Assembly: GCA_903859075.1 (NCBI GenBank)
Contig: CAIOLF010000003.1
Span: 1 to 43,968 of the forward strand
From: Candidatus Buchananbacteria bacterium
GTDB taxonomy: Bacteria; Patescibacteriota; Patescibacteriia; 2-01-FULL-39-33
Direction of reading: 5' to 3'
Length of the DNA: 43,968 nucleotides
Part shown: in pieces, positions 1 to 43,968 of the stretch
Position numbering within the stretch: the first letter of the stretch is position 1
Layout of the letters: each line of letters begins with the position of its first letter
Notes under the pieces: model-generated
What the model was told of the DNA's origin: nothing
Databases searched by the model: none
Seen by the model: only the letters and a program-made list of their open reading frames with translations
Translations under genes and position numbers: made by a program

Positions 1-1421
1 TCCGTGCGCGATGGCGGCGTGCTGACGATTATCTTGGTCTTTTTCTGATCGACGATCGGCGCGGTCTGGTCTATTTCCAATTTATAAACGGAAGAAGTGG
101 CGATCTCCCCTCCCCTGACCGACTTCAAAATCAGTTCATGCCGGCCTTCTTCAAGATTCACTATGCTTTCAAAATAACCGCCGGCATTTTTTATTATTGA
201 TTCAATCTGTTTATCTTTATCAATTATATAGATTTTTTCCGCTTCCGGAGCCAGGATTTTCAATGTGAGCTCGCTGTCTTTAAAAATTGAGCTGGATTCC
301 GGATAAATTAGAGTCGGCTTGACTAGCGGCGCTGAGGCTGTTTTTTGCCCCAAGATCCTGGCGGGAGCGTTGTTCTTTCTCAATTGATCGGCAAGAGTGT
401 TTTGGGGCTCAGTGGTTATTTGCCTGACAATTTTGGTTTGGTAATTGCTTTCGGTAGCGGTTTTAGGAGAACCAAAAAATTGCGCGACAAAAGTAGTATC
501 ATGATCATAATAGCTGCCGGAGATCATGGCGACGCCGATTTCCCTGTAGCTAGGGTCGATTATATTGGTATAATGGGTTTTGCTTTTAGTCCAGGCGTTC
601 ATGACTTGATTGGCGTCGCTAAAGCCCATGGCCAGGTTTTCGCCGGCTACGTCATAGCTGTAATTGACGTTTTTGAGCCAATAATTGAGAGTATGGCCGC
701 GCGGACTGGTATGGGAAAAGTACTGGTTGATGACCATGTCTTTGGCCTTATTAGCGGCCGCGTCAGCTAGTTTATTGCTGACTATGAGTTTATTTAGCCC
801 CAGACTGCCGCGGATTTCATTGGTTAGGGCGACGATTTTTTGCGATTGTTCGCTGGCGATGTCCGGCGTCAGCCAGGCGCTTAGAGGAATTATGGCGATA
901 GTGAGCATTACTACCGCCTTGATAACCATAGCCGTGATTGAATACCAAGCAATGCGGTGCGGCTTGAGAAAATTCGGCTGGAAATTATTGCCAAAATAAG
1001 GAATAAACAGATCCTTGAGCAGGCCTTGCCCGCGGGGGTTGCGGCCTAATTTTACTTCTTCGCCATCAGTAAGGCCGTTTTTATTGGTATCAGGATCGCG
1101 GGGATCGGTTTGAAACAATTTTATTTCCTCGTAATCTGATAACCCGTCATGATCAGTATCGGGATCGAGCGGATCGGTGCCATAGAGATATTCTTGGTAG
1201 TCGGACAGGCCATCGCGATCAGTGTCCTTAGTGAGCCGGACGATACTTCTTTCCAAGCTATTTTTTCCGGTGATCTGTTTTTTGGCGGTTTTTTTCTTTA
1301 CAGCTTTTTTGGCAACCCTTTTAGCCGCCACCCGGACTTTTTTTTGCGATTGTTTAGCGGTTTTTTTGAGTTCACGCAAATAACCGGCCAGAATCTTTTT
1401 TCTGATTGGCTTTAAAGTCAT
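1..1421 (-). CDS. Membrane-anchored CAP/SCP (YkwD-like) domain protein with thrombospondin-type-3-like Ca-binding repeats; partial, C-terminus beyond the window
   Basis: Not in the ORF track because it runs off the window edge. My reverse-complement translation from ATG (1419-1421) is open to position 1. Order: MTLKPIRKK..., Lys-rich N-terminus, DTDRDGLSDYQEY/DPDTDHDGLSDYEE/DPDTNKNGLTDGEE repeats, TM helix, then CAP motifs (NEIRGSLGL, YFSHTSPRG, GENLAMG, AWTKSKTHYTNI). The plus-strand ORFs here are shadows. Confidence 0.75.
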   Translation of the reverse strand, partial: MTLKPIRKKILAGYLRELKKTAKQSQKKVRVAAKRVAKKAVKKKTAKKQITGKNSLERSIVRLTKDTDRDGLSDYQEYLYGTDPLDPDTDHDGLSDYEEIKLFQTDPRDPDTNKNGLTDGEEVKLGRNPRGQGLLKDLFIPYFGNNFQPNFLKPHRIAWYSITAMVIKAVVMLTIAIIPLSAWLTPDIASEQSQKIVALTNEIRGSLGLNKLIVSNKLADAAANKAKDMVINQYFSHTSPRGHTLNYWLKNVNYSYDVAGENLAMGFSDANQVMNAWTKSKTHYTNIIDPSYREIGVAMISGSYYDHDTTFVAQFFGSPKTATESNYQTKIVRQITTEPQNTLADQLRKNNAPARILGQKTASAPLVKPTLIYPESSSIFKDSELTLKILAPEAEKIYIIDKDKQIESIIKNAGGYFESIVNLEEGRHELILKSVRGGEIATSSVYKLEIDQTAPIVDQKKTKIIVSTPPSRT

Positions 1422-1540
1422 AATTAAATTATATTTACCGTTTAATTATAACACAAATTGTCCGCGTCAGCCAAATTAGTTTTCCACTTTTCACTAAAAG
1501 ATAATAGCAGCTCTCTTGGGGAAAGCTGTTACTAAAATTA

Positions 1541-1580
1541 TCTAAATCAAAAGCTCGTCCCGCCATGGCGGGACGAGCTC
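1541..1580 (-). terminator. Rho-independent terminator after rplU
   Basis: Perfect GC-rich palindrome agctcgtcccgcc/ggcgggacgagct (1552-1579), followed on the minus strand by TTTGATTT. Confidence 0.6.
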
Positions 1581-1587
1581 GGGGACA

Positions 1588-1887
1588 TTAAATTTTGGTG
1601 ATCTCCACTTCTGTATAGTTCTGGCGATGCCCGAATTTCTTTTTTTCTCTGGTTTTGCGTTTGAATTTGACGCCGATCACTTTAGCTGCTCTTCCCTGCC
1701 TGACCGCCTTGCCTTGGACTTTGCCGGCTAGCGGGGTGCCGATTTCTACTTTATCGCCGTCGGCGACGAGCAGGGCATCAAACTCCACGGCAGCTCCATC
1801 AGCTACGTCCAACTTTTCAATCCTTAGTCTAGCTTTTTCGGCTACAACATATTGCTTGCCGCCGGTTTTAATGACTGCTAATTTCAT
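1588..1887 (-). CDS. rplU: 50S ribosomal protein L21
   Basis: MKLAVIKTGGKQYVV... is a typical L21 N-terminus; 99 aa. Confidence 0.95.
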   Translation of the reverse strand: MKLAVIKTGGKQYVVAEKARLRIEKLDVADGAAVEFDALLVADGDKVEIGTPLAGKVQGKAVRQGRAAKVIGVKFKRKTREKKKFGHRQNYTEVEITKI

Positions 1888-1941
1888 TGTTTTGGTATTA
1901 TTTCAATTGTTTTAGTATAGCAGAATCCGCAAATTTGTCAA

Positions 1942-2850
1942 TTATTTGCTCTTGAGACGCTTAGCAAAGCGGTTCCAGTCAACGACTATCGGACTAGCGA
2001 CAAAAATCGAGGAATAGGTGCCGACAATGATGCCGGCGATAAGCGCCAAGACAAAATACCTAGTGCTGTCGCCGCCGAAGATGTACAGCGCCAATAATGC
2101 CAATAAAGTGGTTACAGAAGTATTGATTGAGCGGGAAACTGTCTGATTAACGCTGTCATTGACCACGTCTTCGAAATTACCGCTGTAATGCTTGGAGAGA
2201 TTTTCTCTGGTGCGGTCGAAAACGACGATCGTATCATGAACGGAAAAGCCCAAAACCGTCAGCAAGGCGGTAATAAATAAGCTATCCACTTCAATGCCCA
2301 TAAAATGACCCAGCAGCGAGAATAAGCCGGTGACAATTAAAATGTCATGAAGCAAGGCGACGACAGCGGCGACGCCGTATTTCCAAGAAGCGACCGGTTT
2401 GGAGACTTTGCGGAAAGCGTAAGCGATATATAAGATGATTGCCAGCGATGCCAGAATAAGCGCCAGCCAGGCTTTATTTTTCAATTCCTCGCCGATGACC
2501 GGGCCGACTGATTCAAAACGCAATTCTTTCACTTCTTGGCCTTGATTTTTATCTTTTAATTCTTTGATTATTTTTTGGTGGGTTTCTTCATCAACCGCCT
2601 TAAATCTCAGGATAATCCCCTTTTCGTCAGCGGTTTGGATTTTTAAGTCGCCCAGATTAAGATCAGCCAGCTGGCCGGAGACCTCATTATTGGCCGGCCG
2701 GCTATTGCTGAAATTGACTTCCGTCAAGCTGCCGCCGGTGAAATCCAAGCCCAGCTTGAGGCCCCACATCACCAAACTGACAATACTGATAATCGCCAGA
2801 ATTGCGGAAATGGAATAATTGATTTTTCGATTTTGGATTATTCTAAGCAT
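1942..2850 (-). CDS. secF: Protein translocase subunit SecF
   Basis: 302 aa, six-TM SecF pattern (LGLDFTGG, VVFDRTREN), immediately downstream of secD. Confidence 0.9.
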   Translation of the reverse strand: MLRIIQNRKINYSISAILAIISIVSLVMWGLKLGLDFTGGSLTEVNFSNSRPANNEVSGQLADLNLGDLKIQTADEKGIILRFKAVDEETHQKIIKELKDKNQGQEVKELRFESVGPVIGEELKNKAWLALILASLAIILYIAYAFRKVSKPVASWKYGVAAVVALLHDILIVTGLFSLLGHFMGIEVDSLFITALLTVLGFSVHDTIVVFDRTRENLSKHYSGNFEDVVNDSVNQTVSRSINTSVTTLLALLALYIFGGDSTRYFVLALIAGIIVGTYSSIFVASPIVVDWNRFAKRLKSK

Positions 2851-2853
2851 AAA

Positions 2854-4674
2854 TTATTTTTTTACCCGATAAAGCCATCTGGCTTTACTAATGCGCCATT
2901 TGGCTGCCAGGATCAGCAATTGCCTGGTGATAGTAATGGCGGAAAACATGGAGACCAAGATGCCGATAGCCAGAGTGAAAGCAAAGCCGCGGATAATGCT
3001 GGAACCGAACCAGAAGAGAATCACGCAGGTGATCAGCGAGGAAATATTGGAGTCGCGGATGGAGCTCCAGGCGCGTCTGAAGCCCTCGTCAATGGCGTTG
3101 CCCAGCTCGCGGCCGCCTTTCAGCTCTTCTTTTAGGCGTTCAAAAATAAGCACATTGGCGTCCACGGCCATGCCGATAGACAGAATAAAGCCGGCAATGC
3201 CCGCCAAAGTCATCGTAACCGGAATCATCTTGAAAATAAATAAAGCGATAGTGGTGTAGATAAGCAAAGCAATCACTGACAGCACGCCCGGCAGACGGTA
3301 ATACAAAATCATAAAAATTGCCACCAGCAATAGACCGATCAGGCCGGCAAACAAGCTTTTATGCACCGATTCGTTGCCCAGTGTCGCTCCGACAGTGGTC
3401 TGAGAAATCAGGGTAATCGGTACCGGCAGAGCGCCGGCGTTAAGCCGTTGGGCCAATAACTTGGCCTCTTGCACGGTGAAATTGCCGCTAATAACGGCCT
3501 TGCCGGTCAGGATCGGTTCATTAACCCTGGGGGTACTGATGGGTTCGCCATCCAAGAAAATAGCGACCGGTTTGCCATTATTTCTGGTAGTAATCTCGCC
3601 GAATAACTTGGCGCCTTCATCATTGAATTCCAAAGAGACCTGGGCGCTGCCGGTAGTCTGATCAAATTCGATGCGAGCTTTTTTGAGCTGCTTGCCGGTC
3701 AGCTTCGTGCTGAGCCATTCCTGCTGTACGGTGATTCCCAAATCGGCGGCAGTTTTTGTCTTGAATAATATATGGCGGACATCGACAACTTTATTATCGC
3801 CCTCGCCGCTTAACGCCTCCAATTTTATGATGTGGTAGCCATAAACTGTTTTGACTAGCTCCGGATAAATTTCTCCCGGCTTCAGCTTGGTAAAAACCGC
3901 TTCATCAAATTCCGGCACGAATTGGCCTTTCTTAACGCCTTTATATAGGCCGCCGCTGTCCTTACTGCCCGGATCCTCGCTTAATTGCTTGGCCAGTGTG
4001 GCAAAGTCTTCGCCTTTTTTAATTTTATCAAGAGTATCTTGGGCATTTTTTAAAACATCAAAATTCATCTGATCCAATTGTTTTTGCTGATCGGCAGTCA
4101 ATTTGGTCGCGGCCGGATTTTCTTCTTTGAATTCCAAAAGCGGAGTCTCGCCGATCATCTTGATGGCGGCATTGACATCATAAACTCCGGCCAATTCCAC
4201 TAATACGCGCCAATTTCCGCCAACCTGATTAGTCTGGACTAATGGCTCGGAAACGCCCATGGCATTGACGCGGCGCTCAATAACATCGCGGACTCCGGAC
4301 AGCGAATCAGCCCGCTCGGCTTCCGGTACTTGGCTGACATCGGCATTATAAATAAGCTGGGTGCCGCCGAGCAGATCAAGACCGAGATGGAAATACGGGC
4401 CGTAACCGGGGAGCTCGATTTCTTTGATGCTTTTCCAAGCTAAGCGCTGGCTGTTGTCAACCGGGTTTTTTTGCCAGATCGGCCAGATTTTTAAGTCTTT
4501 AACTATCGGGACGGCTGAGAGCCCAGCATCTATGGCCGTAGTAATTTGATTTTTCTGGCCCAGCAGATCAATAAAACCGGTTATTAAAAATAAGATGATA
4601 ATACCAAAAATCGCCCAGCGAAGGCGGCTTCTTGGTCCGGTCTTGGTCATGCTTTCAAATAATTTCGAGGCCAT
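2854..4674 (-). CDS. secD: Protein translocase subunit SecD with an inserted parvulin-like PPIase domain
   Basis: SecD blocks present (LGLDLLGG, ETPLLEFK, FLDGEPISTPRV, C-terminal six-TM region). About aa 203-308 match parvulin (DFATLAKQLSEDPGSKDSGGL...GQFVPEFDEAVF...YGYHIIKL). Confidence 0.9.
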   Translation of the reverse strand: MASKLFESMTKTGPRSRLRWAIFGIIILFLITGFIDLLGQKNQITTAIDAGLSAVPIVKDLKIWPIWQKNPVDNSQRLAWKSIKEIELPGYGPYFHLGLDLLGGTQLIYNADVSQVPEAERADSLSGVRDVIERRVNAMGVSEPLVQTNQVGGNWRVLVELAGVYDVNAAIKMIGETPLLEFKEENPAATKLTADQQKQLDQMNFDVLKNAQDTLDKIKKGEDFATLAKQLSEDPGSKDSGGLYKGVKKGQFVPEFDEAVFTKLKPGEIYPELVKTVYGYHIIKLEALSGEGDNKVVDVRHILFKTKTAADLGITVQQEWLSTKLTGKQLKKARIEFDQTTGSAQVSLEFNDEGAKLFGEITTRNNGKPVAIFLDGEPISTPRVNEPILTGKAVISGNFTVQEAKLLAQRLNAGALPVPITLISQTTVGATLGNESVHKSLFAGLIGLLLVAIFMILYYRLPGVLSVIALLIYTTIALFIFKMIPVTMTLAGIAGFILSIGMAVDANVLIFERLKEELKGGRELGNAIDEGFRRAWSSIRDSNISSLITCVILFWFGSSIIRGFAFTLAIGILVSMFSAITITRQLLILAAKWRISKARWLYRVKK

Positions 4675-4761
4675 TTGACTGTGAATCAGGTAATTTAAAA
4701 CTATTTTATTTTAGCAAAAAGAATTAAAAATCGCAAGACCCTAAGAAAATAAGTAAGAAAA

Positions 4762-4789
4762 TCAATAAAAAACCCGCCTTTTGGCGAGA
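4762..4789 (-). terminator. Terminator after gap
   Basis: Minus strand reads ctcgcc-aaaa-ggcggg followed by TTTTTTATT. Confidence 0.5.
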
Positions 4790-4812
4790 TTTTTAAAGTT
4801 TTTGGGCAGTTT

Positions 4813-5817
4813 TTAGACAGCTAAAGCCATTTCTACCAGCCGGTTGGAATAACCCCACTCATTGTCATACCACGCGAGGATTTTTACCAGATTGCCGCCG
4901 ACCACCCGGGTAAATTTAAGATCAATAATCGCCGATTGAGTCGTGCCGATGATGTCAGTGGAGGCCAGTTCGTCATCCGGGCCGGTCACCCCCAGAATAT
5001 TCTTGTACATCGGGTGGCTGGAAAATTTTTTGAAAGTTTTATTTATTTCCTCAACGGTCGTATTTTTCTTTAGTATCGCGGTGATATCCGACAGTGAGCC
5101 GCAAATCACGGGAACACGGATGGAAATTCCGTCGAATTTATCTTTTAATTCGGGAATCGTCAGAATAGTGGCTTTGGCGGCACCGGTGGTTGAGGGCGCC
5201 ATATTGGCGGCACCGGCTCTCCCCCGCCGCAAATCTTTGGAGTCGGGGCCGTCTACCAATTTCTGGCTCGCCGTATAGGCATGAACAGTAGTCATGATTG
5301 CTTTCTCGACGCCGTAGACAGAATGCAATATCTGCATCACCGGAGAAATACAGTTAGTAGTGCAGGAAGCATTGGAAACTATCTTATCATTTTTGCCCAG
5401 TGTTTTTTTGGTCAGCTCCGTGCCAAAAACCAGCGTCTGCACCTCGTCTTTGGCGGGTGCCGATAAGACGACTTTTTTAGCCCCGGCTTTGAGGTGCAGC
5501 TGCAAATCAGCTTTTTTTTCAAAAACTCCAGTGCATTCCAAAACAACATCAACTCCGATTTTTTTCCAAGGCAACTTGGCCGGATCTTTTTTGGCAAAGA
5601 CGGGATATTTTTTGCCGTCTACGATGATATTTTTGGCGTCATAACCGACTTTATGCCCATAGCGTCCATAGGCAGAATCATAGCGCAACATATAGGCCAA
5701 AGTTCGGGTATCAGTCAGATCATTGATGGCGACCACCTGGGCGTTTTTTTTGGTCAGGGCGATTTTGAAGGCAGAGCGGCCGATGCGGCCGAAGCCGTTG
5801 ATGGCGATTTTTATCAT
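4813..5817 (-). CDS. gap: Glyceraldehyde-3-phosphate dehydrogenase
   Basis: MIKIAINGFGRIGR NAD-binding N-terminus, catalytic SNASCTTNC, WYDNEWGYS C-terminus. Confidence 0.95.
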   Translation of the reverse strand: MIKIAINGFGRIGRSAFKIALTKKNAQVVAINDLTDTRTLAYMLRYDSAYGRYGHKVGYDAKNIIVDGKKYPVFAKKDPAKLPWKKIGVDVVLECTGVFEKKADLQLHLKAGAKKVVLSAPAKDEVQTLVFGTELTKKTLGKNDKIVSNASCTTNCISPVMQILHSVYGVEKAIMTTVHAYTASQKLVDGPDSKDLRRGRAGAANMAPSTTGAAKATILTIPELKDKFDGISIRVPVICGSLSDITAILKKNTTVEEINKTFKKFSSHPMYKNILGVTGPDDELASTDIIGTTQSAIIDLKFTRVVGGNLVKILAWYDNEWGYSNRLVEMALAV

Positions 5818-5881
5818 ATGGCTTAAGTGTTAGATTTAATTGATTTAATTATAACAAAAGTTGATGAATATTGACAGACAC

Positions 5882-5910
5882 TTGGCATAATTATCTAAAT
5901 TTGCTATAAT
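5882..5910 (+). promoter_or_regulatory. Sigma70-type promoter for GC-rich cassette 1
   Basis: TTGGCA (5882-5887), 17-nt spacer, TATAAT (5905-5910) with TG at -15/-14. Confidence 0.55.
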
Positions 5911-5967
5911 GCGACGTAGGTTAAATCATGGCTCTTTAGTAATAAAACAAGGCATTTGCGGGGAATT

Positions 5968-6022
5968 ATGCTTACATCCTTTAGATTATGAAGAAAATTT
6001 GCAACCTAAAGGATGTAAGCAT
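5968..6022 (+). repeat. Perfect 17-bp inverted repeat (hairpin) in the leader of cassette 1
   Basis: atgcttacatcctttag (5968-5984) and ctaaaggatgtaagcat (6006-6022), 21-nt spacer, no mismatch. Confidence 0.9.
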
Positions 6023-6079
6023 TGAAATTGGGCAAGAATTGGCAGAGACAGGGCAAACCTGAAGAAGGAGAACCACGGC

Positions 6080-6529
6080 ATGGCTAAGACATACCCGCAA
6101 GTGGGAGAAGTTATTGAGTTGACGCTCAATGGCGATGATCCCAAGAATGTTCCGCTTGGCATGGTCAGAGATTTCGGCTACTACTCCGACGGCTGGAAGC
6201 ACAAAGGCAAAACCGTCACAGGAACGCAGACGCGCCGGTTCATGCTCGTTAAGGTTGGCTATCAGTCCAATCTGGCTGAAGCCAGGAAGGCGCTGGAAAC
6301 GGCTCACGGCCCCACGCCTGAGGGCCAGTGGCTACAGGCCTTCCGAGCCGAGTACCCCACACCCGATGGCAATGGCCCCGTCGGCATTGCCGATTCTGCG
6401 TGGGCCGGTCCGCGCGGCTATGCCGACTTTCCGTTTGTGGGCTCGAACGGCAGGCCGCGCTTCGGCTGGCCTGGCCGCGGTCTCCGTGAGGCTTGGCGTT
6501 GGCTCGTTCCCGCCCCCGTCGGCAAGTAA
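6080..6529 (+). CDS. Hypothetical protein, G+C-rich ORFan (149 aa, Trp/Gly/Pro-rich C-terminus)
   Basis: AAGGAG 9 nt upstream of the ATG. Balanced amino-acid composition, unlike the overlapping Arg/Ser/Ala-rich alternative frames. Has its own promoter and downstream terminator. No family recognised. Confidence 0.55.
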   Translation: MAKTYPQVGEVIELTLNGDDPKNVPLGMVRDFGYYSDGWKHKGKTVTGTQTRRFMLVKVGYQSNLAEARKALETAHGPTPEGQWLQAFRAEYPTPDGNGPVGIADSAWAGPRGYADFPFVGSNGRPRFGWPGRGLREAWRWLVPAPVGK

Positions 6530-6595
6530 CTTTCGGCCTTCGGACTCTGGGACGCTGGAAGCTTTGGGCGCCTTGTTTCCCTTGAATTCTGGCTC

Positions 6596-6629
6596 CGCTT
6601 GGTCAGTATGACTAGCGGGGCTTTTTTTT
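6596..6629 (+). terminator. Candidate terminator of cassette 1
   Basis: Imperfect stem ccgct...agcgg followed by a T8 run (6622-6629). Confidence 0.4.
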
Positions 6630-6649
6630 ATTTGATTTCTATTATCATA

Positions 6650-6683
6650 AAAAAACTGCCGACACGTAAGCCGGCAGTTTTTT
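6650..6683. terminator. Bidirectional terminator between cassette 1 and the PSP1 gene
   Basis: aaaaaa-ctgccg-acacgtaag-ccggcag-tttttt: hairpin flanked by an A-run and a T-run. Confidence 0.6.
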
Positions 6684-6695
6684 ATAAAGTAAAAT

Positions 6696-7523
6696 TTATT
6701 TTTCCTTCTCAGCTTCCTTATTAACAATCGGTATCTCCACGATTATCGGCTTATCCCCTTCTTTTTCCGGATCAAGGCGGACGTTGACGCTGCCGCGCAG
6801 GACATGCCAGCCGATGACTTCGCCGCGGCCGTGTTTGGTGCGTACCCGGGTGCCTACGGCCGGTAGCTTGCCAATTAATTCCTGATAATGTGATTCTTCA
6901 TAAGCCAGGCAGCACTTGAGGCGGCCGCAGACGCCGGAGAGGCGCTCCGAGCCGCGATGGACTACTTGCTGGTGCTCGGCAAACTCGCTCGTCACGTTGC
7001 CGAGTTTTTTCAGGTGTCCGATACAGCACTGCGTCAAGCCGCAACAGCCGATGTCGCCGGTGATTTTGGCTTCATCGCGCACGCCCAATTGGTGGAGGCG
7101 GATATTTTTTTGATAGTGGCGGCTGAGGTCTTTGACCAGTTCGCGGAAATCGACGCGGCCGTCGGCAATAAAAGCAAAGGTGACCCGCTGGCCGTCGAGC
7201 GAAGTGTGGACGTCAACCAGCTTCATTTCCAGATTATGTTTTTTAATGGCGCGATGGCAATACTCCAAGACAGCTTCCGCGTCTCGGTTATTGGCGTTAT
7301 TGCTAGAGAAGTCTTCGGCCGAAGCGACCCGTTCAACAATATTGCCTATAGGTGTTTCTTGGAGCTGAGCCTCAGTCAGCTCCTGGAATTCGATTATTTT
7401 TCCCAGTTCTTGCCCGTGTTCGCAGGCAATGGCTACAGAGTCGCCCAGGGACAGCCGCAGTCCGTTGGGATTAAGCGCCATGATTCTTTCCCAGGCATTG
7501 ATTGATATGAGTATTGCTTGCAT
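6696..7523 (-). CDS. ricT: PSP1-domain protein (RicT/YaaT-like)
   Basis: Cys-rich PSP1 motifs CCGLTQCC and CGRLKCCLAYE. The track ORF starts at 7553, which overlaps the tsf stop. The ATG at 7523 (MQAIL...) or further in (MALNP...) is more likely. Confidence 0.8.
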   Translation of the reverse strand: MQAILISINAWERIMALNPNGLRLSLGDSVAIACEHGQELGKIIEFQELTEAQLQETPIGNIVERVASAEDFSSNNANNRDAEAVLEYCHRAIKKHNLEMKLVDVHTSLDGQRVTFAFIADGRVDFRELVKDLSRHYQKNIRLHQLGVRDEAKITGDIGCCGLTQCCIGHLKKLGNVTSEFAEHQQVVHRGSERLSGVCGRLKCCLAYEESHYQELIGKLPAVGTRVRTKHGRGEVIGWHVLRGSVNVRLDPEKEGDKPIIVEIPIVNKEAEKEK

Positions 7524-7533
7524 GTAATATTTT

Positions 7534-8310
7534 TTATACTTGGAATCTAGCAAAGGAAATCAGCTGGTTGGCACCCAGCAGATCCTTGATTTTTTTATCA
7601 TCATCCTTGATGAAGCGCTGGCTGCCGAGGCAATTTTCTTCATAGAATTTTGCCAGCTTGCCGTCGATGATTTTATCCCAGATGGCTTCCGGCTTGTTTT
7701 CGTTTTTTAATTGTTCGCGGTAAATTTCTTTTTCCTTATCAATGTCGGCGGCCGGCACGCTTTCCGGGTTAAGGTATCGGGGAGACATGGCCGCTACTTG
7801 CATAGCCAGGTCTTTGGCCAGTTCCTTAGCGCCGCCGGAAATAATTACTACGCCGGCGATTTTTTTATTGGAATGAAGATAACTTCCTATTACCGGTCCG
7901 GAAAAAATTCCACAGCCGCCCAGCTGCAAGTTTTCACCGATTTTCATGACTAACTCGTTTTTGATATATTCTTCGGCCCAAGCGCGGAAAGCGGCTTCGT
8001 TAGTCAGTTCTAACAGTTTGGCGGCAAAATTCTCAACGGTAGAATTAAAATCGTCGGTGCGGGCGACAAAGTCGGTCTCGCAGTTTAGGGTGACGACAGC
8101 GAGCCGGCCGTTTTTTTCTACGAAGGCAATGACGCCTTCTTTGGCGGCGCGGTCAGCTTTTTTGGCGGCTTTAAGCTCGCCTTTTTTGCGCAGGATTTCA
8201 ATGGCCAAACTTATATCGCCGCCGGATTCTTCCAACGCGGCCTTGCAGTCGTTGATTCCGATTCCGGTCTTATCGCGGAGTTCGGAGATGATCTTGAGAT
8301 CGATAGGCAT
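7534..8310 (-). CDS. tsf: Elongation factor Ts
   Basis: UBA-like N-terminus ISELRDKTGIGINDCKAALEESGGD; downstream of rpsB as in most bacteria. Confidence 0.9.
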   Translation of the reverse strand: MPIDLKIISELRDKTGIGINDCKAALEESGGDISLAIEILRKKGELKAAKKADRAAKEGVIAFVEKNGRLAVVTLNCETDFVARTDDFNSTVENFAAKLLELTNEAAFRAWAEEYIKNELVMKIGENLQLGGCGIFSGPVIGSYLHSNKKIAGVVIISGGAKELAKDLAMQVAAMSPRYLNPESVPAADIDKEKEIYREQLKNENKPEAIWDKIIDGKLAKFYEENCLGSQRFIKDDDKKIKDLLGANQLISFARFQV

Positions 8311-8324
8311 GGTATTTGAAATTA

Positions 8325-9023
8325 TTAATTTTTATTTTTTAACTCAGTCTTGCCCTCTTTGATGGCCTCGGCAATCGTCTTGGTGATGATGTCAATTGAT
8401 TTGACGGCGTCATCATTGGCCGGGATCGGATAATCAAGCAATTCCGGATTAGTATTGGCATCGCAAAAGCCGACGATGGCGATTTTTTTCTTGCGGGCTT
8501 CGGCGATAGCGGTTTTTTCCTTTTTGGCGTCGAGGACAAAAATAGCCTCCGGCAATTTATTGACTTCGGTCAGTCCGCCGACGGTCTTCTGCAATTTTTC
8601 GATTTCTTTGCCAAAATCCGACTGCTCCTTTTTGGTGTATTTGTGCAGAGCGCCGCTCTCCTTCTGCTCTTTGAGCGATTTGTATTTTTTGATCAATTTG
8701 CTGACGTTGATGAAGTTGGTGAAGAATCCCCCCACCCAGCGCTCGGTGACGAACGGCATGCCGCAGTCTTTGGCATATTTCTCTAATATTTTCTGGCCTT
8801 GTTTCTTTGTCCCCACAAATAAAACAAGACCGCCGCCCATAGCTATTTTTTTGACGTGGGCGGCCGCCTCTGCCAGCTTCTCTAGAGTTTTTTCCAGATC
8901 GATGATGTAGATGCCATTTCTCTCAGTAAAGAGATAGGGTTTCATCTTGGGGTGCCAGCGGCTTTTTTGGTGGCCAAAATGCACGCCGGATTGCAGCAAT
9001 TCGCTGATTGTCGGTAAAGACAT
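8325..9023 (-). CDS. rpsB: 30S ribosomal protein S2
   Basis: LLQSGVHFGHQKSRWHPKMKPYLF... is the canonical S2 N-terminus. Confidence 0.95.
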   Translation of the reverse strand: MSLPTISELLQSGVHFGHQKSRWHPKMKPYLFTERNGIYIIDLEKTLEKLAEAAAHVKKIAMGGGLVLFVGTKKQGQKILEKYAKDCGMPFVTERWVGGFFTNFINVSKLIKKYKSLKEQKESGALHKYTKKEQSDFGKEIEKLQKTVGGLTEVNKLPEAIFVLDAKKEKTAIAEARKKKIAIVGFCDANTNPELLDYPIPANDDAVKSIDIITKTIAEAIKEGKTELKNKN

Positions 9024-9121
9024 AATTTTTCCTTTCGGCCTCTACTTTTATGATCCGGCCTGTCAGGCGGGACAAGGAAAATTAAAAGTATGAGGGATAT
9101 TTATTAATTAATGCAAGATTA

Positions 9122-9150
9122 AATTTAACAAATATCTGGGCATTTGTCAA
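9122..9150 (-). promoter_or_regulatory. Candidate rpsB-tsf promoter
   Basis: Minus strand: TTGACA (9150-9145), 17 nt, TAAATT (9127-9122). Confidence 0.5.
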
Positions 9151-9173
9151 TATTTTCTGTAATCACCAGGGAA

Positions 9174-9202
9174 TTGACAAAAAAATTATTAAATGCTAGA
9201 GT
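9174..9202 (+). promoter_or_regulatory. Sigma70-type promoter driving GC-rich locus A
   Basis: TTGACA (9174-9179), 17 nt, TAGAGT (9197-9202). Back-to-back with the rpsB promoter. Confidence 0.6.
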
Positions 9203-9207
9203 TTAAG

Positions 9208-9592
9208 CCGATGTTGATGATGAAGCCCTTTAGGCGCTGCTGCGGCTAGATTTACTGGCAGCTTGTACGGCCGCGGCAGCGAGCAAGGTGTGTCATTCTT
9301 GCTCTTGGCAAGAAAGCTTGGAGACAGTTTCTCCTTCTTCTGCATGTATCCTTCTGCATGTATCATTGGCTGGGAAACCCCTCAGCCTTAGCGGATGCCA
9401 AAGCCGGCATCAGGAAACCAAAACCGGGTTTTCCAGTCCTCGCGGAGGATCGCCTCTCCACATGGGTGCTAACAACAAGATTAATTCATCTTGTCGGGCT
9501 AGGCATTCCAGGCGCCTGTACGTACGGGTGAGCCAAGCATTCATCACATCATAGGGTGCCCTGCCGCGACAGACACCCTTACCCCATAAATA
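9208..9592 (+). ncRNA. Candidate structured RNA A (about 385 nt, class unknown)
   Basis: G+C-rich island (34 G+C in 9241-9300) with no credible ORF and its own consensus promoter. Many local helices: 11 bp 9236-9246/9270-9280; 7 bp 9281-9287/9298-9304; 6 bp 9394-9399/9406-9411; 7 bp 9475-9481/9488-9494. Possible end-closing helix 9218-9224/9540-9546. No intrinsic terminator before the rpmE promoter. Confidence 0.45.
9337..9364 (+). repeat. Perfect tandem duplication, 14 nt x 2, inside locus A
   Basis: cttctgcatgtatc at 9337-9350 and again at 9351-9364. Confidence 0.9.
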
Positions 9593-9621
9593 TTGACTTT
9601 ACATATTTCTTCGCCTATAAT
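9593..9621 (+). promoter_or_regulatory. rpmE promoter
   Basis: TTGACT (9593-9598), 17 nt, TATAAT (9616-9621). Confidence 0.6.
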
Positions 9622-9646
9622 ATCTTCAGTTAGAAATAATTTTTTT

Positions 9647-9931
9647 ATGAAGAAAGACATCCATCCGCAATATTTCCCTAAAGCCAAAGTTTCCTGCGCC
9701 TGCGGCCATACTTTTATTGTCGGCTCAACGATGCCGGAAATCAGCGTGGAAATCTGTTCGGCTTGCCATCCTTTTTATACGGGCAAGCAGAAATTACTGG
9801 ATACTGCCAGACGCGTTGATAAATTTACTAAGCGTCTGGAACTAAAAACCGCCACTAGAAGCAAGAAGGTCAAAAAGGAAAAACAAAAAGAGATCAAAAA
9901 AGCCAAAACCACCAAAAAAGAAGGCAAATAA
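9647..9931 (+). CDS. rpmE: 50S ribosomal protein L31 (Zn-binding type) with Lys-rich C-terminal tail
   Basis: MKKDIHPQY..., CACGHTF...[10 protein letters not shown]. Start moved from the track start (9593, inside the promoter) to the ATG at 9647. Confidence 0.9.
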
Positions 9932-9948
9932 CTGATATTTATCAAAGG

Positions 9949-9978
9949 ACCCGCGGCTGTCTCTCCGGGTTCTTTTTG
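9949..9978 (+). terminator. Terminator after rpmE
   Basis: acccg (9949-9953) pairs with cgggt (9966-9970), followed by TCTTTTT. Confidence 0.55.
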
Positions 9979-10010
9979 TTTAGTAAATTTGCTATAATAT
10001 TATTAATTAT

Positions 10011-11072
10011 ATGAACGAAAAATTAGAATCAATCCAGCGGCGATTTGAAGAATTGGAACGCCTCATGCAAAATGAGGCGGTAGTTTCTGATCCCCAGAGA
10101 ATAAAAGAGACCGGCCAAGAATACGAGGATTTAAAAGAAATCATCAGCGCCAAGAAAAGACTGGACAAAGTTAACTCTGATTTAATGTCTGTCCGCCAAA
10201 TGATTGCCGATAGTTCTGATGATCAGGAGCTGCAAAAAATATCTTTGGAAGAAGAACAAGAGCTGTTGCGGCAAAAGGCCGATTTGGAAAAAGAGGTAAC
10301 CTTTTTATTGGTACCAAAAGATCCCAGTGACAAACGTAATGCCATTGTTGAAATCAGGGCTGGAGCCGGTGGAGATGAGTCGGCTTTATTTGCCGCCGAA
10401 TTATTCCGGTTGTATATGCGTTATGCCGAGGGCAAGAGATGGAAAACCAAGTTGCTTTCGGAAAATCGCATCGGCATCGGCGGCTTTAAGGAAGTGATTT
10501 TTGAGATTAAGGGGCGGGACGTTTTTAGCCTAATGAAATTCGAGTCCGGCGTGCACCGCGTCCAGCGCGTGCCGGAAACAGAGAAAAAAGGCCGCGTCCA
10601 CACCTCCACGGTTACGGTGGCGGTATTGCCGGAGGCGGAGGAAGTTGATCTGGTAATTGATCCAAAAGATTTGCGAATTGATACCTTTTGCGCCGGCGGC
10701 CATGGCGGCCAGAGCGTCAATACGACTTATTCGGCAGTGCGCATCACCCACTTGCCGACCAATACGGTGGTTTCTTGCCAGGATGAGCGTTCCCAGCTGC
10801 AAAATCGTGAAAAAGCCATGCTGGTGCTGCGTTCGCGCTTGCTGGCTCTAAAAAAAGAAGAAGAAAGCAAAAAACTCGGCGCCGCTCGCCAAGCCCAGAT
10901 CGGTACCGGCGATCGCAGCGAAAAAATCCGGACTTATAATTTTCCTCAAGACCGGATTACCGATCACCGCATTAATCAGAATTTCGGCAATATCGCCAAC
11001 GTTATGGAGGGCAATATTGAGCCGATTATTGAAGCGGTCAGGGCGCAGTATATCGCTGAGAGCATTAAATAA
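10011..11072 (+). CDS. prfA: Peptide chain release factor 1
   Basis: GGQ motif ([12 protein letters not shown]), RF1-type PxT tripeptide context [17 protein letters not shown], 353 aa. Confidence 0.95.
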
Positions 11073-11075
11073 TTT

Positions 11076-11123
11076 TTATAAAAAAAAGAAAAGACCACAG
11101 TGCGGAAATGCGTGGCTGTGGTC
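11076..11123 (-). terminator. Terminator of GC-rich cassette 2 (weaker for prfA on the plus strand)
   Basis: 8-bp stem gaccacag (11093-11100)/ctgtggtc (11116-11123). On the minus strand it is followed by TTTTCTTTTTTTT. Confidence 0.6.
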
Positions 11124-11196
11124 GGGAGTTTTGGCGTGAGCGTGAGACGGGGATGAGAGCTCTAGCGGGGAGCGGCGGTAATGAGTGACCGGGTGA

Positions 11197-11703
11197 TCAG
11201 GAGTGGACGGCATCATCGAGGACGACGGTGTGCCGTCGAAAATCGACTCGGACGATCGCACCGGCAGGACGAATGATCGTGCTGACGGGTGGCACTGGGC
11301 TCGTCTTGCTGTTTTCGGCCGCCAAGCGATTGGCAATTTCTTCCAGCAGAGCGACTTCCCCAGTGTCATCATTTCGGCGCAGGCCAAATTGTTCAAGATT
11401 GATCTTCCGATCTTTCTCAGCCGCCAACAGTATCGGCGATAGCGCTCTGGCCCCTTCGGCAGTTGCTTCGCCTTCGCAGAGCCGATTGGCGAGCCTGGTC
11501 GCTTCTTTCTTTAGGATCATAGCCTCGTAGTGGCCGAGCCTTCGCAGAGCCTCCTCCTGGCTCCAGCCGATCTCTTTAAGTACTGGGTTATTGGCCCAGA
11601 TTTCTTGTCTCACCCTGCTTATAACCTCATGGAGGCACTCGAGCCCGAGTTCCCCCACAATTAGCTGGGCGAACAATGGTTTGAACTCGGTTCCGTGCAT
11701 CAT
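11197..11703 (-). CDS. Hypothetical protein, G+C-rich ORFan (168 aa)
   Basis: AGGAGG (complement of 11714-11719) 10 nt before the ATG. Has its own consensus promoter and terminator. Composition is plausible for a helical protein. No family recognised. Confidence 0.55.
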   Translation of the reverse strand: MMHGTEFKPLFAQLIVGELGLECLHEVISRVRQEIWANNPVLKEIGWSQEEALRRLGHYEAMILKKEATRLANRLCEGEATAEGARALSPILLAAEKDRKINLEQFGLRRNDDTGEVALLEEIANRLAAENSKTSPVPPVSTIIRPAGAIVRVDFRRHTVVLDDAVHS

Positions 11704-11797
11704 GGGTATTTATCCTCCTAAAGTTGTTTGTTTTGTGGTGCGGTGATGAAGAAAGCTGCGGGGACTTGCCCCGCCTCCCCCTAAGGGGGATCGTCAA

Positions 11798-11826
11798 ATC
11801 ATACTGCCGATGAGCTGTTTTGTCAA
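11798..11826 (-). promoter_or_regulatory. Consensus sigma70 promoter of cassette 2
   Basis: Minus strand: TTGACA (11826-11821), 17 nt, TATGAT (11803-11798). The leader then has two GC hairpins (11758-11774 and 11776-11790). Confidence 0.65.
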
Positions 11827-11870
11827 GGGGTTGCTTTGTATTTATTTTTGTTTAAATTTAAATATTTATT

Positions 11871-12755
11871 ATGACAGTTAATCAATTTTTAAAGACGCTG
11901 GATCTGCCGCAACAGCTAAGATTAGATCAAGAAATATTGCTTGCCCACATCCTTCATCACCCTAGGGAGCATATTTTTGCTCATCCCGAGATCAAATTAT
12001 CAAAAACCCAGGTATCTAAATTCAGGCGGCTTTGGAAAAAACGGCTCAAAAATTATCCCCTGGCCTATCTCACCGGACAGAAGGAATTTTTTGGTCTTGA
12101 TTTTCATGTCAATAATAATGTCTTAATTCCCCGGCCGGAAACGGAATTCATGGTTGAGGAGATTATTGGCTATGTTGAAAAATCAGCTAGGGGGAAAAGC
12201 ATCATTGCTGATATCGGAACCGGCTCCGGCTGTATTGCCGTTGTTTTGAAAAAGAAATTGCCCGCGGCTCAAGTCATTGGTTTGGATGTTTCGGCTGCGG
12301 CCCTAAAAATTGCTAGAAAAAATTCTCAAAAAAACAAAACCGCGGTTGAATTTTACCGCGGTGATGTTGCAGCATTGGCAAAGAAAAAGATATTGCCGGA
12401 TATTATTGCCGCTAATCTCCCCTACTTAGATAAAGACAAAAAGCGGTTTTTTTATCACAATTGCCCGGCCTTGAAGTATGAGCCGGATTCTGCTTTATTT
12501 GCCAATAAAAATGGGCTGGGTGATTATATTAGTCTATTAGAAAAATTAATGGTTTTTAGAAAGCTGCCGACGGCGATTTTTCTGGAAATCGGCAGTAAAC
12601 AGATTAAGCTGGCGCGGCGGATTTTTCTTAGGATTTGCGGCGATAAATACGATCTAAAGGTGATTAATTATAAGGGAACGGCACTGATTCGGTTGATTAT
12701 AAGTTATAGGATAGTTTCAATAAAAAAGAAACAAGCTCGCTGGCTGGGCCATTGA
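11871..12755 (+). CDS. prmC: Release-factor glutamine N5-methyltransferase (HemK/PrmC)
   Basis: SAM motif DIGTGSGCIA; catalytic tetrapeptide position reads NLPY (12414-12425) instead of NPPY; PRPETE block; 294 aa. Confidence 0.85.
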   Translation: MTVNQFLKTLDLPQQLRLDQEILLAHILHHPREHIFAHPEIKLSKTQVSKFRRLWKKRLKNYPLAYLTGQKEFFGLDFHVNNNVLIPRPETEFMVEEIIGYVEKSARGKSIIADIGTGSGCIAVVLKKKLPAAQVIGLDVSAAALKIARKNSQKNKTAVEFYRGDVAALAKKKILPDIIAANLPYLDKDKKRFFYHNCPALKYEPDSALFANKNGLGDYISLLEKLMVFRKLPTAIFLEIGSKQIKLARRIFLRICGDKYDLKVINYKGTALIRLIISYRIVSIKKKQARWLGH

Positions 12756-12759
12756 GCTT
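12721..12759 (-). terminator. Weak candidate terminator for locus B, overlapping the prmC stop codon
   Basis: Minus strand: aagctc, 15-nt loop, gagctt, then GTTTCTTTTTT. Only a 6-bp stem. Confidence 0.3.
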
Positions 12760-13393
12760 GATGAATTGTGTTACTCGTGGTGCTTTGGCAACCACGGTCT
12801 CTGGTCGGTTTGAACTGCGGCGCTATAGGACATCTGCTGTGTCCAAAGGTGGCCTGTACGTCTGCAGGCATGCAAGGAACACATGCTCTTTTCACAGGGT
12901 TGCAGCACACTGCTTTTCTTGATACGCCAACCGCGTCGTAAAAACCAGTACTCAAAGCCGAGTCAGCCTGTTAATTGCGCAGCGTTTAGCGCAATATTGC
13001 ATTACATAATACATAACTAACGACTTCATGTTAGGCTCCAGACGAAGCCCAGTTGTTGGTGGTCTGCGGATTGTCTCCGCGACCTATGTCCTCCGCCCTA
13101 GTTGTCGGGGGATCTGATAGAGACCATGCCGCAACCTCTCCTCCTCGGTTAAACGCTTGACACGCATTGCGCGTTTGACACAGCGCGCAATTGCCACCGC
13201 ACTTGGCAGCCAGCGAAGCGGCAAAGCCACTCCTTGCCGGGACTACCAGTAATGCACCTCTTTTTTTTCCGTACCGCTAGCACTAGCCAATGCGGGGTGA
13301 AACGGCGTCCTGATTCTGATGTAAGCTGAGCACGCAGGCCTCCTTTCCGTCGCAGCCGACGTCAGCCAAGGCGCCAATTCCCTAGAGGTAACA
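12722..13393 (-). ncRNA. Candidate large structured RNA B (about 650-670 nt, class unknown)
   Basis: G+C-rich island (35 G+C in 13141-13200) with no credible ORF in any frame. Perfect promoter just upstream on the minus strand. Many helices: 8 bp 13166-13173/13184-13191; 9 bp with one bulge 13061-13084; 7 bp 12974-12980/12989-12995; 6 bp 12775-12780/12791-12796; 5 bp 13348-13352/13357-13361. Confidence 0.45.
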
Positions 13394-13399
13394 TTAGTA

Positions 13400-13428
13400 A
13401 TTATAGGAAAACATTAAGAAAAAGTCAA
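13400..13428 (-). promoter_or_regulatory. Consensus sigma70 promoter driving locus B
   Basis: Minus strand: TTGACT (13428-13423), 17 nt, TATAAT (13405-13400). Confidence 0.65.
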
Positions 13429-13457
13429 TGTCTCTTGTCAATAGTTAAAAAATCATT

Positions 13458-13488
13458 AAAAAAACCCCGATTTTAAACGGGGCTTTTT
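13458..13488. terminator. Bidirectional terminator after rplY
   Basis: aaaaaaa-ccccg-attttaaa-cgggg-cttttt. Confidence 0.7.
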
Positions 13489-13501
13489 CATAGTATGAAG
13501 G

Positions 13502-14188
13502 TTACTTTTTTTCTTCCTTTTTGGTAGCATGGAGGTTATTTTTTTCTTCCTTCTTTTCCTCAGTAGCGGCAGCTTCAGTAGCGGCAGCTTCAGTAGGAAT
13601 TTCAGTAGCGATAGGTTCTTCAATTTTTTCTTCTTTCGGCTTGGTGGCCAGTACGACCACGTCAGCAGGCTCATGATGGAGAATTTCTATGGTTTTGGGG
13701 ATCGGCAGATCTTTAATGGTAATAGCGTCATCAAAATTCTGCAGCTGGGAAACATCGACGTCAATTTCATGGATCAAATCCCCGGGGAAGCATTTGACTT
13801 CCACTTCCGTGATATTGTGAACCAGCAGTCCGCCGTCTTCTTTGACGATTTTAGACTCACCGACGAATTTTATTTGGATATGGGCATGGATCTTTTCGTC
13901 CATTTTGATTTGCAGAAAGTCAACATGGGAAATGCGATTTTTTATCGGATCATGCTGCAAATCGGAAATCAGCGTCTTTAGCGGTTGCTGATTATCGATC
14001 GCTAGGTCAATGATAGTACTCTCTCCCGCCTCATTATAGACTTTTTCAAAAGTGATATAATCCAATTCCAGATTTTCATTTTTAATCCCATGGCCGTAAA
14101 GTACCGCTGGGATTTTGTTGTTTTGTCTGAGTAAAGTTGCTTTTTTACCGGTAAGTTCCCTTTTTTTAGCGTCTAATTTAAGAGTCAT
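13502..14188 (-). CDS. rplY: 50S ribosomal protein L25/general stress protein Ctc form, with repetitive acidic/Lys tail
   Basis: MTLKLDAKKRELTGKKATLLRQNNKIPAVLYGHG... The C-terminal tail TEAAATEAAATEEKKEEK is encoded by a 15-nt tandem repeat at 13561-13597. Confidence 0.9.
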   Translation of the reverse strand: MTLKLDAKKRELTGKKATLLRQNNKIPAVLYGHGIKNENLELDYITFEKVYNEAGESTIIDLAIDNQQPLKTLISDLQHDPIKNRISHVDFLQIKMDEKIHAHIQIKFVGESKIVKEDGGLLVHNITEVEVKCFPGDLIHEIDVDVSQLQNFDDAITIKDLPIPKTIEILHHEPADVVVLATKPKEEKIEEPIATEIPTEAAATEAAATEEKKEEKNNLHATKKEEKK

Positions 14189-14229
14189 AACTTTTTTTAA
14201 GAGATTAATATTAGTTATCCCAATTTAGC

Positions 14230-14592
14230 TTAAAAATCATTCTTTGTCAAGAGAGCCGCCAGTGATTCGCCGTTTTTTAGCAGTGAATACGATTCCAGCA
14301 GTTCCTCGCTGGTTAACGGACTTTCCTCTTGGTGTCGGCTGATTTCCTGGCCGCTTAAATCAGTGATCAGGCCCAAGGAGCTGATGCCATAGGCGCTAAA
14401 AGTTATCAGGGCGATAAGAGACGATAAACAATGCCGGCATTTGATGTAAAGCAGATGCGACTGGCCGTTTTCTTTGAGAATTTTTGCTTCCAAGGAATTA
14501 TAAGGCAAATCGCAAGCCGGGCAATTAGAAATGATTTTTATTGATTCATTGGATAATTTGCCAAAATTATGGCCGCTGAACATGTTTTTCAT
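14230..14592 (-). CDS. Hypothetical small protein with CPAC...CRHC zinc-ribbon-like motif
   Basis: 120-aa ORF between rplY and the SEDS gene on the same strand. Two CxxC pairs. No family recognised. Confidence 0.45.
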   Translation of the reverse strand: MKNMFSGHNFGKLSNESIKIISNCPACDLPYNSLEAKILKENGQSHLLYIKCRHCLSSLIALITFSAYGISSLGLITDLSGQEISRHQEESPLTSEELLESYSLLKNGESLAALLTKNDF

Positions 14593-14636
14593 ATGAATTC
14601 ATTATGACAAAATGGCAATTGAACGTCAACTGATCA

Positions 14637-15746
14637 TTAGCGCGGAATAATTTTGTTTTTATTGATATTGATGATTATTCCTAAAATAAAGATAATAGTG
14701 ACCAAAAAACTGCCGCCATAAGAGACCAGGGGCAAAGAAATACCGGTTACCGGCAAAAGGCCGATGCACATGCCGATGTTAATGAAAATATGGATAAATA
14801 ATAGCGCTAGGACCAGTAAGCAAAAAAACAGCGAGAAGTCGTCCGGGGCGCGAATGGCAATTTTATAAATGCGGTAAAAGAGCAGGCTAAAGAAAGCTAA
14901 AATAAAAAGCACGCCGACAAGCCCCAATTCCTCGGCAATAACGGAAAAGATAAAGTCAGTCTGGCTCTCCGGGATGAATTTCAGCTGGCTTTGCGAGCCA
15001 AAACTTAGCCCTTTGCCAAAGAGGCCGCCTGAGCCGACGGCGATGACCGATTGCTGGACGTTATAGCCGCGGCCTAAGGGATCGAGATTAGGATTAAAAA
15101 AGGTGATGACACGGTCTTTTTGATAATCCTTGAAGACAAACAGCCAACTGCTAAGTAAGAGGATGCCAATGCCGCCGATAACGAGCAACATCTGCCATTT
15201 ATTTTTCACCATTAAAATAAAAGATATCAGCCAGATAAAAAATAACACCAGAGCGGATCCAAAATCAGGCTGCAACATTACCAATGCCAGCGGCACCAAT
15301 GCTAAAACTCCGATAGACATCAAATGGCGGAATTTATGGATGGTGCGGCCGTAGCGCCGGGCGATATCGGCGAGCACCATAATGAGAAATACTTTCATCA
15401 GTTCCACCGGCTGGAAACTGAAAATTCCCAAGTTAAACCAGCCGCGCGAACCGCGAATGGTTGAGCCCAGAGGCGTTAAGACTAGGATTAACAGCAATAA
15501 AGACACCAGGTAACCGGCCCAACCGATTTTTTGCCAGCTGCGGTAATTGATTTGGGCCGCTGCCAGGAAAATAATCAGGCCGATGGCAATAAAGATCAAT
15601 TGTTTGTTGAAATTTATGAATTCGCCGGTGCCGCGTCCCAGGGCGACGCTATAAATCGCGGCCAATCCGAAAGCGATTAGTAGCAGCATGGGCAAAAAAA
15701 TAAACCAATCGAATTTGTCCAGTAATTTATAAAAATTTAATTTCAT
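14637..15746 (-). CDS. SEDS-family peptidoglycan glycosyltransferase (FtsW/RodA)
   Basis: 369 aa, about 10 TM helices, RGSRGWFNLG.FSFQPVELMK and LPLVSYGGS blocks typical of FtsW/RodA. Confidence 0.85.
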   Translation of the reverse strand: MKLNFYKLLDKFDWFIFLPMLLLIAFGLAAIYSVALGRGTGEFINFNKQLIFIAIGLIIFLAAAQINYRSWQKIGWAGYLVSLLLLILVLTPLGSTIRGSRGWFNLGIFSFQPVELMKVFLIMVLADIARRYGRTIHKFRHLMSIGVLALVPLALVMLQPDFGSALVLFFIWLISFILMVKNKWQMLLVIGGIGILLLSSWLFVFKDYQKDRVITFFNPNLDPLGRGYNVQQSVIAVGSGGLFGKGLSFGSQSQLKFIPESQTDFIFSVIAEELGLVGVLFILAFFSLLFYRIYKIAIRAPDDFSLFFCLLVLALLFIHIFINIGMCIGLLPVTGISLPLVSYGGSFLVTIIFILGIIININKNKIIPR

Positions 15747-15748
15747 AT

Positions 15749-16999
15749 TTATTCTCGGCCTAGGGCGGTAATAGGATTAAGCAGGGCCGCTTTGCGGGCG
15801 GGATAATAACCGAAAATCAGGCCGACAGCGGCGCAAAAGCCGAAGGCGATCAGGATGGCTTGCGGCGGCAGATAAAAGCTCCAGCTGAAGCCGAAATTAC
15901 CGGCGATAATGCTGATGAGAAATGATAAAGAAACTCCGGCGACGATCCCGATCAATCCCCCAAACAGAGTCACGACTATCGCTTCCCAAAGAAATTGCCA
16001 AAGTATTTGGCTGTTTTTGGCGCCAATAGCTTTGCGCAAGCCGATTTCGTAAGTTCTTTCCGTGACTGACACGTACATGATATTCATAATGCCGACGCCG
16101 CCGACCAGCAGTGAGATGCCGGCAATGGAAATGAGCAGCAAGGTGATGCCGCCGAATATTTTATTAATCATGTCCCTGGCTTCAGCCATCGTAGTGACGG
16201 CAAAATCATCGTCTTGACTGTCGGTAATGCCGTGCTTTTCGCGCATCAAATCGGTAATGGCGGCGGCGGTCTCATCTTGCTTAGCGGTATCTTTTACCTG
16301 AAAGGCGGAAGACATGATATAGTCGATTCCCAGCAATAACTTTTGCGCTGTTTGCACGGGAATATACACCATGCTGTCAAAATCCAAACCGAAGCCGTTG
16401 CCTCTTTCTTTTAGAATTCCAATTACTTGATATTTCTGTTGGCCGATTTTTATGCTTTGTCCAACAGGATTTTGGTTGCCAAAAAGTTTTTGCTGCACTT
16501 TTGCTCCCAAGACCGCAACCTTTGCCGATTGATTATCCTCTTCTTTGCTATACATGCGGCCGGAAGCGATTTTTGCCTTATCAATGTCGATAAAAGAAGG
16601 AGAAATTCCCAGATAGTTTATCGTCTTATTCTGGTCAAGATAAGAAACAACGGCTTGGCCGATCACTAAAGCGTAATAACTTTTGATATTAGGTAGCTTG
16701 GCGATGGCGTTTGCCTCGCTGAGCTTGAAAGTAGTTATTTGGACTCCCTGAGCCATGGCACCGCCGCTGCCGAAATTTCCTCTTTTAGGAATCCGCACCT
16801 CGACTTGGATGATGTCATTGCCAAAAGCATCTACTTGGCCGAGTATCAGGCCTTTTAAGCTGTCTCCGGCGGAGAGCACGATAATCACCGCGGCAATGCC
16901 AATGGCAATGCCAAGTATCGTCAGGGAGGTCCTGGTCTTATTTCGAGAGAGTGATTGCCAGGCGATTTTAAAAGGTAAAATTAAATCCATATTATTCAT
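15749..16999 (-). CDS. ABC transporter permease, MacB/FtsX type
   Basis: N-terminal TM, large periplasmic domain, C-terminal FtsX 3-TM block (GLRKAIGAK). Its start overlaps the upstream permease by 8 nt. Confidence 0.85.
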
Positions 17000-18227
17000 A
17001 TCTTAACGCCTCGATCGGATTCAGCTTGGCGGCCCGGCTGGCCGGATAAATGCCAAAGATTAAGCCAACGGCGAAGGCGACGCCGCAGCCGACAATAATC
17101 GATAGCGGAGAAACTATCAGATCCCACTGATAACCCAGGTAACGGGCGATTAACGCGATAATAAAAGAAATGATTACCCCGATAATAATGCCGACGATGC
17201 CGCCGGTTAAGGTAATGGCTACGGATTCAAAAATGAACTGCGTCATAATGTCGGAACGGCGGGCGCCAATGGCTTTGCGCAGGCCGATTTCGCGCACTCG
17301 TTCATTGACAGCGGCCAGCATTATATTCATGACGCCGACGCCGCCGACGATAAGCGAAATACCGGCAATCGCCGCCAAAAAGAATTTAAGGGCGTTAGTG
17401 ATGGTTTTTAAGATATCAATGGCCTGCTTGGTGGTACGCACGGAAAAATCATCAGCGGCTGTTCCCGAAATATTATGGCGATCGCGCAGCAACAGCCGGA
17501 TATCTTCGCTGGCCGCGTCGATATTCTCGCCAGCGTTAATTTTAACTCTGATGTAATTGACGTACTTGATTCCCAGCATGATTTTTTGCGCCGTAGACAC
17601 CGGAATAAAAATATTGCTGTCTTGGCTTTGAAATCCCGAAGACCCCCTTTCTTTCATTACGCCGATTACTTCAAAAAACTCTTTTTTTATTTTGATTGTT
17701 TTCCCCAGGGGATCGCCGTTGCCGAATAAGTCCTGCGCCGCTTGGTAGCCCAGAATAGCCACCCGAACACTCCCCTTTTCTTCATCAAGATTAAAAAAAC
17801 GCCCGGTTCCCAGCTCGGCATTTTCTACTTTTAAGTAATCAGCCATGACGCCGTAAAAGTTAATATCGGATTTATTGTTTTGATAAACGGCCGTGCCGAC
17901 GCCGGTATTGTAAGAAGTCACCGCTTCGACATTGGGCACCTGGCTGGCGATGGCGAGAGCGTCTTCATATTTTAGGGTGGTAATGACGATTCCCAAAGCT
18001 GAGGCCGGCGGTCCGTTTTGATCGGAGGCGCCGGGCAGGATTCCCACCAAATTGGTGCCAATGGAATTGAGCTGATTGATAATCAAGCTTTGAGCGCCGG
18101 CGCCGACGGAAATAATAATAATCACCGACGCAATGCCGATGATTATTCCCAGGGCCGTCAAGAAGCTCCTGGCTTTATTTTTCTTTAAAACTAAAAAAGA
18201 TAGTTTTAGAGTATCTCTGATATTCAT
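16992..18227 (-). CDS. ABC transporter permease, MacB/FtsX type (paralog)
   Basis: Same architecture as the neighbouring permease ([18 protein letters not shown]). Confidence 0.85.
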
Positions 18228-18250
18228 AGTCCGTATGGCAAGAAGGTTTC

Positions 18251-18967
18251 CTATTTTATCAATTCCCCGTCTTTAGTGCTGCGCCGATTATTCACTACTT
18301 GATCCTCGCAGACCAGGCCGTCGCACAGCTTAATGATGCGCTTGGCATGCCTCGCCGTGTCATGTTCGTGTGTTACCAAAATTATAGTATGGCCATCATT
18401 ATTTAATTTTTCCAGAATTTCCATGATTGCTTGGCCGGATTTGGTGTCTAGGTTGCCAGTCGGTTCATCGGCAAAAATAATACTGGGGTTGTTGACCAGC
18501 GCCCGGGCAATGGCTACTCGCTGTTTTTCACCGCCGGACAGCTGATTGGAAAAGTTTTTTATCCGATGATTCAGGTCGACTGATTTGATGGCGGCAGTTA
18601 CCAGCTCGGTTTGATTTTTCTTTTTTGAATAAAGCAGCGGTAAGCGGACATTTTCAAAAACGCTGGTTTTAGGCAGCAAGTTAAAGGCCTGAAAGACAAA
18701 TCCGACCTCCTCGTTCCTAATTCTTGCCAGCTGATCCTCATCCAAATTGCTGACGTCGCGGCCGCTGAACAGATATTTTCCGCTGGTGAGATTGTCTAAG
18801 AAGCCAAGAATATGCATCAGGGTTGATTTGCCCGATCCGGAGGGACCCATAATGGCGACAAATTCGCCTTGATTAATTTCAAAAGAAATTCCATGCAGGA
18901 CTTTAGTGACTACCTCGTCATTGACATAATCCTTTTTTATGTCGATTAATTTAATTAGCGGGGACAT
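18251..18967 (-). CDS. ABC transporter ATP-binding protein (MacB/LolD-like)
   Basis: Walker [10 protein letters not shown], signature [15 protein letters not shown], Walker [13 protein letters not shown]. Confidence 0.9.
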
Positions 18968-18976
18968 AATTAGCTT

Positions 18977-20620
18977 TTATTTTCTAAAAGTGATGACTTT
19001 TTCCTTTTCCTGGAGTCCGGATAATATCTCGACTAGGCCGTTATCGGCTTTCAGTCCGGTGGTAATAGTTTTTTCGGTGATTTGATCCGTTCCGGCGAGC
19101 ACCTCGACATATTTGTCTCCCGGCTTATCGAGAGTGCCTTCGCGTACCTTGACGGCCCGTTGAGGAATATACAAGACGTCGTGCTTTTCCGCCGTGGAAA
19201 TAGTGGTGTTAGCCGTCATGCCGGGCTTGATCTGATCGTTCCAGGAATCTTTGTCAAAACTGACGGTGGCTTTGTAATAAATCACGTCAGAAATTACCGT
19301 CTGCGCCGGATCAATAAAAGAAATAGTTCCAGAAAAAATGTGATCTGAGCCGAAAGCGTCAAGCTCAATGCCGGCTTTATCGCCGATTTTTATTTTGGTG
19401 ATATCAGACTCGGAAATATCTATTTTAATTTCGTATTGTTCTTTGCCGATCATCTTAATGACTGACTTGCCCGCCTGGATCTGTTCGCCAATTTCATAAT
19501 TAACGAAAGTCACTTGGCCGTCAATCGGCGCGATGATTTGATAGTTTGACAGCAACGCTACGGCGCCAGCCAAATTGGCCTGGGCTTGGCTGACACCAGC
19601 TAAGGCCGAGGCCAGTTCAAAATTACGCGGACCGGCTTGCTTCAAATTCAACTCCGCTTGGCTGATAGCCAGATTATTTTTTAAGGAATCCAACTGGGAT
19701 TGGTAGCTGGATGATGAATTAATCAAGTTGGTTTTTGCCAGTTGCAAAGAATTCAGGGCGGCGGAGACGGCCGTCTGCTGAGCGGCAATGTCGGCTTTGA
19801 TGCTGTCTTTGACGGATTGCGGGTAAGCAGTGTTGGTAACCAGCGACTCGGTCAAGACGAATGATTTATCGACGTAATCGTTTAGCGTCAGCAAAAAATC
19901 ACGGATGCCGTTGGCCGCGTCTATAACTTGGTTGTAGTCGCCGGAGTTTTTAGCCGTCACCGCCAACGCCTTGGCATCACTGAGCGCTTTTACCTGAAGC
20001 TGGTAGTTATTTTCCACATAATATCTCAGTTGGATGTCGGTAAATTGCAGGTTCTTGATATTGGTATCCTTGATGAAATAATTATAAATTTTATCCAAGG
20101 CGGTCTGAGCGCTGAAAATGGCGCTATCAAAATTATCGATGGTTTTCTCTTTCAGGGTAATTAATTGGCTATTTTGATTACTGGTTAGAGAATTAATGTC
20201 GCTCTGCGCCTTAGTGACTTGGGCGGCGGTCAAATTAATATCTTCAGCTGAAGCTCCGGCTTTGACCCTCGCTAAATCGGCATTAGCCGCATTGACTGCG
20301 GCCCGAAGCTGGCTGACTTGCGCTTCAATACTGCTAGCCTCGATCCGCGCCAGAATTTGTCCGGCCTTGACCTGGGAACCTTCCTTGATTGGCAAAAAAA
20401 TTATTTTACCCTGGGCATTGAAATTCAATTCTATTTCTTTGGCCGACTGCACTGCTCCGGTGGCGGAAACGGTTTGGACGATAGCGCCTCTTTTTACGTC
20501 TTCAGTTGTTATTTCCTGCTTATTTTTATTGATGCCGGCCCGATACCAAAAAAAGCCGGCGCCGGCAATAATAATCACTAAGATGGCCCAAAGCCACCTG
20601 TTTTTAAGAATTTTTTTCAT
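18977..20620 (-). CDS. Periplasmic adaptor (HlyD/MacA-type membrane fusion protein), long coiled-coil form
   Basis: N-terminal TM, barrel-sandwich motifs (GQILARIE..., IAPIDGQV), extended coiled-coil segment. First gene of the ABC set. Confidence 0.8.
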   Translation of the reverse strand: MKKILKNRWLWAILVIIIAGAGFFWYRAGINKNKQEITTEDVKRGAIVQTVSATGAVQSAKEIELNFNAQGKIIFLPIKEGSQVKAGQILARIEASSIEAQVSQLRAAVNAANADLARVKAGASAEDINLTAAQVTKAQSDINSLTSNQNSQLITLKEKTIDNFDSAIFSAQTALDKIYNYFIKDTNIKNLQFTDIQLRYYVENNYQLQVKALSDAKALAVTAKNSGDYNQVIDAANGIRDFLLTLNDYVDKSFVLTESLVTNTAYPQSVKDSIKADIAAQQTAVSAALNSLQLAKTNLINSSSSYQSQLDSLKNNLAISQAELNLKQAGPRNFELASALAGVSQAQANLAGAVALLSNYQIIAPIDGQVTFVNYEIGEQIQAGKSVIKMIGKEQYEIKIDISESDITKIKIGDKAGIELDAFGSDHIFSGTISFIDPAQTVISDVIYYKATVSFDKDSWNDQIKPGMTANTTISTAEKHDVLYIPQRAVKVREGTLDKPGDKYVEVLAGTDQITEKTITTGLKADNGLVEILSGLQEKEKVITFRK

Positions 20621-20682
20621 AATAATTTATCTTTATTTAATCATTTGACCGATAGCCGGATAATCTTACTATATCCAGGCCA

Positions 20683-22281
20683 TCAAATCAAGCTTTTTCC
20701 TGTCATCTCTTCGGGTATCGGCAAATTCATGATTTTTAATATCGTCGGCGCCACGTCAGCCAGAATCCCTGATGGCTGGACCAAGCTCAAATCAGAATTT
20801 GGTATCTCCTTTACTCCCCCGGTTTTGCCTTCCCACTGCTTGCCGACTAGTATAAATGGCACCGGATAAGTACTGTGTTCCTTGTCGATTTCATTGGATT
20901 GCGGATTGATAATTTCTTCGGCATTGCCATGGTCGGCGGTAATAATCGCCAGCCCGTCTTTGGCCAGAATGATCTCCAGCAGCCGCTTCAGGCAGTCATC
21001 TATCACCTCGCAGGCCTTGATGGTCGCTTTAAGATTGCCGGTGTGAGCCACCATATCGCTATTGGCGAAATTTATGACAATAAAGTCATAACTATTATTC
21101 ATTATCGCTTCACTCGCCTTTTTGGTTATAATCTTGGCCGACATCTCCGGTTTTTTGTCATAGGCGGAGATTCTTGGCGAAGGAATAAGAATTCGCTCTT
21201 CATTTTCAAAGGGCGTCTCGCGGCCGCCGTTGAAGAAAAAAGTGACGTGAGCGTACTTTTCGGTTTCAGCAATATGCAGCTGCTTCAGTCCATTATCGGC
21301 CAAGACCTTGGCGAGCGGCTCATTAATCGCCTCTGGCGTAAAAGCGATTTCTACCGGCAAATCTTTTTCATATTCAGTCATGGCCACAAAATGAATGTTT
21401 TCCAAATAACTGCGCGGGAATTTTTCAAAACCCGGCAGGATAATAGCCTTGGTTATTTCCCGGGCGCGATCGGAACGAAAGTTAAAAAAGATAACACTAT
21501 CGTTATTTTGAATGAGCCGGATGGGTTTTTTATGCTCGTCAATCATGACCACCGGCAGGAATTCCTCGTCATAAACTTTATTATCATAGGATGCTTGCAC
21601 TGCTTCCTTAGCCAGGGTAAATTTCCCTTTGGCTTCGCCCAGTACCATGGCGGAATAAGCGCTCTCGATCCTGTCCCAATGATTGTCTCTGTCCATGGCA
21701 TAAAAACGGCCGGAAATGGAAGCGATTTTTCCGACTTTCAATTCATTCATTTTTTGTTCCAGCTTTTGGATGAAATCAAGGCCGGAATTATAGGGCATGT
21801 CGCGACCGTCGAGAAAGGCATGGACAAAAACATTCTTAAGTTTGCTTCTGGCGCAAAGATCCAGCAGCGAGTATAAATGCTCGATGGAACTATGAACATT
21901 ACCGGATGACGTCAGCCCCATCAGATGAAGCGAGCTTTTATTTTTTTGGGCATGCTCGATGGCGGCTAAGAAGGCCTTATTAGTAAAAAATGATCCATCA
22001 GAAATAGACCGGTTAATCCGAGACAAATTCTGATAAATCAATTTGCCAGCGCCCAGGTTCATGTGTCCAACCTCGGAATTGCCGATCTCGCCCCAGGACA
22101 ATCCGACTTCTTCGCCGGAGGCGTGGAGCGTCATAGCGGGGTAAGACTTGATTAATTTATCGATGTAAGGAGTTTTAGCTTGGCTGATAGCGTTACCAGC
22201 TGATGGCGGCGCTACCCCCCAGCCGTCGAGAATAATCAAGACTAGCGGCTTAGGTTGGTGAGTTTTATTTTTTTCAATCAT
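20683..22281 (-). CDS. gpmI: 2,3-bisphosphoglycerate-independent phosphoglycerate mutase (copy 1)
   Basis: LIILDGWG, GNSEVGHMNLGAG (catalytic Ser), TADHGNAE. Confidence 0.9.
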   Translation of the reverse strand: MIEKNKTHQPKPLVLIILDGWGVAPPSAGNAISQAKTPYIDKLIKSYPAMTLHASGEEVGLSWGEIGNSEVGHMNLGAGKLIYQNLSRINRSISDGSFFTNKAFLAAIEHAQKNKSSLHLMGLTSSGNVHSSIEHLYSLLDLCARSKLKNVFVHAFLDGRDMPYNSGLDFIQKLEQKMNELKVGKIASISGRFYAMDRDNHWDRIESAYSAMVLGEAKGKFTLAKEAVQASYDNKVYDEEFLPVVMIDEHKKPIRLIQNNDSVIFFNFRSDRAREITKAIILPGFEKFPRSYLENIHFVAMTEYEKDLPVEIAFTPEAINEPLAKVLADNGLKQLHIAETEKYAHVTFFFNGGRETPFENEERILIPSPRISAYDKKPEMSAKIITKKASEAIMNNSYDFIVINFANSDMVAHTGNLKATIKACEVIDDCLKRLLEIILAKDGLAIITADHGNAEEIINPQSNEIDKEHSTYPVPFILVGKQWEGKTGGVKEIPNSDLSLVQPSGILADVAPTILKIMNLPIPEEMTGKSLI

Positions 22282-22287
22282 AATTTA

Positions 22288-23862
22288 TTAAATTAAGCTT
22301 TCTTTATTCATTAGAGAGCTCTTGTTGATGTCAAATAATTTTAAGATAGTCGGAGCAACATTGGCTAAGATCGGATGGGTTATTTTTTTTAATCTTAGCT
22401 TATCCTGACAGACAACAATGAACGGTACCGGATTAGTGGTATGCTCGGTAATTATTTCTTTGGTATTCAGATTTAACATATATTCAATGTTGCCGTGATC
22501 GGCGGTGATCAGCACGACGGCTTGGTGACGCTTAGCCGCCTGCACCACCTTTTTTACATAACCATCGACGGCCCTGACGGTCTTAATGGCCGCCTGCATA
22601 TTGCCGGTATGGCCGATCATGTCGGGACAGGCGAAATTGACGCAGATGAAATCATACTTGGGCAGCGCGCTTAAGATTTTGGCAGTGATTCTTGCCGTGG
22701 ACATCGCCGGCGTGCAGTCGTACGATTTTACCATCGGCGATGGGATATTGATGCGGTCCTCGCCATTAACCGGCGCGGCGTAGCCGCCATTAAAAAAGAA
22801 GGTGACATGGGCGTATTTTTCGCTTTCCGCCATATAAAGCTGCTTGGTCTGATGCAAAAGCATCGGTAAAGTCTCTTTAACGTCTTCAGACGGATAGGCG
22901 GACAGGATACTATCCAGATCCGGGCCAAAATCAGTCAGGGCCACAAATTGGATGTTTTTTAATATTTTTTTCCGTTTGTACTTCGGGGAGCCGGGATTCT
23001 TACTTTCAAAATAGGGCTGAACAAATGGCTTGGCTAATTGCCTGGCCCGGTCTGAGCGCAGATTAAAAAAGATAATAGCGTCATTATCGCTGATGCGCGG
23101 CGTCAGCTTGCCTTTGCGCCAGATAACGATCGGCTCAATGAATTCGTCGGTGATGTTGGCATTATAGGCGCGGGTAATTCCTTCCTGAGGACTGCTGGCC
23201 CGATGCTCGGCATGATTCGAGGTCATGGCATTATAGGCGCGGATAGTGCGATCCCAGGATTTTTTGCGGTCCATAGCGTAAAATCTGCCTATTACCGTGC
23301 AGATTATCTCATTCGGGCGCAGGACCCGTTCCAGCGCCATGATTGATTTTAGAGCGGAACGCGGCGGCGAATCGCGGCCGTCAGTAAATAGGTGCAGATA
23401 AATTTTTTTAATTTGCTGATGTCTGGCAAACATCAGCAGTGCCAATAAATGATCAGGATCGCTATGCGGACTCTGGCCATTGCTGAGCAGGCCCATGATA
23501 TGCAGGGCGGATTTATTATTTTTGACATGATTAGAAGCGGAGATAAAAGCCGGATTCTTGAAAAACTGGCCGGTATTTATCTGCTTGGATATCTTTACCA
23601 CATCCTGGTCGACGATTCTGCCCGCGCCAAGATTCATATGTCCCGCCTCGGAATTGCCGACTTGTTGCGGCGGCACGCCGACGCATTTTCCGGAAGCGCA
23701 CAACTGGGTCCAAGGATATTTTTTGTACAAAGAATTGATGAATGGCGGCTGAACCAAAAAAATCGGGTTGCTGGCATCATTTTTGCCAATACCCCAACCG
23801 TCGAGGATAAGTAAGATTACTTTTTTGTGATTTTTTTGTTTTTTAGTATTCTTCCTAGCCAT
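22288..23862 (-). CDS. gpmI: 2,3-bisphosphoglycerate-independent phosphoglycerate mutase (copy 2, divergent tandem paralog)
   Basis: LLILDGWG, GNSEAGHMNLGAG, TADHGNIE. Lys-rich N-terminal extension. Confidence 0.9.
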   Translation of the reverse strand: MARKNTKKQKNHKKVILLILDGWGIGKNDASNPIFLVQPPFINSLYKKYPWTQLCASGKCVGVPPQQVGNSEAGHMNLGAGRIVDQDVVKISKQINTGQFFKNPAFISASNHVKNNKSALHIMGLLSNGQSPHSDPDHLLALLMFARHQQIKKIYLHLFTDGRDSPPRSALKSIMALERVLRPNEIICTVIGRFYAMDRKKSWDRTIRAYNAMTSNHAEHRASSPQEGITRAYNANITDEFIEPIVIWRKGKLTPRISDNDAIIFFNLRSDRARQLAKPFVQPYFESKNPGSPKYKRKKILKNIQFVALTDFGPDLDSILSAYPSEDVKETLPMLLHQTKQLYMAESEKYAHVTFFFNGGYAAPVNGEDRINIPSPMVKSYDCTPAMSTARITAKILSALPKYDFICVNFACPDMIGHTGNMQAAIKTVRAVDGYVKKVVQAAKRHQAVVLITADHGNIEYMLNLNTKEIITEHTTNPVPFIVVCQDKLRLKKITHPILANVAPTILKLFDINKSSLMNKESLI

Positions 23863-24000
23863 TTTTTGAGGAAATAATGAAAAATTAAAACAATAAAAAA
23901 AGATTCAGTCAATGGGTATATTATAACAGAAAGAACTAAAAAAATAAAGGGACTCAAGTTGACATTTGAATCCCCTTAATTTCTTTAGTTTCTTGATTTT

Positions 24001-25251
24001 TTATCTTTTTACTTCGTCCCAAATCTCCATTAATCGATTATATTTGGTAACCCTTTCACCGCGGCAAAGCGAGCCGGTCTTGATATACTCGGCCCCGGAG
24101 GCGACCGCCAGATCGGCGATAAAATCATCCACGGTTTCGCCGCTGCGGTGTGAGATGGCGATTTTGAATTTATGCTTTTGCGCCAGCTTGATGCAAGCGA
24201 TCGTTTCAGTAACCGAGCCGATCTGATTGGGCTTGATCAAAATGGCATTGCCGGCTTTTTGCTCTATCCCCTGCTTCAGGCGTTTAACATTGGTGGCATA
24301 AAGATCATCGCCGATCAGCGATATTTTTCTGCCCAGAGTTTTTGTCAGCAGCTGCCAGCCCTGCCAATCATCCTCGGACAGGCCGTCTTCCAGTGATTCG
24401 ATGGGATATTTCTCTACCCACTTGGCGTACATTTCCACCATTTGTTCAGTAGAGCGTTTTTTCTTGTCCGTTGTCATATCATAGGCGCGCTCCTTATAAA
24501 ATTCCGAGGCGGCGGAATCAACGGCCATTTTTACATCTCTGCCAAGTTTATAGCCGGCATTTCTGACGGCCAGCCCGATTACTTTTAAGGCTTGTTTGTT
24601 GCTGGGAAGTTTTGGGGCATAACCGCCCTCGTCCCCAACGGTAACCGGATAACCGTTCTTCTTAAGATATGATTTCAGCGCCTGGAATATTTCAGCGCCG
24701 CAACGAATGGCTTCTTTGGCGTTCTTTTGCTGCGGCGTGACCATAAATTCCTGGATGTCAATGGACCAGCCGGCATGGGCGCCGCCATTTAGAATATTCA
24801 TCATCGGCACCGGAAAGGATACTTTTGATTTACTCCAATATTTTTGGTGCAAATAGGCATAAAGCGATTTCTGCTGGCTGATAGCCGCCGCGCGAGCGAC
24901 GGCCAAGGAAACGCCCAAAATGGCATTGGCGCCAAGTTTTGCTTTATTAGGCGTACCATCAAGTTTTAACATTAGCTCATCAATTTGCTTCTGATCAATG
25001 GGATTTCGGCCGATTAATTTCGGGGCGATTCTTTTGTTGACGTTAGCAACGGCTTTAAGCACGCCTTTGCCGCCATAGCGCTTCTTGTCACCATCGCGCA
25101 ACTCAAGCGCTTCATGCGTGCCGGTAGAGGCGCCACTGGGTACGGCGGCCCAAGCTTTTCTGCCATTATCCAATAATACTTCTACTTCCACCGTCGGATT
25201 GCCGCGAGAATCCAATATTTCCCTAGCAGTGATTTTCTTGATTTTTGCCAT
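24001..25251 (-). CDS. eno: Enolase
   Basis: AREILDSRGNPTVEVEV, SHRSGETVDDFIADLAV, 416 aa. Confidence 0.95.
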   Translation of the reverse strand: MAKIKKITAREILDSRGNPTVEVEVLLDNGRKAWAAVPSGASTGTHEALELRDGDKKRYGGKGVLKAVANVNKRIAPKLIGRNPIDQKQIDELMLKLDGTPNKAKLGANAILGVSLAVARAAAISQQKSLYAYLHQKYWSKSKVSFPVPMMNILNGGAHAGWSIDIQEFMVTPQQKNAKEAIRCGAEIFQALKSYLKKNGYPVTVGDEGGYAPKLPSNKQALKVIGLAVRNAGYKLGRDVKMAVDSAASEFYKERAYDMTTDKKKRSTEQMVEMYAKWVEKYPIESLEDGLSEDDWQGWQLLTKTLGRKISLIGDDLYATNVKRLKQGIEQKAGNAILIKPNQIGSVTETIACIKLAQKHKFKIAISHRSGETVDDFIADLAVASGAEYIKTGSLCRGERVTKYNRLMEIWDEVKR

Positions 25252-25281
25252 TGTTTTGATTACTAAAATTATTTAATGTGT

Positions 25282-26079
25282 TTATTTAATTTCGTAACTA
25301 ATGCTGACATTGACAGTCACGTCTTGGCTGCCGGATTCTATCTGCGGCGCGGCCACTGATTTTACCTCCGCTGACATTCCTAGAGCCATATCGCTATACA
25401 TTGGTACCGGATAATAATTAGATCCGCCTTCGCTGAAATTTACAATCCGGCCCAGCTTGATGCCGACTTGGTCAGCCAAAACCTTGGCCTTATCCTTGGC
25501 CTGCTTAATAGCTTCCTCTCTGGCCTGGGCGCGGAATTGTTCAATGTCATCAATCATAAAATCCGGACCGCTGACTTGATTGGCGCCCAGCTCAGTGGCT
25601 TTGGCGATTATATCTCCGACTTTGTCAAAATTCCTGACTTTAATCTGTAAATTCTGATTAACGGTATAGCCGATGATTGTCTGGCGGCCGTTATTCCAAT
25701 TGTATTTAGGATAGACGGAATAATTTTGTGTCTTTAAATCTTTGGCTTCAACCTTAAATTCATCCTTAACGGCTTTAATAACGTTATTCATTTTATCATT
25801 ATTCTGTTTTTGCGCTGCATTGACGGTCTGTCCCTCGGTAATCAACCCAACATTTAATATAGCCACATCAGGAGCGGCGGTAATTTTCCCTTCGCCAGTC
25901 ACGGTCACGCGATCCTGGATGTCCGGCGTCTTGCCGATGTAGTCATAAGCGCGCATGGCATTGCGGCTTAAATTGAAAAGATAAGTCCCCAAAACGATGA
26001 GCACTAAGCCCATGATTACCATCAAAATGATCTTGCCCGGGCCACGATGATGGCGGCACATAGAGTCCTGCTGATCCAT
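25282..26079 (-). CDS. SIMPL/DUF541-domain secreted or membrane-anchored protein
   Basis: N-terminal TM, then the pattern typical of SIMPL proteins (VTGEGKITAAPDVA..., ARAEA-like helix REEAIKQAKDKA, VNVSISYEI end). Confidence 0.7.
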   Translation of the reverse strand: MDQQDSMCRHHRGPGKIILMVIMGLVLIVLGTYLFNLSRNAMRAYDYIGKTPDIQDRVTVTGEGKITAAPDVAILNVGLITEGQTVNAAQKQNNDKMNNVIKAVKDEFKVEAKDLKTQNYSVYPKYNWNNGRQTIIGYTVNQNLQIKVRNFDKVGDIIAKATELGANQVSGPDFMIDDIEQFRAQAREEAIKQAKDKAKVLADQVGIKLGRIVNFSEGGSNYYPVPMYSDMALGMSAEVKSVAAPQIESGSQDVTVNVSISYEIK

Positions 26080-26125
26080 ATTTTTTGTTTAGTTAATTAT
26101 TTAAAATATTTAGGATTTATAATTC

Positions 26126-27301
26126 TTAATTCATAATTTTTCTAAGCCCCGGCAGTTTCTTGCCTTCCAGATACTCCAGCATCGCTCCACCGCCGGTGGA
26201 AATGAAGCTGAATTTATTTTCCAGTTTCATTTTGCGGATCATCTCCACTGTTTCGCCGCCGCCAACTATCGTCTCAGCCTTGCTTTTGGAAAGGATTTTT
26301 ATCAGCTCTTTTGTACCTTTGGCAAAAGTAGGATTTTCAATCAGTCCCATCGGCCCATTCCACATTATCGTGCGCGCTGACTTGATTATCTTTCCGAATA
26401 ATTTTAGCGTATCCGGGCCGATATCCAAGATCATTTCGTTATCCTTGACATCGGCTAAAGCGTCAAGATGCCCTTTTTTGCTTTTATAGCTCTTAGCGAC
26501 AACCGCGTCGACGGGAACTTCTATTTTATTGTCAGTTAGTCTGAACTTTTTTACTCCAGACAGCATTTTAGGTTCAATGGCGGATTTGCCGACACTTATA
26601 CCCATAGCTTTTAAAACCGTGTTGGCCAGAGATCCGGCTAGCAGTATTTTATTGGCGATTGGAATAAAATTTCGGATTAATTTCATTTTGGTAGATATTT
26701 TGGCGCCACCGATAATGACCACCAGTGGTTGGTGGGGATTCTTTATAGCTTTGGATAAATGGAGTATTTCTTGTTCTAACAGTAATCCGGCATAAGACGG
26801 TAAAAATTCTTGGATAGTTGAAACGGAGACTTGGTCGCGGTGATCAACGGCAAAGGCGTCATTGACATAAATATCCCCCAACCGGGCCAGCGCCTGGGCA
26901 AATCGTTTATCGGCTGATTCCTCCCTTTTGTCAAAACGGATATTTTCCAGCATGATGATATCTCCATTATCCATTGAATGTATCAGCGTTTTTGTCCGGC
27001 TTCCCAGTATTTCGCCGCTTTTGCGGATTTTTTTGCCCAAAAGCTGAGCCAGCCGCTTAGCTACCGGATCAAGGCGCAGTTTTTCAATAATTTTGCCGTC
27101 CGGGCGGCCCAAATGCGCTAAAATGATAACTTTAGCGCCGTGCCGGGATAAATATTTGATTGTTGGCAAGGTCTGGACGATCCGATAATCTTCGCTATGC
27201 CCGACCAAGCCGGTTGCGGTAAGCGGAACATTAAAATCTACCCTTAGAAGGATTTTTTTTCCGCTGAGATCCTTGATTTCCCTGATGGTTTTGATTTTCA
27301 T
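26126..27301 (-). CDS. pgk: Phosphoglycerate kinase
   Basis: ILLRVDFNVP, AHLGRPDG, STGGGAMLEYLEGK. Confidence 0.95.
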   Translation of the reverse strand: MKIKTIREIKDLSGKKILLRVDFNVPLTATGLVGHSEDYRIVQTLPTIKYLSRHGAKVIILAHLGRPDGKIIEKLRLDPVAKRLAQLLGKKIRKSGEILGSRTKTLIHSMDNGDIIMLENIRFDKREESADKRFAQALARLGDIYVNDAFAVDHRDQVSVSTIQEFLPSYAGLLLEQEILHLSKAIKNPHQPLVVIIGGAKISTKMKLIRNFIPIANKILLAGSLANTVLKAMGISVGKSAIEPKMLSGVKKFRLTDNKIEVPVDAVVAKSYKSKKGHLDALADVKDNEMILDIGPDTLKLFGKIIKSARTIMWNGPMGLIENPTFAKGTKELIKILSKSKAETIVGGGETVEMIRKMKLENKFSFISTGGGAMLEYLEGKKLPGLRKIMN

Positions 27302-27339
27302 AGGATTATTTTCGTTTCACTGCCGATTTATATTATACC

Positions 27340-27720
27340 CTAAATTCGATTCACTTTCCATTTGCTATCCACCCATAAGCCGATAATTTCTGCCTTAAGC
27401 TTCCATCTATTGATATTTGCAATCGCCAAACGCAAATCATGCAGATGTCGTGCTTTCTTTACCGGATTGCCGGCGCAGTCATGGTGGGCGACTACGGCTA
27501 AGATTTTTGAGCCGTGCTTACCGAGGGAAATTTTTACTCTTTTTTTAATGCCATTGATAACCGCCTTATCCTCGTATAAATTCAAAATCTTTTCCGGCCC
27601 CGGCTCGGTGATGGTATCGACATAGTCAACATGGAAATTTTTCTTCAGCCAAGAATTGACCGGCAATTGCGTCCGGCCATCCAGGCAATTTATAGCCGTG
27701 GCGAATTTATTCTTTGACAT
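27340..27720 (-). CDS. Small hypothetical protein with beta-carbonic-anhydrase-like CxDxR / HxxC motifs
   Basis: CLDGR near the N-terminus and HHDCAG later, in the beta-CA zinc-ligand order. At 126 aa it is much shorter than canonical beta-CAs. Confidence 0.35.
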   Translation of the reverse strand: MSKNKFATAINCLDGRTQLPVNSWLKKNFHVDYVDTITEPGPEKILNLYEDKAVINGIKKRVKISLGKHGSKILAVVAHHDCAGNPVKKARHLHDLRLAIANINRWKLKAEIIGLWVDSKWKVNRI

Positions 27721-28678
27721 TTTTTTTCTTTAATTTATGAAAATATTTTTGCCAGAAGCTCCTGGGTTTTTTGGCGTCTTTCAATTCCCGCCAGGATAAA
27801 AATAAAAAAATCAAAAGTAAGATAATGGCGTTAAGCGGCGCCAGCCAAAAAGGATACTGCCGGCCAAAACTTTCCAAAATCATAATAAAGCCCAGAATGC
27901 CGATAGAATACATGGCGCCGTTTTTCAGGTAGGCCAATTTAGAGATAATATCCACTCCACGGACGGTCAGCTGCCGGACAACTAAAGCGCCCAGGCCGTT
28001 ACCGATGATAATAAGCGGCACCGACAAAGTAAAGGCAAAAGCGCCAATGACGCCGTCAATGGAAAAAGAAGCATCCAAGACCTCCAAATAAATTATCTTG
28101 CTCCAAGCGCTCATCTGGCCGCTGATGAGATCATTTTCTTTTTTTTCCGCGTTTTTTTTGAATCCGTCGGTGATAAAAAAGGCCGAAGCGCCGACAGTGG
28201 CTGAAAGCGCCAAATAAGGATTATAGCCGATAGAAAAATAAACAACGCCGGTGATAAAAATAGAGGCAATGGCATAAAACCAAAAGCCCTGGCGATGAAT
28301 AAATCCCTCAACTAAAAAAGCATACTTTTTTTCTTCCAAGAACAGCCAGCCCAAAAAAACCATGAACAGATAAACGCCGCCGCCCAGCAGTAAAAACGGC
28401 TTGGATTTGTCCAAGTACTCTTCAATATGGGAATTGCTGCTAAAAGCAAAAGTAAACACTTCCACTATTGACAAGCCGGGATTAGCCAGCCAGACGATTA
28501 TAAATGGCAGCAATCCTCGGACGACAAAAACAGCGAGGATAATGCCCCAAAACAGAAAAATCTTGCGGTATTTTTCCGGCAGGGCCTTGAGGACATGGGC
28601 ATTGATAATGGCATTATCAATGCTGGACATGATTTCAAAAACACACAAGCCGAGAATAATAATGACAAATGAAAACAT
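27707..28678 (-). CDS. Integral membrane protein, TerC/DUF475-like
   Basis: 323 aa, multi-TM, SSIDNAIINAHV and SFSIDGVIGAFA motifs resembling the TerC/DUF475 duplicated motif. Overlaps the downstream gene by 14 nt. Confidence 0.5.
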   Translation of the reverse strand: MFSFVIIILGLCVFEIMSSIDNAIINAHVLKALPEKYRKIFLFWGIILAVFVVRGLLPFIIVWLANPGLSIVEVFTFAFSSNSHIEEYLDKSKPFLLLGGGVYLFMVFLGWLFLEEKKYAFLVEGFIHRQGFWFYAIASIFITGVVYFSIGYNPYLALSATVGASAFFITDGFKKNAEKKENDLISGQMSAWSKIIYLEVLDASFSIDGVIGAFAFTLSVPLIIIGNGLGALVVRQLTVRGVDIISKLAYLKNGAMYSIGILGFIMILESFGRQYPFWLAPLNAIILLLIFLFLSWRELKDAKKPRSFWQKYFHKLKKKNVKE

Positions 28679-28729
28679 AAAAAATTAAGTAATTAAGTGA
28701 TTAAGGAATCAATAATTAATGAACGATGA

Positions 28730-28984
28730 TTATTCGCCTTCGATTTCCTTTAAAACCCAGCTGTCGCCATGGGATTTGTCAATAATTATTTCCAGACCGG
28801 CCGCAAGCCCGCCTTCGGCTAAAAGTTTTATATTGAATTTGAGGTTGGCCGGCAGGATTTCTTCCCCATGTTCGATGATTGACCCGAGCTCGATGACGGC
28901 TTTGGTCACTTTCTGCAGGTTGTTCTTGACGGCATAATCCATGATGGTCTTATAAATCGTATCCGCTAGATGGAAATCGTGCAT
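28730..28984 (-). CDS. HypA-like nickel metallochaperone lacking the zinc-ribbon module
   Basis: MHDFHLADTI...KVTKAVIELGSI... and the C-terminal strand VLKEIEGE parallel HypA (MHE... N-terminus). It has no CxxC...CxxC segment and is only 84 aa. Confidence 0.6.
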   Translation of the reverse strand: MHDFHLADTIYKTIMDYAVKNNLQKVTKAVIELGSIIEHGEEILPANLKFNIKLLAEGGLAAGLEIIIDKSHGDSWVLKEIEGE

Positions 28985-28987
28985 AAA

Positions 28988-29530
28988 TTATATTTGATAT
29001 AAATAAGCGTTATAATTAACTTTTTTATCCAAAATAATTTTCTTTTTTACTTCCCAGCCGGGCAAGGCCGAACCGACGGTGACAATTTGCGCTCTTGGCT
29101 TTAATTCTTTTTTTAATTTTTCCGCTAGTCTATTCATTAGTCGCGGCAATAGGTAGACATATACAAAATCAGCGTCACTTAAATCTTCTTTGAAAAAATC
29201 TTTTAATTTTATCATTATTTTTTTTGACCGCCAATTCTTCAGAATAGCAATAAAATAGGCCCAAGGAGAAATTTCCAAACCGATGCACCGGAATGGCTCG
29301 AATCTCTCTGCCAGCCGCAAGAAATCGCCGCTGCCGCAACCCAAATCGTAGATAATCGCTCCCCTGCTGATTTCAATGCCGGCGATAATTTTTTTCAGGT
29401 AGCTTGGCGGAGTATTCACGTAAGGCACCCGAATCAGCAGCAAAAGCAATAAATTAATAATAACTACGGCTAAAGCAATAGATACTAAAATGATCAGAAT
29501 TGAACCAATAATTAAGACTAGATAAACCAT
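28988..29530 (-). CDS. Class I SAM-dependent methyltransferase with N-terminal TM anchor
   Basis: Hydrophobic N-terminus (aa 1-35), motif I IYDLGCGSGDF. Starts 4 nt after the hydrogenase large-subunit stop. Confidence 0.7.
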   Translation of the reverse strand: MVYLVLIIGSILIILVSIALAVVIINLLLLLLIRVPYVNTPPSYLKKIIAGIEISRGAIIYDLGCGSGDFLRLAERFEPFRCIGLEISPWAYFIAILKNWRSKKIMIKLKDFFKEDLSDADFVYVYLLPRLMNRLAEKLKKELKPRAQIVTVGSALPGWEVKKKIILDKKVNYNAYLYQI

Positions 29531-29533
29531 ACA

Positions 29534-30832
29534 TTAATGAGTGGCGCAGGAAATACAAGGATCATAAGCGCGGATGAGAGCTCTGATTTTGCGAGAGCGT
29601 TTTTCGTCGGACAATCTGGAAAGTTCAGGAATATAAGCGGCAATATCCTCTTCCAAATTTTTCAGAAAAGACACTGTCGGAGTGATAATCTGGCATTCCT
29701 TGATCAGCCCGTCTTTATTGATGCCATAAGCGTGATAAAGCGTGCCGCGCGGCGCTTCCACGGCGTCGGCACCGAAGGTGTCGCGACCGCGCGGGTTGGC
29801 GTCGGAAATAAGTTTCAGCTTCTCGCCTTGGCTAGTCTCTTCTTTCAAATTTTTAGCCAAATCATCTAAAAGTTTTTTTGATTCTTCTACAAAATGAACG
29901 ATTTCCACCGCCTGAGCCCAGATGTTGTAAAAAGGATTACACTGAGGGAATTTCCATTTCCAGCCCTTGAGAATTCCCTTAGCCAAATGGTTTAATTGGC
30001 CATGGTTGATATTGATGCGCGCCAGAGCGCCGACCATGAAGGGCTTGCCGTCAAGCTTGGCTGATTTGGCGGCGCGATAGGGCTCTTCTATCTCTTTGAT
30101 ATTTTTGGTGAAATTTTCCGCTTTGATTATTTTTATTGAGCCGTCAGCATTTAAGATTTTTAACTCGCCGGAGTAATAGCCATATTCATCTTTGCCGGAA
30201 AGCGCCATATAAGTCGTGGGACGGCGGAATTTCGGCAGTTTGATCTTAATTACCAAATTTATCAAGCATAAAGCGTTCCTTAAAATGTTTTCATACTGAT
30301 TGACCAAATTTTTCAATTCGTCTTTATCCGGCAGCACTTTAAATCCTCCGACTTCGCAGGCGATCGGATGGACGGCCCGGCCGCCAATAACCTTAATGAT
30401 TTTAAGCGCCCACTCACGCACGGCAATGGCGCAGTGAGTTTCTTTCTGATGTTCTTTGACGAATTTAAGATCATTGGTGATATCGAAAAAATCCGGCAAA
30501 GACAAGAAGAACAGGTGCAAGGCGTGGCTATGGATAATTTGCGCCGAGAGCAATAGTTTTCTCAGCTTTACCGCCTGGAGCGACGGCTTGATGGCAAAAG
30601 CGTTTTCAATCGCTTTAATGGAGGAGATTTTATGGACGACCGGACAGATGCCGCAGATACGGGCGGTGATAATCGGCGCCTCAATATATCGACGGCCGAT
30701 GAGTATGCCCTCGATCAGGCGGGCGCCCTCGGTTGTCATCAGCTTGGCAGACCGCACATCGCCGCGCAAAATTTCAGCAATAAAATCGGAATGCCCTTCC
30801 ATTTTGCCAATGTGGTTGATTTGTATCTTCAT
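29534..30832 (-). CDS. [NiFe] hydrogenase large (alpha) subunit, group 3b-like
   Basis: N-terminal RICGICPVVH and C-terminal DPCISCATH Ni-Fe ligand motifs; 432 aa. The protein ends exactly at the His. Confidence 0.9.
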   Translation of the reverse strand: MKIQINHIGKMEGHSDFIAEILRGDVRSAKLMTTEGARLIEGILIGRRYIEAPIITARICGICPVVHKISSIKAIENAFAIKPSLQAVKLRKLLLSAQIIHSHALHLFFLSLPDFFDITNDLKFVKEHQKETHCAIAVREWALKIIKVIGGRAVHPIACEVGGFKVLPDKDELKNLVNQYENILRNALCLINLVIKIKLPKFRRPTTYMALSGKDEYGYYSGELKILNADGSIKIIKAENFTKNIKEIEEPYRAAKSAKLDGKPFMVGALARININHGQLNHLAKGILKGWKWKFPQCNPFYNIWAQAVEIVHFVEESKKLLDDLAKNLKEETSQGEKLKLISDANPRGRDTFGADAVEAPRGTLYHAYGINKDGLIKECQIITPTVSFLKNLEEDIAAYIPELSRLSDEKRSRKIRALIRAYDPCISCATH

Positions 30833-30836
30833 AATT

Positions 30837-31622
30837 TTATTTACTCTTTTTTGTTTTTTCTAATTGCCTTAAAATAGAATCCCTGGCGCCAAAAATCTCC
30901 ATTACACGGTAGATTTCTCCCCGCGTAAAATTATCCAGCAAGTAAGACATTAAATTTTCTATCTGCGCGCCTTCAAACAATCCGCGGCAGCCCCAGCAGG
31001 CCTGCTTGCTTTTCAGGCACACCGCGTGGCAGCCGCCGAGAGTAATCGGGCCCAGGCAAATTTCCCCTTTTTGCAATAAACATTCGTAGCCATTAGTGCG
31101 GCATTCATTGCAGACCGGACTCTGGGCAATTCGCGGCCGGCGTCCCCGCAATAATTGATAAATGATTTCAAGAAATTCATTGCCAGTGATCGGGCAGCCA
31201 GGAATTACATAATCAACATGCACAAAATTATCCACTTCCTTGATATCCGGATTAGCTACTTTCATCTTGATCTTATAGACATATTTAATTGTCTTTTGCC
31301 TCAATTGGTAGTTTTTAATTTCCCAAACTCCACCAAGTGCCGCGCAATTTCCGACTACTACCAGCAGTTTTGACCGCTCACGCATGGCTTTAAGGAGTTT
31401 GATATTGTCTTTGGTCACCGGATTGCCTTCAATCAGGCAAAGATCATACTTTTCTTCCAGCATCGGCTCGTCTTCTATCAGGCGGAATTCTTGGACTTCA
31501 AAACGGCCTAGTAACTCCAAAAATTTCTTGCCTTGGTCAAGCATAACAAACTGGCAACCCTCGCAGGAGGTCAGGCCGATAATGGCGATTGTTGGTTTTT
31601 TAACTTTTTTCTTTTTTATCAT
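30837..31622 (-). CDS. [NiFe] hydrogenase small (delta) subunit, group 3b-like
   Basis: IIGLTSCEGCQ proximal-cluster motif and further Cys clusters (PGCP, CNEC, CLGP...GC, CWGC). Confidence 0.85.
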   Translation of the reverse strand: MIKKKKVKKPTIAIIGLTSCEGCQFVMLDQGKKFLELLGRFEVQEFRLIEDEPMLEEKYDLCLIEGNPVTKDNIKLLKAMRERSKLLVVVGNCAALGGVWEIKNYQLRQKTIKYVYKIKMKVANPDIKEVDNFVHVDYVIPGCPITGNEFLEIIYQLLRGRRPRIAQSPVCNECRTNGYECLLQKGEICLGPITLGGCHAVCLKSKQACWGCRGLFEGAQIENLMSYLLDNFTRGEIYRVMEIFGARDSILRQLEKTKKSK

Positions 31623-31623
31623 A

Positions 31624-32886
31624 TTAAATACTCATTTGTAATTCATTCTCTAGCATCTGATAGCTCAACTCTCCTTTGAATAGCGCCCATTTTTCGTATT
31701 TTTTTTCTTGATCAAAAAATTTGTTCGCGTAAATATAGTAGTTATTACGGTATTTTTCCGGTGTCAGATTCAGCATGACGGAGTTGGCTCCGGCCAAAAA
31801 CGCCTGCTGCCGGAATTCCATGCCATAAAGCGTTTCCATGGCAGTTGTTACGGGTATCCGGGCACTGGGCACTGTCAGCCGCATCGTGGCAATAACTTTT
31901 AAAATAATCTTAGAATCTATCACCTGCTCATTTAGTAGCGGCGTATTAGCTGATGGTACCAACGGCCCCATTGAAGGCATAAACTGTCCAATGTCTTTCA
32001 TCGTCAGGATATCATCGGCTAAATCGCCAGTCGTCTGGCCGGGTAGTCCGATAATCGGACCGGTAGAAATAATATAGCCCAACTGTTTTAATTCCTTAAT
32101 GCGATTCAATCTCTCAGCCAACGACTCACCATCATGCATCCTGGCATAAATTTCCGGATTGGATGATTCAAACCGCATCAAAATTCCATTAGCTCCGGCT
32201 TGCTTTAATTTCTGATAAAGTTCTATTTCCCTGTCGCCGATGCTCAGGTATAGGAAAACCCGGCATCTTTCTTTTATCCCTGAAACTATATCCAGCAATT
32301 TCTGCTCATCATACCAGTCATCTTCGCCTGATTGCAGTACTAATAATTTATAACCCTTGTCATTTACCGCTTTGACCGCCGTACAAATAATCTCCTCCGG
32401 CTCCAGGCGATAGGTGATTTTCTCTTTATTATCCCGCCGCAAACCGCAGTAAAGGCAATTGTTTTTGCAATTGTTGGAAAACTCAATTATCCCATGGACG
32501 CAGATATGGTCTTTGATGCTGGTTTTTCTGATAATGTTAGCCTCACTGTAAAGCGCTCGTAGCGATTTTTCATCCTCAAGTGACAGCAAATAAACAATCT
32601 CCTCCTTAGTCAAATCGCGTTGCCCCCTGGCTGACAAAATTTCTTTCAATTTACTATCAATAATCTCCGGGTTAATATCCTGATAATGGCCCAACAAAGA
32701 AAAAATTTCTCGCGCTTCTAGATCATCTATTTTTTTTATCAAAAAATCAGCAGTGGTCAGGACCCAGTCGCCGGGAGATAATGGTTCAGTAGTGCCGATA
32801 CGGACTGATTGCCGGCGGCCATTATTGTCAATCTCAGCAATTGTGCCGTTAGTATTTATAACTTTAGCTGGTAAAGTAATACACAT
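31624..32886 (-). CDS. Fusion protein: HypC/HupF-like N-terminal domain + HydE-like radical SAM enzyme
   Basis: aa 1-65 MCITLPAKVI...GDWVLTTADFLIKKIDDLEARE resembles HypC. aa 130-420 resemble HydE-type radical SAM: CKNNCLYCGLRRDN (CX3CX2C at 32446-32469), VLQSGED, GLPGQT, PVTTAME. Confidence 0.8.
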   Translation of the reverse strand: MCITLPAKVINTNGTIAEIDNNGRRQSVRIGTTEPLSPGDWVLTTADFLIKKIDDLEAREIFSLLGHYQDINPEIIDSKLKEILSARGQRDLTKEEIVYLLSLEDEKSLRALYSEANIIRKTSIKDHICVHGIIEFSNNCKNNCLYCGLRRDNKEKITYRLEPEEIICTAVKAVNDKGYKLLVLQSGEDDWYDEQKLLDIVSGIKERCRVFLYLSIGDREIELYQKLKQAGANGILMRFESSNPEIYARMHDGESLAERLNRIKELKQLGYIISTGPIIGLPGQTTGDLADDILTMKDIGQFMPSMGPLVPSANTPLLNEQVIDSKIILKVIATMRLTVPSARIPVTTAMETLYGMEFRQQAFLAGANSVMLNLTPEKYRNNYYIYANKFFDQEKKYEKWALFKGELSYQMLENELQMSI

Positions 32887-32889
32887 AGG

Positions 32890-33711
32890 TTATATTGCTC
32901 CCGGGATGTTTTTTAAATCAGCGTAGGTAAAAATCGGCCCGTCTTTGCAGACATAATAAGGGCCAATGGCGCAATGCTGGCAGACGCCCAGGCCGCAATA
33001 CATTTTGCGTTCCAGCGACAAATATATATTTTCATCTTTTAACCCTTTTTTCTTTAATTCTTTAACAACAAAGTGATACATAATTGGCGGGCCGACCAGT
33101 ACGGCGACGGAATTGGCGGTAATTTTTTTGCTGGATAATAAATCAGTAATCATGCCCTTAGCCCCGGCCCATTGCTTGGATGGTTTTTCCAGTATCACAT
33201 TCAGCTCAGCTTGGCGGTTCCACTTGGCGTATTCTTTTTTAAATAATAAAGTACTCTCATCTTTACAGCCATAAAAAATCTTAAGTACGGCATTGGGCAG
33301 GCGTTCCTCAATATAATCAATAACTAATGACCGCAGCGGTACAAAACCGCAGCCGCCGCCAATGAGCAGTAAAGGCAAATCTCTAAATTTTTCCACGTCA
33401 AAACCATTGCCATAAGGTCCGCGGATAAAGACGGTATCGCCCTCGCGCAAGGAATTAAGCTTATTAGTCAAAGCGCCGACATTGCGGATCGTCAATTCAA
33501 AATACCGGCTGGAATAATACGGCGAGGAACAGATACTGATAGGACACTCGCCCCACTCCGGCAAGCCGATCTGAACGAACTGGCCGGGTAAAAAGCTAAA
33601 ATCAGCTTGCAATTTTTTATCAATAAATTGCAGGCGCAGCAAACGAGTATCGGCAGACTCCTGCGTCGAGCTGATTATCTTGACTGGTTGTGGCTGGTAA
33701 ATATTTAACAT
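32890..33711 (-). CDS. Hydrogenase gamma subunit (FAD/NAD(P)-binding oxidoreductase with C-terminal 2Fe-2S)
   Basis: Ferredoxin-reductase fold motifs (RLLRLQF, LLLIGGGCGFVPL) and CGLGVCQHCAIG...CKDGP. Confidence 0.85.
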   Translation of the reverse strand: MLNIYQPQPVKIISSTQESADTRLLRLQFIDKKLQADFSFLPGQFVQIGLPEWGECPISICSSPYYSSRYFELTIRNVGALTNKLNSLREGDTVFIRGPYGNGFDVEKFRDLPLLLIGGGCGFVPLRSLVIDYIEERLPNAVLKIFYGCKDESTLLFKKEYAKWNRQAELNVILEKPSKQWAGAKGMITDLLSSKKITANSVAVLVGPPIMYHFVVKELKKKGLKDENIYLSLERKMYCGLGVCQHCAIGPYYVCKDGPIFTYADLKNIPGAI

Positions 33712-33712
33712 G

Positions 33713-34720
33713 TCATTTATTGCCTTTTAATATTCTCCGGATATTCTTGGCGATATCAATCCCTACCGGACAAGTATGGGTGCAGCGATTGCAAGAGACG
33801 CAGCCCGGCAAGCCGTACTCTTGGGGAATCCGGACGAATTTATGGACATACCAAAAAAATATTTTCTTTTTGATTGTGTCCAGCTCCTTATTGCCGCCGG
33901 CGACCAGCGAAAAATCATTATAAAAACAATTGCCCCAGCAGCGCTGACGGCAATTATTATTTGGATCGGAATTATCTTTAAAATCAAAACAGAAACAAGT
34001 CGGACAGACAATGGAGCATTTGCCGCAGGCTAAGCATATTTTGCCTAACTCATCCCAAATTTTATTATTGGCAGATTGCCAGACTACTCCTTGCAATTTT
34101 AGAACTCTTTTATCAACCCCTTTTTCCTGGATTGGACCGGCGAATTCTATATGCTTGTAATCTTTGCTGCCGCTAGCTTCCAAAATATTTTGGCCTTTCT
34201 CCGAGCCGGAATAAATCTTGAGCTTGCCATTTTTTAATTTGGCCAGAAAAACATCAAAACTTAGATGTTCTAAAATATCCTCTTCATAAGTGTGGCTGAA
34301 AACTTTGAATTTTTTATAATCAATCGGCCAATCGGCGCTATAGCCGACAATTAAAGTATTATTGCGGCGGCGGCGATAGTAAGTATCCGAGCCGAACACT
34401 TGATCAAATAAAGCTAAAGCCTTCAAATCCAAGACGTTCATGCCGACAGCGGCGATTTTGGGATACTGCTTCTTGCTTTCTTTAATCCCGCCGCTGAGAT
34501 CAAAAATTCGCTCACAAGGAGGCAAAAAAATCTCTTTCCAGGGATTTTCCGGCATCTGCCCGGACCAATCAATGTCGCTGGCGCTTTTAATTTCGGCAAC
34601 CTTAATAATCTCCCCTATTTTTTGGGGAGCAAAAATGAAATAATCCTTAGCCAATAGCCGGAGCAGATTGCTTATTGGCTTTAAGTCAGGTGAAGCATTC
34701 ATGCTTATATTATACCACAA
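33713..34720 (-). CDS. Hydrogenase beta subunit (4Fe-4S dicluster protein, sulfhydrogenase HydB-like)
   Basis: CLACGKCSIVCPTCFC and CVSCNRCTHTCPVG ferredoxin motifs. First gene of the operon. The true start could be the internal MNASPD. Confidence 0.8.
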   Translation of the reverse strand: MWYNISMNASPDLKPISNLLRLLAKDYFIFAPQKIGEIIKVAEIKSASDIDWSGQMPENPWKEIFLPPCERIFDLSGGIKESKKQYPKIAAVGMNVLDLKALALFDQVFGSDTYYRRRRNNTLIVGYSADWPIDYKKFKVFSHTYEEDILEHLSFDVFLAKLKNGKLKIYSGSEKGQNILEASGSKDYKHIEFAGPIQEKGVDKRVLKLQGVVWQSANNKIWDELGKICLACGKCSIVCPTCFCFDFKDNSDPNNNCRQRCWGNCFYNDFSLVAGGNKELDTIKKKIFFWYVHKFVRIPQEYGLPGCVSCNRCTHTCPVGIDIAKNIRRILKGNK

Positions 34721-34765
34721 ACATTAGAAAATATTAAAACGCTTTTGGATTTAATCCAGGTCTTT

Positions 34766-36076
34766 TTATTTAGCAGGGATTAATTGTTTTAGAGTTTGAT
34801 ACTGACCGCTGGCCAATTGATTGATGGAAATTTCCTTATCTAATGGTAAAATATTTCTGGCGCAGCTAATGCCCAATAAAATATTCCAGCCGATTCCTAG
34901 AATAAAAATCAGAGTAATTATGAATTTAACAATTCTAGAACGTATTAATTGCGTCCAATCAAAAATGATCGCCAGGCCGAGGGCAAAAACAACCAAGATT
35001 CCATCCATTCGCCGAGCGCCAAAACTCCGACCGCCCATCCAATCGGTCACAGACGCATTGATATAAATTACGGCGAGCAGCGCCAGTAGGAATAAAAGCC
35101 AATTTTTTGCGTCTCTTTTCCAAAATGATAAGATAAAAGCCAGAATAGCCAGTAGCAGCAGCGGGTGCCAGAAGAATAACCCATGATTGCCGTTAAAAAA
35201 GAAGTTCAGTAAATTTTGCGGCCAAAGGTTGAAAAAACCCGCTCCCTGCGGCAGGGCCAGCCAGCCGCCGTAAAGATATTTCCAAGCCCACAGCTGCGGC
35301 GCAAAAACAATCGCCGTTGTCAGCAGACAAATTATCAGCGAATAAATTCTTTCCTTTAAAAACCGTTTTTTATTAAAAATTAACGCCAAAACAGGGATAA
35401 TGACAAAAATTACATTCTGCCAACGCAACAACAGGGCTAATCCCAAAAATAATCCAACCAGAAAATATTTCCATCTGATATTAAGGTCATCCCGCAGATA
35501 AAAAAAGATCATGCCAGTCACCGCAAAAAACGACAGCACATGCGACATTGACGGCTCATAAATCAGATAAAAATACAACGGCGACAAGAGCCAGATGGCC
35601 GTGGCCGATAAAAAAGCTATCTTATCGGAAAAATACTGCCTAAGCGACAGATAAGTGAAAATCAGCCCCAGTAACAGAAATACTGCGGTAGCTATAAATA
35701 TCGCCTGATCATAAGGCCAGCCAAAACCGGGCAGATTATAAGGATTATTTTGATTGCCGTATTTGCTAATCGGCAGATAATGGGCCGTGAGTAAAAATGG
35801 AGACCACAAGATACTGGGACCGATAGAATACAAATTGGCTACTTTGCCGATTGGTGTCAGCCGCTCTGTCGCATGAGTATTCCAAACGCGGTCAAATTCT
35901 GCATATTCATTCCTAAAATTAAGATCATGATCAAAAAAAGCTGAGCGGAAATAGGAATAATAGCCGAAACCGTCGCCGCCGATAGTCCAATTGGGCCGGA
36001 TAAACCAAACCAAAAAAACTATAATCAATAGATTTAGGATAATAAAAGGCACCAATCCAAACAATTTTTTATTCAT
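34766..36076 (-). CDS. Polytopic membrane protein, probable GT-C-fold glycosyltransferase (ArnT/PMT-like)
   Basis: 436 aa with more than 10 TM helices and an acidic/aromatic first loop (GGDGFGYYSYFRSAFFDHD). Assignment rests on architecture only. Confidence 0.4.
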   Translation of the reverse strand: MNKKLFGLVPFIILNLLIIVFLVWFIRPNWTIGGDGFGYYSYFRSAFFDHDLNFRNEYAEFDRVWNTHATERLTPIGKVANLYSIGPSILWSPFLLTAHYLPISKYGNQNNPYNLPGFGWPYDQAIFIATAVFLLLGLIFTYLSLRQYFSDKIAFLSATAIWLLSPLYFYLIYEPSMSHVLSFFAVTGMIFFYLRDDLNIRWKYFLVGLFLGLALLLRWQNVIFVIIPVLALIFNKKRFLKERIYSLIICLLTTAIVFAPQLWAWKYLYGGWLALPQGAGFFNLWPQNLLNFFFNGNHGLFFWHPLLLLAILAFILSFWKRDAKNWLLFLLALLAVIYINASVTDWMGGRSFGARRMDGILVVFALGLAIIFDWTQLIRSRIVKFIITLIFILGIGWNILLGISCARNILPLDKEISINQLASGQYQTLKQLIPAK

Positions 36077-36168
36077 GGCAATATTAATGAAAGAGTATTA
36101 CTCCCCTTCAAAAACCGTTTGAGCGTAGATCTTATAACCCGCGTCAATTAATTTAATCACTCGCGTAA

Positions 36169-37251
36169 TTATTCATTTCTTTTCGGCGCCTCAAGCTGTA
36201 GCGGCTCAATGGCGCTTTCCGCGCCGGTGATTTTGACGACATCTTTATCAATCTTTTTTAATTCCTTGTCAGCCGTGTTATAAGCATTGACGGTCGTCGC
36301 TAAGCTGCCGCCAAGTTTTTTGAAATAATCGTCATAAGCCACTACATGTTTTTGCAGCATCTCTACCCGCTTGATTATTTCCTTGGTCTGCTCCTCAATT
36401 TTTAGAGCTCGCAATCCTTGCATGACGGTCTGCAGATAAGCGGCAAAGGTAGTCGGCGAGACGATAATCACCCGTTTTTCTTTGAAAGCGTAGTCAATTA
36501 GACTGCGGGTATTAATTTTTACCGCGCCGACTTCATTAACAAGCAAGTCATAATAAATCGCTTCAGCCGGAATAAACATGAAAGCGAAGTCCATCGTGCC
36601 CTTGCTGGGCTTGATGTATTTGCTGGTTTCATCGATTCTTTTTTTCAGATCATTTTTAAACTCCTTCTCATACGTCTCTCTCTTGGTCGGATCATCTTCG
36701 TTGACCACGCGATTATAATTTTCCAGAGAAAATTTGGCGTCCACCGGTATGATCCCGTCTTTGGTAAAAATCGCCGCGTCCACCGTATCGCCATCATCAA
36801 ATTGATACTGCAATTTAAAAGCCGTCGGCGGCAGGATATTATCCAGCACCAGATGCAGAGCCGATTCGCCAAGATTGCCACGCTGTTTCTGGCTGGTCAG
36901 GACTTTTTCCAAGTTTTTGAGCTGCTCGGAAAACCCCATCACCTGTTTATTGGTCTGTTGCAATTCAACGATCTTTTCGGTAATGCCTCGGACGATATTG
37001 ACGCTCTGGTTGAATTGCGTCTGCATCTGCTGGGTGGATTGCGACAATTTATTATCCATAGTCTGATTCAGCCCCTTAATGCTGCTGTCCATGGTCTGAT
37101 TGAGCTCTTTGATGCGTTCAAACAGCAATAAATTGGACTGATCATCCTTTTTGCCAGCCGCCAGCTGTGAGAATCTGTGATTGAAAAAAATAAACAGCGC
37201 CGCCAACACGGCAATGAGAATGACTATTAATATTATTAAAATAATTTCCAT
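36169..37251 (-). CDS. rmuC: DNA recombination protein RmuC
   Basis: N-terminal TM, coiled coil, RGNLGESALHLVL and the C-terminal nuclease-like region typical of RmuC. Confidence 0.85.
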   Translation of the reverse strand: MEIILIILIVILIAVLAALFIFFNHRFSQLAAGKKDDQSNLLLFERIKELNQTMDSSIKGLNQTMDNKLSQSTQQMQTQFNQSVNIVRGITEKIVELQQTNKQVMGFSEQLKNLEKVLTSQKQRGNLGESALHLVLDNILPPTAFKLQYQFDDGDTVDAAIFTKDGIIPVDAKFSLENYNRVVNEDDPTKRETYEKEFKNDLKKRIDETSKYIKPSKGTMDFAFMFIPAEAIYYDLLVNEVGAVKINTRSLIDYAFKEKRVIIVSPTTFAAYLQTVMQGLRALKIEEQTKEIIKRVEMLQKHVVAYDDYFKKLGGSLATTVNAYNTADKELKKIDKDVVKITGAESAIEPLQLEAPKRNE

Positions 37252-37282
37252 AATTCTTAATTCATAATTCTTAATTAAAAAA

Positions 37283-37831
37283 CTACCACCAAACTTTCTT
37301 TATCTTTAAAAGATACGCCACAATATTTACGATCGGATGCAAGACTAATGACAAAACAATCGCGGCAACAATTATTTCCCAAGAAGGCCTAGCAATAATA
37401 TAAATAAAAAGAAAAAAACCGACAATATAATCAATCTGATCAAAGACCGGCCAGGAACGTCCCGATTTGATACCAAAGCGCCTTTTAAAGAAGCTCTTGA
37501 GCAAATCTCCGAGTATCGCCCCCAGTCCTCCCAGTAATCCTAATACAATAAACCCAGAGTAGTCAATTATGGCTAAATTACTAAAAATATTGCCAGCAAA
37601 CAGGCAATATTGGATAAAAGCGGCTATAACACCGCCGGCAATGCCGGCGATTATTCCCCGCCAGGTTTTGTTCTCTCCAAAAACTCGATCCGACCCTAAT
37701 CTTAGGCCACCATCGATCGGCTTTTTGAAAATTTTCAAAATTTCCAGCCGATCAAAAATAACCGGCATCATATTAGCTAGATAGGCCGGCCAGCAAAAAT
37801 AAAAGGCTTTCAAAATTATCAATAAAAACAT
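37283..37831 (-). CDS. CDP-archaeol synthase (CarS/DUF46) family membrane protein
   Basis: WPAYLANMMPV...KPIDGGLRLGSDRVFGENKTWRGIIAGIAGG matches the CarS-family signature as I remember it. Abuts the upstream ATPase stop codon. Confidence 0.7.
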   Translation of the reverse strand: MFLLIILKAFYFCWPAYLANMMPVIFDRLEILKIFKKPIDGGLRLGSDRVFGENKTWRGIIAGIAGGVIAAFIQYCLFAGNIFSNLAIIDYSGFIVLGLLGGLGAILGDLLKSFFKRRFGIKSGRSWPVFDQIDYIVGFFLFIYIIARPSWEIIVAAIVLSLVLHPIVNIVAYLLKIKKVWW

Positions 37832-39805
37832 CTAGTCCAATTTAATGATCTCACCGGGACCTAATTTGTTAGGCGCGGTCTTATTATCTTCATCTTTTGA
37901 TTTCAAATCCGCATCCCCGCCAAGCTTGGCCGACTCCAGGGCTTTTTTTGCTTCTTCATACCATTCCAGTTCGGTATGGCTCTTTACTTCCAAAGGATTA
38001 GCTGCCGGCTTAGCCGTGCTATCTTTTTTTATTTCTTCTCGTTTCTTTTCTTCTTTTAACAAGTTGGCCATGGCTTCTTTTTTTTCAACCGGCGGCTTGG
38101 CCGTTGCCTTGAAACTGACCGGCGGCCGACTGAGCGCTTCACCTAAGCTGATCGGCTTGGCTTTCGGCGCTTTAGGAACCTCGTCAATTTCCGGCATGGC
38201 GACTAGCCGTTCGTCTTTCTTTTTGCGGCGATCTTCTTTGACCTTGACAAAACAGTCATCGCAAAAAACCGGGCGAGTCGGATCCGGTTCAAAATTTAAT
38301 TTTGCTTCCTTGCCGCAGAGCGAGCAAATAGCAGAAAATTTTAGTTCATTTTTTACCGGTTTATTGCCGCTTCTCGTTCTTTCTTCTTTGGGTTTTTTGC
38401 TAAAAACCGAGGCGACATCTTTTCTCATCTTCGGAGAGATCTCCCGATCGAATCTGGCCGGCGCCGGCCTGGCATCCTCTCGGTCATGGCCGATTGTTTC
38501 CGTCAATTTTTCACTTAAATCAAGGCCACTCCAACGATTGATCTTGTCTTCCACCACGGCCCTAGGATGAGCGTACCTCTCCCGCGATACCTTAATCACC
38601 TTGTCGGCGTTATCGGTAATCATCTCGTCAAACAGCGGCGGCAAGGTATTGGCGGAAAAAGGATCGGAAGAGATGCCATCAATCATCAACTTGAGATAAA
38701 TGGCGAAAGCCGGCAGATTAACCAAGTCTTCTTCGACAAAAAACGGGGTGAATTCCTTTACTAATTCTTCGGCATCAATGGCGCCGACGCGGAAGCAGAC
38801 CAGGGTGCCGACGTTGCCAAAGATAGCGGCCGAAACGATCTCCGGCAGCTGCAGGATATACTGATGGGCGACAGTCAGATTAAGGCGGTATTTCCTGGCT
38901 TCCGACAAGATACTGGCAAAACTGTCGGTGGCGAAATTCTGAAATTCATCGACATAAAGATAAAAATCCGGGCGCTCCGTTTCCGGAATATCCACGCGGC
39001 TCATGGCCGCCATGTAAAGCTTGGTAACAATCATGGAGCCCAGCAGCTGCATCGTATCTTCGCCGATGCGGCCCTTGGATAAATTAAGGATCAATATCTT
39101 TTTCTTATCCATTATCTCGCGCAGATCAATGGTCGATTTGACTTGGCCGACGATATTTCTAATCAGAAAATTAGACAAAAATTGGCCGACTTTATTCTGA
39201 ATCGGAGAAATGACTTCTTGCAAAGTACGTTCGTTCCACTTTGAATATTCATTAGTCCAAAACGATCTCACTACCGGATCTTTGATTTTATCGATTACTT
39301 TATCGCGGTAATCCTTATCGACCAAGATGCGCATAATGCCCAGCAGAGTCGATCCGGGATAATCCAGCAGCGCCAGGACGGCATTGCGCAAAATATACTC
39401 CAAACGCGGACCCCAGCTTTCGGCGAATTGTTTTTTAAAGACGCCGACGATGCCGGAAGCGATCAGATGCTTATGATTTTCATCAACCGCCTCCAGGATA
39501 TTGAAGGCGATGGGAAAATCGGAATCGGCCGGATTGATATAAACAACGTCATTAACGCGGTTGGAAGGGATGTAATTGAGGACTTTTTCGGCGGTATCGC
39601 CGTGCGGATCGATATAGCAGCAGCCCTCGCCGTGGATCACATCGGAAATTATCATGTTTTCCAGCAGGGTCGTTTTGCCCATGCCGGTTTTACCGATAAT
39701 ATAAACATGGCGCCGGCGGTCGTCGCGTTTGATGCCGAAACTCCTTTTGGAGTTGCGGAAATTAGTCTCGGCAAGAATAGTTATTTCATTGGGCGGCGTT
39801 GACAT
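37832..39805 (-). CDS. VirD4/TraD-like (type IV coupling protein family) P-loop ATPase with C-terminal zinc ribbon and charged tail
   Basis: Walker A IIGKTGMGKTTL, Walker B LYVDEFQNF, RKYRLNLTVAHQ block. CSLC...CDDC ribbon at 38252-38326. Lys/Glu/Pro-rich tail. Confidence 0.75.
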   Translation of the reverse strand: MSTPPNEITILAETNFRNSKRSFGIKRDDRRRHVYIIGKTGMGKTTLLENMIISDVIHGEGCCYIDPHGDTAEKVLNYIPSNRVNDVVYINPADSDFPIAFNILEAVDENHKHLIASGIVGVFKKQFAESWGPRLEYILRNAVLALLDYPGSTLLGIMRILVDKDYRDKVIDKIKDPVVRSFWTNEYSKWNERTLQEVISPIQNKVGQFLSNFLIRNIVGQVKSTIDLREIMDKKKILILNLSKGRIGEDTMQLLGSMIVTKLYMAAMSRVDIPETERPDFYLYVDEFQNFATDSFASILSEARKYRLNLTVAHQYILQLPEIVSAAIFGNVGTLVCFRVGAIDAEELVKEFTPFFVEEDLVNLPAFAIYLKLMIDGISSDPFSANTLPPLFDEMITDNADKVIKVSRERYAHPRAVVEDKINRWSGLDLSEKLTETIGHDREDARPAPARFDREISPKMRKDVASVFSKKPKEERTRSGNKPVKNELKFSAICSLCGKEAKLNFEPDPTRPVFCDDCFVKVKEDRRKKKDERLVAMPEIDEVPKAPKAKPISLGEALSRPPVSFKATAKPPVEKKEAMANLLKEEKKREEIKKDSTAKPAANPLEVKSHTELEWYEEAKKALESAKLGGDADLKSKDEDNKTAPNKLGPGEIIKLD

Positions 39806-39814
39806 AAAATAAAA

Positions 39815-41473
39815 TTAAATGAAAGGCAAATTAGGCGGAGGAGCCGGCTTTTTTATCGGCGCCGGCTTCGGGGAATCAATTGGCTCTGCTGCCGTCTTAT
39901 TTTTTAAAGGCGAAATTGACGGAGTCGCGGGAGCCTCTTTTTTTATGGTTTTGGGCTCCGCGGCTGCCGCCTCAGTAGTTTTTTTATCGTCAGTTTCTTC
40001 TTCCAGAGTCGGCAATGACGGCATAATCGGCCTGGCCGGCTCAGAACTTTTTCTTTTAGCCGGTTTTTCAACAACCGGAATCAAATTATCGCCAGCCGCC
40101 AGCAGCTCTTGCCTGGCTTCGGAAATGCGCTGATGGTAAGGCAAGCGCGATGGCGGCGCGGCCCTCTTGCTCTCGGTTTTTTCGACAGTGGCCGCTTTGA
40201 CGGACATTACCGGAAAGTGCCACAGGGTCGCCAGTTCTTCCTGGCACATATAATGATTGCCGACGTCTTCGCCGTAAAAATTAGTCCGGGTCACGTATTG
40301 GCGCAGAATTTTATTTTGCCGCTCGGCGATTCTTTTGGTTGTCAGGAAATAATCGACCGCCGTCTTGGTGCGCTTGCCCGGCTTAAAGCCATTGCAGTCG
40401 CTGGAATTGAACTGCTGAATCGCGCCAATGACCGCGCCGACGCCCCGGCCTTTATTAAAGACTTCGTTCTTGCCCAAATAAACCAAGCGATATTTGAAAC
40501 GGAAACGATGCTTGGAGAGCTTATTCTGAATTTTTTCCAAAACATTTTTTTCTCCCGGTGATAATTTCTGGATATTCCAATCCTTTTTTTCATCTTTTTT
40601 TGCTTCGGCTTCGCCGCCGATAATTTCATTAAGCAGCAGATTGACATTGCTGGCGGCCGCGTCGACAACCCCGAAAATCTGGTCGGAAAAAGTTTTGGAC
40701 GGCTCGTAGGTCTGCCCCGTCATCTTTTTAACGGTTTTTTCCGCTACCTCTCCCCATTTTCCCGCCGGCATCGGAGTTGCCACCAGCTGCAACCAAAGCT
40801 GTTCGCCCGGACCGAATCGGGTAAGAATTTCCATCAGTCCGGCCATGGGATCGAGCAATTCTCCGCTTAAAGTATGCTCAAATTCGTTATAACTACGGAC
40901 AGGATAGGGAAAGTCTTTGACCAAGACGAACTCGGTACCCCAGAGGTTGTACTCCGGATTGGGAAAACGCAACTTAGCGTAATCTTTGGCATAATCCTCG
41001 ACTTCGGTAATTTCCGCGTCCGGATATTGGGCGTAAACCGCCGCCTCTATCAAATCGCGGGTCTCAGTGGTGCAACGGACCAAAAACTGAACATAACCCT
41101 CCAAGCTGACTATTTCAAAAGAAAAACTCTGCTGCAGAGCTCCTTCCCAATAAGTATCCACTAAATTGTAATTTTTTTGGGCGCCCATTAGTGCCGCGAA
41201 AATACTCTCCACGGCCTTGGGCGTCTGGATATTGTTTTTTGGTATATCAATGGCCAATAAGACAAATGTCCATTTCTTATAAAATCGTCCTTGGCGGCCA
41301 TCCAGCCAAAGATCATAAAGCGCTTTAGCGAATATTATTACCACGATAATCCAGAAACCATGGGTAAAAAAATACCAACCCACATAGAGCGGATTTTGGG
41401 AGGCAATATCTGATAGCTGTCGGATAAACGGCGCCATACCGGTCAAAAAACCGGAGCCCAGCTGTTCTTCCAT
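39815..41473 (-). CDS. Membrane protein of unknown function, partner of the VirD4/TraD-like ATPase
   Basis: Two N-terminal TM helices, large soluble domain, Pro/Ala/Lys-rich C-terminus. 9-nt gap to the ATPase gene. Confidence 0.5.
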   Translation of the reverse strand: MEEQLGSGFLTGMAPFIRQLSDIASQNPLYVGWYFFTHGFWIIVVIIFAKALYDLWLDGRQGRFYKKWTFVLLAIDIPKNNIQTPKAVESIFAALMGAQKNYNLVDTYWEGALQQSFSFEIVSLEGYVQFLVRCTTETRDLIEAAVYAQYPDAEITEVEDYAKDYAKLRFPNPEYNLWGTEFVLVKDFPYPVRSYNEFEHTLSGELLDPMAGLMEILTRFGPGEQLWLQLVATPMPAGKWGEVAEKTVKKMTGQTYEPSKTFSDQIFGVVDAAASNVNLLLNEIIGGEAEAKKDEKKDWNIQKLSPGEKNVLEKIQNKLSKHRFRFKYRLVYLGKNEVFNKGRGVGAVIGAIQQFNSSDCNGFKPGKRTKTAVDYFLTTKRIAERQNKILRQYVTRTNFYGEDVGNHYMCQEELATLWHFPVMSVKAATVEKTESKRAAPPSRLPYHQRISEARQELLAAGDNLIPVVEKPAKRKSSEPARPIMPSLPTLEEETDDKKTTEAAAAEPKTIKKEAPATPSISPLKNKTAAEPIDSPKPAPIKKPAPPPNLPFI

Positions 41474-41565
41474 AAAAATTTATCTATTTTAAACTAAAAA
41501 GCCCGCTGGTTGGCAGGCAATTTAGCTATCTTGGGTATTGATTTTTGCCTTTAAACCTTGTTTAT

Positions 41566-41594
41566 ATTATAGCAAAAATCAATTAGATATTCAA
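41566..41594 (-). promoter_or_regulatory. Candidate promoter of the membrane-protein/ATPase/CarS operon
   Basis: Minus strand: TTGAAT (41594-41589), 17 nt, TATAAT (41571-41566) with upstream TG. Confidence 0.5.
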
Positions 41595-41596
41595 AA

Positions 41597-42772
41597 TTAT
41601 TGATTGGCTGGTTCTTCCACGGGGGCGTCCTCGGTCTTGAGCGTATATCTGTCCCCTTTGACTTTGATTATTTTGGGATTATTCATCAGTGATAAATAGA
41701 TAGTGGAGCGCTTGACTTGTCTCTTGTCTAAAACTTTTTCAATGATTTGGTCCTTGGTCAAGGGACCGTTTTCTCCCAGGATCTCTTCCACGACATCAGC
41801 CACATTGCCCGGCTTATAGCCCCATTCTTTGAGGGCATAAATGCCGCGTCCGATCAATACGTACTTATCATCAAGAATCAATTCATTGTGGACGGTGGGC
41901 GGATAAGCCATTTTGCCGTCATCAAAGCCATTTTCATTGATCAGGCGGGTAATTTCCGTAAAATGAAGCGGATCGCCGGCTTTTTTCAGAGTGACATAAA
42001 TTTTATCATTGATTTTTCTCGGCTGGACGATGCCCCAAGAAACCAACCCCCAGTCATTGAATAAATCCTGCTTGATTTTGCGGCTGGCGCGCAAATAGCT
42101 TTCTAAAATCTTATTAACATCCTCTTCAGTGGCTTCCAAGAAACTGACCGCGGAGAGAACTTTATCTTTATTGGAATTAAAATATTCCGTCTCTTTGAAT
42201 TGAGCCAATAAATCTTCCATTTTGATCGGTTTGCCATTATTTTCAATGATAGCCACCATATTGCTGATGACCTCTTTGAGCAAATTAACATCAGCGGTGG
42301 AAATTTTCCAAAGGTTATTAAATTCGCGGTCTTGGCGGACTTTGCCGATATTTTCGGAGAAGATGTATTCCGCCAAAAATAGCATGGCATTTTTGCTTTC
42401 CGGATGGGCATTAATATAATTGAGGACGTTTTCCAAGAAGAAAGACTCTTCCATAACGCCGCCATATTGCTCCAATAATTGGGCCACCAGGCTTTCAGTA
42501 TCCTTGATTTCGGATTTAAGCTCGCGCAATTCTTGGAGTTTCTTGATAGTCAAATTCTCAATCTGGCGGACTCTTTCCCGGGTGATGCCGTAAGATTGGC
42601 CAATTTCCTCTAAAGTATGCTTTTTATCGGTTTCCAGGCCATAACGCTTCCTGATAATATCTCTTTCTTTTTCGTTTAAATTCAAAAGCAATTCATTCAG
42701 GGTTTCCACCGGATTGAATGAAGCAATGCTTTCTTTGAATTTATTCTTTCTGACTTGGTCTAAAATTGCCAT
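41597..42772 (-). CDS. Sigma-70 region-4 HTH protein fused to a HARE-HTH-like C-terminal domain
   Basis: N-terminus ERDIIRKRYGL...TLEEIGQSYGITRERVRQIENLTIKKL is sigma region 4. The C-terminus LHFTEITRLINE...VHNELILDDKYVLIGRGIYALKEWGY resembles HARE-HTH (RpoE-delta N-domain). No region 2 is recognisable. Confidence 0.7.
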   Translation of the reverse strand: MAILDQVRKNKFKESIASFNPVETLNELLLNLNEKERDIIRKRYGLETDKKHTLEEIGQSYGITRERVRQIENLTIKKLQELRELKSEIKDTESLVAQLLEQYGGVMEESFFLENVLNYINAHPESKNAMLFLAEYIFSENIGKVRQDREFNNLWKISTADVNLLKEVISNMVAIIENNGKPIKMEDLLAQFKETEYFNSNKDKVLSAVSFLEATEEDVNKILESYLRASRKIKQDLFNDWGLVSWGIVQPRKINDKIYVTLKKAGDPLHFTEITRLINENGFDDGKMAYPPTVHNELILDDKYVLIGRGIYALKEWGYKPGNVADVVEEILGENGPLTKDQIIEKVLDKRQVKRSTIYLSLMNNPKIIKVKGDRYTLKTEDAPVEEPANQ

Positions 42773-42885
42773 ATTTTAAGTAAAATTAGTATAATATTTT
42801 TGGCTAAATATAAACAAAATGTTAATATTTTCGGAAATTTGTCTTAATTATATCAAGAATAAATGCTTTTGTCAATAAGCCACCA

Positions 42886-42914
42886 TTGACAAATCAAAAC
42901 TATTGTCAAATAAT
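42886..42914 (+). promoter_or_regulatory. Candidate promoter of cassette 3
   Basis: TTGACA (42886-42891), 17 nt, AATAAT (42909-42914). Confidence 0.45.
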
Positions 42915-42989
42915 AACTAATGTGAGAGCAAATACGTCAAGAATGCATTAAGGTAATTGAATCATCAACCAGCAACGGAGGAACGTCTA

Positions 42990-43574
42990 ATGGGATCAAA
43001 TGTGGTTAAGAAACGAAAGGCTAGGGAGAGTCTAGCGACGCGTATCGCCAGCTCTAAGGAGTTAGTCTTAACACCTGATATTTGCGAAAAGATCGTACTT
43101 TCAGGAGGGCCGACTTTTCGGACAACTGCCGGCGGGCACATCTGTTACCAAACCGGCAAGCGTCTCAAACGCGGCCAGTGCCAGAGCTACAGTGCGCGAA
43201 TACTAAATGGCACGCCGGCGATGGTCGCCTTCCGAGCGGCCAAAGCTAAAATAGTCGAACACAGACTTTGCCCCGGTTGGACGCCACCACCTTCGCCGCC
43301 GATGAAGACGTTGGAGTGGGATGAATCAGCAGGCAATTGGCAGGATTGCCCATGCTGCCATCGCCAGGTAAACGTCTACGAAACAGGAGAGAGATACCAT
43401 TCATATTGCGGCAATACTTTCATGGTCGTAAGGAAACAGCAACCGGTCGGTTCCATCAAATTCTACGGCAGTAAGTACTACGCTTGTCCGCACTGCGAAC
43501 GCGCAACCTGGATCGACTGCATCGGAACTGATACCTGCGAAAAATGCGGCAAACGGATCGAAGCGATAAGATGA
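42990..43574 (+). CDS. Hypothetical Cys-rich protein with multiple zinc-ribbon-like motifs (194 aa from the ATG)
   Basis: GGAGG 7 nt before the ATG at 42990; the track uses an upstream TTG at 42957. CPCC...YC and CPHC...CEKCG motifs. Higher G+C than the flanks. Has its own terminator. Confidence 0.55.
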   Translation: MGSNVVKKRKARESLATRIASSKELVLTPDICEKIVLSGGPTFRTTAGGHICYQTGKRLKRGQCQSYSARILNGTPAMVAFRAAKAKIVEHRLCPGWTPPPSPPMKTLEWDESAGNWQDCPCCHRQVNVYETGERYHSYCGNTFMVVRKQQPVGSIKFYGSKYYACPHCERATWIDCIGTDTCEKCGKRIEAIR

Positions 43575-43577
43575 CAA

Positions 43578-43612
43578 AGCGGCCCCGTAATTACGGAGCC
43601 GCTCTTTTCTTT
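43578..43612 (+). terminator. Rho-independent terminator of cassette 3
   Basis: agcggc-c-ccgt aatt acgg-a-gccgct stem followed by CTTTTCTTTATT. Confidence 0.7.
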
Positions 43613-43629
43613 ATTAGTTTTATTTCGTT

Positions 43630-43693
43630 GTCATCCCCGCGAAAGCGGGGATCCAGCTAAATTTCTCTGGATTCCCGTTTGCACGGGAATGAC
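43630..43693. repeat. 64-nt nested palindromic element (three hairpins closed by gtcat/atgac)
   Basis: gtcat-[ccccgc gaaa gcgggg]-[atccag ...10 nt... ctggat]-[tcccg tttgca cggga]-atgac. The two halves are also imperfect inverted copies of each other. Confidence 0.85.
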
Positions 43694-43726
43694 ACAGAGG
43701 ACATCCATGATTATCAAACAAAATTA

Positions 43727-43968
43727 TTATAGCTTGTTATTTTTTATATCAGCCCGCAGTCGTTCCATCAGCCTTAAATAAAAATCCAGATTATTCAGCG
43801 TTGCCAAACGCATCCCCAACGGTTCGCCAGTCTTGAATAGGTGGTGCAGATAGGCCTTGGAATAACTTTTTAGGTTTGTCTTATTGATCAGTGTAAAGTC
43901 TTTCTTGAATTTGGAATTGGTGATGTTGATAGTTTCATATTTAAAAGACTTTTTCAGATTAACATACA
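43727..43968 (-). CDS. tgt: tRNA-guanine transglycosylase, C-terminal end (partial, N-terminus beyond the window)
   Basis: Not in the ORF track because it runs off the window edge. The minus-strand translation ends ...SKAYLHHLFKTGEPLGMRLATLNNLDFYLRLMERLRADIKNNKL*, matching the Tgt C-terminus (YLHHL...ILG.RL.T.HNL.FY..LM). Confidence 0.8.
   Translation of the reverse strand, partial: YVNLKKSFKYETINITNSKFKKDFTLINKTNLKSYSKAYLHHLFKTGEPLGMRLATLNNLDFYLRLMERLRADIKNNKL

Follow-up and report, generated by a model that had tools for sequence, protein, structure and literature searches.

We analysed a stretch of 43,968 nucleotides (nt) of a Candidatus Buchananbacteria bacterium, hereafter called the window, in which a 372-nt ORF-free block (9210-9581, + strand) lies between the divergent promoters of rpsB and rpmE. 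The features of the locus are as follows.

Genes and promoters of the rpsB-rpmE spacer

9122-9150, - strand: rpsB promoter (scan; conserved in alignment A3)
9174-9202, + strand: predicted promoter of the RNA gene, P_RNA, TTGACA-17-TGcTAGAGT, 10/12 matches with an extended -10 TG (promoter scan)
9210-9581, + strand: candidate structured RNA, 372 nt, 14 helices, three domains closed by P1/P2, plus 3' hairpin P6
9593-9621, + strand: rpmE-proximal promoter, TTGACTTT-17-TATAAT, 11/12 matches (scan), outside the RNA
9647-9931, + strand: rpmE (L31, Zn-ribbon type, 94 aa; PF01197), the downstream gene, without a Shine-Dalgarno sequence

Both + strand promoters had been proposed in an initial annotation made from the sequence alone, and our scan recovered them; likewise, a recount returned the 34 G+C of 60 nt that it had reported for 9241-9300. 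At 53.5%, the G+C content of 9210-9581 exceeds that of the window (45.2%) and that of the flanking spacer (25-32%). The rpsB and RNA promoters stand back to back, with their -35 boxes 23 nt apart. The -35 box of P_RNA and its TGnTA..T -10 box are kept in relatives L166, L165, and L163 (alignment A3), a decayed form with a 19-nt spacer is present in L181, and the promoter is absent from the more distant relatives L082, L004, L005, and L083. The alignments show P_RNA to be a conserved, clade-specific promoter of presumptive sigma-70 type, from which transcription is predicted to start at ~9207-9210, the base of helix P1. The rpmE-proximal promoter is also present in relatives that lack the RNA and in distant Patescibacteria, a distribution that marks it as ancestral. 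Between the two promoters, the terminator scan gave a single weak site (9320-9334, 5-bp stem), in agreement with the earlier claim that no intrinsic terminator precedes the rpmE promoter. Hairpins with a U-run serve as terminators elsewhere in this genome, at 13457-13490 and directly after rpmE, which forms its own short transcription unit.

The initial annotation had counted one ORF at the locus (88 aa). This GTG ORF (9288-9554) is indeed the sole one of at least 60 aa, but several of 32-57 aa exist. Codon-usage scores ranged from -0.18 to -0.43 in all six frames, versus +0.33 ± 0.12 for real genes. No match was obtained with Pfam for any open stretch of the locus, nor when the six frames, concatenated, were searched against 5.8 billion proteins, a protein match being what the initial annotation had named as the sign of a gene remnant. 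Two phmmer matches of a 106-codon open frame were to internal-repeat proteins and are artefacts, because their scores were summed over 4-9 stretches of those proteins. Nothing resembling a protein-coding gene or pseudogene was found: there is neither protein similarity nor a conserved frame, and no ORF or frame is common to the RNA homologues described below. In one relative, gene callers place a spurious 110-aa ORF on the RNA.

Fold of the RNA and its covariation among relatives

Contigs of closer relatives, obtained through their L31 homologues, yielded homologues of the block: two of full length, a 3' half, and some small fragments. The window could be aligned with sequences from L166-L169, L165, and L162, the homologous intervals being 9203-9585 of the window, L166:2086-2436, L165:2026-2437, and L162:1-152. 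Freshwater sediment or groundwater is the kind of sample in which these organisms occur. RNA identity among the homologues is 62-72%, with ~60 gap columns, versus 86-91% identity in the neighboring proteins; because the fold is kept at these values, the RNA appears to evolve fast under structural constraint. A 103-pair fold was derived with RNAalifold from three sequences, and all pair counts and controls were computed on that fold, whose elements (all + strand) are as follows.

9210-9222: P1 5' strand, GAUGUUGAUGAUG, paired with 9538-9550 (CAUUCAUCACAUC), uniting the RNA ends
9225-9235: small hairpin before Pa
9235-9281: Pa, a long hairpin with a variable loop, 9235-9251 paired with 9265-9281
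9282-9303: Pb hairpin, 9282-9286 paired with 9299-9303, 8 bp in the window (helix 4, 2 double changes)
9304-9309: P2 5' strand, CUUGGC, paired with 9532-9537 (GCCAAG), >220 nt distant
9319-9337: Pc hairpin (helix 6), then conserved UUCUUCUG; flagged by the scan as weakly terminator-like
9338-9389: region of variable length; in the window, 14 nt perfectly duplicated in tandem (9337-9364) plus a hairpin (9368-9387)
9391-9453: P3 four-way junction, with P3 (9391-9393 with 9451-9453), P3a (9394-9399 with 9406-9411), P3b (9413-9419 with 9427-9433), and P3c (9436-9441 with 9445-9450)
9456-9510: joiner CUCCRYA, P4 (9463-9473 with 9498-9510), and P4a (9475-9484 with 9485-9494)
9512-9529: P5 hairpin of variable length (helix 13, 4 double changes), register uncertain
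9532-9550: 3' strands of P2 (9532-9537) and P1 (9538-9550)
9552-9581: P6, a G+C-rich hairpin, (G)AGGGUGYCCUG-CCGCGA-CAGACACCCU, then a C/U-rich tail

The comparison, which the initial annotation had proposed, shows a conserved + strand multi-domain fold that starts where transcription is predicted to start, the RNA's own ends closing it through P1 and P2. Across the three sequences, 92.5% of the cells in the 14-helix fold pair. Both sides have changed in 29 of the 103 pairs, versus 11.3 ± 2.5 in shuffles (0/500) and 3-7 with slid partners, and the covariation score is 0.414 versus 0.10-0.16 in controls; these counts come from three full-length distinct sequences that also gave the fold, and are not a significance of the R-scape type. 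Compensated base pairs above controls, as in conserved structured RNAs generally, are found in 3-4 distinct sequences. Consistently, single-sequence minimum free energy (MFE) folds of L165 and L166, made independently, give the same helices, and L162, which was left out of the fold derivation, fits P4, P4a, and P6. The RNA was assigned to the + strand from the excess of G·U over A·C cells (33 versus 5), and pairing is 92.5% on the + strand versus 83.4% on the - strand.

More specifically, P1 (alignment helices 1 and 2) comprises 12 pairs, with 92-100% of cells paired and one double change; the end-joining helix that had been suggested earlier is real, in a slightly shifted register (9210-9222 with 9538-9550). 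An 11-bp helix likewise noted earlier (9236-9246/9270-9280) forms part of the 15-pair hairpin Pa (helix 3), in which 7 pairs have changed on both sides. The Pa stem sequence is almost wholly different in L165 and L166, yet the hairpin still forms, and in a relative found in Logan the G·U pair at 9242 has become G-C and 6 of 12 loop bases have changed. In P2 (helix 5), 100% of cells pair, with two compensatory double changes in L166 (UUUGAC/GUCAAA). The variable region (9338-9389) is missing from L166 and different in L165. The P3 junction (helices 7-10), also backed by a covariance model (R1) and alignment A10, pairs in 94-100% of its cells, shows double changes at 6 pairs, and has conserved loops (ARAGCC and AAWACCR). 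The 3' strand of P4 (P4 and P4a being helices 11-12) is near-invariant (GGCUAGGCAUYCCAGG), and we propose a loop-joiner contact between AGCC of the P3a loop and GGCU of GGGCUAGG. P5 is longer in L165 and L162 than in the window. In P6 (helix 14), 10 of the 12 pairs never vary, and the hairpin is near-identical in L166, L165, L162, and L170. It ends ~12-15 nt before the rpmE -35 box, with the rpmE start ~65 nt away, beyond the promoter; in none of five lineages does the sequence show a U-run after P6, the C/U-rich tail standing there instead.

Single-sequence folding statistics are only modestly unusual and not decisive. The MFE z-score at the locus is -3.0 (+ strand) and -2.4 (- strand), versus a window background with a mean of -0.72 and a standard deviation of 1.23 (7 of 110 windows at -3 or below), and by hairpin density the locus ranks among the highest 5-11% of windows. 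It is thus the comparative evidence, rather than folding energy, that sets the locus above chance. A z-score unexceptional for this genome, close relatives that live without the RNA, and few + strand stop codons are what a decaying gene remnant, or a neutral spacer that folds by chance, might present. We consider such a non-functional origin very improbable, since neutral DNA would not hold 14 helices across 29 double substitutions at 62% identity; nor is there a conserved frame or a protein relative among 5.8 billion sequences, and G+C is held at 53% versus 25-32% in the genome's spacers. On the aligned sequences, covariation appears already to have largely refuted it. That a structured RNA is encoded here under a promoter of its own, as the initial annotation had put forward, is in our view strongly supported by the covarying fold, the conserved promoter, the fit of the G·U pairs to the + strand, and the want of a common ORF.

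Comparison with known RNA classes and with leaders of rpmE

No match was found with Rfam 15 at the gathering score in the whole window, nor at E≤10 for the locus and its homologues L165 and L166 on both strands, and ARAGORN reported no tRNA or tmRNA in the window. The initial annotation had likewise recognized no class and had suggested the Rfam search, which covered the RNase P, tmRNA, SRP, 6S, and L31 leader models. The RNA resembles RNase P RNA and tmRNA in its length, its dedicated promoter, and the pairing of its ends in a closing helix, but its helix order differs, three hairpins lying between P1 and P2. In addition, RNase P RNA (RF00010/RF00011) gave no Rfam match, and the universal RNase P motifs, GGAAAGUCC and ACAGAA..GGCUUA, are absent from the sequence; the - strand resemblances that had been called loose are chance likenesses, with no Rfam match on either strand. 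For tmRNA (RF00023), neither ARAGORN nor Rfam gave a match, and a tRNA-like end and tag ORF are absent. The RNA is deleted at the locus in sister species L163/L164 and L181/L182, whose contigs are short, so that a copy elsewhere in the genome is possible; because of these deletions, an essential role of the RNase P RNA or tmRNA type seems unlikely. No covariance model of 6S, SRP, or other housekeeping RNAs matched. 6S RNA is a rod of ~180 nt with a central bubble, to which the present RNA shows neither structural nor covariance-model likeness. The 6S RNA of E. coli (ssrS) is co-transcribed with the downstream ygfA and processed out, a precedent for the release of a stable non-coding RNA.

Every carrier has the RNA immediately before rpmE and in the same orientation, and it may instead be a giant cis-acting leader, in which the fold or P6 senses a signal (L31 itself, in autoregulation, or a metabolite or ion) and tunes read-through into rpmE or its translation on a long transcript, the proximal promoter providing unregulated basal expression. 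We regard this reading as possible but doubtful. Several features agree with it: (i) no U-run terminator separates the RNA from rpmE, which forms its own short unit with a terminator just after; (ii) a P1-closed fold followed by a hairpin has the layout of an aptamer with an expression platform; (iii) the conservation of P6 lies in its sequence and not in covariation, as expected of a protein operator, and P6 is a single hairpin, as are all five published L31 leader motifs in Rfam (Eckert & Weinberg 2020, PMC7247131); and (iv) two promoter regions also drive rpmE in E. coli (Aseev et al. 2020, PMC7297116). However, the operator in E. coli is in the shorter transcript (PMC7297116), and the published hairpins belong to the 5' untranslated region (UTR) of such shorter transcripts, whereas the 372-nt fold sits upstream of the proximal promoter and is in the rpmE 5' UTR only of the putative long transcript from 9174-9202. 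That proximal promoter (11/12) is conserved far beyond the clade, and, being near-consensus, would leave most rpmE mRNA without the element. Moreover, with 370 nt and 14 helices the RNA is far larger than r-protein leaders and riboswitch aptamers of any kind; no notable pairing of the RNA with the start region of rpmE was seen beyond a short polypyrimidine/polypurine match; and two lineages have deleted the RNA while retaining rpmE and both promoters. The L31-leader models (L31-Actinobacteria, -Coriobacteria, -Corynebacteriaceae, -Firmicutes, and -Gammaproteobacteria; E≤10) and the T-box and riboswitch models of Rfam all gave no match.

As to riboswitches and T-boxes in particular, no known aptamer or T-box model matches; AGGGUG..CCGCG in P6 resembles the T-box sequence, a likeness that no model backs. 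A P1-closed fold from the transcription start, with a stable hairpin just after the P1 3' strand and a gene downstream, is riboswitch-like. In contrast, the largest aptamers reach about half the size of the RNA, a strong promoter stands between it and the gene, the gene context suggests no ligand, and P6 neither carries a U-run nor overlaps a ribosome-binding site. An expression platform was not recognized at P6, which is followed by a C/U-rich tail in five lineages.

In general character, the RNA is also close to the OLE, ROOL, GOLLD, HEARO, and raiA motif RNAs, which exceed 300 nt, have covariation-backed multi-junction folds, form G+C-rich islands in A+T-rich spacer, and have functions on which gene context is mute. 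The present RNA shares their size, covarying multi-junction fold, G+C-rich island, and context-mute function, but it matches none of their covariance models, has so far been found in one genus-level clade, and shows no association with prophage, tRNA genes, or IscB.

Distribution, origin, and proposed nature of the RNA

A search of the window and 180 loci (~930 kb) with R1, which models the P3-P4 core, returned known members only, and no paralogue in the ORF-free gap at 12756-13400. Likewise, blastn, nhmmer, and tblastx detected no homologue in 161 rpsB loci of distant relatives, drawn from GTDB genomes and JGI metagenomes (best RpsB identity, 72%). Phage, plasmid, and IMG/VR viral contigs gave chance 16-mer matches and no homologue, no RNA sequencing runs holding the locus sequence were found, and we found no description of an RNA of this kind in the literature on the candidate phyla radiation. 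The distant relatives, together with a Logan contig of a relative without the RNA block, had suggested an orphan insertion, a reading overturned by the carriers among closer relatives. Because carriers fall in both subclades of the tree, the simplest history is vertical inheritance, with the RNA present in the clade ancestor and then deleted twice, separately, in two sister lineages. Both of these lineages keep rpmE and the two promoters, and in L181 the edge of the deletion still bears the P1 5' strand in decayed form.

This history bears on whether the block is a relic or passenger RNA of a selfish or mobile element (e.g., an ORF-less intron-like RNA or a transposon-associated guide RNA) that landed between rpsB and rpmE, an insertion hot spot in Patescibacteria. 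Patchy presence among species with 86-91% protein identity, a spacer that ranges from 207 to 2516 nt across lineages with unrelated ORFs in some, and a G+C content well over that of the surrounding spacer would fit such an origin, which we nevertheless judge improbable. Vertical inheritance with two deletions is simpler, as the decayed P1 strand in L181 illustrates; no second copy occurs in the 44-kb window or in the relatives' loci, and assembly depth over the block (3.3-4.4 versus 4.9 in the flanks, taken as equal) indicates a single copy. There are no terminal inverted repeats and no target duplication of the kind left by a MITE or IS element: helix P1 alone forms an inverted repeat from end to end, and it covaries as RNA. 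Adjacent transposase, reverse transcriptase, and nuclease genes are absent, intron and guide-RNA models gave no match, and nothing in phages, plasmids, or viral contigs matched.

We therefore favor, with a probability of roughly 55%, the reading that 9174-9581 is the gene for an undescribed structured non-coding RNA of ~370 nt, belonging to a genus-level Buchananbacteria-like clade, that is autonomous and accessory and not mainly a regulator of rpmE. Such an RNA would act as a folded molecule, perhaps as a scaffold to which proteins bind or in some other function that needs a complex fold, as its size, its multiway junctions, and the invariance of its loops suggest. The conserved near-consensus rpmE promoter downstream of the RNA argues that control of rpmE is not its main role. 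As P6 lacks a U-run, transcription from P_RNA probably continues into rpmE; with no canonical terminator at the RNA end, a discrete RNA would have to arise by processing or by a stop of a non-canonical kind at P6, where the mature RNA may be cut out of the read-through transcript, or protected.

Several observations weigh against this reading: only three full-length distinct sequences, one half, and some fragments back it; the RNA end has no canonical terminator; the RNA is dispensable, having been lost in two sister lineages; its position upstream of rpmE suits a leader; and it was found nowhere else in ~930 kb of relatives' loci or in the phage, plasmid, and viral collections. More tentatively, the RNA might be the founding member of a new class of large complex-folded RNAs specific to Patescibacteria, serving as a stand-alone ribonucleoprotein scaffold or ribozyme rather than in gene control, with functional P6 and invariant loops and with divergent members elsewhere in the candidate phyla radiation.

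Few bacterial RNAs of >300 nt have multi-junction folds, and historically those that do have emerged as ribozymes, as the cores of ribonucleoproteins, or as unusual machines of another kind. Much of bacterial diversity belongs to Patescibacteria, whose genomes are tiny and have little DNA to spare; to our knowledge, their non-coding RNAs are almost unexplored. As far as the compared genomes tell, the RNA at this locus matches no known family, and its fold is kept by compensating mutations in related species. In a genome this small, a 370-nt RNA retained next to core translation genes probably has a role. Should it prove to be a leader, no ribosomal-protein leader known would approach it in size. 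Sister species, some with the RNA and some without, constitute a natural experiment that may guide functional work.

The rpsB/rpmE spacer and its G+C-rich block

The candidate occupies 9210-9581 (+) within the 623-nt spacer between rpsB and rpmE, and its G+C content (53.5%, versus 25-32% in the remaining spacer) agrees with the G+C-rich core described in the initial annotation. Both plus-strand promoters, the 88-aa open reading frame (ORF) and the hairpins reported there were likewise found in the sequence, and the helix proposed to join the two ends is essentially P1.

Features of the locus and helices of the RNA (window coordinates, strand)
8325-9023, -, rpsB (local gene order tsf, rpsB)
9174-9202, +, upstream promoter of the RNA
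9210-9222, +, 5' strand of P1, pairing with 9538-9550
9225-9235, +, small hairpin
9235-9281, +, Pa, long hairpin
9282-9303, +, Pb
9304-9309, +, 5' strand of P2
9319-9337, +, Pc, then conserved UUCUUCUG
9338-9389, +, variable region, missing in the relative L166
9391-9453, +, P3, P3a, P3b and P3c, compact four-way junction with conserved loops
between P3 junction and P4, +, conserved joiner CUCCRYA
9463-9510, +, P4 and P4a; P4 3' strand near-invariant GGCUAGGCAUYCCAGG
9512-9529, +, P5, variable hairpin
9532-9550, +, 3' strands of P2 and P1
9552-9581, +, P6
9593-9621, +, near-consensus rpmE proximal promoter, TTGACTTT-17-TATAAT
9647-9931, +, rpmE
10011-11072, +, prfA

RpsB of the window shares at most 72% identity with any GTDB species representative, the nearest being Candidatus Buchananbacteria and unclassified Patescibacteria MAGs. 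Divergently oriented rpsB and rpmE genes are common across Patescibacteria, with spacers that are mostly 207-350 nt and A+T-rich and that hold unrelated ORFs in some lineages (for example, one of 318 aa in L001 and one of 103 aa in L002); with a range of 207 to 2516 nt, the spacer is a hot spot of lineage-specific insertions (L001:1521-3000, L002:2305-3000, L174:1472-2220 and others).

Several neighboring features were also recorded. The rpsB 5'UTR (9024-9115, -) carries a leader that is kept far outside the genus (L001, L002, L004, L005, L082 and L083), in which a helix (CCUCAUAC-UUU / AAAAG-UAGAGG) with a few compensatory changes encloses a variable hairpin, and the Shine-Dalgarno region GAAAGGAAAA has its complement in an invariant UUUCCUUG; the leader had no Rfam match and is a candidate S2 autoregulatory leader. 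The rpmE gene lacks a Shine-Dalgarno sequence (9622-9650) and has just a ~20-nt A/U-rich leader from its proximal promoter; rpsB, by contrast, carries a clear AGGA. A hairpin and U-run immediately 3' of rpmE (9940-9975) make it a one-gene transcription unit, and prfA has its own promoter, TGcTATAAT. A 168-aa ORF without a Pfam domain (11197-11703, -) lies between prfA and prmC at a position kept in relatives (175 aa in L166/L167), and a ~300-nt stretch at 28685-28987 has no long ORF.

Comparison with known RNAs and proteins

The block matches no known class: none of the 4,227 families of Rfam 15 matched at gathering score over the entire window, neither strand of the locus gave anything meaningful at E<=10, and ARAGORN found no tRNA or tmRNA, such that the RNA failed all family membership tests applied. 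Nor was a protein match obtained, either from Pfam with any open stretch or from a six-frame query of 5.8 billion proteins. No frame resembles coding by this genome's codon usage; the longest open frame, searched exhaustively, retrieved just two proteins, both internally repetitive artefacts, and a 110-aa ORF without a Pfam domain, called on the RNA homologue of L165 (1998-2330) by public gene calling, is a spurious prediction whose frame is not kept in the window or L166. Our literature searches returned no comparable RNA from the candidate phyla radiation. A mobile-element origin fits these data poorly and is improbable: the window holds no second copy, no terminal repeats were found flanking the block, read depth over it shows no excess, and phage and plasmid collections contained nothing similar.

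Judged from a single sequence alone, the fold is unremarkable; its MFE z-score is ~-3 (genome windows average -0.7±1.2, and 6% reach -3), and it ranks among the top 5-11% of windows for hairpin density. The lowest z-score of the scan (-5.5) was at 8801-9188 (-), a stretch that includes the rpsB leader. A second ORF-free G+C-rich gap of ~640 nt (12756-13400), between prmC and the L25/Ctc gene, is probably the other structured-RNA candidate of the initial annotation. It has a minus-strand promoter (13428-13400, 11/12) and a bidirectional terminator (13457-13490), yielded no Rfam match at E<=1, showed no relation to the rpsB/rpmE RNA with either blastn or R1 (a covariance model of the P3-P4 core), and may be another RNA of no known family.

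Homologues and covariation

Nothing resembling the block was found at the rpsB loci of 161 more distant relatives, and in a contig of a close relative from Logan (public read assemblies) 126 nt replaces 9157-9641. An early reading as an orphan insertion was abandoned once homologues emerged in closer relatives. Because the same Logan run included a second contig with a diverged version of the block's first 30 nt, we searched for closer relatives through L31 homologues and their contigs.

Relatives with and without the RNA
L166-L169 (one species), carrier, L31 82% to window, spacer 593 nt, full RNA
L165, carrier, L31 87% to window, spacer 658 nt, full RNA
L162, carrier, L31 94%, 3' 150 nt of RNA (contig begins within it; spacer uncovered)
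L170 and L171, carriers, L31 95% and 84%, last hairpin only (spacer uncovered)
L163/L164, non-carrier, L31 90%, spacer 301 nt, RNA absent
L181/L182, non-carrier, RpsB 89%, spacer 264 nt, RNA absent

A profile HMM and the core covariance model recovered only these members in the window and ~930 kb of fetched loci. Identity among the three full-length RNAs is only 62-72%, with ~60 gap columns per pair and no shared reading frame, versus 86-91% for the flanking proteins. From a MAFFT alignment based on sequence only, RNAalifold derived 103 pairs in 14 helices. With just 3-4 distinct sequences, and a structure that was itself derived from them, the following statistics carry no formal significance: 92.5% of cells form a standard pair (shuffled partners, 85.8±1.0%; partners slid by 1-3 columns, 40-45%), 29 pairs changed on both sides (11.3±2.5; 3-7), and the covariation score is 0.414 (0.248±0.025; 0.10-0.16), with 0 of 500 shuffles as high on any measure. 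The Pa stem sequences are almost wholly different in the three species, with double changes at 7 of 15 pairs, and the long-range helix P2 pairs CUUGGC (9304-9309) with GCCAAG (9532-9537) in the window and UUUGAC with GUCAAA in L166. When L165 and L166 were each folded independently as single sequences, the same helices emerged; L162, left out of the derivation, fits P4, P4a and P6; and in the Logan fragment the sole Pa-stem change is G·U to G-C, while 6 of 12 loop bases differ. G·U cells exceed A·C cells by 33 to 5, indicating that the plus strand is the one that folds. The P3a loop AGCC and the GGCU of GGGCUAGG are complementary and could form a tertiary contact, to which covariation is blind since both strands are invariant. 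A perfect 14-nt tandem duplication in the variable region (CTTCTGCATGTATC x2, 9337-9364), private to the window lineage, arose by recent slippage, which the fold tolerates.

With homologues in hand and the fold kept through double changes, we conclude, at a probability of about 0.9, that the plus strand of the block encodes a structured non-coding RNA that is conserved and belongs to a new family. An absence of function fits the data poorly and is very improbable.

Promoters, loss and possible roles of the RNA

The upstream promoter is kept in all carriers and in L163, with an invariant -35 and an extended -10 (TGnTAGAGT, TAGAAT or TAAGTT). Relatives outside the clade lack it, which makes it part of the RNA gene. 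The rpmE proximal promoter also occurs in RNA-less and distant relatives, and is thus ancestral. The fold starts no more than a few bases from the predicted transcription start. At the other end, P6 hardly differs among five lineages, and is therefore conserved in sequence and not merely in structure; it is followed by a C/U-rich tail without a U-run, although this genome uses canonical hairpin and U-run terminators (directly after rpmE and at 13457-13490), so P6 is unlikely to terminate efficiently, and transcription begun at the RNA promoter probably runs on into rpmE.

In a neighbor-joining tree of RpsB, L31 and PrfA, ((L163,(L181,window)),(L165,L166)), carriers occur in both subclades, from which we infer that the RNA was present in the common ancestor and lost twice. 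L181 retains the promoter, with a spacer now 19 nt long, and a decayed P1 5' strand (CCTGATACTGATAATTCAGC) fused directly to the rpmE -35; the deletion in L163 is another one, with ~60 nt that are either unrelated or decayed. These losses indicate that lineages can dispense with the RNA, or replace it, within a short evolutionary time.

We lean toward an autonomous accessory RNA, because its promoter is a dedicated one; the fold is self-contained, begins at the predicted +1 and is closed by pairing of its two ends; its size, junction-rich architecture and invariant loops are unlike any known leader; and, given the conserved rpmE promoter downstream, most rpmE mRNA would bypass it. Transcription from the RNA promoter would read through into rpmE, and the RNA would be released or protected at P6. 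Such an arrangement would be similar to that of E. coli 6S RNA and ygfA, in which the RNA is made as part of a longer transcript and freed by processing. The main alternative, which we hold as tentative, is a long regulatory leader on a distal-promoter transcript of rpmE, in which P6 could serve as an L31 operator or the entire fold could act as a sensor. Each of the five L31 leaders published is a single hairpin (PMC7247131), in line with an operator at P6, and E. coli rpmE is likewise transcribed from two promoter regions (PMC7297116).

Described conservatively, this is one more structured RNA encoded next to a ribosomal-protein gene in a bacterium; it may, at less than even odds, found a new class of large RNA. 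The claim is limited by a known distribution that is narrow. Its size, the strong covariation obtained from few sequences, and the natural contrast of presence and absence among species make this RNA worth following.

Follow-up and report, generated by a model that had tools for sequence, protein, structure and literature searches.

What kind of gene occupies the G+C-rich, ORF-poor block between the convergent genes rplY and prmC in this Patescibacteria genome? In the window analyzed, that is, the whole 43,968-nt stretch of DNA, the block at 12756–13400 has a G+C content of 53.2% vs. 45.2% window-wide, which ranks among the top 3% of windows of that size, and the local counts given in the original prediction were reproduced (35 G+C of 60 at 13141–13200, and 20 of 60 at 6661–6720). 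The richest G+C of the window lies outside the element, at 5950–6600, where 58% is reached. Each of the frames of the element region carries 5–17 stops, no listed ORF exceeds 83 aa, and a Pfam search with every ORF fragment of at least 44 aa from the region produced zero matches. The neighboring ORF168 has no database homologue, and AlphaFold modeled it from the single sequence with low confidence (pLDDT 54).

Signals at both ends suggest that the element is a transcription unit of its own on the minus strand. The predicted promoter, a −35 hexamer TTGACT (13428–13423), a 17-nt spacer and a −10 hexamer TATAAT (13405–13400), matches 11 of the 12 consensus positions and lies, as originally described, right after the rplY terminator; the latter, located by a terminator scan at 13490–13457 of the same strand, forms the upstream boundary of the element. 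From this promoter, transcription is predicted to start near 13393. At the downstream end, sequence, local fold and the inverted repeat I6 delineate an intrinsic terminator at 12760–12722, with the stem CAAGCUC...GAGCUUG (12760–12732) followed by the U tract UUUCUUUUUU (12731–12722). It was missed by the scan tool because its loop is 15 nt, and it extends into the final codons of prmC (stop at 12753–12755). The resulting minus-strand transcript would span 12722–13393, ~670 nt. The original prediction had also overlooked this terminator. As a further observation, the prmC of this genome is 12–16 residues longer than in relatives, and by our reading of the site comparison, prmC at filled sites has no terminator of its own.

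Conservation in relatives, which the original prediction had left to be checked, was found on three related contigs, promoter and terminator included. The homologous copies lie in L014 (4322–5053), L017 (1297–1960) and L022 (6518–5850), and in each of them the homologous place also has a promoter with 11 of 12 consensus positions. Their 3′ ends read GCUCGAC...GCCGAGC followed by a U tract, and a terminator hairpin with U tract closes the element in all four copies. An own promoter and terminator, that is, the independent transcript typical of dual-function RNAs, are predicted throughout the four. Every copy exceeds its own flanks in G+C, by 3–8 points.

The distribution is patchy. The rplY/prmC gap holds the element in the window, L014, L017 and L022–24, and is merely 41–85 nt in L015/16, L019–21 and the P0003 contigs, which represent three sister lineages; in these element-free relatives it is filled by the equivalent of the rplY terminator hairpin alone. 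The comparison set amounts to four sequences from three lineages. In the L25 tree, ((L017+,L022+),L019−),((P0003−,L015−),(L014+,window+)), with + and − for presence and absence, the topology implies either an ancestral element with two losses or two gains. The L25 proteins of the element-bearing lineages are merely 72–75% identical, and the elements of the window and L014 are 48% identical. The shared gap position and the short gap in the sister lineages therefore indicate that the element is old within a small clade and dispensable. Its 3′ half (12761–13032, minus strand) is divergent: the nhmmer alignment between the window and L014 ends about there, and the window copy is unalignable to the other copies, while L014, L017 and L022 have additional common 3′ blocks, for instance CACCAUYGGAAU and UCAGCCACCG.

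Further afield, nhmmer and blastn detected zero homologues at 13 more distant Patescibacteria rplY loci, most of which are without a comparable gap after rplY. Exact-pattern scans likewise returned zero matches for a conserved 24-mer in metagenome contigs and for a related 21-mer in viral contigs, and literature searches on structured or non-coding RNAs in Patescibacteria yielded no directly relevant paper. We read the element, with moderate confidence and from sequence comparison, as an accessory RNA gene that is predicted to be independently transcribed and is probably the first known member of a small family confined to one Patescibacteria clade. The original prediction had likened it in size to OLE, GOLLD and ROOL, but the element is not a widespread large RNA as these are; missing from three close sister lineages, it belongs to the accessory genes of one small clade.

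Patchy presence would also be expected of a foreign gene or mobile element in decay whose promoter is fortuitous, and so would the G+C above the flanks combined with Shine-Dalgarno (SD) use, which recurs in two other G+C-rich islands of the window; moreover, the element is flanked by an imperfect 31-nt direct repeat, D1 (71% identity), although this is weak and AT-rich. Such an origin is nevertheless highly improbable, because promoter, terminator, length and internal blocks persist across lineages as diverged as their L25 proteins. No protein-family match was found, self-blast detected no second copy in the window, and blastn of the element against phage and plasmid collections gave zero matches. 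An IS or MITE is further contradicted by the lack of terminal inverted repeats and of a target duplication between filled and empty sites.

The location raises another alternative, that is, a cis antisense transcript or an insulator between rplY and prmC that governs prmC read-through or 3′-end stability, with its sequence content being minor. The convergent arrangement, the terminator overlapping the prmC 3′ end, the longer prmC (by 12–16 residues) and its missing terminator at filled sites all fit this role. However, one bidirectional terminator in a 41–85-nt gap suffices for the relatives, and an insulator needs no conserved internal blocks, SD or mini-ORF (see below), so this explanation is regarded as very unlikely.

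The hairpin density noted originally was borne out by folding. The minus strand of the element has an MFE of −254 kcal/mol (z = −4.0 relative to dinucleotide-shuffled sequences) vs. z = −1.8 for the plus strand; over the four copies the z-scores range from −2.5 to −4.0, and in the homologues both strands give similar values. The L017/L022 consensus fold reached z = −6.6 vs. column shuffles with 0 of 179 pairs broken, and broken pairs were rarer than under permutation (P = 0.0075 and < 0.0005). Projection of single-sequence MFE structures succeeded for L017/L022 but failed for window/L014, the pair with 48% identity. Compensatory pairs numbered 8 vs. 5.3 in shuffles, which was not significant with the four sequences available (P = 0.19), and a four-way RNAalifold run produced a weak consensus whose covariation term was just −1.7 kcal/mol.

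Several local motifs are conserved on the minus strand. A purine-rich 5′ motif at 13370–13385 reads CUAGGGAAUUGGCGCC in the window and CCUUGGGGAAGGAGUG in L017/L022 (alignments A3 and A4). Alignment and local folds identified a small hairpin at 13276–13288, GGCUAGUGCUAGC, which takes the form GGCUGG-AAAC-CCAGCC in L017 and one pair of which, A-U in the window, is replaced by G-C in L017/L022. A long irregular hairpin of ~57 nt (13199–13255) folds at this place in all four copies despite their differing sequences; between L017 and L022 its stem has undergone two double and two wobble changes, with pairing always kept. The hairpin GGGCUUC-GUCU-GGAGCCU at 13033–13050 retains six pairs in each of the four copies; the changes seen are all G-U-compatible, and the loop varies. 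When the footprint of a ribosome was masked, no consistent structural switch common to the four copies appeared.

The body of the element is evidently non-coding, since a 3-nt periodicity is missing from the 108 substitutions that separate L017 and L022 (P = 0.36), and most of the indels are 1, 2 or 4 nt and break the frame; nor was a long ORF common to the four copies found. The original claim that no frame has a credible ORF thus stands for long ORFs in every frame, but it overlooked a 9-codon ORF that is conserved and preceded by a strong RBS (13146–13098). This mini-ORF (13098–13127, minus strand), ATG GTC TCT ATC AGA TCC CCC GAC AAC TAG, encodes MVSIRSPDN*, is situated ~270 nt from the transcript 5′ end, and is the sole ORF common to all four copies; the homologous peptides are MISIRSPN*, MNPIRAPN* and MNPIRSPN*, giving the 8–9-codon consensus M-x-x-I-R-(S/A)-P-(D)-N-stop. 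Its SD site is GAGGAGGAGAGG (13135–13146, minus strand), with GGAGG lying 3–12 nt 5′ of the AUG in the four copies, and RBS plus mini-ORF constitute the best-conserved block of the element. For Arg, two copies use AGA and the other two CGG; a single indel, of 3 nt, gives the window its extra codon and leaves the frame intact, and the stop is UAG or UGA at an unchanged codon position. From this pattern the mini-ORF is taken to be translated. Third codon positions are no less conserved than the others, and ATC, CCC and AAC are invariant; this equal conservation means that RNA-level constraint could account for part of the signal.

The mini-ORF SD is predicted to be partly base-paired. In the window, an SD-like match precedes only 8 of 37 core genes, and SD use was also seen in two other G+C-rich islands. 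Direct reading of the sequence located an orphan SD-like AAGGAGG at 13339–13345 (minus strand) with no conserved start codon after it; a similar AAGGAGG(U) occurs at RNA position 50–80 in all four copies. AAGGAG is enriched in the element over dinucleotide shuffles, and SD-like hexamers amount to 2.7–6 per kb in the elements vs. 0.35 per kb per strand elsewhere in the window. Other candidate reading frames were rejected upon sequence reading as unconserved: one that starts with UUG behind the 5′ purine motif, one behind the orphan SD, one that starts with AUG behind the GGAGCC hairpin, and those arising by stop-codon read-through. None of the four copies has a conserved ORF between the mini-ORF and the terminator.

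These SD-like motifs, 2–4 AAGGAG(G) per RNA at ~8–17 times the density elsewhere in the window and mostly without a start codon, together with the scant use of SD sites in this genome, would suit a purely non-coding structured RNA in which SD-like site, AUG and stop form an untranslated RNA motif, such as a purine tract that binds a protein or 16S. The significant folding stability and the conservation of the mini-ORF block at every codon position point the same way. However, coding constraint predicts such differences as AGA/CGG for Arg, an indel of 3 nt that stays in frame, and a UAG stop replaced by UGA without a shift in position, and a local hairpin that might explain AGA/CGG fails in L017 and L022 by sequence reading. 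We consider this alternative possible, if doubtful. The original call of a structured RNA is accordingly retained in part: an independent unit is predicted, no normal protein is encoded and the fold is stable in all four copies, but the element does not seem purely non-coding and covariation is not significant.

At the other extreme, the element could be a micropeptide mRNA, with the 8–9-residue peptide as its product and the long 5′ and 3′ parts as regulatory untranslated regions. Mini-ORF and SD being the most conserved block, with a conserved C-terminal Asn, agrees with this, and look-alikes were encountered in unrelated AT-rich contigs: a scan with a codon-degenerate mini-ORF pattern returned three GC-rich matches ending in TGG (Trp), which are taken to sit inside longer ORFs, and one AT-rich locus with MNFIRAPN* (L028 = L030), while a looser pattern (GGAG with a 4–13-nt spacer) returned one viral locus with MNQIRAPN* (L032). 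However, a scrambled-peptide control gave 0 matches vs. 1, and the number of pattern matches fits a rough estimate from information content; the look-alikes are within chance expectation and are therefore not counted as family members. Against a micropeptide mRNA also stand the ~640 nt of flanking sequence, long kept at similar length in small genomes and bearing further blocks and hairpins, and the lack of a modifying enzyme (MccB/ThiF) among the scanned window proteins. This explanation is judged unlikely.

The preferred reading, again held with moderate confidence, is thus a dual-function, translation-coupled RNA, that is, an accessory gene with its own promoter and terminator whose product is probably both structured and translated. 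A near-consensus sigma-70-type promoter would drive the element and the intrinsic terminator would end it; the transcript, mostly non-coding and stably folded, would be the main product as a structured RNA, and a ribosome on the mini-ORF would modulate it. This ribosome may pause, because known arrest peptides share the R-A/S-P core with which the mini-ORF peptide ends.

ApdP stalls ribosomes at ...C-I-R-A-P|P (PMC10951233), and the SecM arrest sequence ends in R-A-G-P, with arrest partly retained after an Ala-to-Ser substitution (PMC12992588). The I-R-A-P core of the mini-ORF equals the ApdP arrest module and is close to that of SecM, and I-R-(A/S)-P followed by N/D matches the PTC-proximal module of the RAP-type peptides. 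At the sequence level, R-(A/G/S)-P with Pro in the P site and a permissive A-site residue is present in all copies (IRSP-D, IRSP-N, IRAP-N and IRSP-N), and the A-site residues that support arrest of ApcA and ApdP include Asn and Asp (PMC7897499). In contrast, ApdA, ApdP and SecM require an A-site Pro, whereas the mini-ORF's A-site codon is AAC (Asn) or GAC (Asp). RAPP by itself is insufficient for stable arrest in ApdA/ApdP (PMC7897499), and residues further upstream contribute to arrest in RAP-type peptides, while the mini-ORF has neither a sensor domain nor a downstream gene. The known RAP-type peptides come from searches for 80–200-residue "monitoring substrates", either secreted or in the membrane, whose genes lie upstream of sec/yidC (PMC7897499). 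The mini-ORF has 8–9 codons, no signal or membrane segment and no downstream ORF; secDF is ~9 kb off, with the gap, RicT, tsf, rpsB, rpmE, prfA and prmC genes between, and the 7-residue nascent chain is shorter than every proven RAP-type arrest peptide. Ribosome stalling may be taken as a testable lead.

A stronger version, a stand-alone RNA gated by a minimal arrest peptide, would have one of the rare strong SD sites of an SD-poor genome load a ribosome that makes M-x-x-I-R-(A/S)-P and then halts, its A site occupied by Asn- or Asp-tRNA. This halted ribosome itself, and not a downstream gene, would be the signal or cargo; it could stabilize or refold the RNA, or an abundant RNA could keep ribosomes out of circulation. 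We view this version as rather unlikely. For the element as a whole, the boundaries, the conservation, the patchy distribution, the lack of a long ORF and of a match to any known family, and the conserved mini-ORF are directly established, and transcription, translation, stalling and any downstream effect are inferred. If true, it would represent an arrest peptide without a regulated ORF or sensor domain in the streamlined translation system of Patescibacteria. The group has few known RNA genes, to which the element contributes a family whose ends are defined and whose comparative signature is clear. Its design is unusual, a long structured RNA plus an 8–9-codon ORF that copies a RAP-type core with nothing regulated downstream. 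If stalling is real, the I-R-A/S-P module would function in a 7-residue nascent chain, pointing to a role of arrest peptides beyond the control of secretion genes; if it is not, the element is still a well-bounded orphan RNA gene overlooked by annotation pipelines.

Compared with known RNAs, no family match was obtained. Zero matches occurred in the window at gathering thresholds of Rfam 15 (OLE, ROOL, GOLLD, HEARO, raiA, RNase P, SRP, 6S, group I/II introns and others), those at E up to 10 fell on the rplY terminator alone, and the elements of L014, L017 and L022 gave zero Rfam matches; neither a tRNA nor a tmRNA was detected in the window by ARAGORN. RNase P and tmRNA, for which the original prediction had seen no signatures, are thereby set aside, and a tmRNA is also rejected since the mini-ORF comes with an SD and an AUG of its own and sister lineages lack the element. 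ROOL and OLE are ~600 nt, near the size of the element, and together with GOLLD share its paucity of ORFs and G+C above the surroundings; the element differs from them in its very narrow distribution, weak covariation support, translated-looking mini-ORF and lack of an Rfam match. For GGA enrichment, as in sponges of the CsrB/RsmZ type, the four copies gave P = 0.048, 0.26, 0.01 and 0.30.

Among tiny ORFs, short regulatory leader peptides (the 9-codon leaders of cat86 and cmlA, the Erm leaders, and TnaC) resemble the mini-ORF in combining a very short ORF and a strong RBS within a structured RNA. They directly precede the regulated gene, whereas the element transcript is predicted to end ~330 nt past the mini-ORF, ORF-free; with no downstream regulated ORF in any of the four copies, a leader-peptide attenuator was rejected. 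The microcin C precursor MccA is a 7-residue peptide ending in Asn, and it shares with the mini-ORF the tiny ORF, the strong SD and the invariant C-terminal Asn. The mini-ORF, in contrast, is buried in a 670-nt RNA, and its conserved neighbors are rplY and prmC and not MccB; the scanned window proteins included neither an MccB/ThiF-type adenylyltransferase nor the product of another mcc gene (prfA, tsf, rpsB, ftsW and two FtsX/MacB permeases were identified from the gene calls of relatives instead of being scanned).

Dual-function RNAs were compared as well. RNAIII, at ~0.5 kb, is of similar size. RNAIII/hld, SgrS/SgrT, SR1/SR1P, AzuCR and VcdRP likewise combine an own promoter and terminator, which are predicted for the element, with a small translated ORF and a non-coding RNA (PMC12612679, PMC12310071). 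Their ORFs are of tens of residues (28–39 aa in AzuCR, VcdRP and SR7) vs. 8–9 here, and their RNA parts are known base-pairing regulators without sequence kinship to the element. As to the pairing of a translated ORF with an RNA activity that defines these systems, the comparative data favor a probably translated ORF and, outside it, a stable, conserved RNA.

The stretch between prmC (11871-12755, plus strand) and rplY (13502-14188, minus strand), which encodes L25, appears from its signals to behave as a single minus-strand unit. The rplY terminator (13490-13457, minus strand) is followed immediately by the element promoter, TTGACT-17-TATAAT (13428-13400, minus strand), which the original prediction called perfect and which matches the consensus at 11/12 positions; it predicts a transcription start near 13393. 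The unit is closed by a terminator hairpin, CAAGCUC...GAGCUUG (12760-12732, minus strand), then UUUCUUUUUU at 12731-12722, which was passed over by the scan tool because of its 15 nt loop. The predicted G+C-rich block was confirmed, as 12756-13400 contains 53.2% G+C vs. 45.2% for the window, within the top 3% among same-size windows, yet not the maximum, and the G+C counts given for two 60-mers (13141-13200 and 6661-6720) were exact on recount. Likewise, no credible long ORF was found in this region, with 5-17 stops in each frame, a longest listed ORF of 83 aa, and no Pfam match to the ORF fragments. As for the flanking genes, prmC (294 aa) is longer than in relatives (278-282 aa), and the additional codons at its C-terminal end extend, within 12712-12760, into the element's terminator stem. 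The rplY 3′ end carries a perfect 15-nt tandem duplication (13560-13589, TCAGTAGCGGCAGCT twice), so that TEAAA is repeated in the L25 C-terminal tail.

The locus, left unassigned in the original prediction, matched no known RNA class. Rfam 15 gave no match across the whole window at gathering thresholds, nothing except the rplY terminator at E up to 10, and no match to the element homologues; ARAGORN detected neither tRNA nor tmRNA in the window, and literature searches on Patescibacteria RNAs turned up nothing directly relevant. That the element is a decaying foreign remnant remains an alternative; no second copy was found within the window, no match in phage and plasmid records by blastn, no terminal inverted repeats, and no target duplication when filled and empty rplY/prmC sites were compared. 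Separately, a distant Saccharibacteria-labelled MAG (L009, 6697-8235) has 1.5 kb after rplY with no ORF ≥90 aa and no Rfam match.

The closest named genomes to the window are Patescibacteria, the L25 of one Candidatus Buchananbacteria genome being 62% identical to that of the window. Element-like sequence was present at 0/13 loci of named Patescibacteria genomes, most of which have no comparable gap after rplY. Contigs with close L25 and PrmC relatives were then compared, and formed two groups: in L014, L017 and L022/L023/L024 the rplY/prmC gap is 790-830 nt and homologous to the window element, while in L015/L016, L019-L021 and the P0003 contigs it is 41-85 nt, with a single bidirectional-looking terminator as its sole content. 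A cis-acting antisense transcript, or an insulator between the convergent genes, remains an alternative account of the filled gap. Based on the L25 tree, ((L017+,L022+),L019-),((P0003-,L015-),(L014+,window+)), where + and - denote presence and absence, the element was either present in the ancestor of the seven-member clade and lost twice, or acquired at the same site on two occasions; whichever history holds, it is old and dispensable. The element is narrow in distribution and clade-specific, not a widespread large RNA.

Sequence comparison of the homologues, those in L014, L017 and L022, with the window copy showed that the 11/12 promoter is at the same place and the terminator is kept in 4/4 copies, that the element is 660-730 nt long, and that each copy is 3-8 G+C points above its own flanks. 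Between promoter and terminator, indel-rich variable stretches alternate with conserved blocks, namely a purine-rich 5′ motif, a small hairpin GGCUAG...CUAGC, a long hairpin that folds in every copy though its sequence differs, a ribosome-binding site with a mini-ORF, and a hairpin GGCUYC-NNNN-GGAGYC. Several further 3′ blocks are common to L014, L017 and L022 only, and nhmmer could not align the window copy to the others over its 3′ half. The element is a real gene with defined bounds, mostly non-coding, and represents a new family.

The high density of stable helices originally noticed was borne out on the minus strand of the window copy (MFE -254 kcal/mol, z = -4.0 vs. dinucleotide shuffles), while the plus strand gave z = -1.8; over the four copies, z-scores were -2.5 to -4.0, with the antisense strand similar. 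Of 179 pairs in the consensus fold of L017 and L022, 0 are broken and both partners have changed in 8; the energy of this fold is low vs. column shuffles (z = -6.6), but the count of compensatory changes was not above shuffles (P = 0.19). When the MFE structure of either was projected onto the other, fewer breaks than by permutation were obtained (P = 0.0075 and <0.0005); the same test failed for window/L014, just 48% identical, and the four-way RNAalifold consensus was weak. These folding models indicate a stably folded RNA with a few supported helices, while support for an ornate, covariation-backed architecture falls short. The original observation was confirmed, and its interpretation as a large structured non-coding RNA held in part: the bounded, stably folded and mostly non-coding character stood, and a conserved tiny ORF has to be added.

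No long ORF is common to the four copies. L017 and L022 differ by 108 substitutions, which lack a 3-nt periodicity (P = 0.36), and their indels are mostly 1, 2 or 4 nt, so the element body is non-coding. The one ORF common to all copies encodes MVSIRSPDN* in the window (13127-13098, minus strand), MISIRSPN* in L014, MNPIRAPN* in L017 and MNPIRSPN* in L022, with GGAGG 3-12 nt before the AUG in 4/4 copies, and is the element's most conserved feature. The Arg codon is AGA in two copies and CGG in two, the sole indel is 3 nt, and the stop is UGA in L014 and UAG in the others at the same codon, which fits coding constraint. Against this reading, ATC, CCC and AAC are invariant even at their third positions, indicating additional constraint at the RNA level. 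A micropeptide mRNA remains an alternative.

The mini-ORF site stands out, as even a loose Shine-Dalgarno-like match is present in only 8/37 of the window's core genes. The element sense strand carries 2.7-6 such hexamers per kb vs. 0.35 per kb per strand in the rest of the window, and a second AAGGAGG(U) lies near RNA position 50-80 in 4/4 copies, without a start codon after it; a gene that acts as RNA alone, with its purine tracts as binding sites, remains a further alternative.

GGAG-type sites are present in all three G+C-rich islands of the window, the mini-ORF, ORF149 and ORF168. ORF149 (149 aa, 6080-6529, plus strand, 67% G+C, GGAG site) matches no Pfam or NCBIfam family, has a promoter-like site ahead of it, together with a perfect 17-bp inverted repeat in its 5′ leader (about 5968-6024), and a terminator after it; this region (5860-6640, between gap and the RicT gene) looks foreign. 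ORF168 (168 aa, 11197-11703, minus strand, 56% G+C, AGGAGG site), between prfA and prmC, has no family match, no homologue in a 5.8-billion-protein database and an AlphaFold model of pLDDT 54, while same-position ORFs in L014, L022 and L019 share 26-42% identity with it; the gene is clade-specific, evolves fast and lies inside a translation-gene cluster. Elsewhere, two tandem cofactor-independent phosphoglycerate mutase paralogues (532 and 524 aa) occupy 20683-23862, and an ORF fusing HypC/HupF, radical SAM and BATS domains (31624-32886) adjoins NiFe-hydrogenase subunit genes.

No further family member emerged when metagenome and viral contigs were scanned with exact and codon-degenerate patterns. 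Look-alikes with a Shine-Dalgarno site were MNFIRAPN* on an AT-rich metagenome contig (L028 3052-3078, minus strand; L030 985-1011), ~250 nt ahead of a gene with a product that, by our own reading, begins with a signal-peptide-like N-terminus, and MNQIRAPN* on a viral contig (L032 1738-1764). Their number agrees with a rough estimate from information content, and a scrambled control gave 0 matches vs. 1; they may have arisen by chance or represent a leader peptide of this type that is independent of the family.

The best account would be a stand-alone RNA, both structured and translated, in which a ribosome on the mini-ORF, perhaps paused, might modulate the RNA. Ribosome-footprint masking in silico revealed no structural switch common to the copies. 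Known arrest peptides are long, depend on upstream residues and control a downstream gene, whereas the element has no downstream ORF; ApdA, ApdP and SecM also require an A-site Pro, whereas the mini-ORF has N or D after its core. This core, I-R-(A/S)-P then N or D, matches the module of RAP-type arrest peptides beside the peptidyl-transferase centre, making arrest by the putative peptide a lead, not a test: ApdP reads ...QSKCI-RAPP (PMC10951233), RAGP ends the SecM arrest sequence and an Ala to Ser replacement retains part of the arrest (PMC12992588), and A-site mutational scans of ApcA and ApdP place Asn and Asp among the arrest-supporting residues (PMC7897499).
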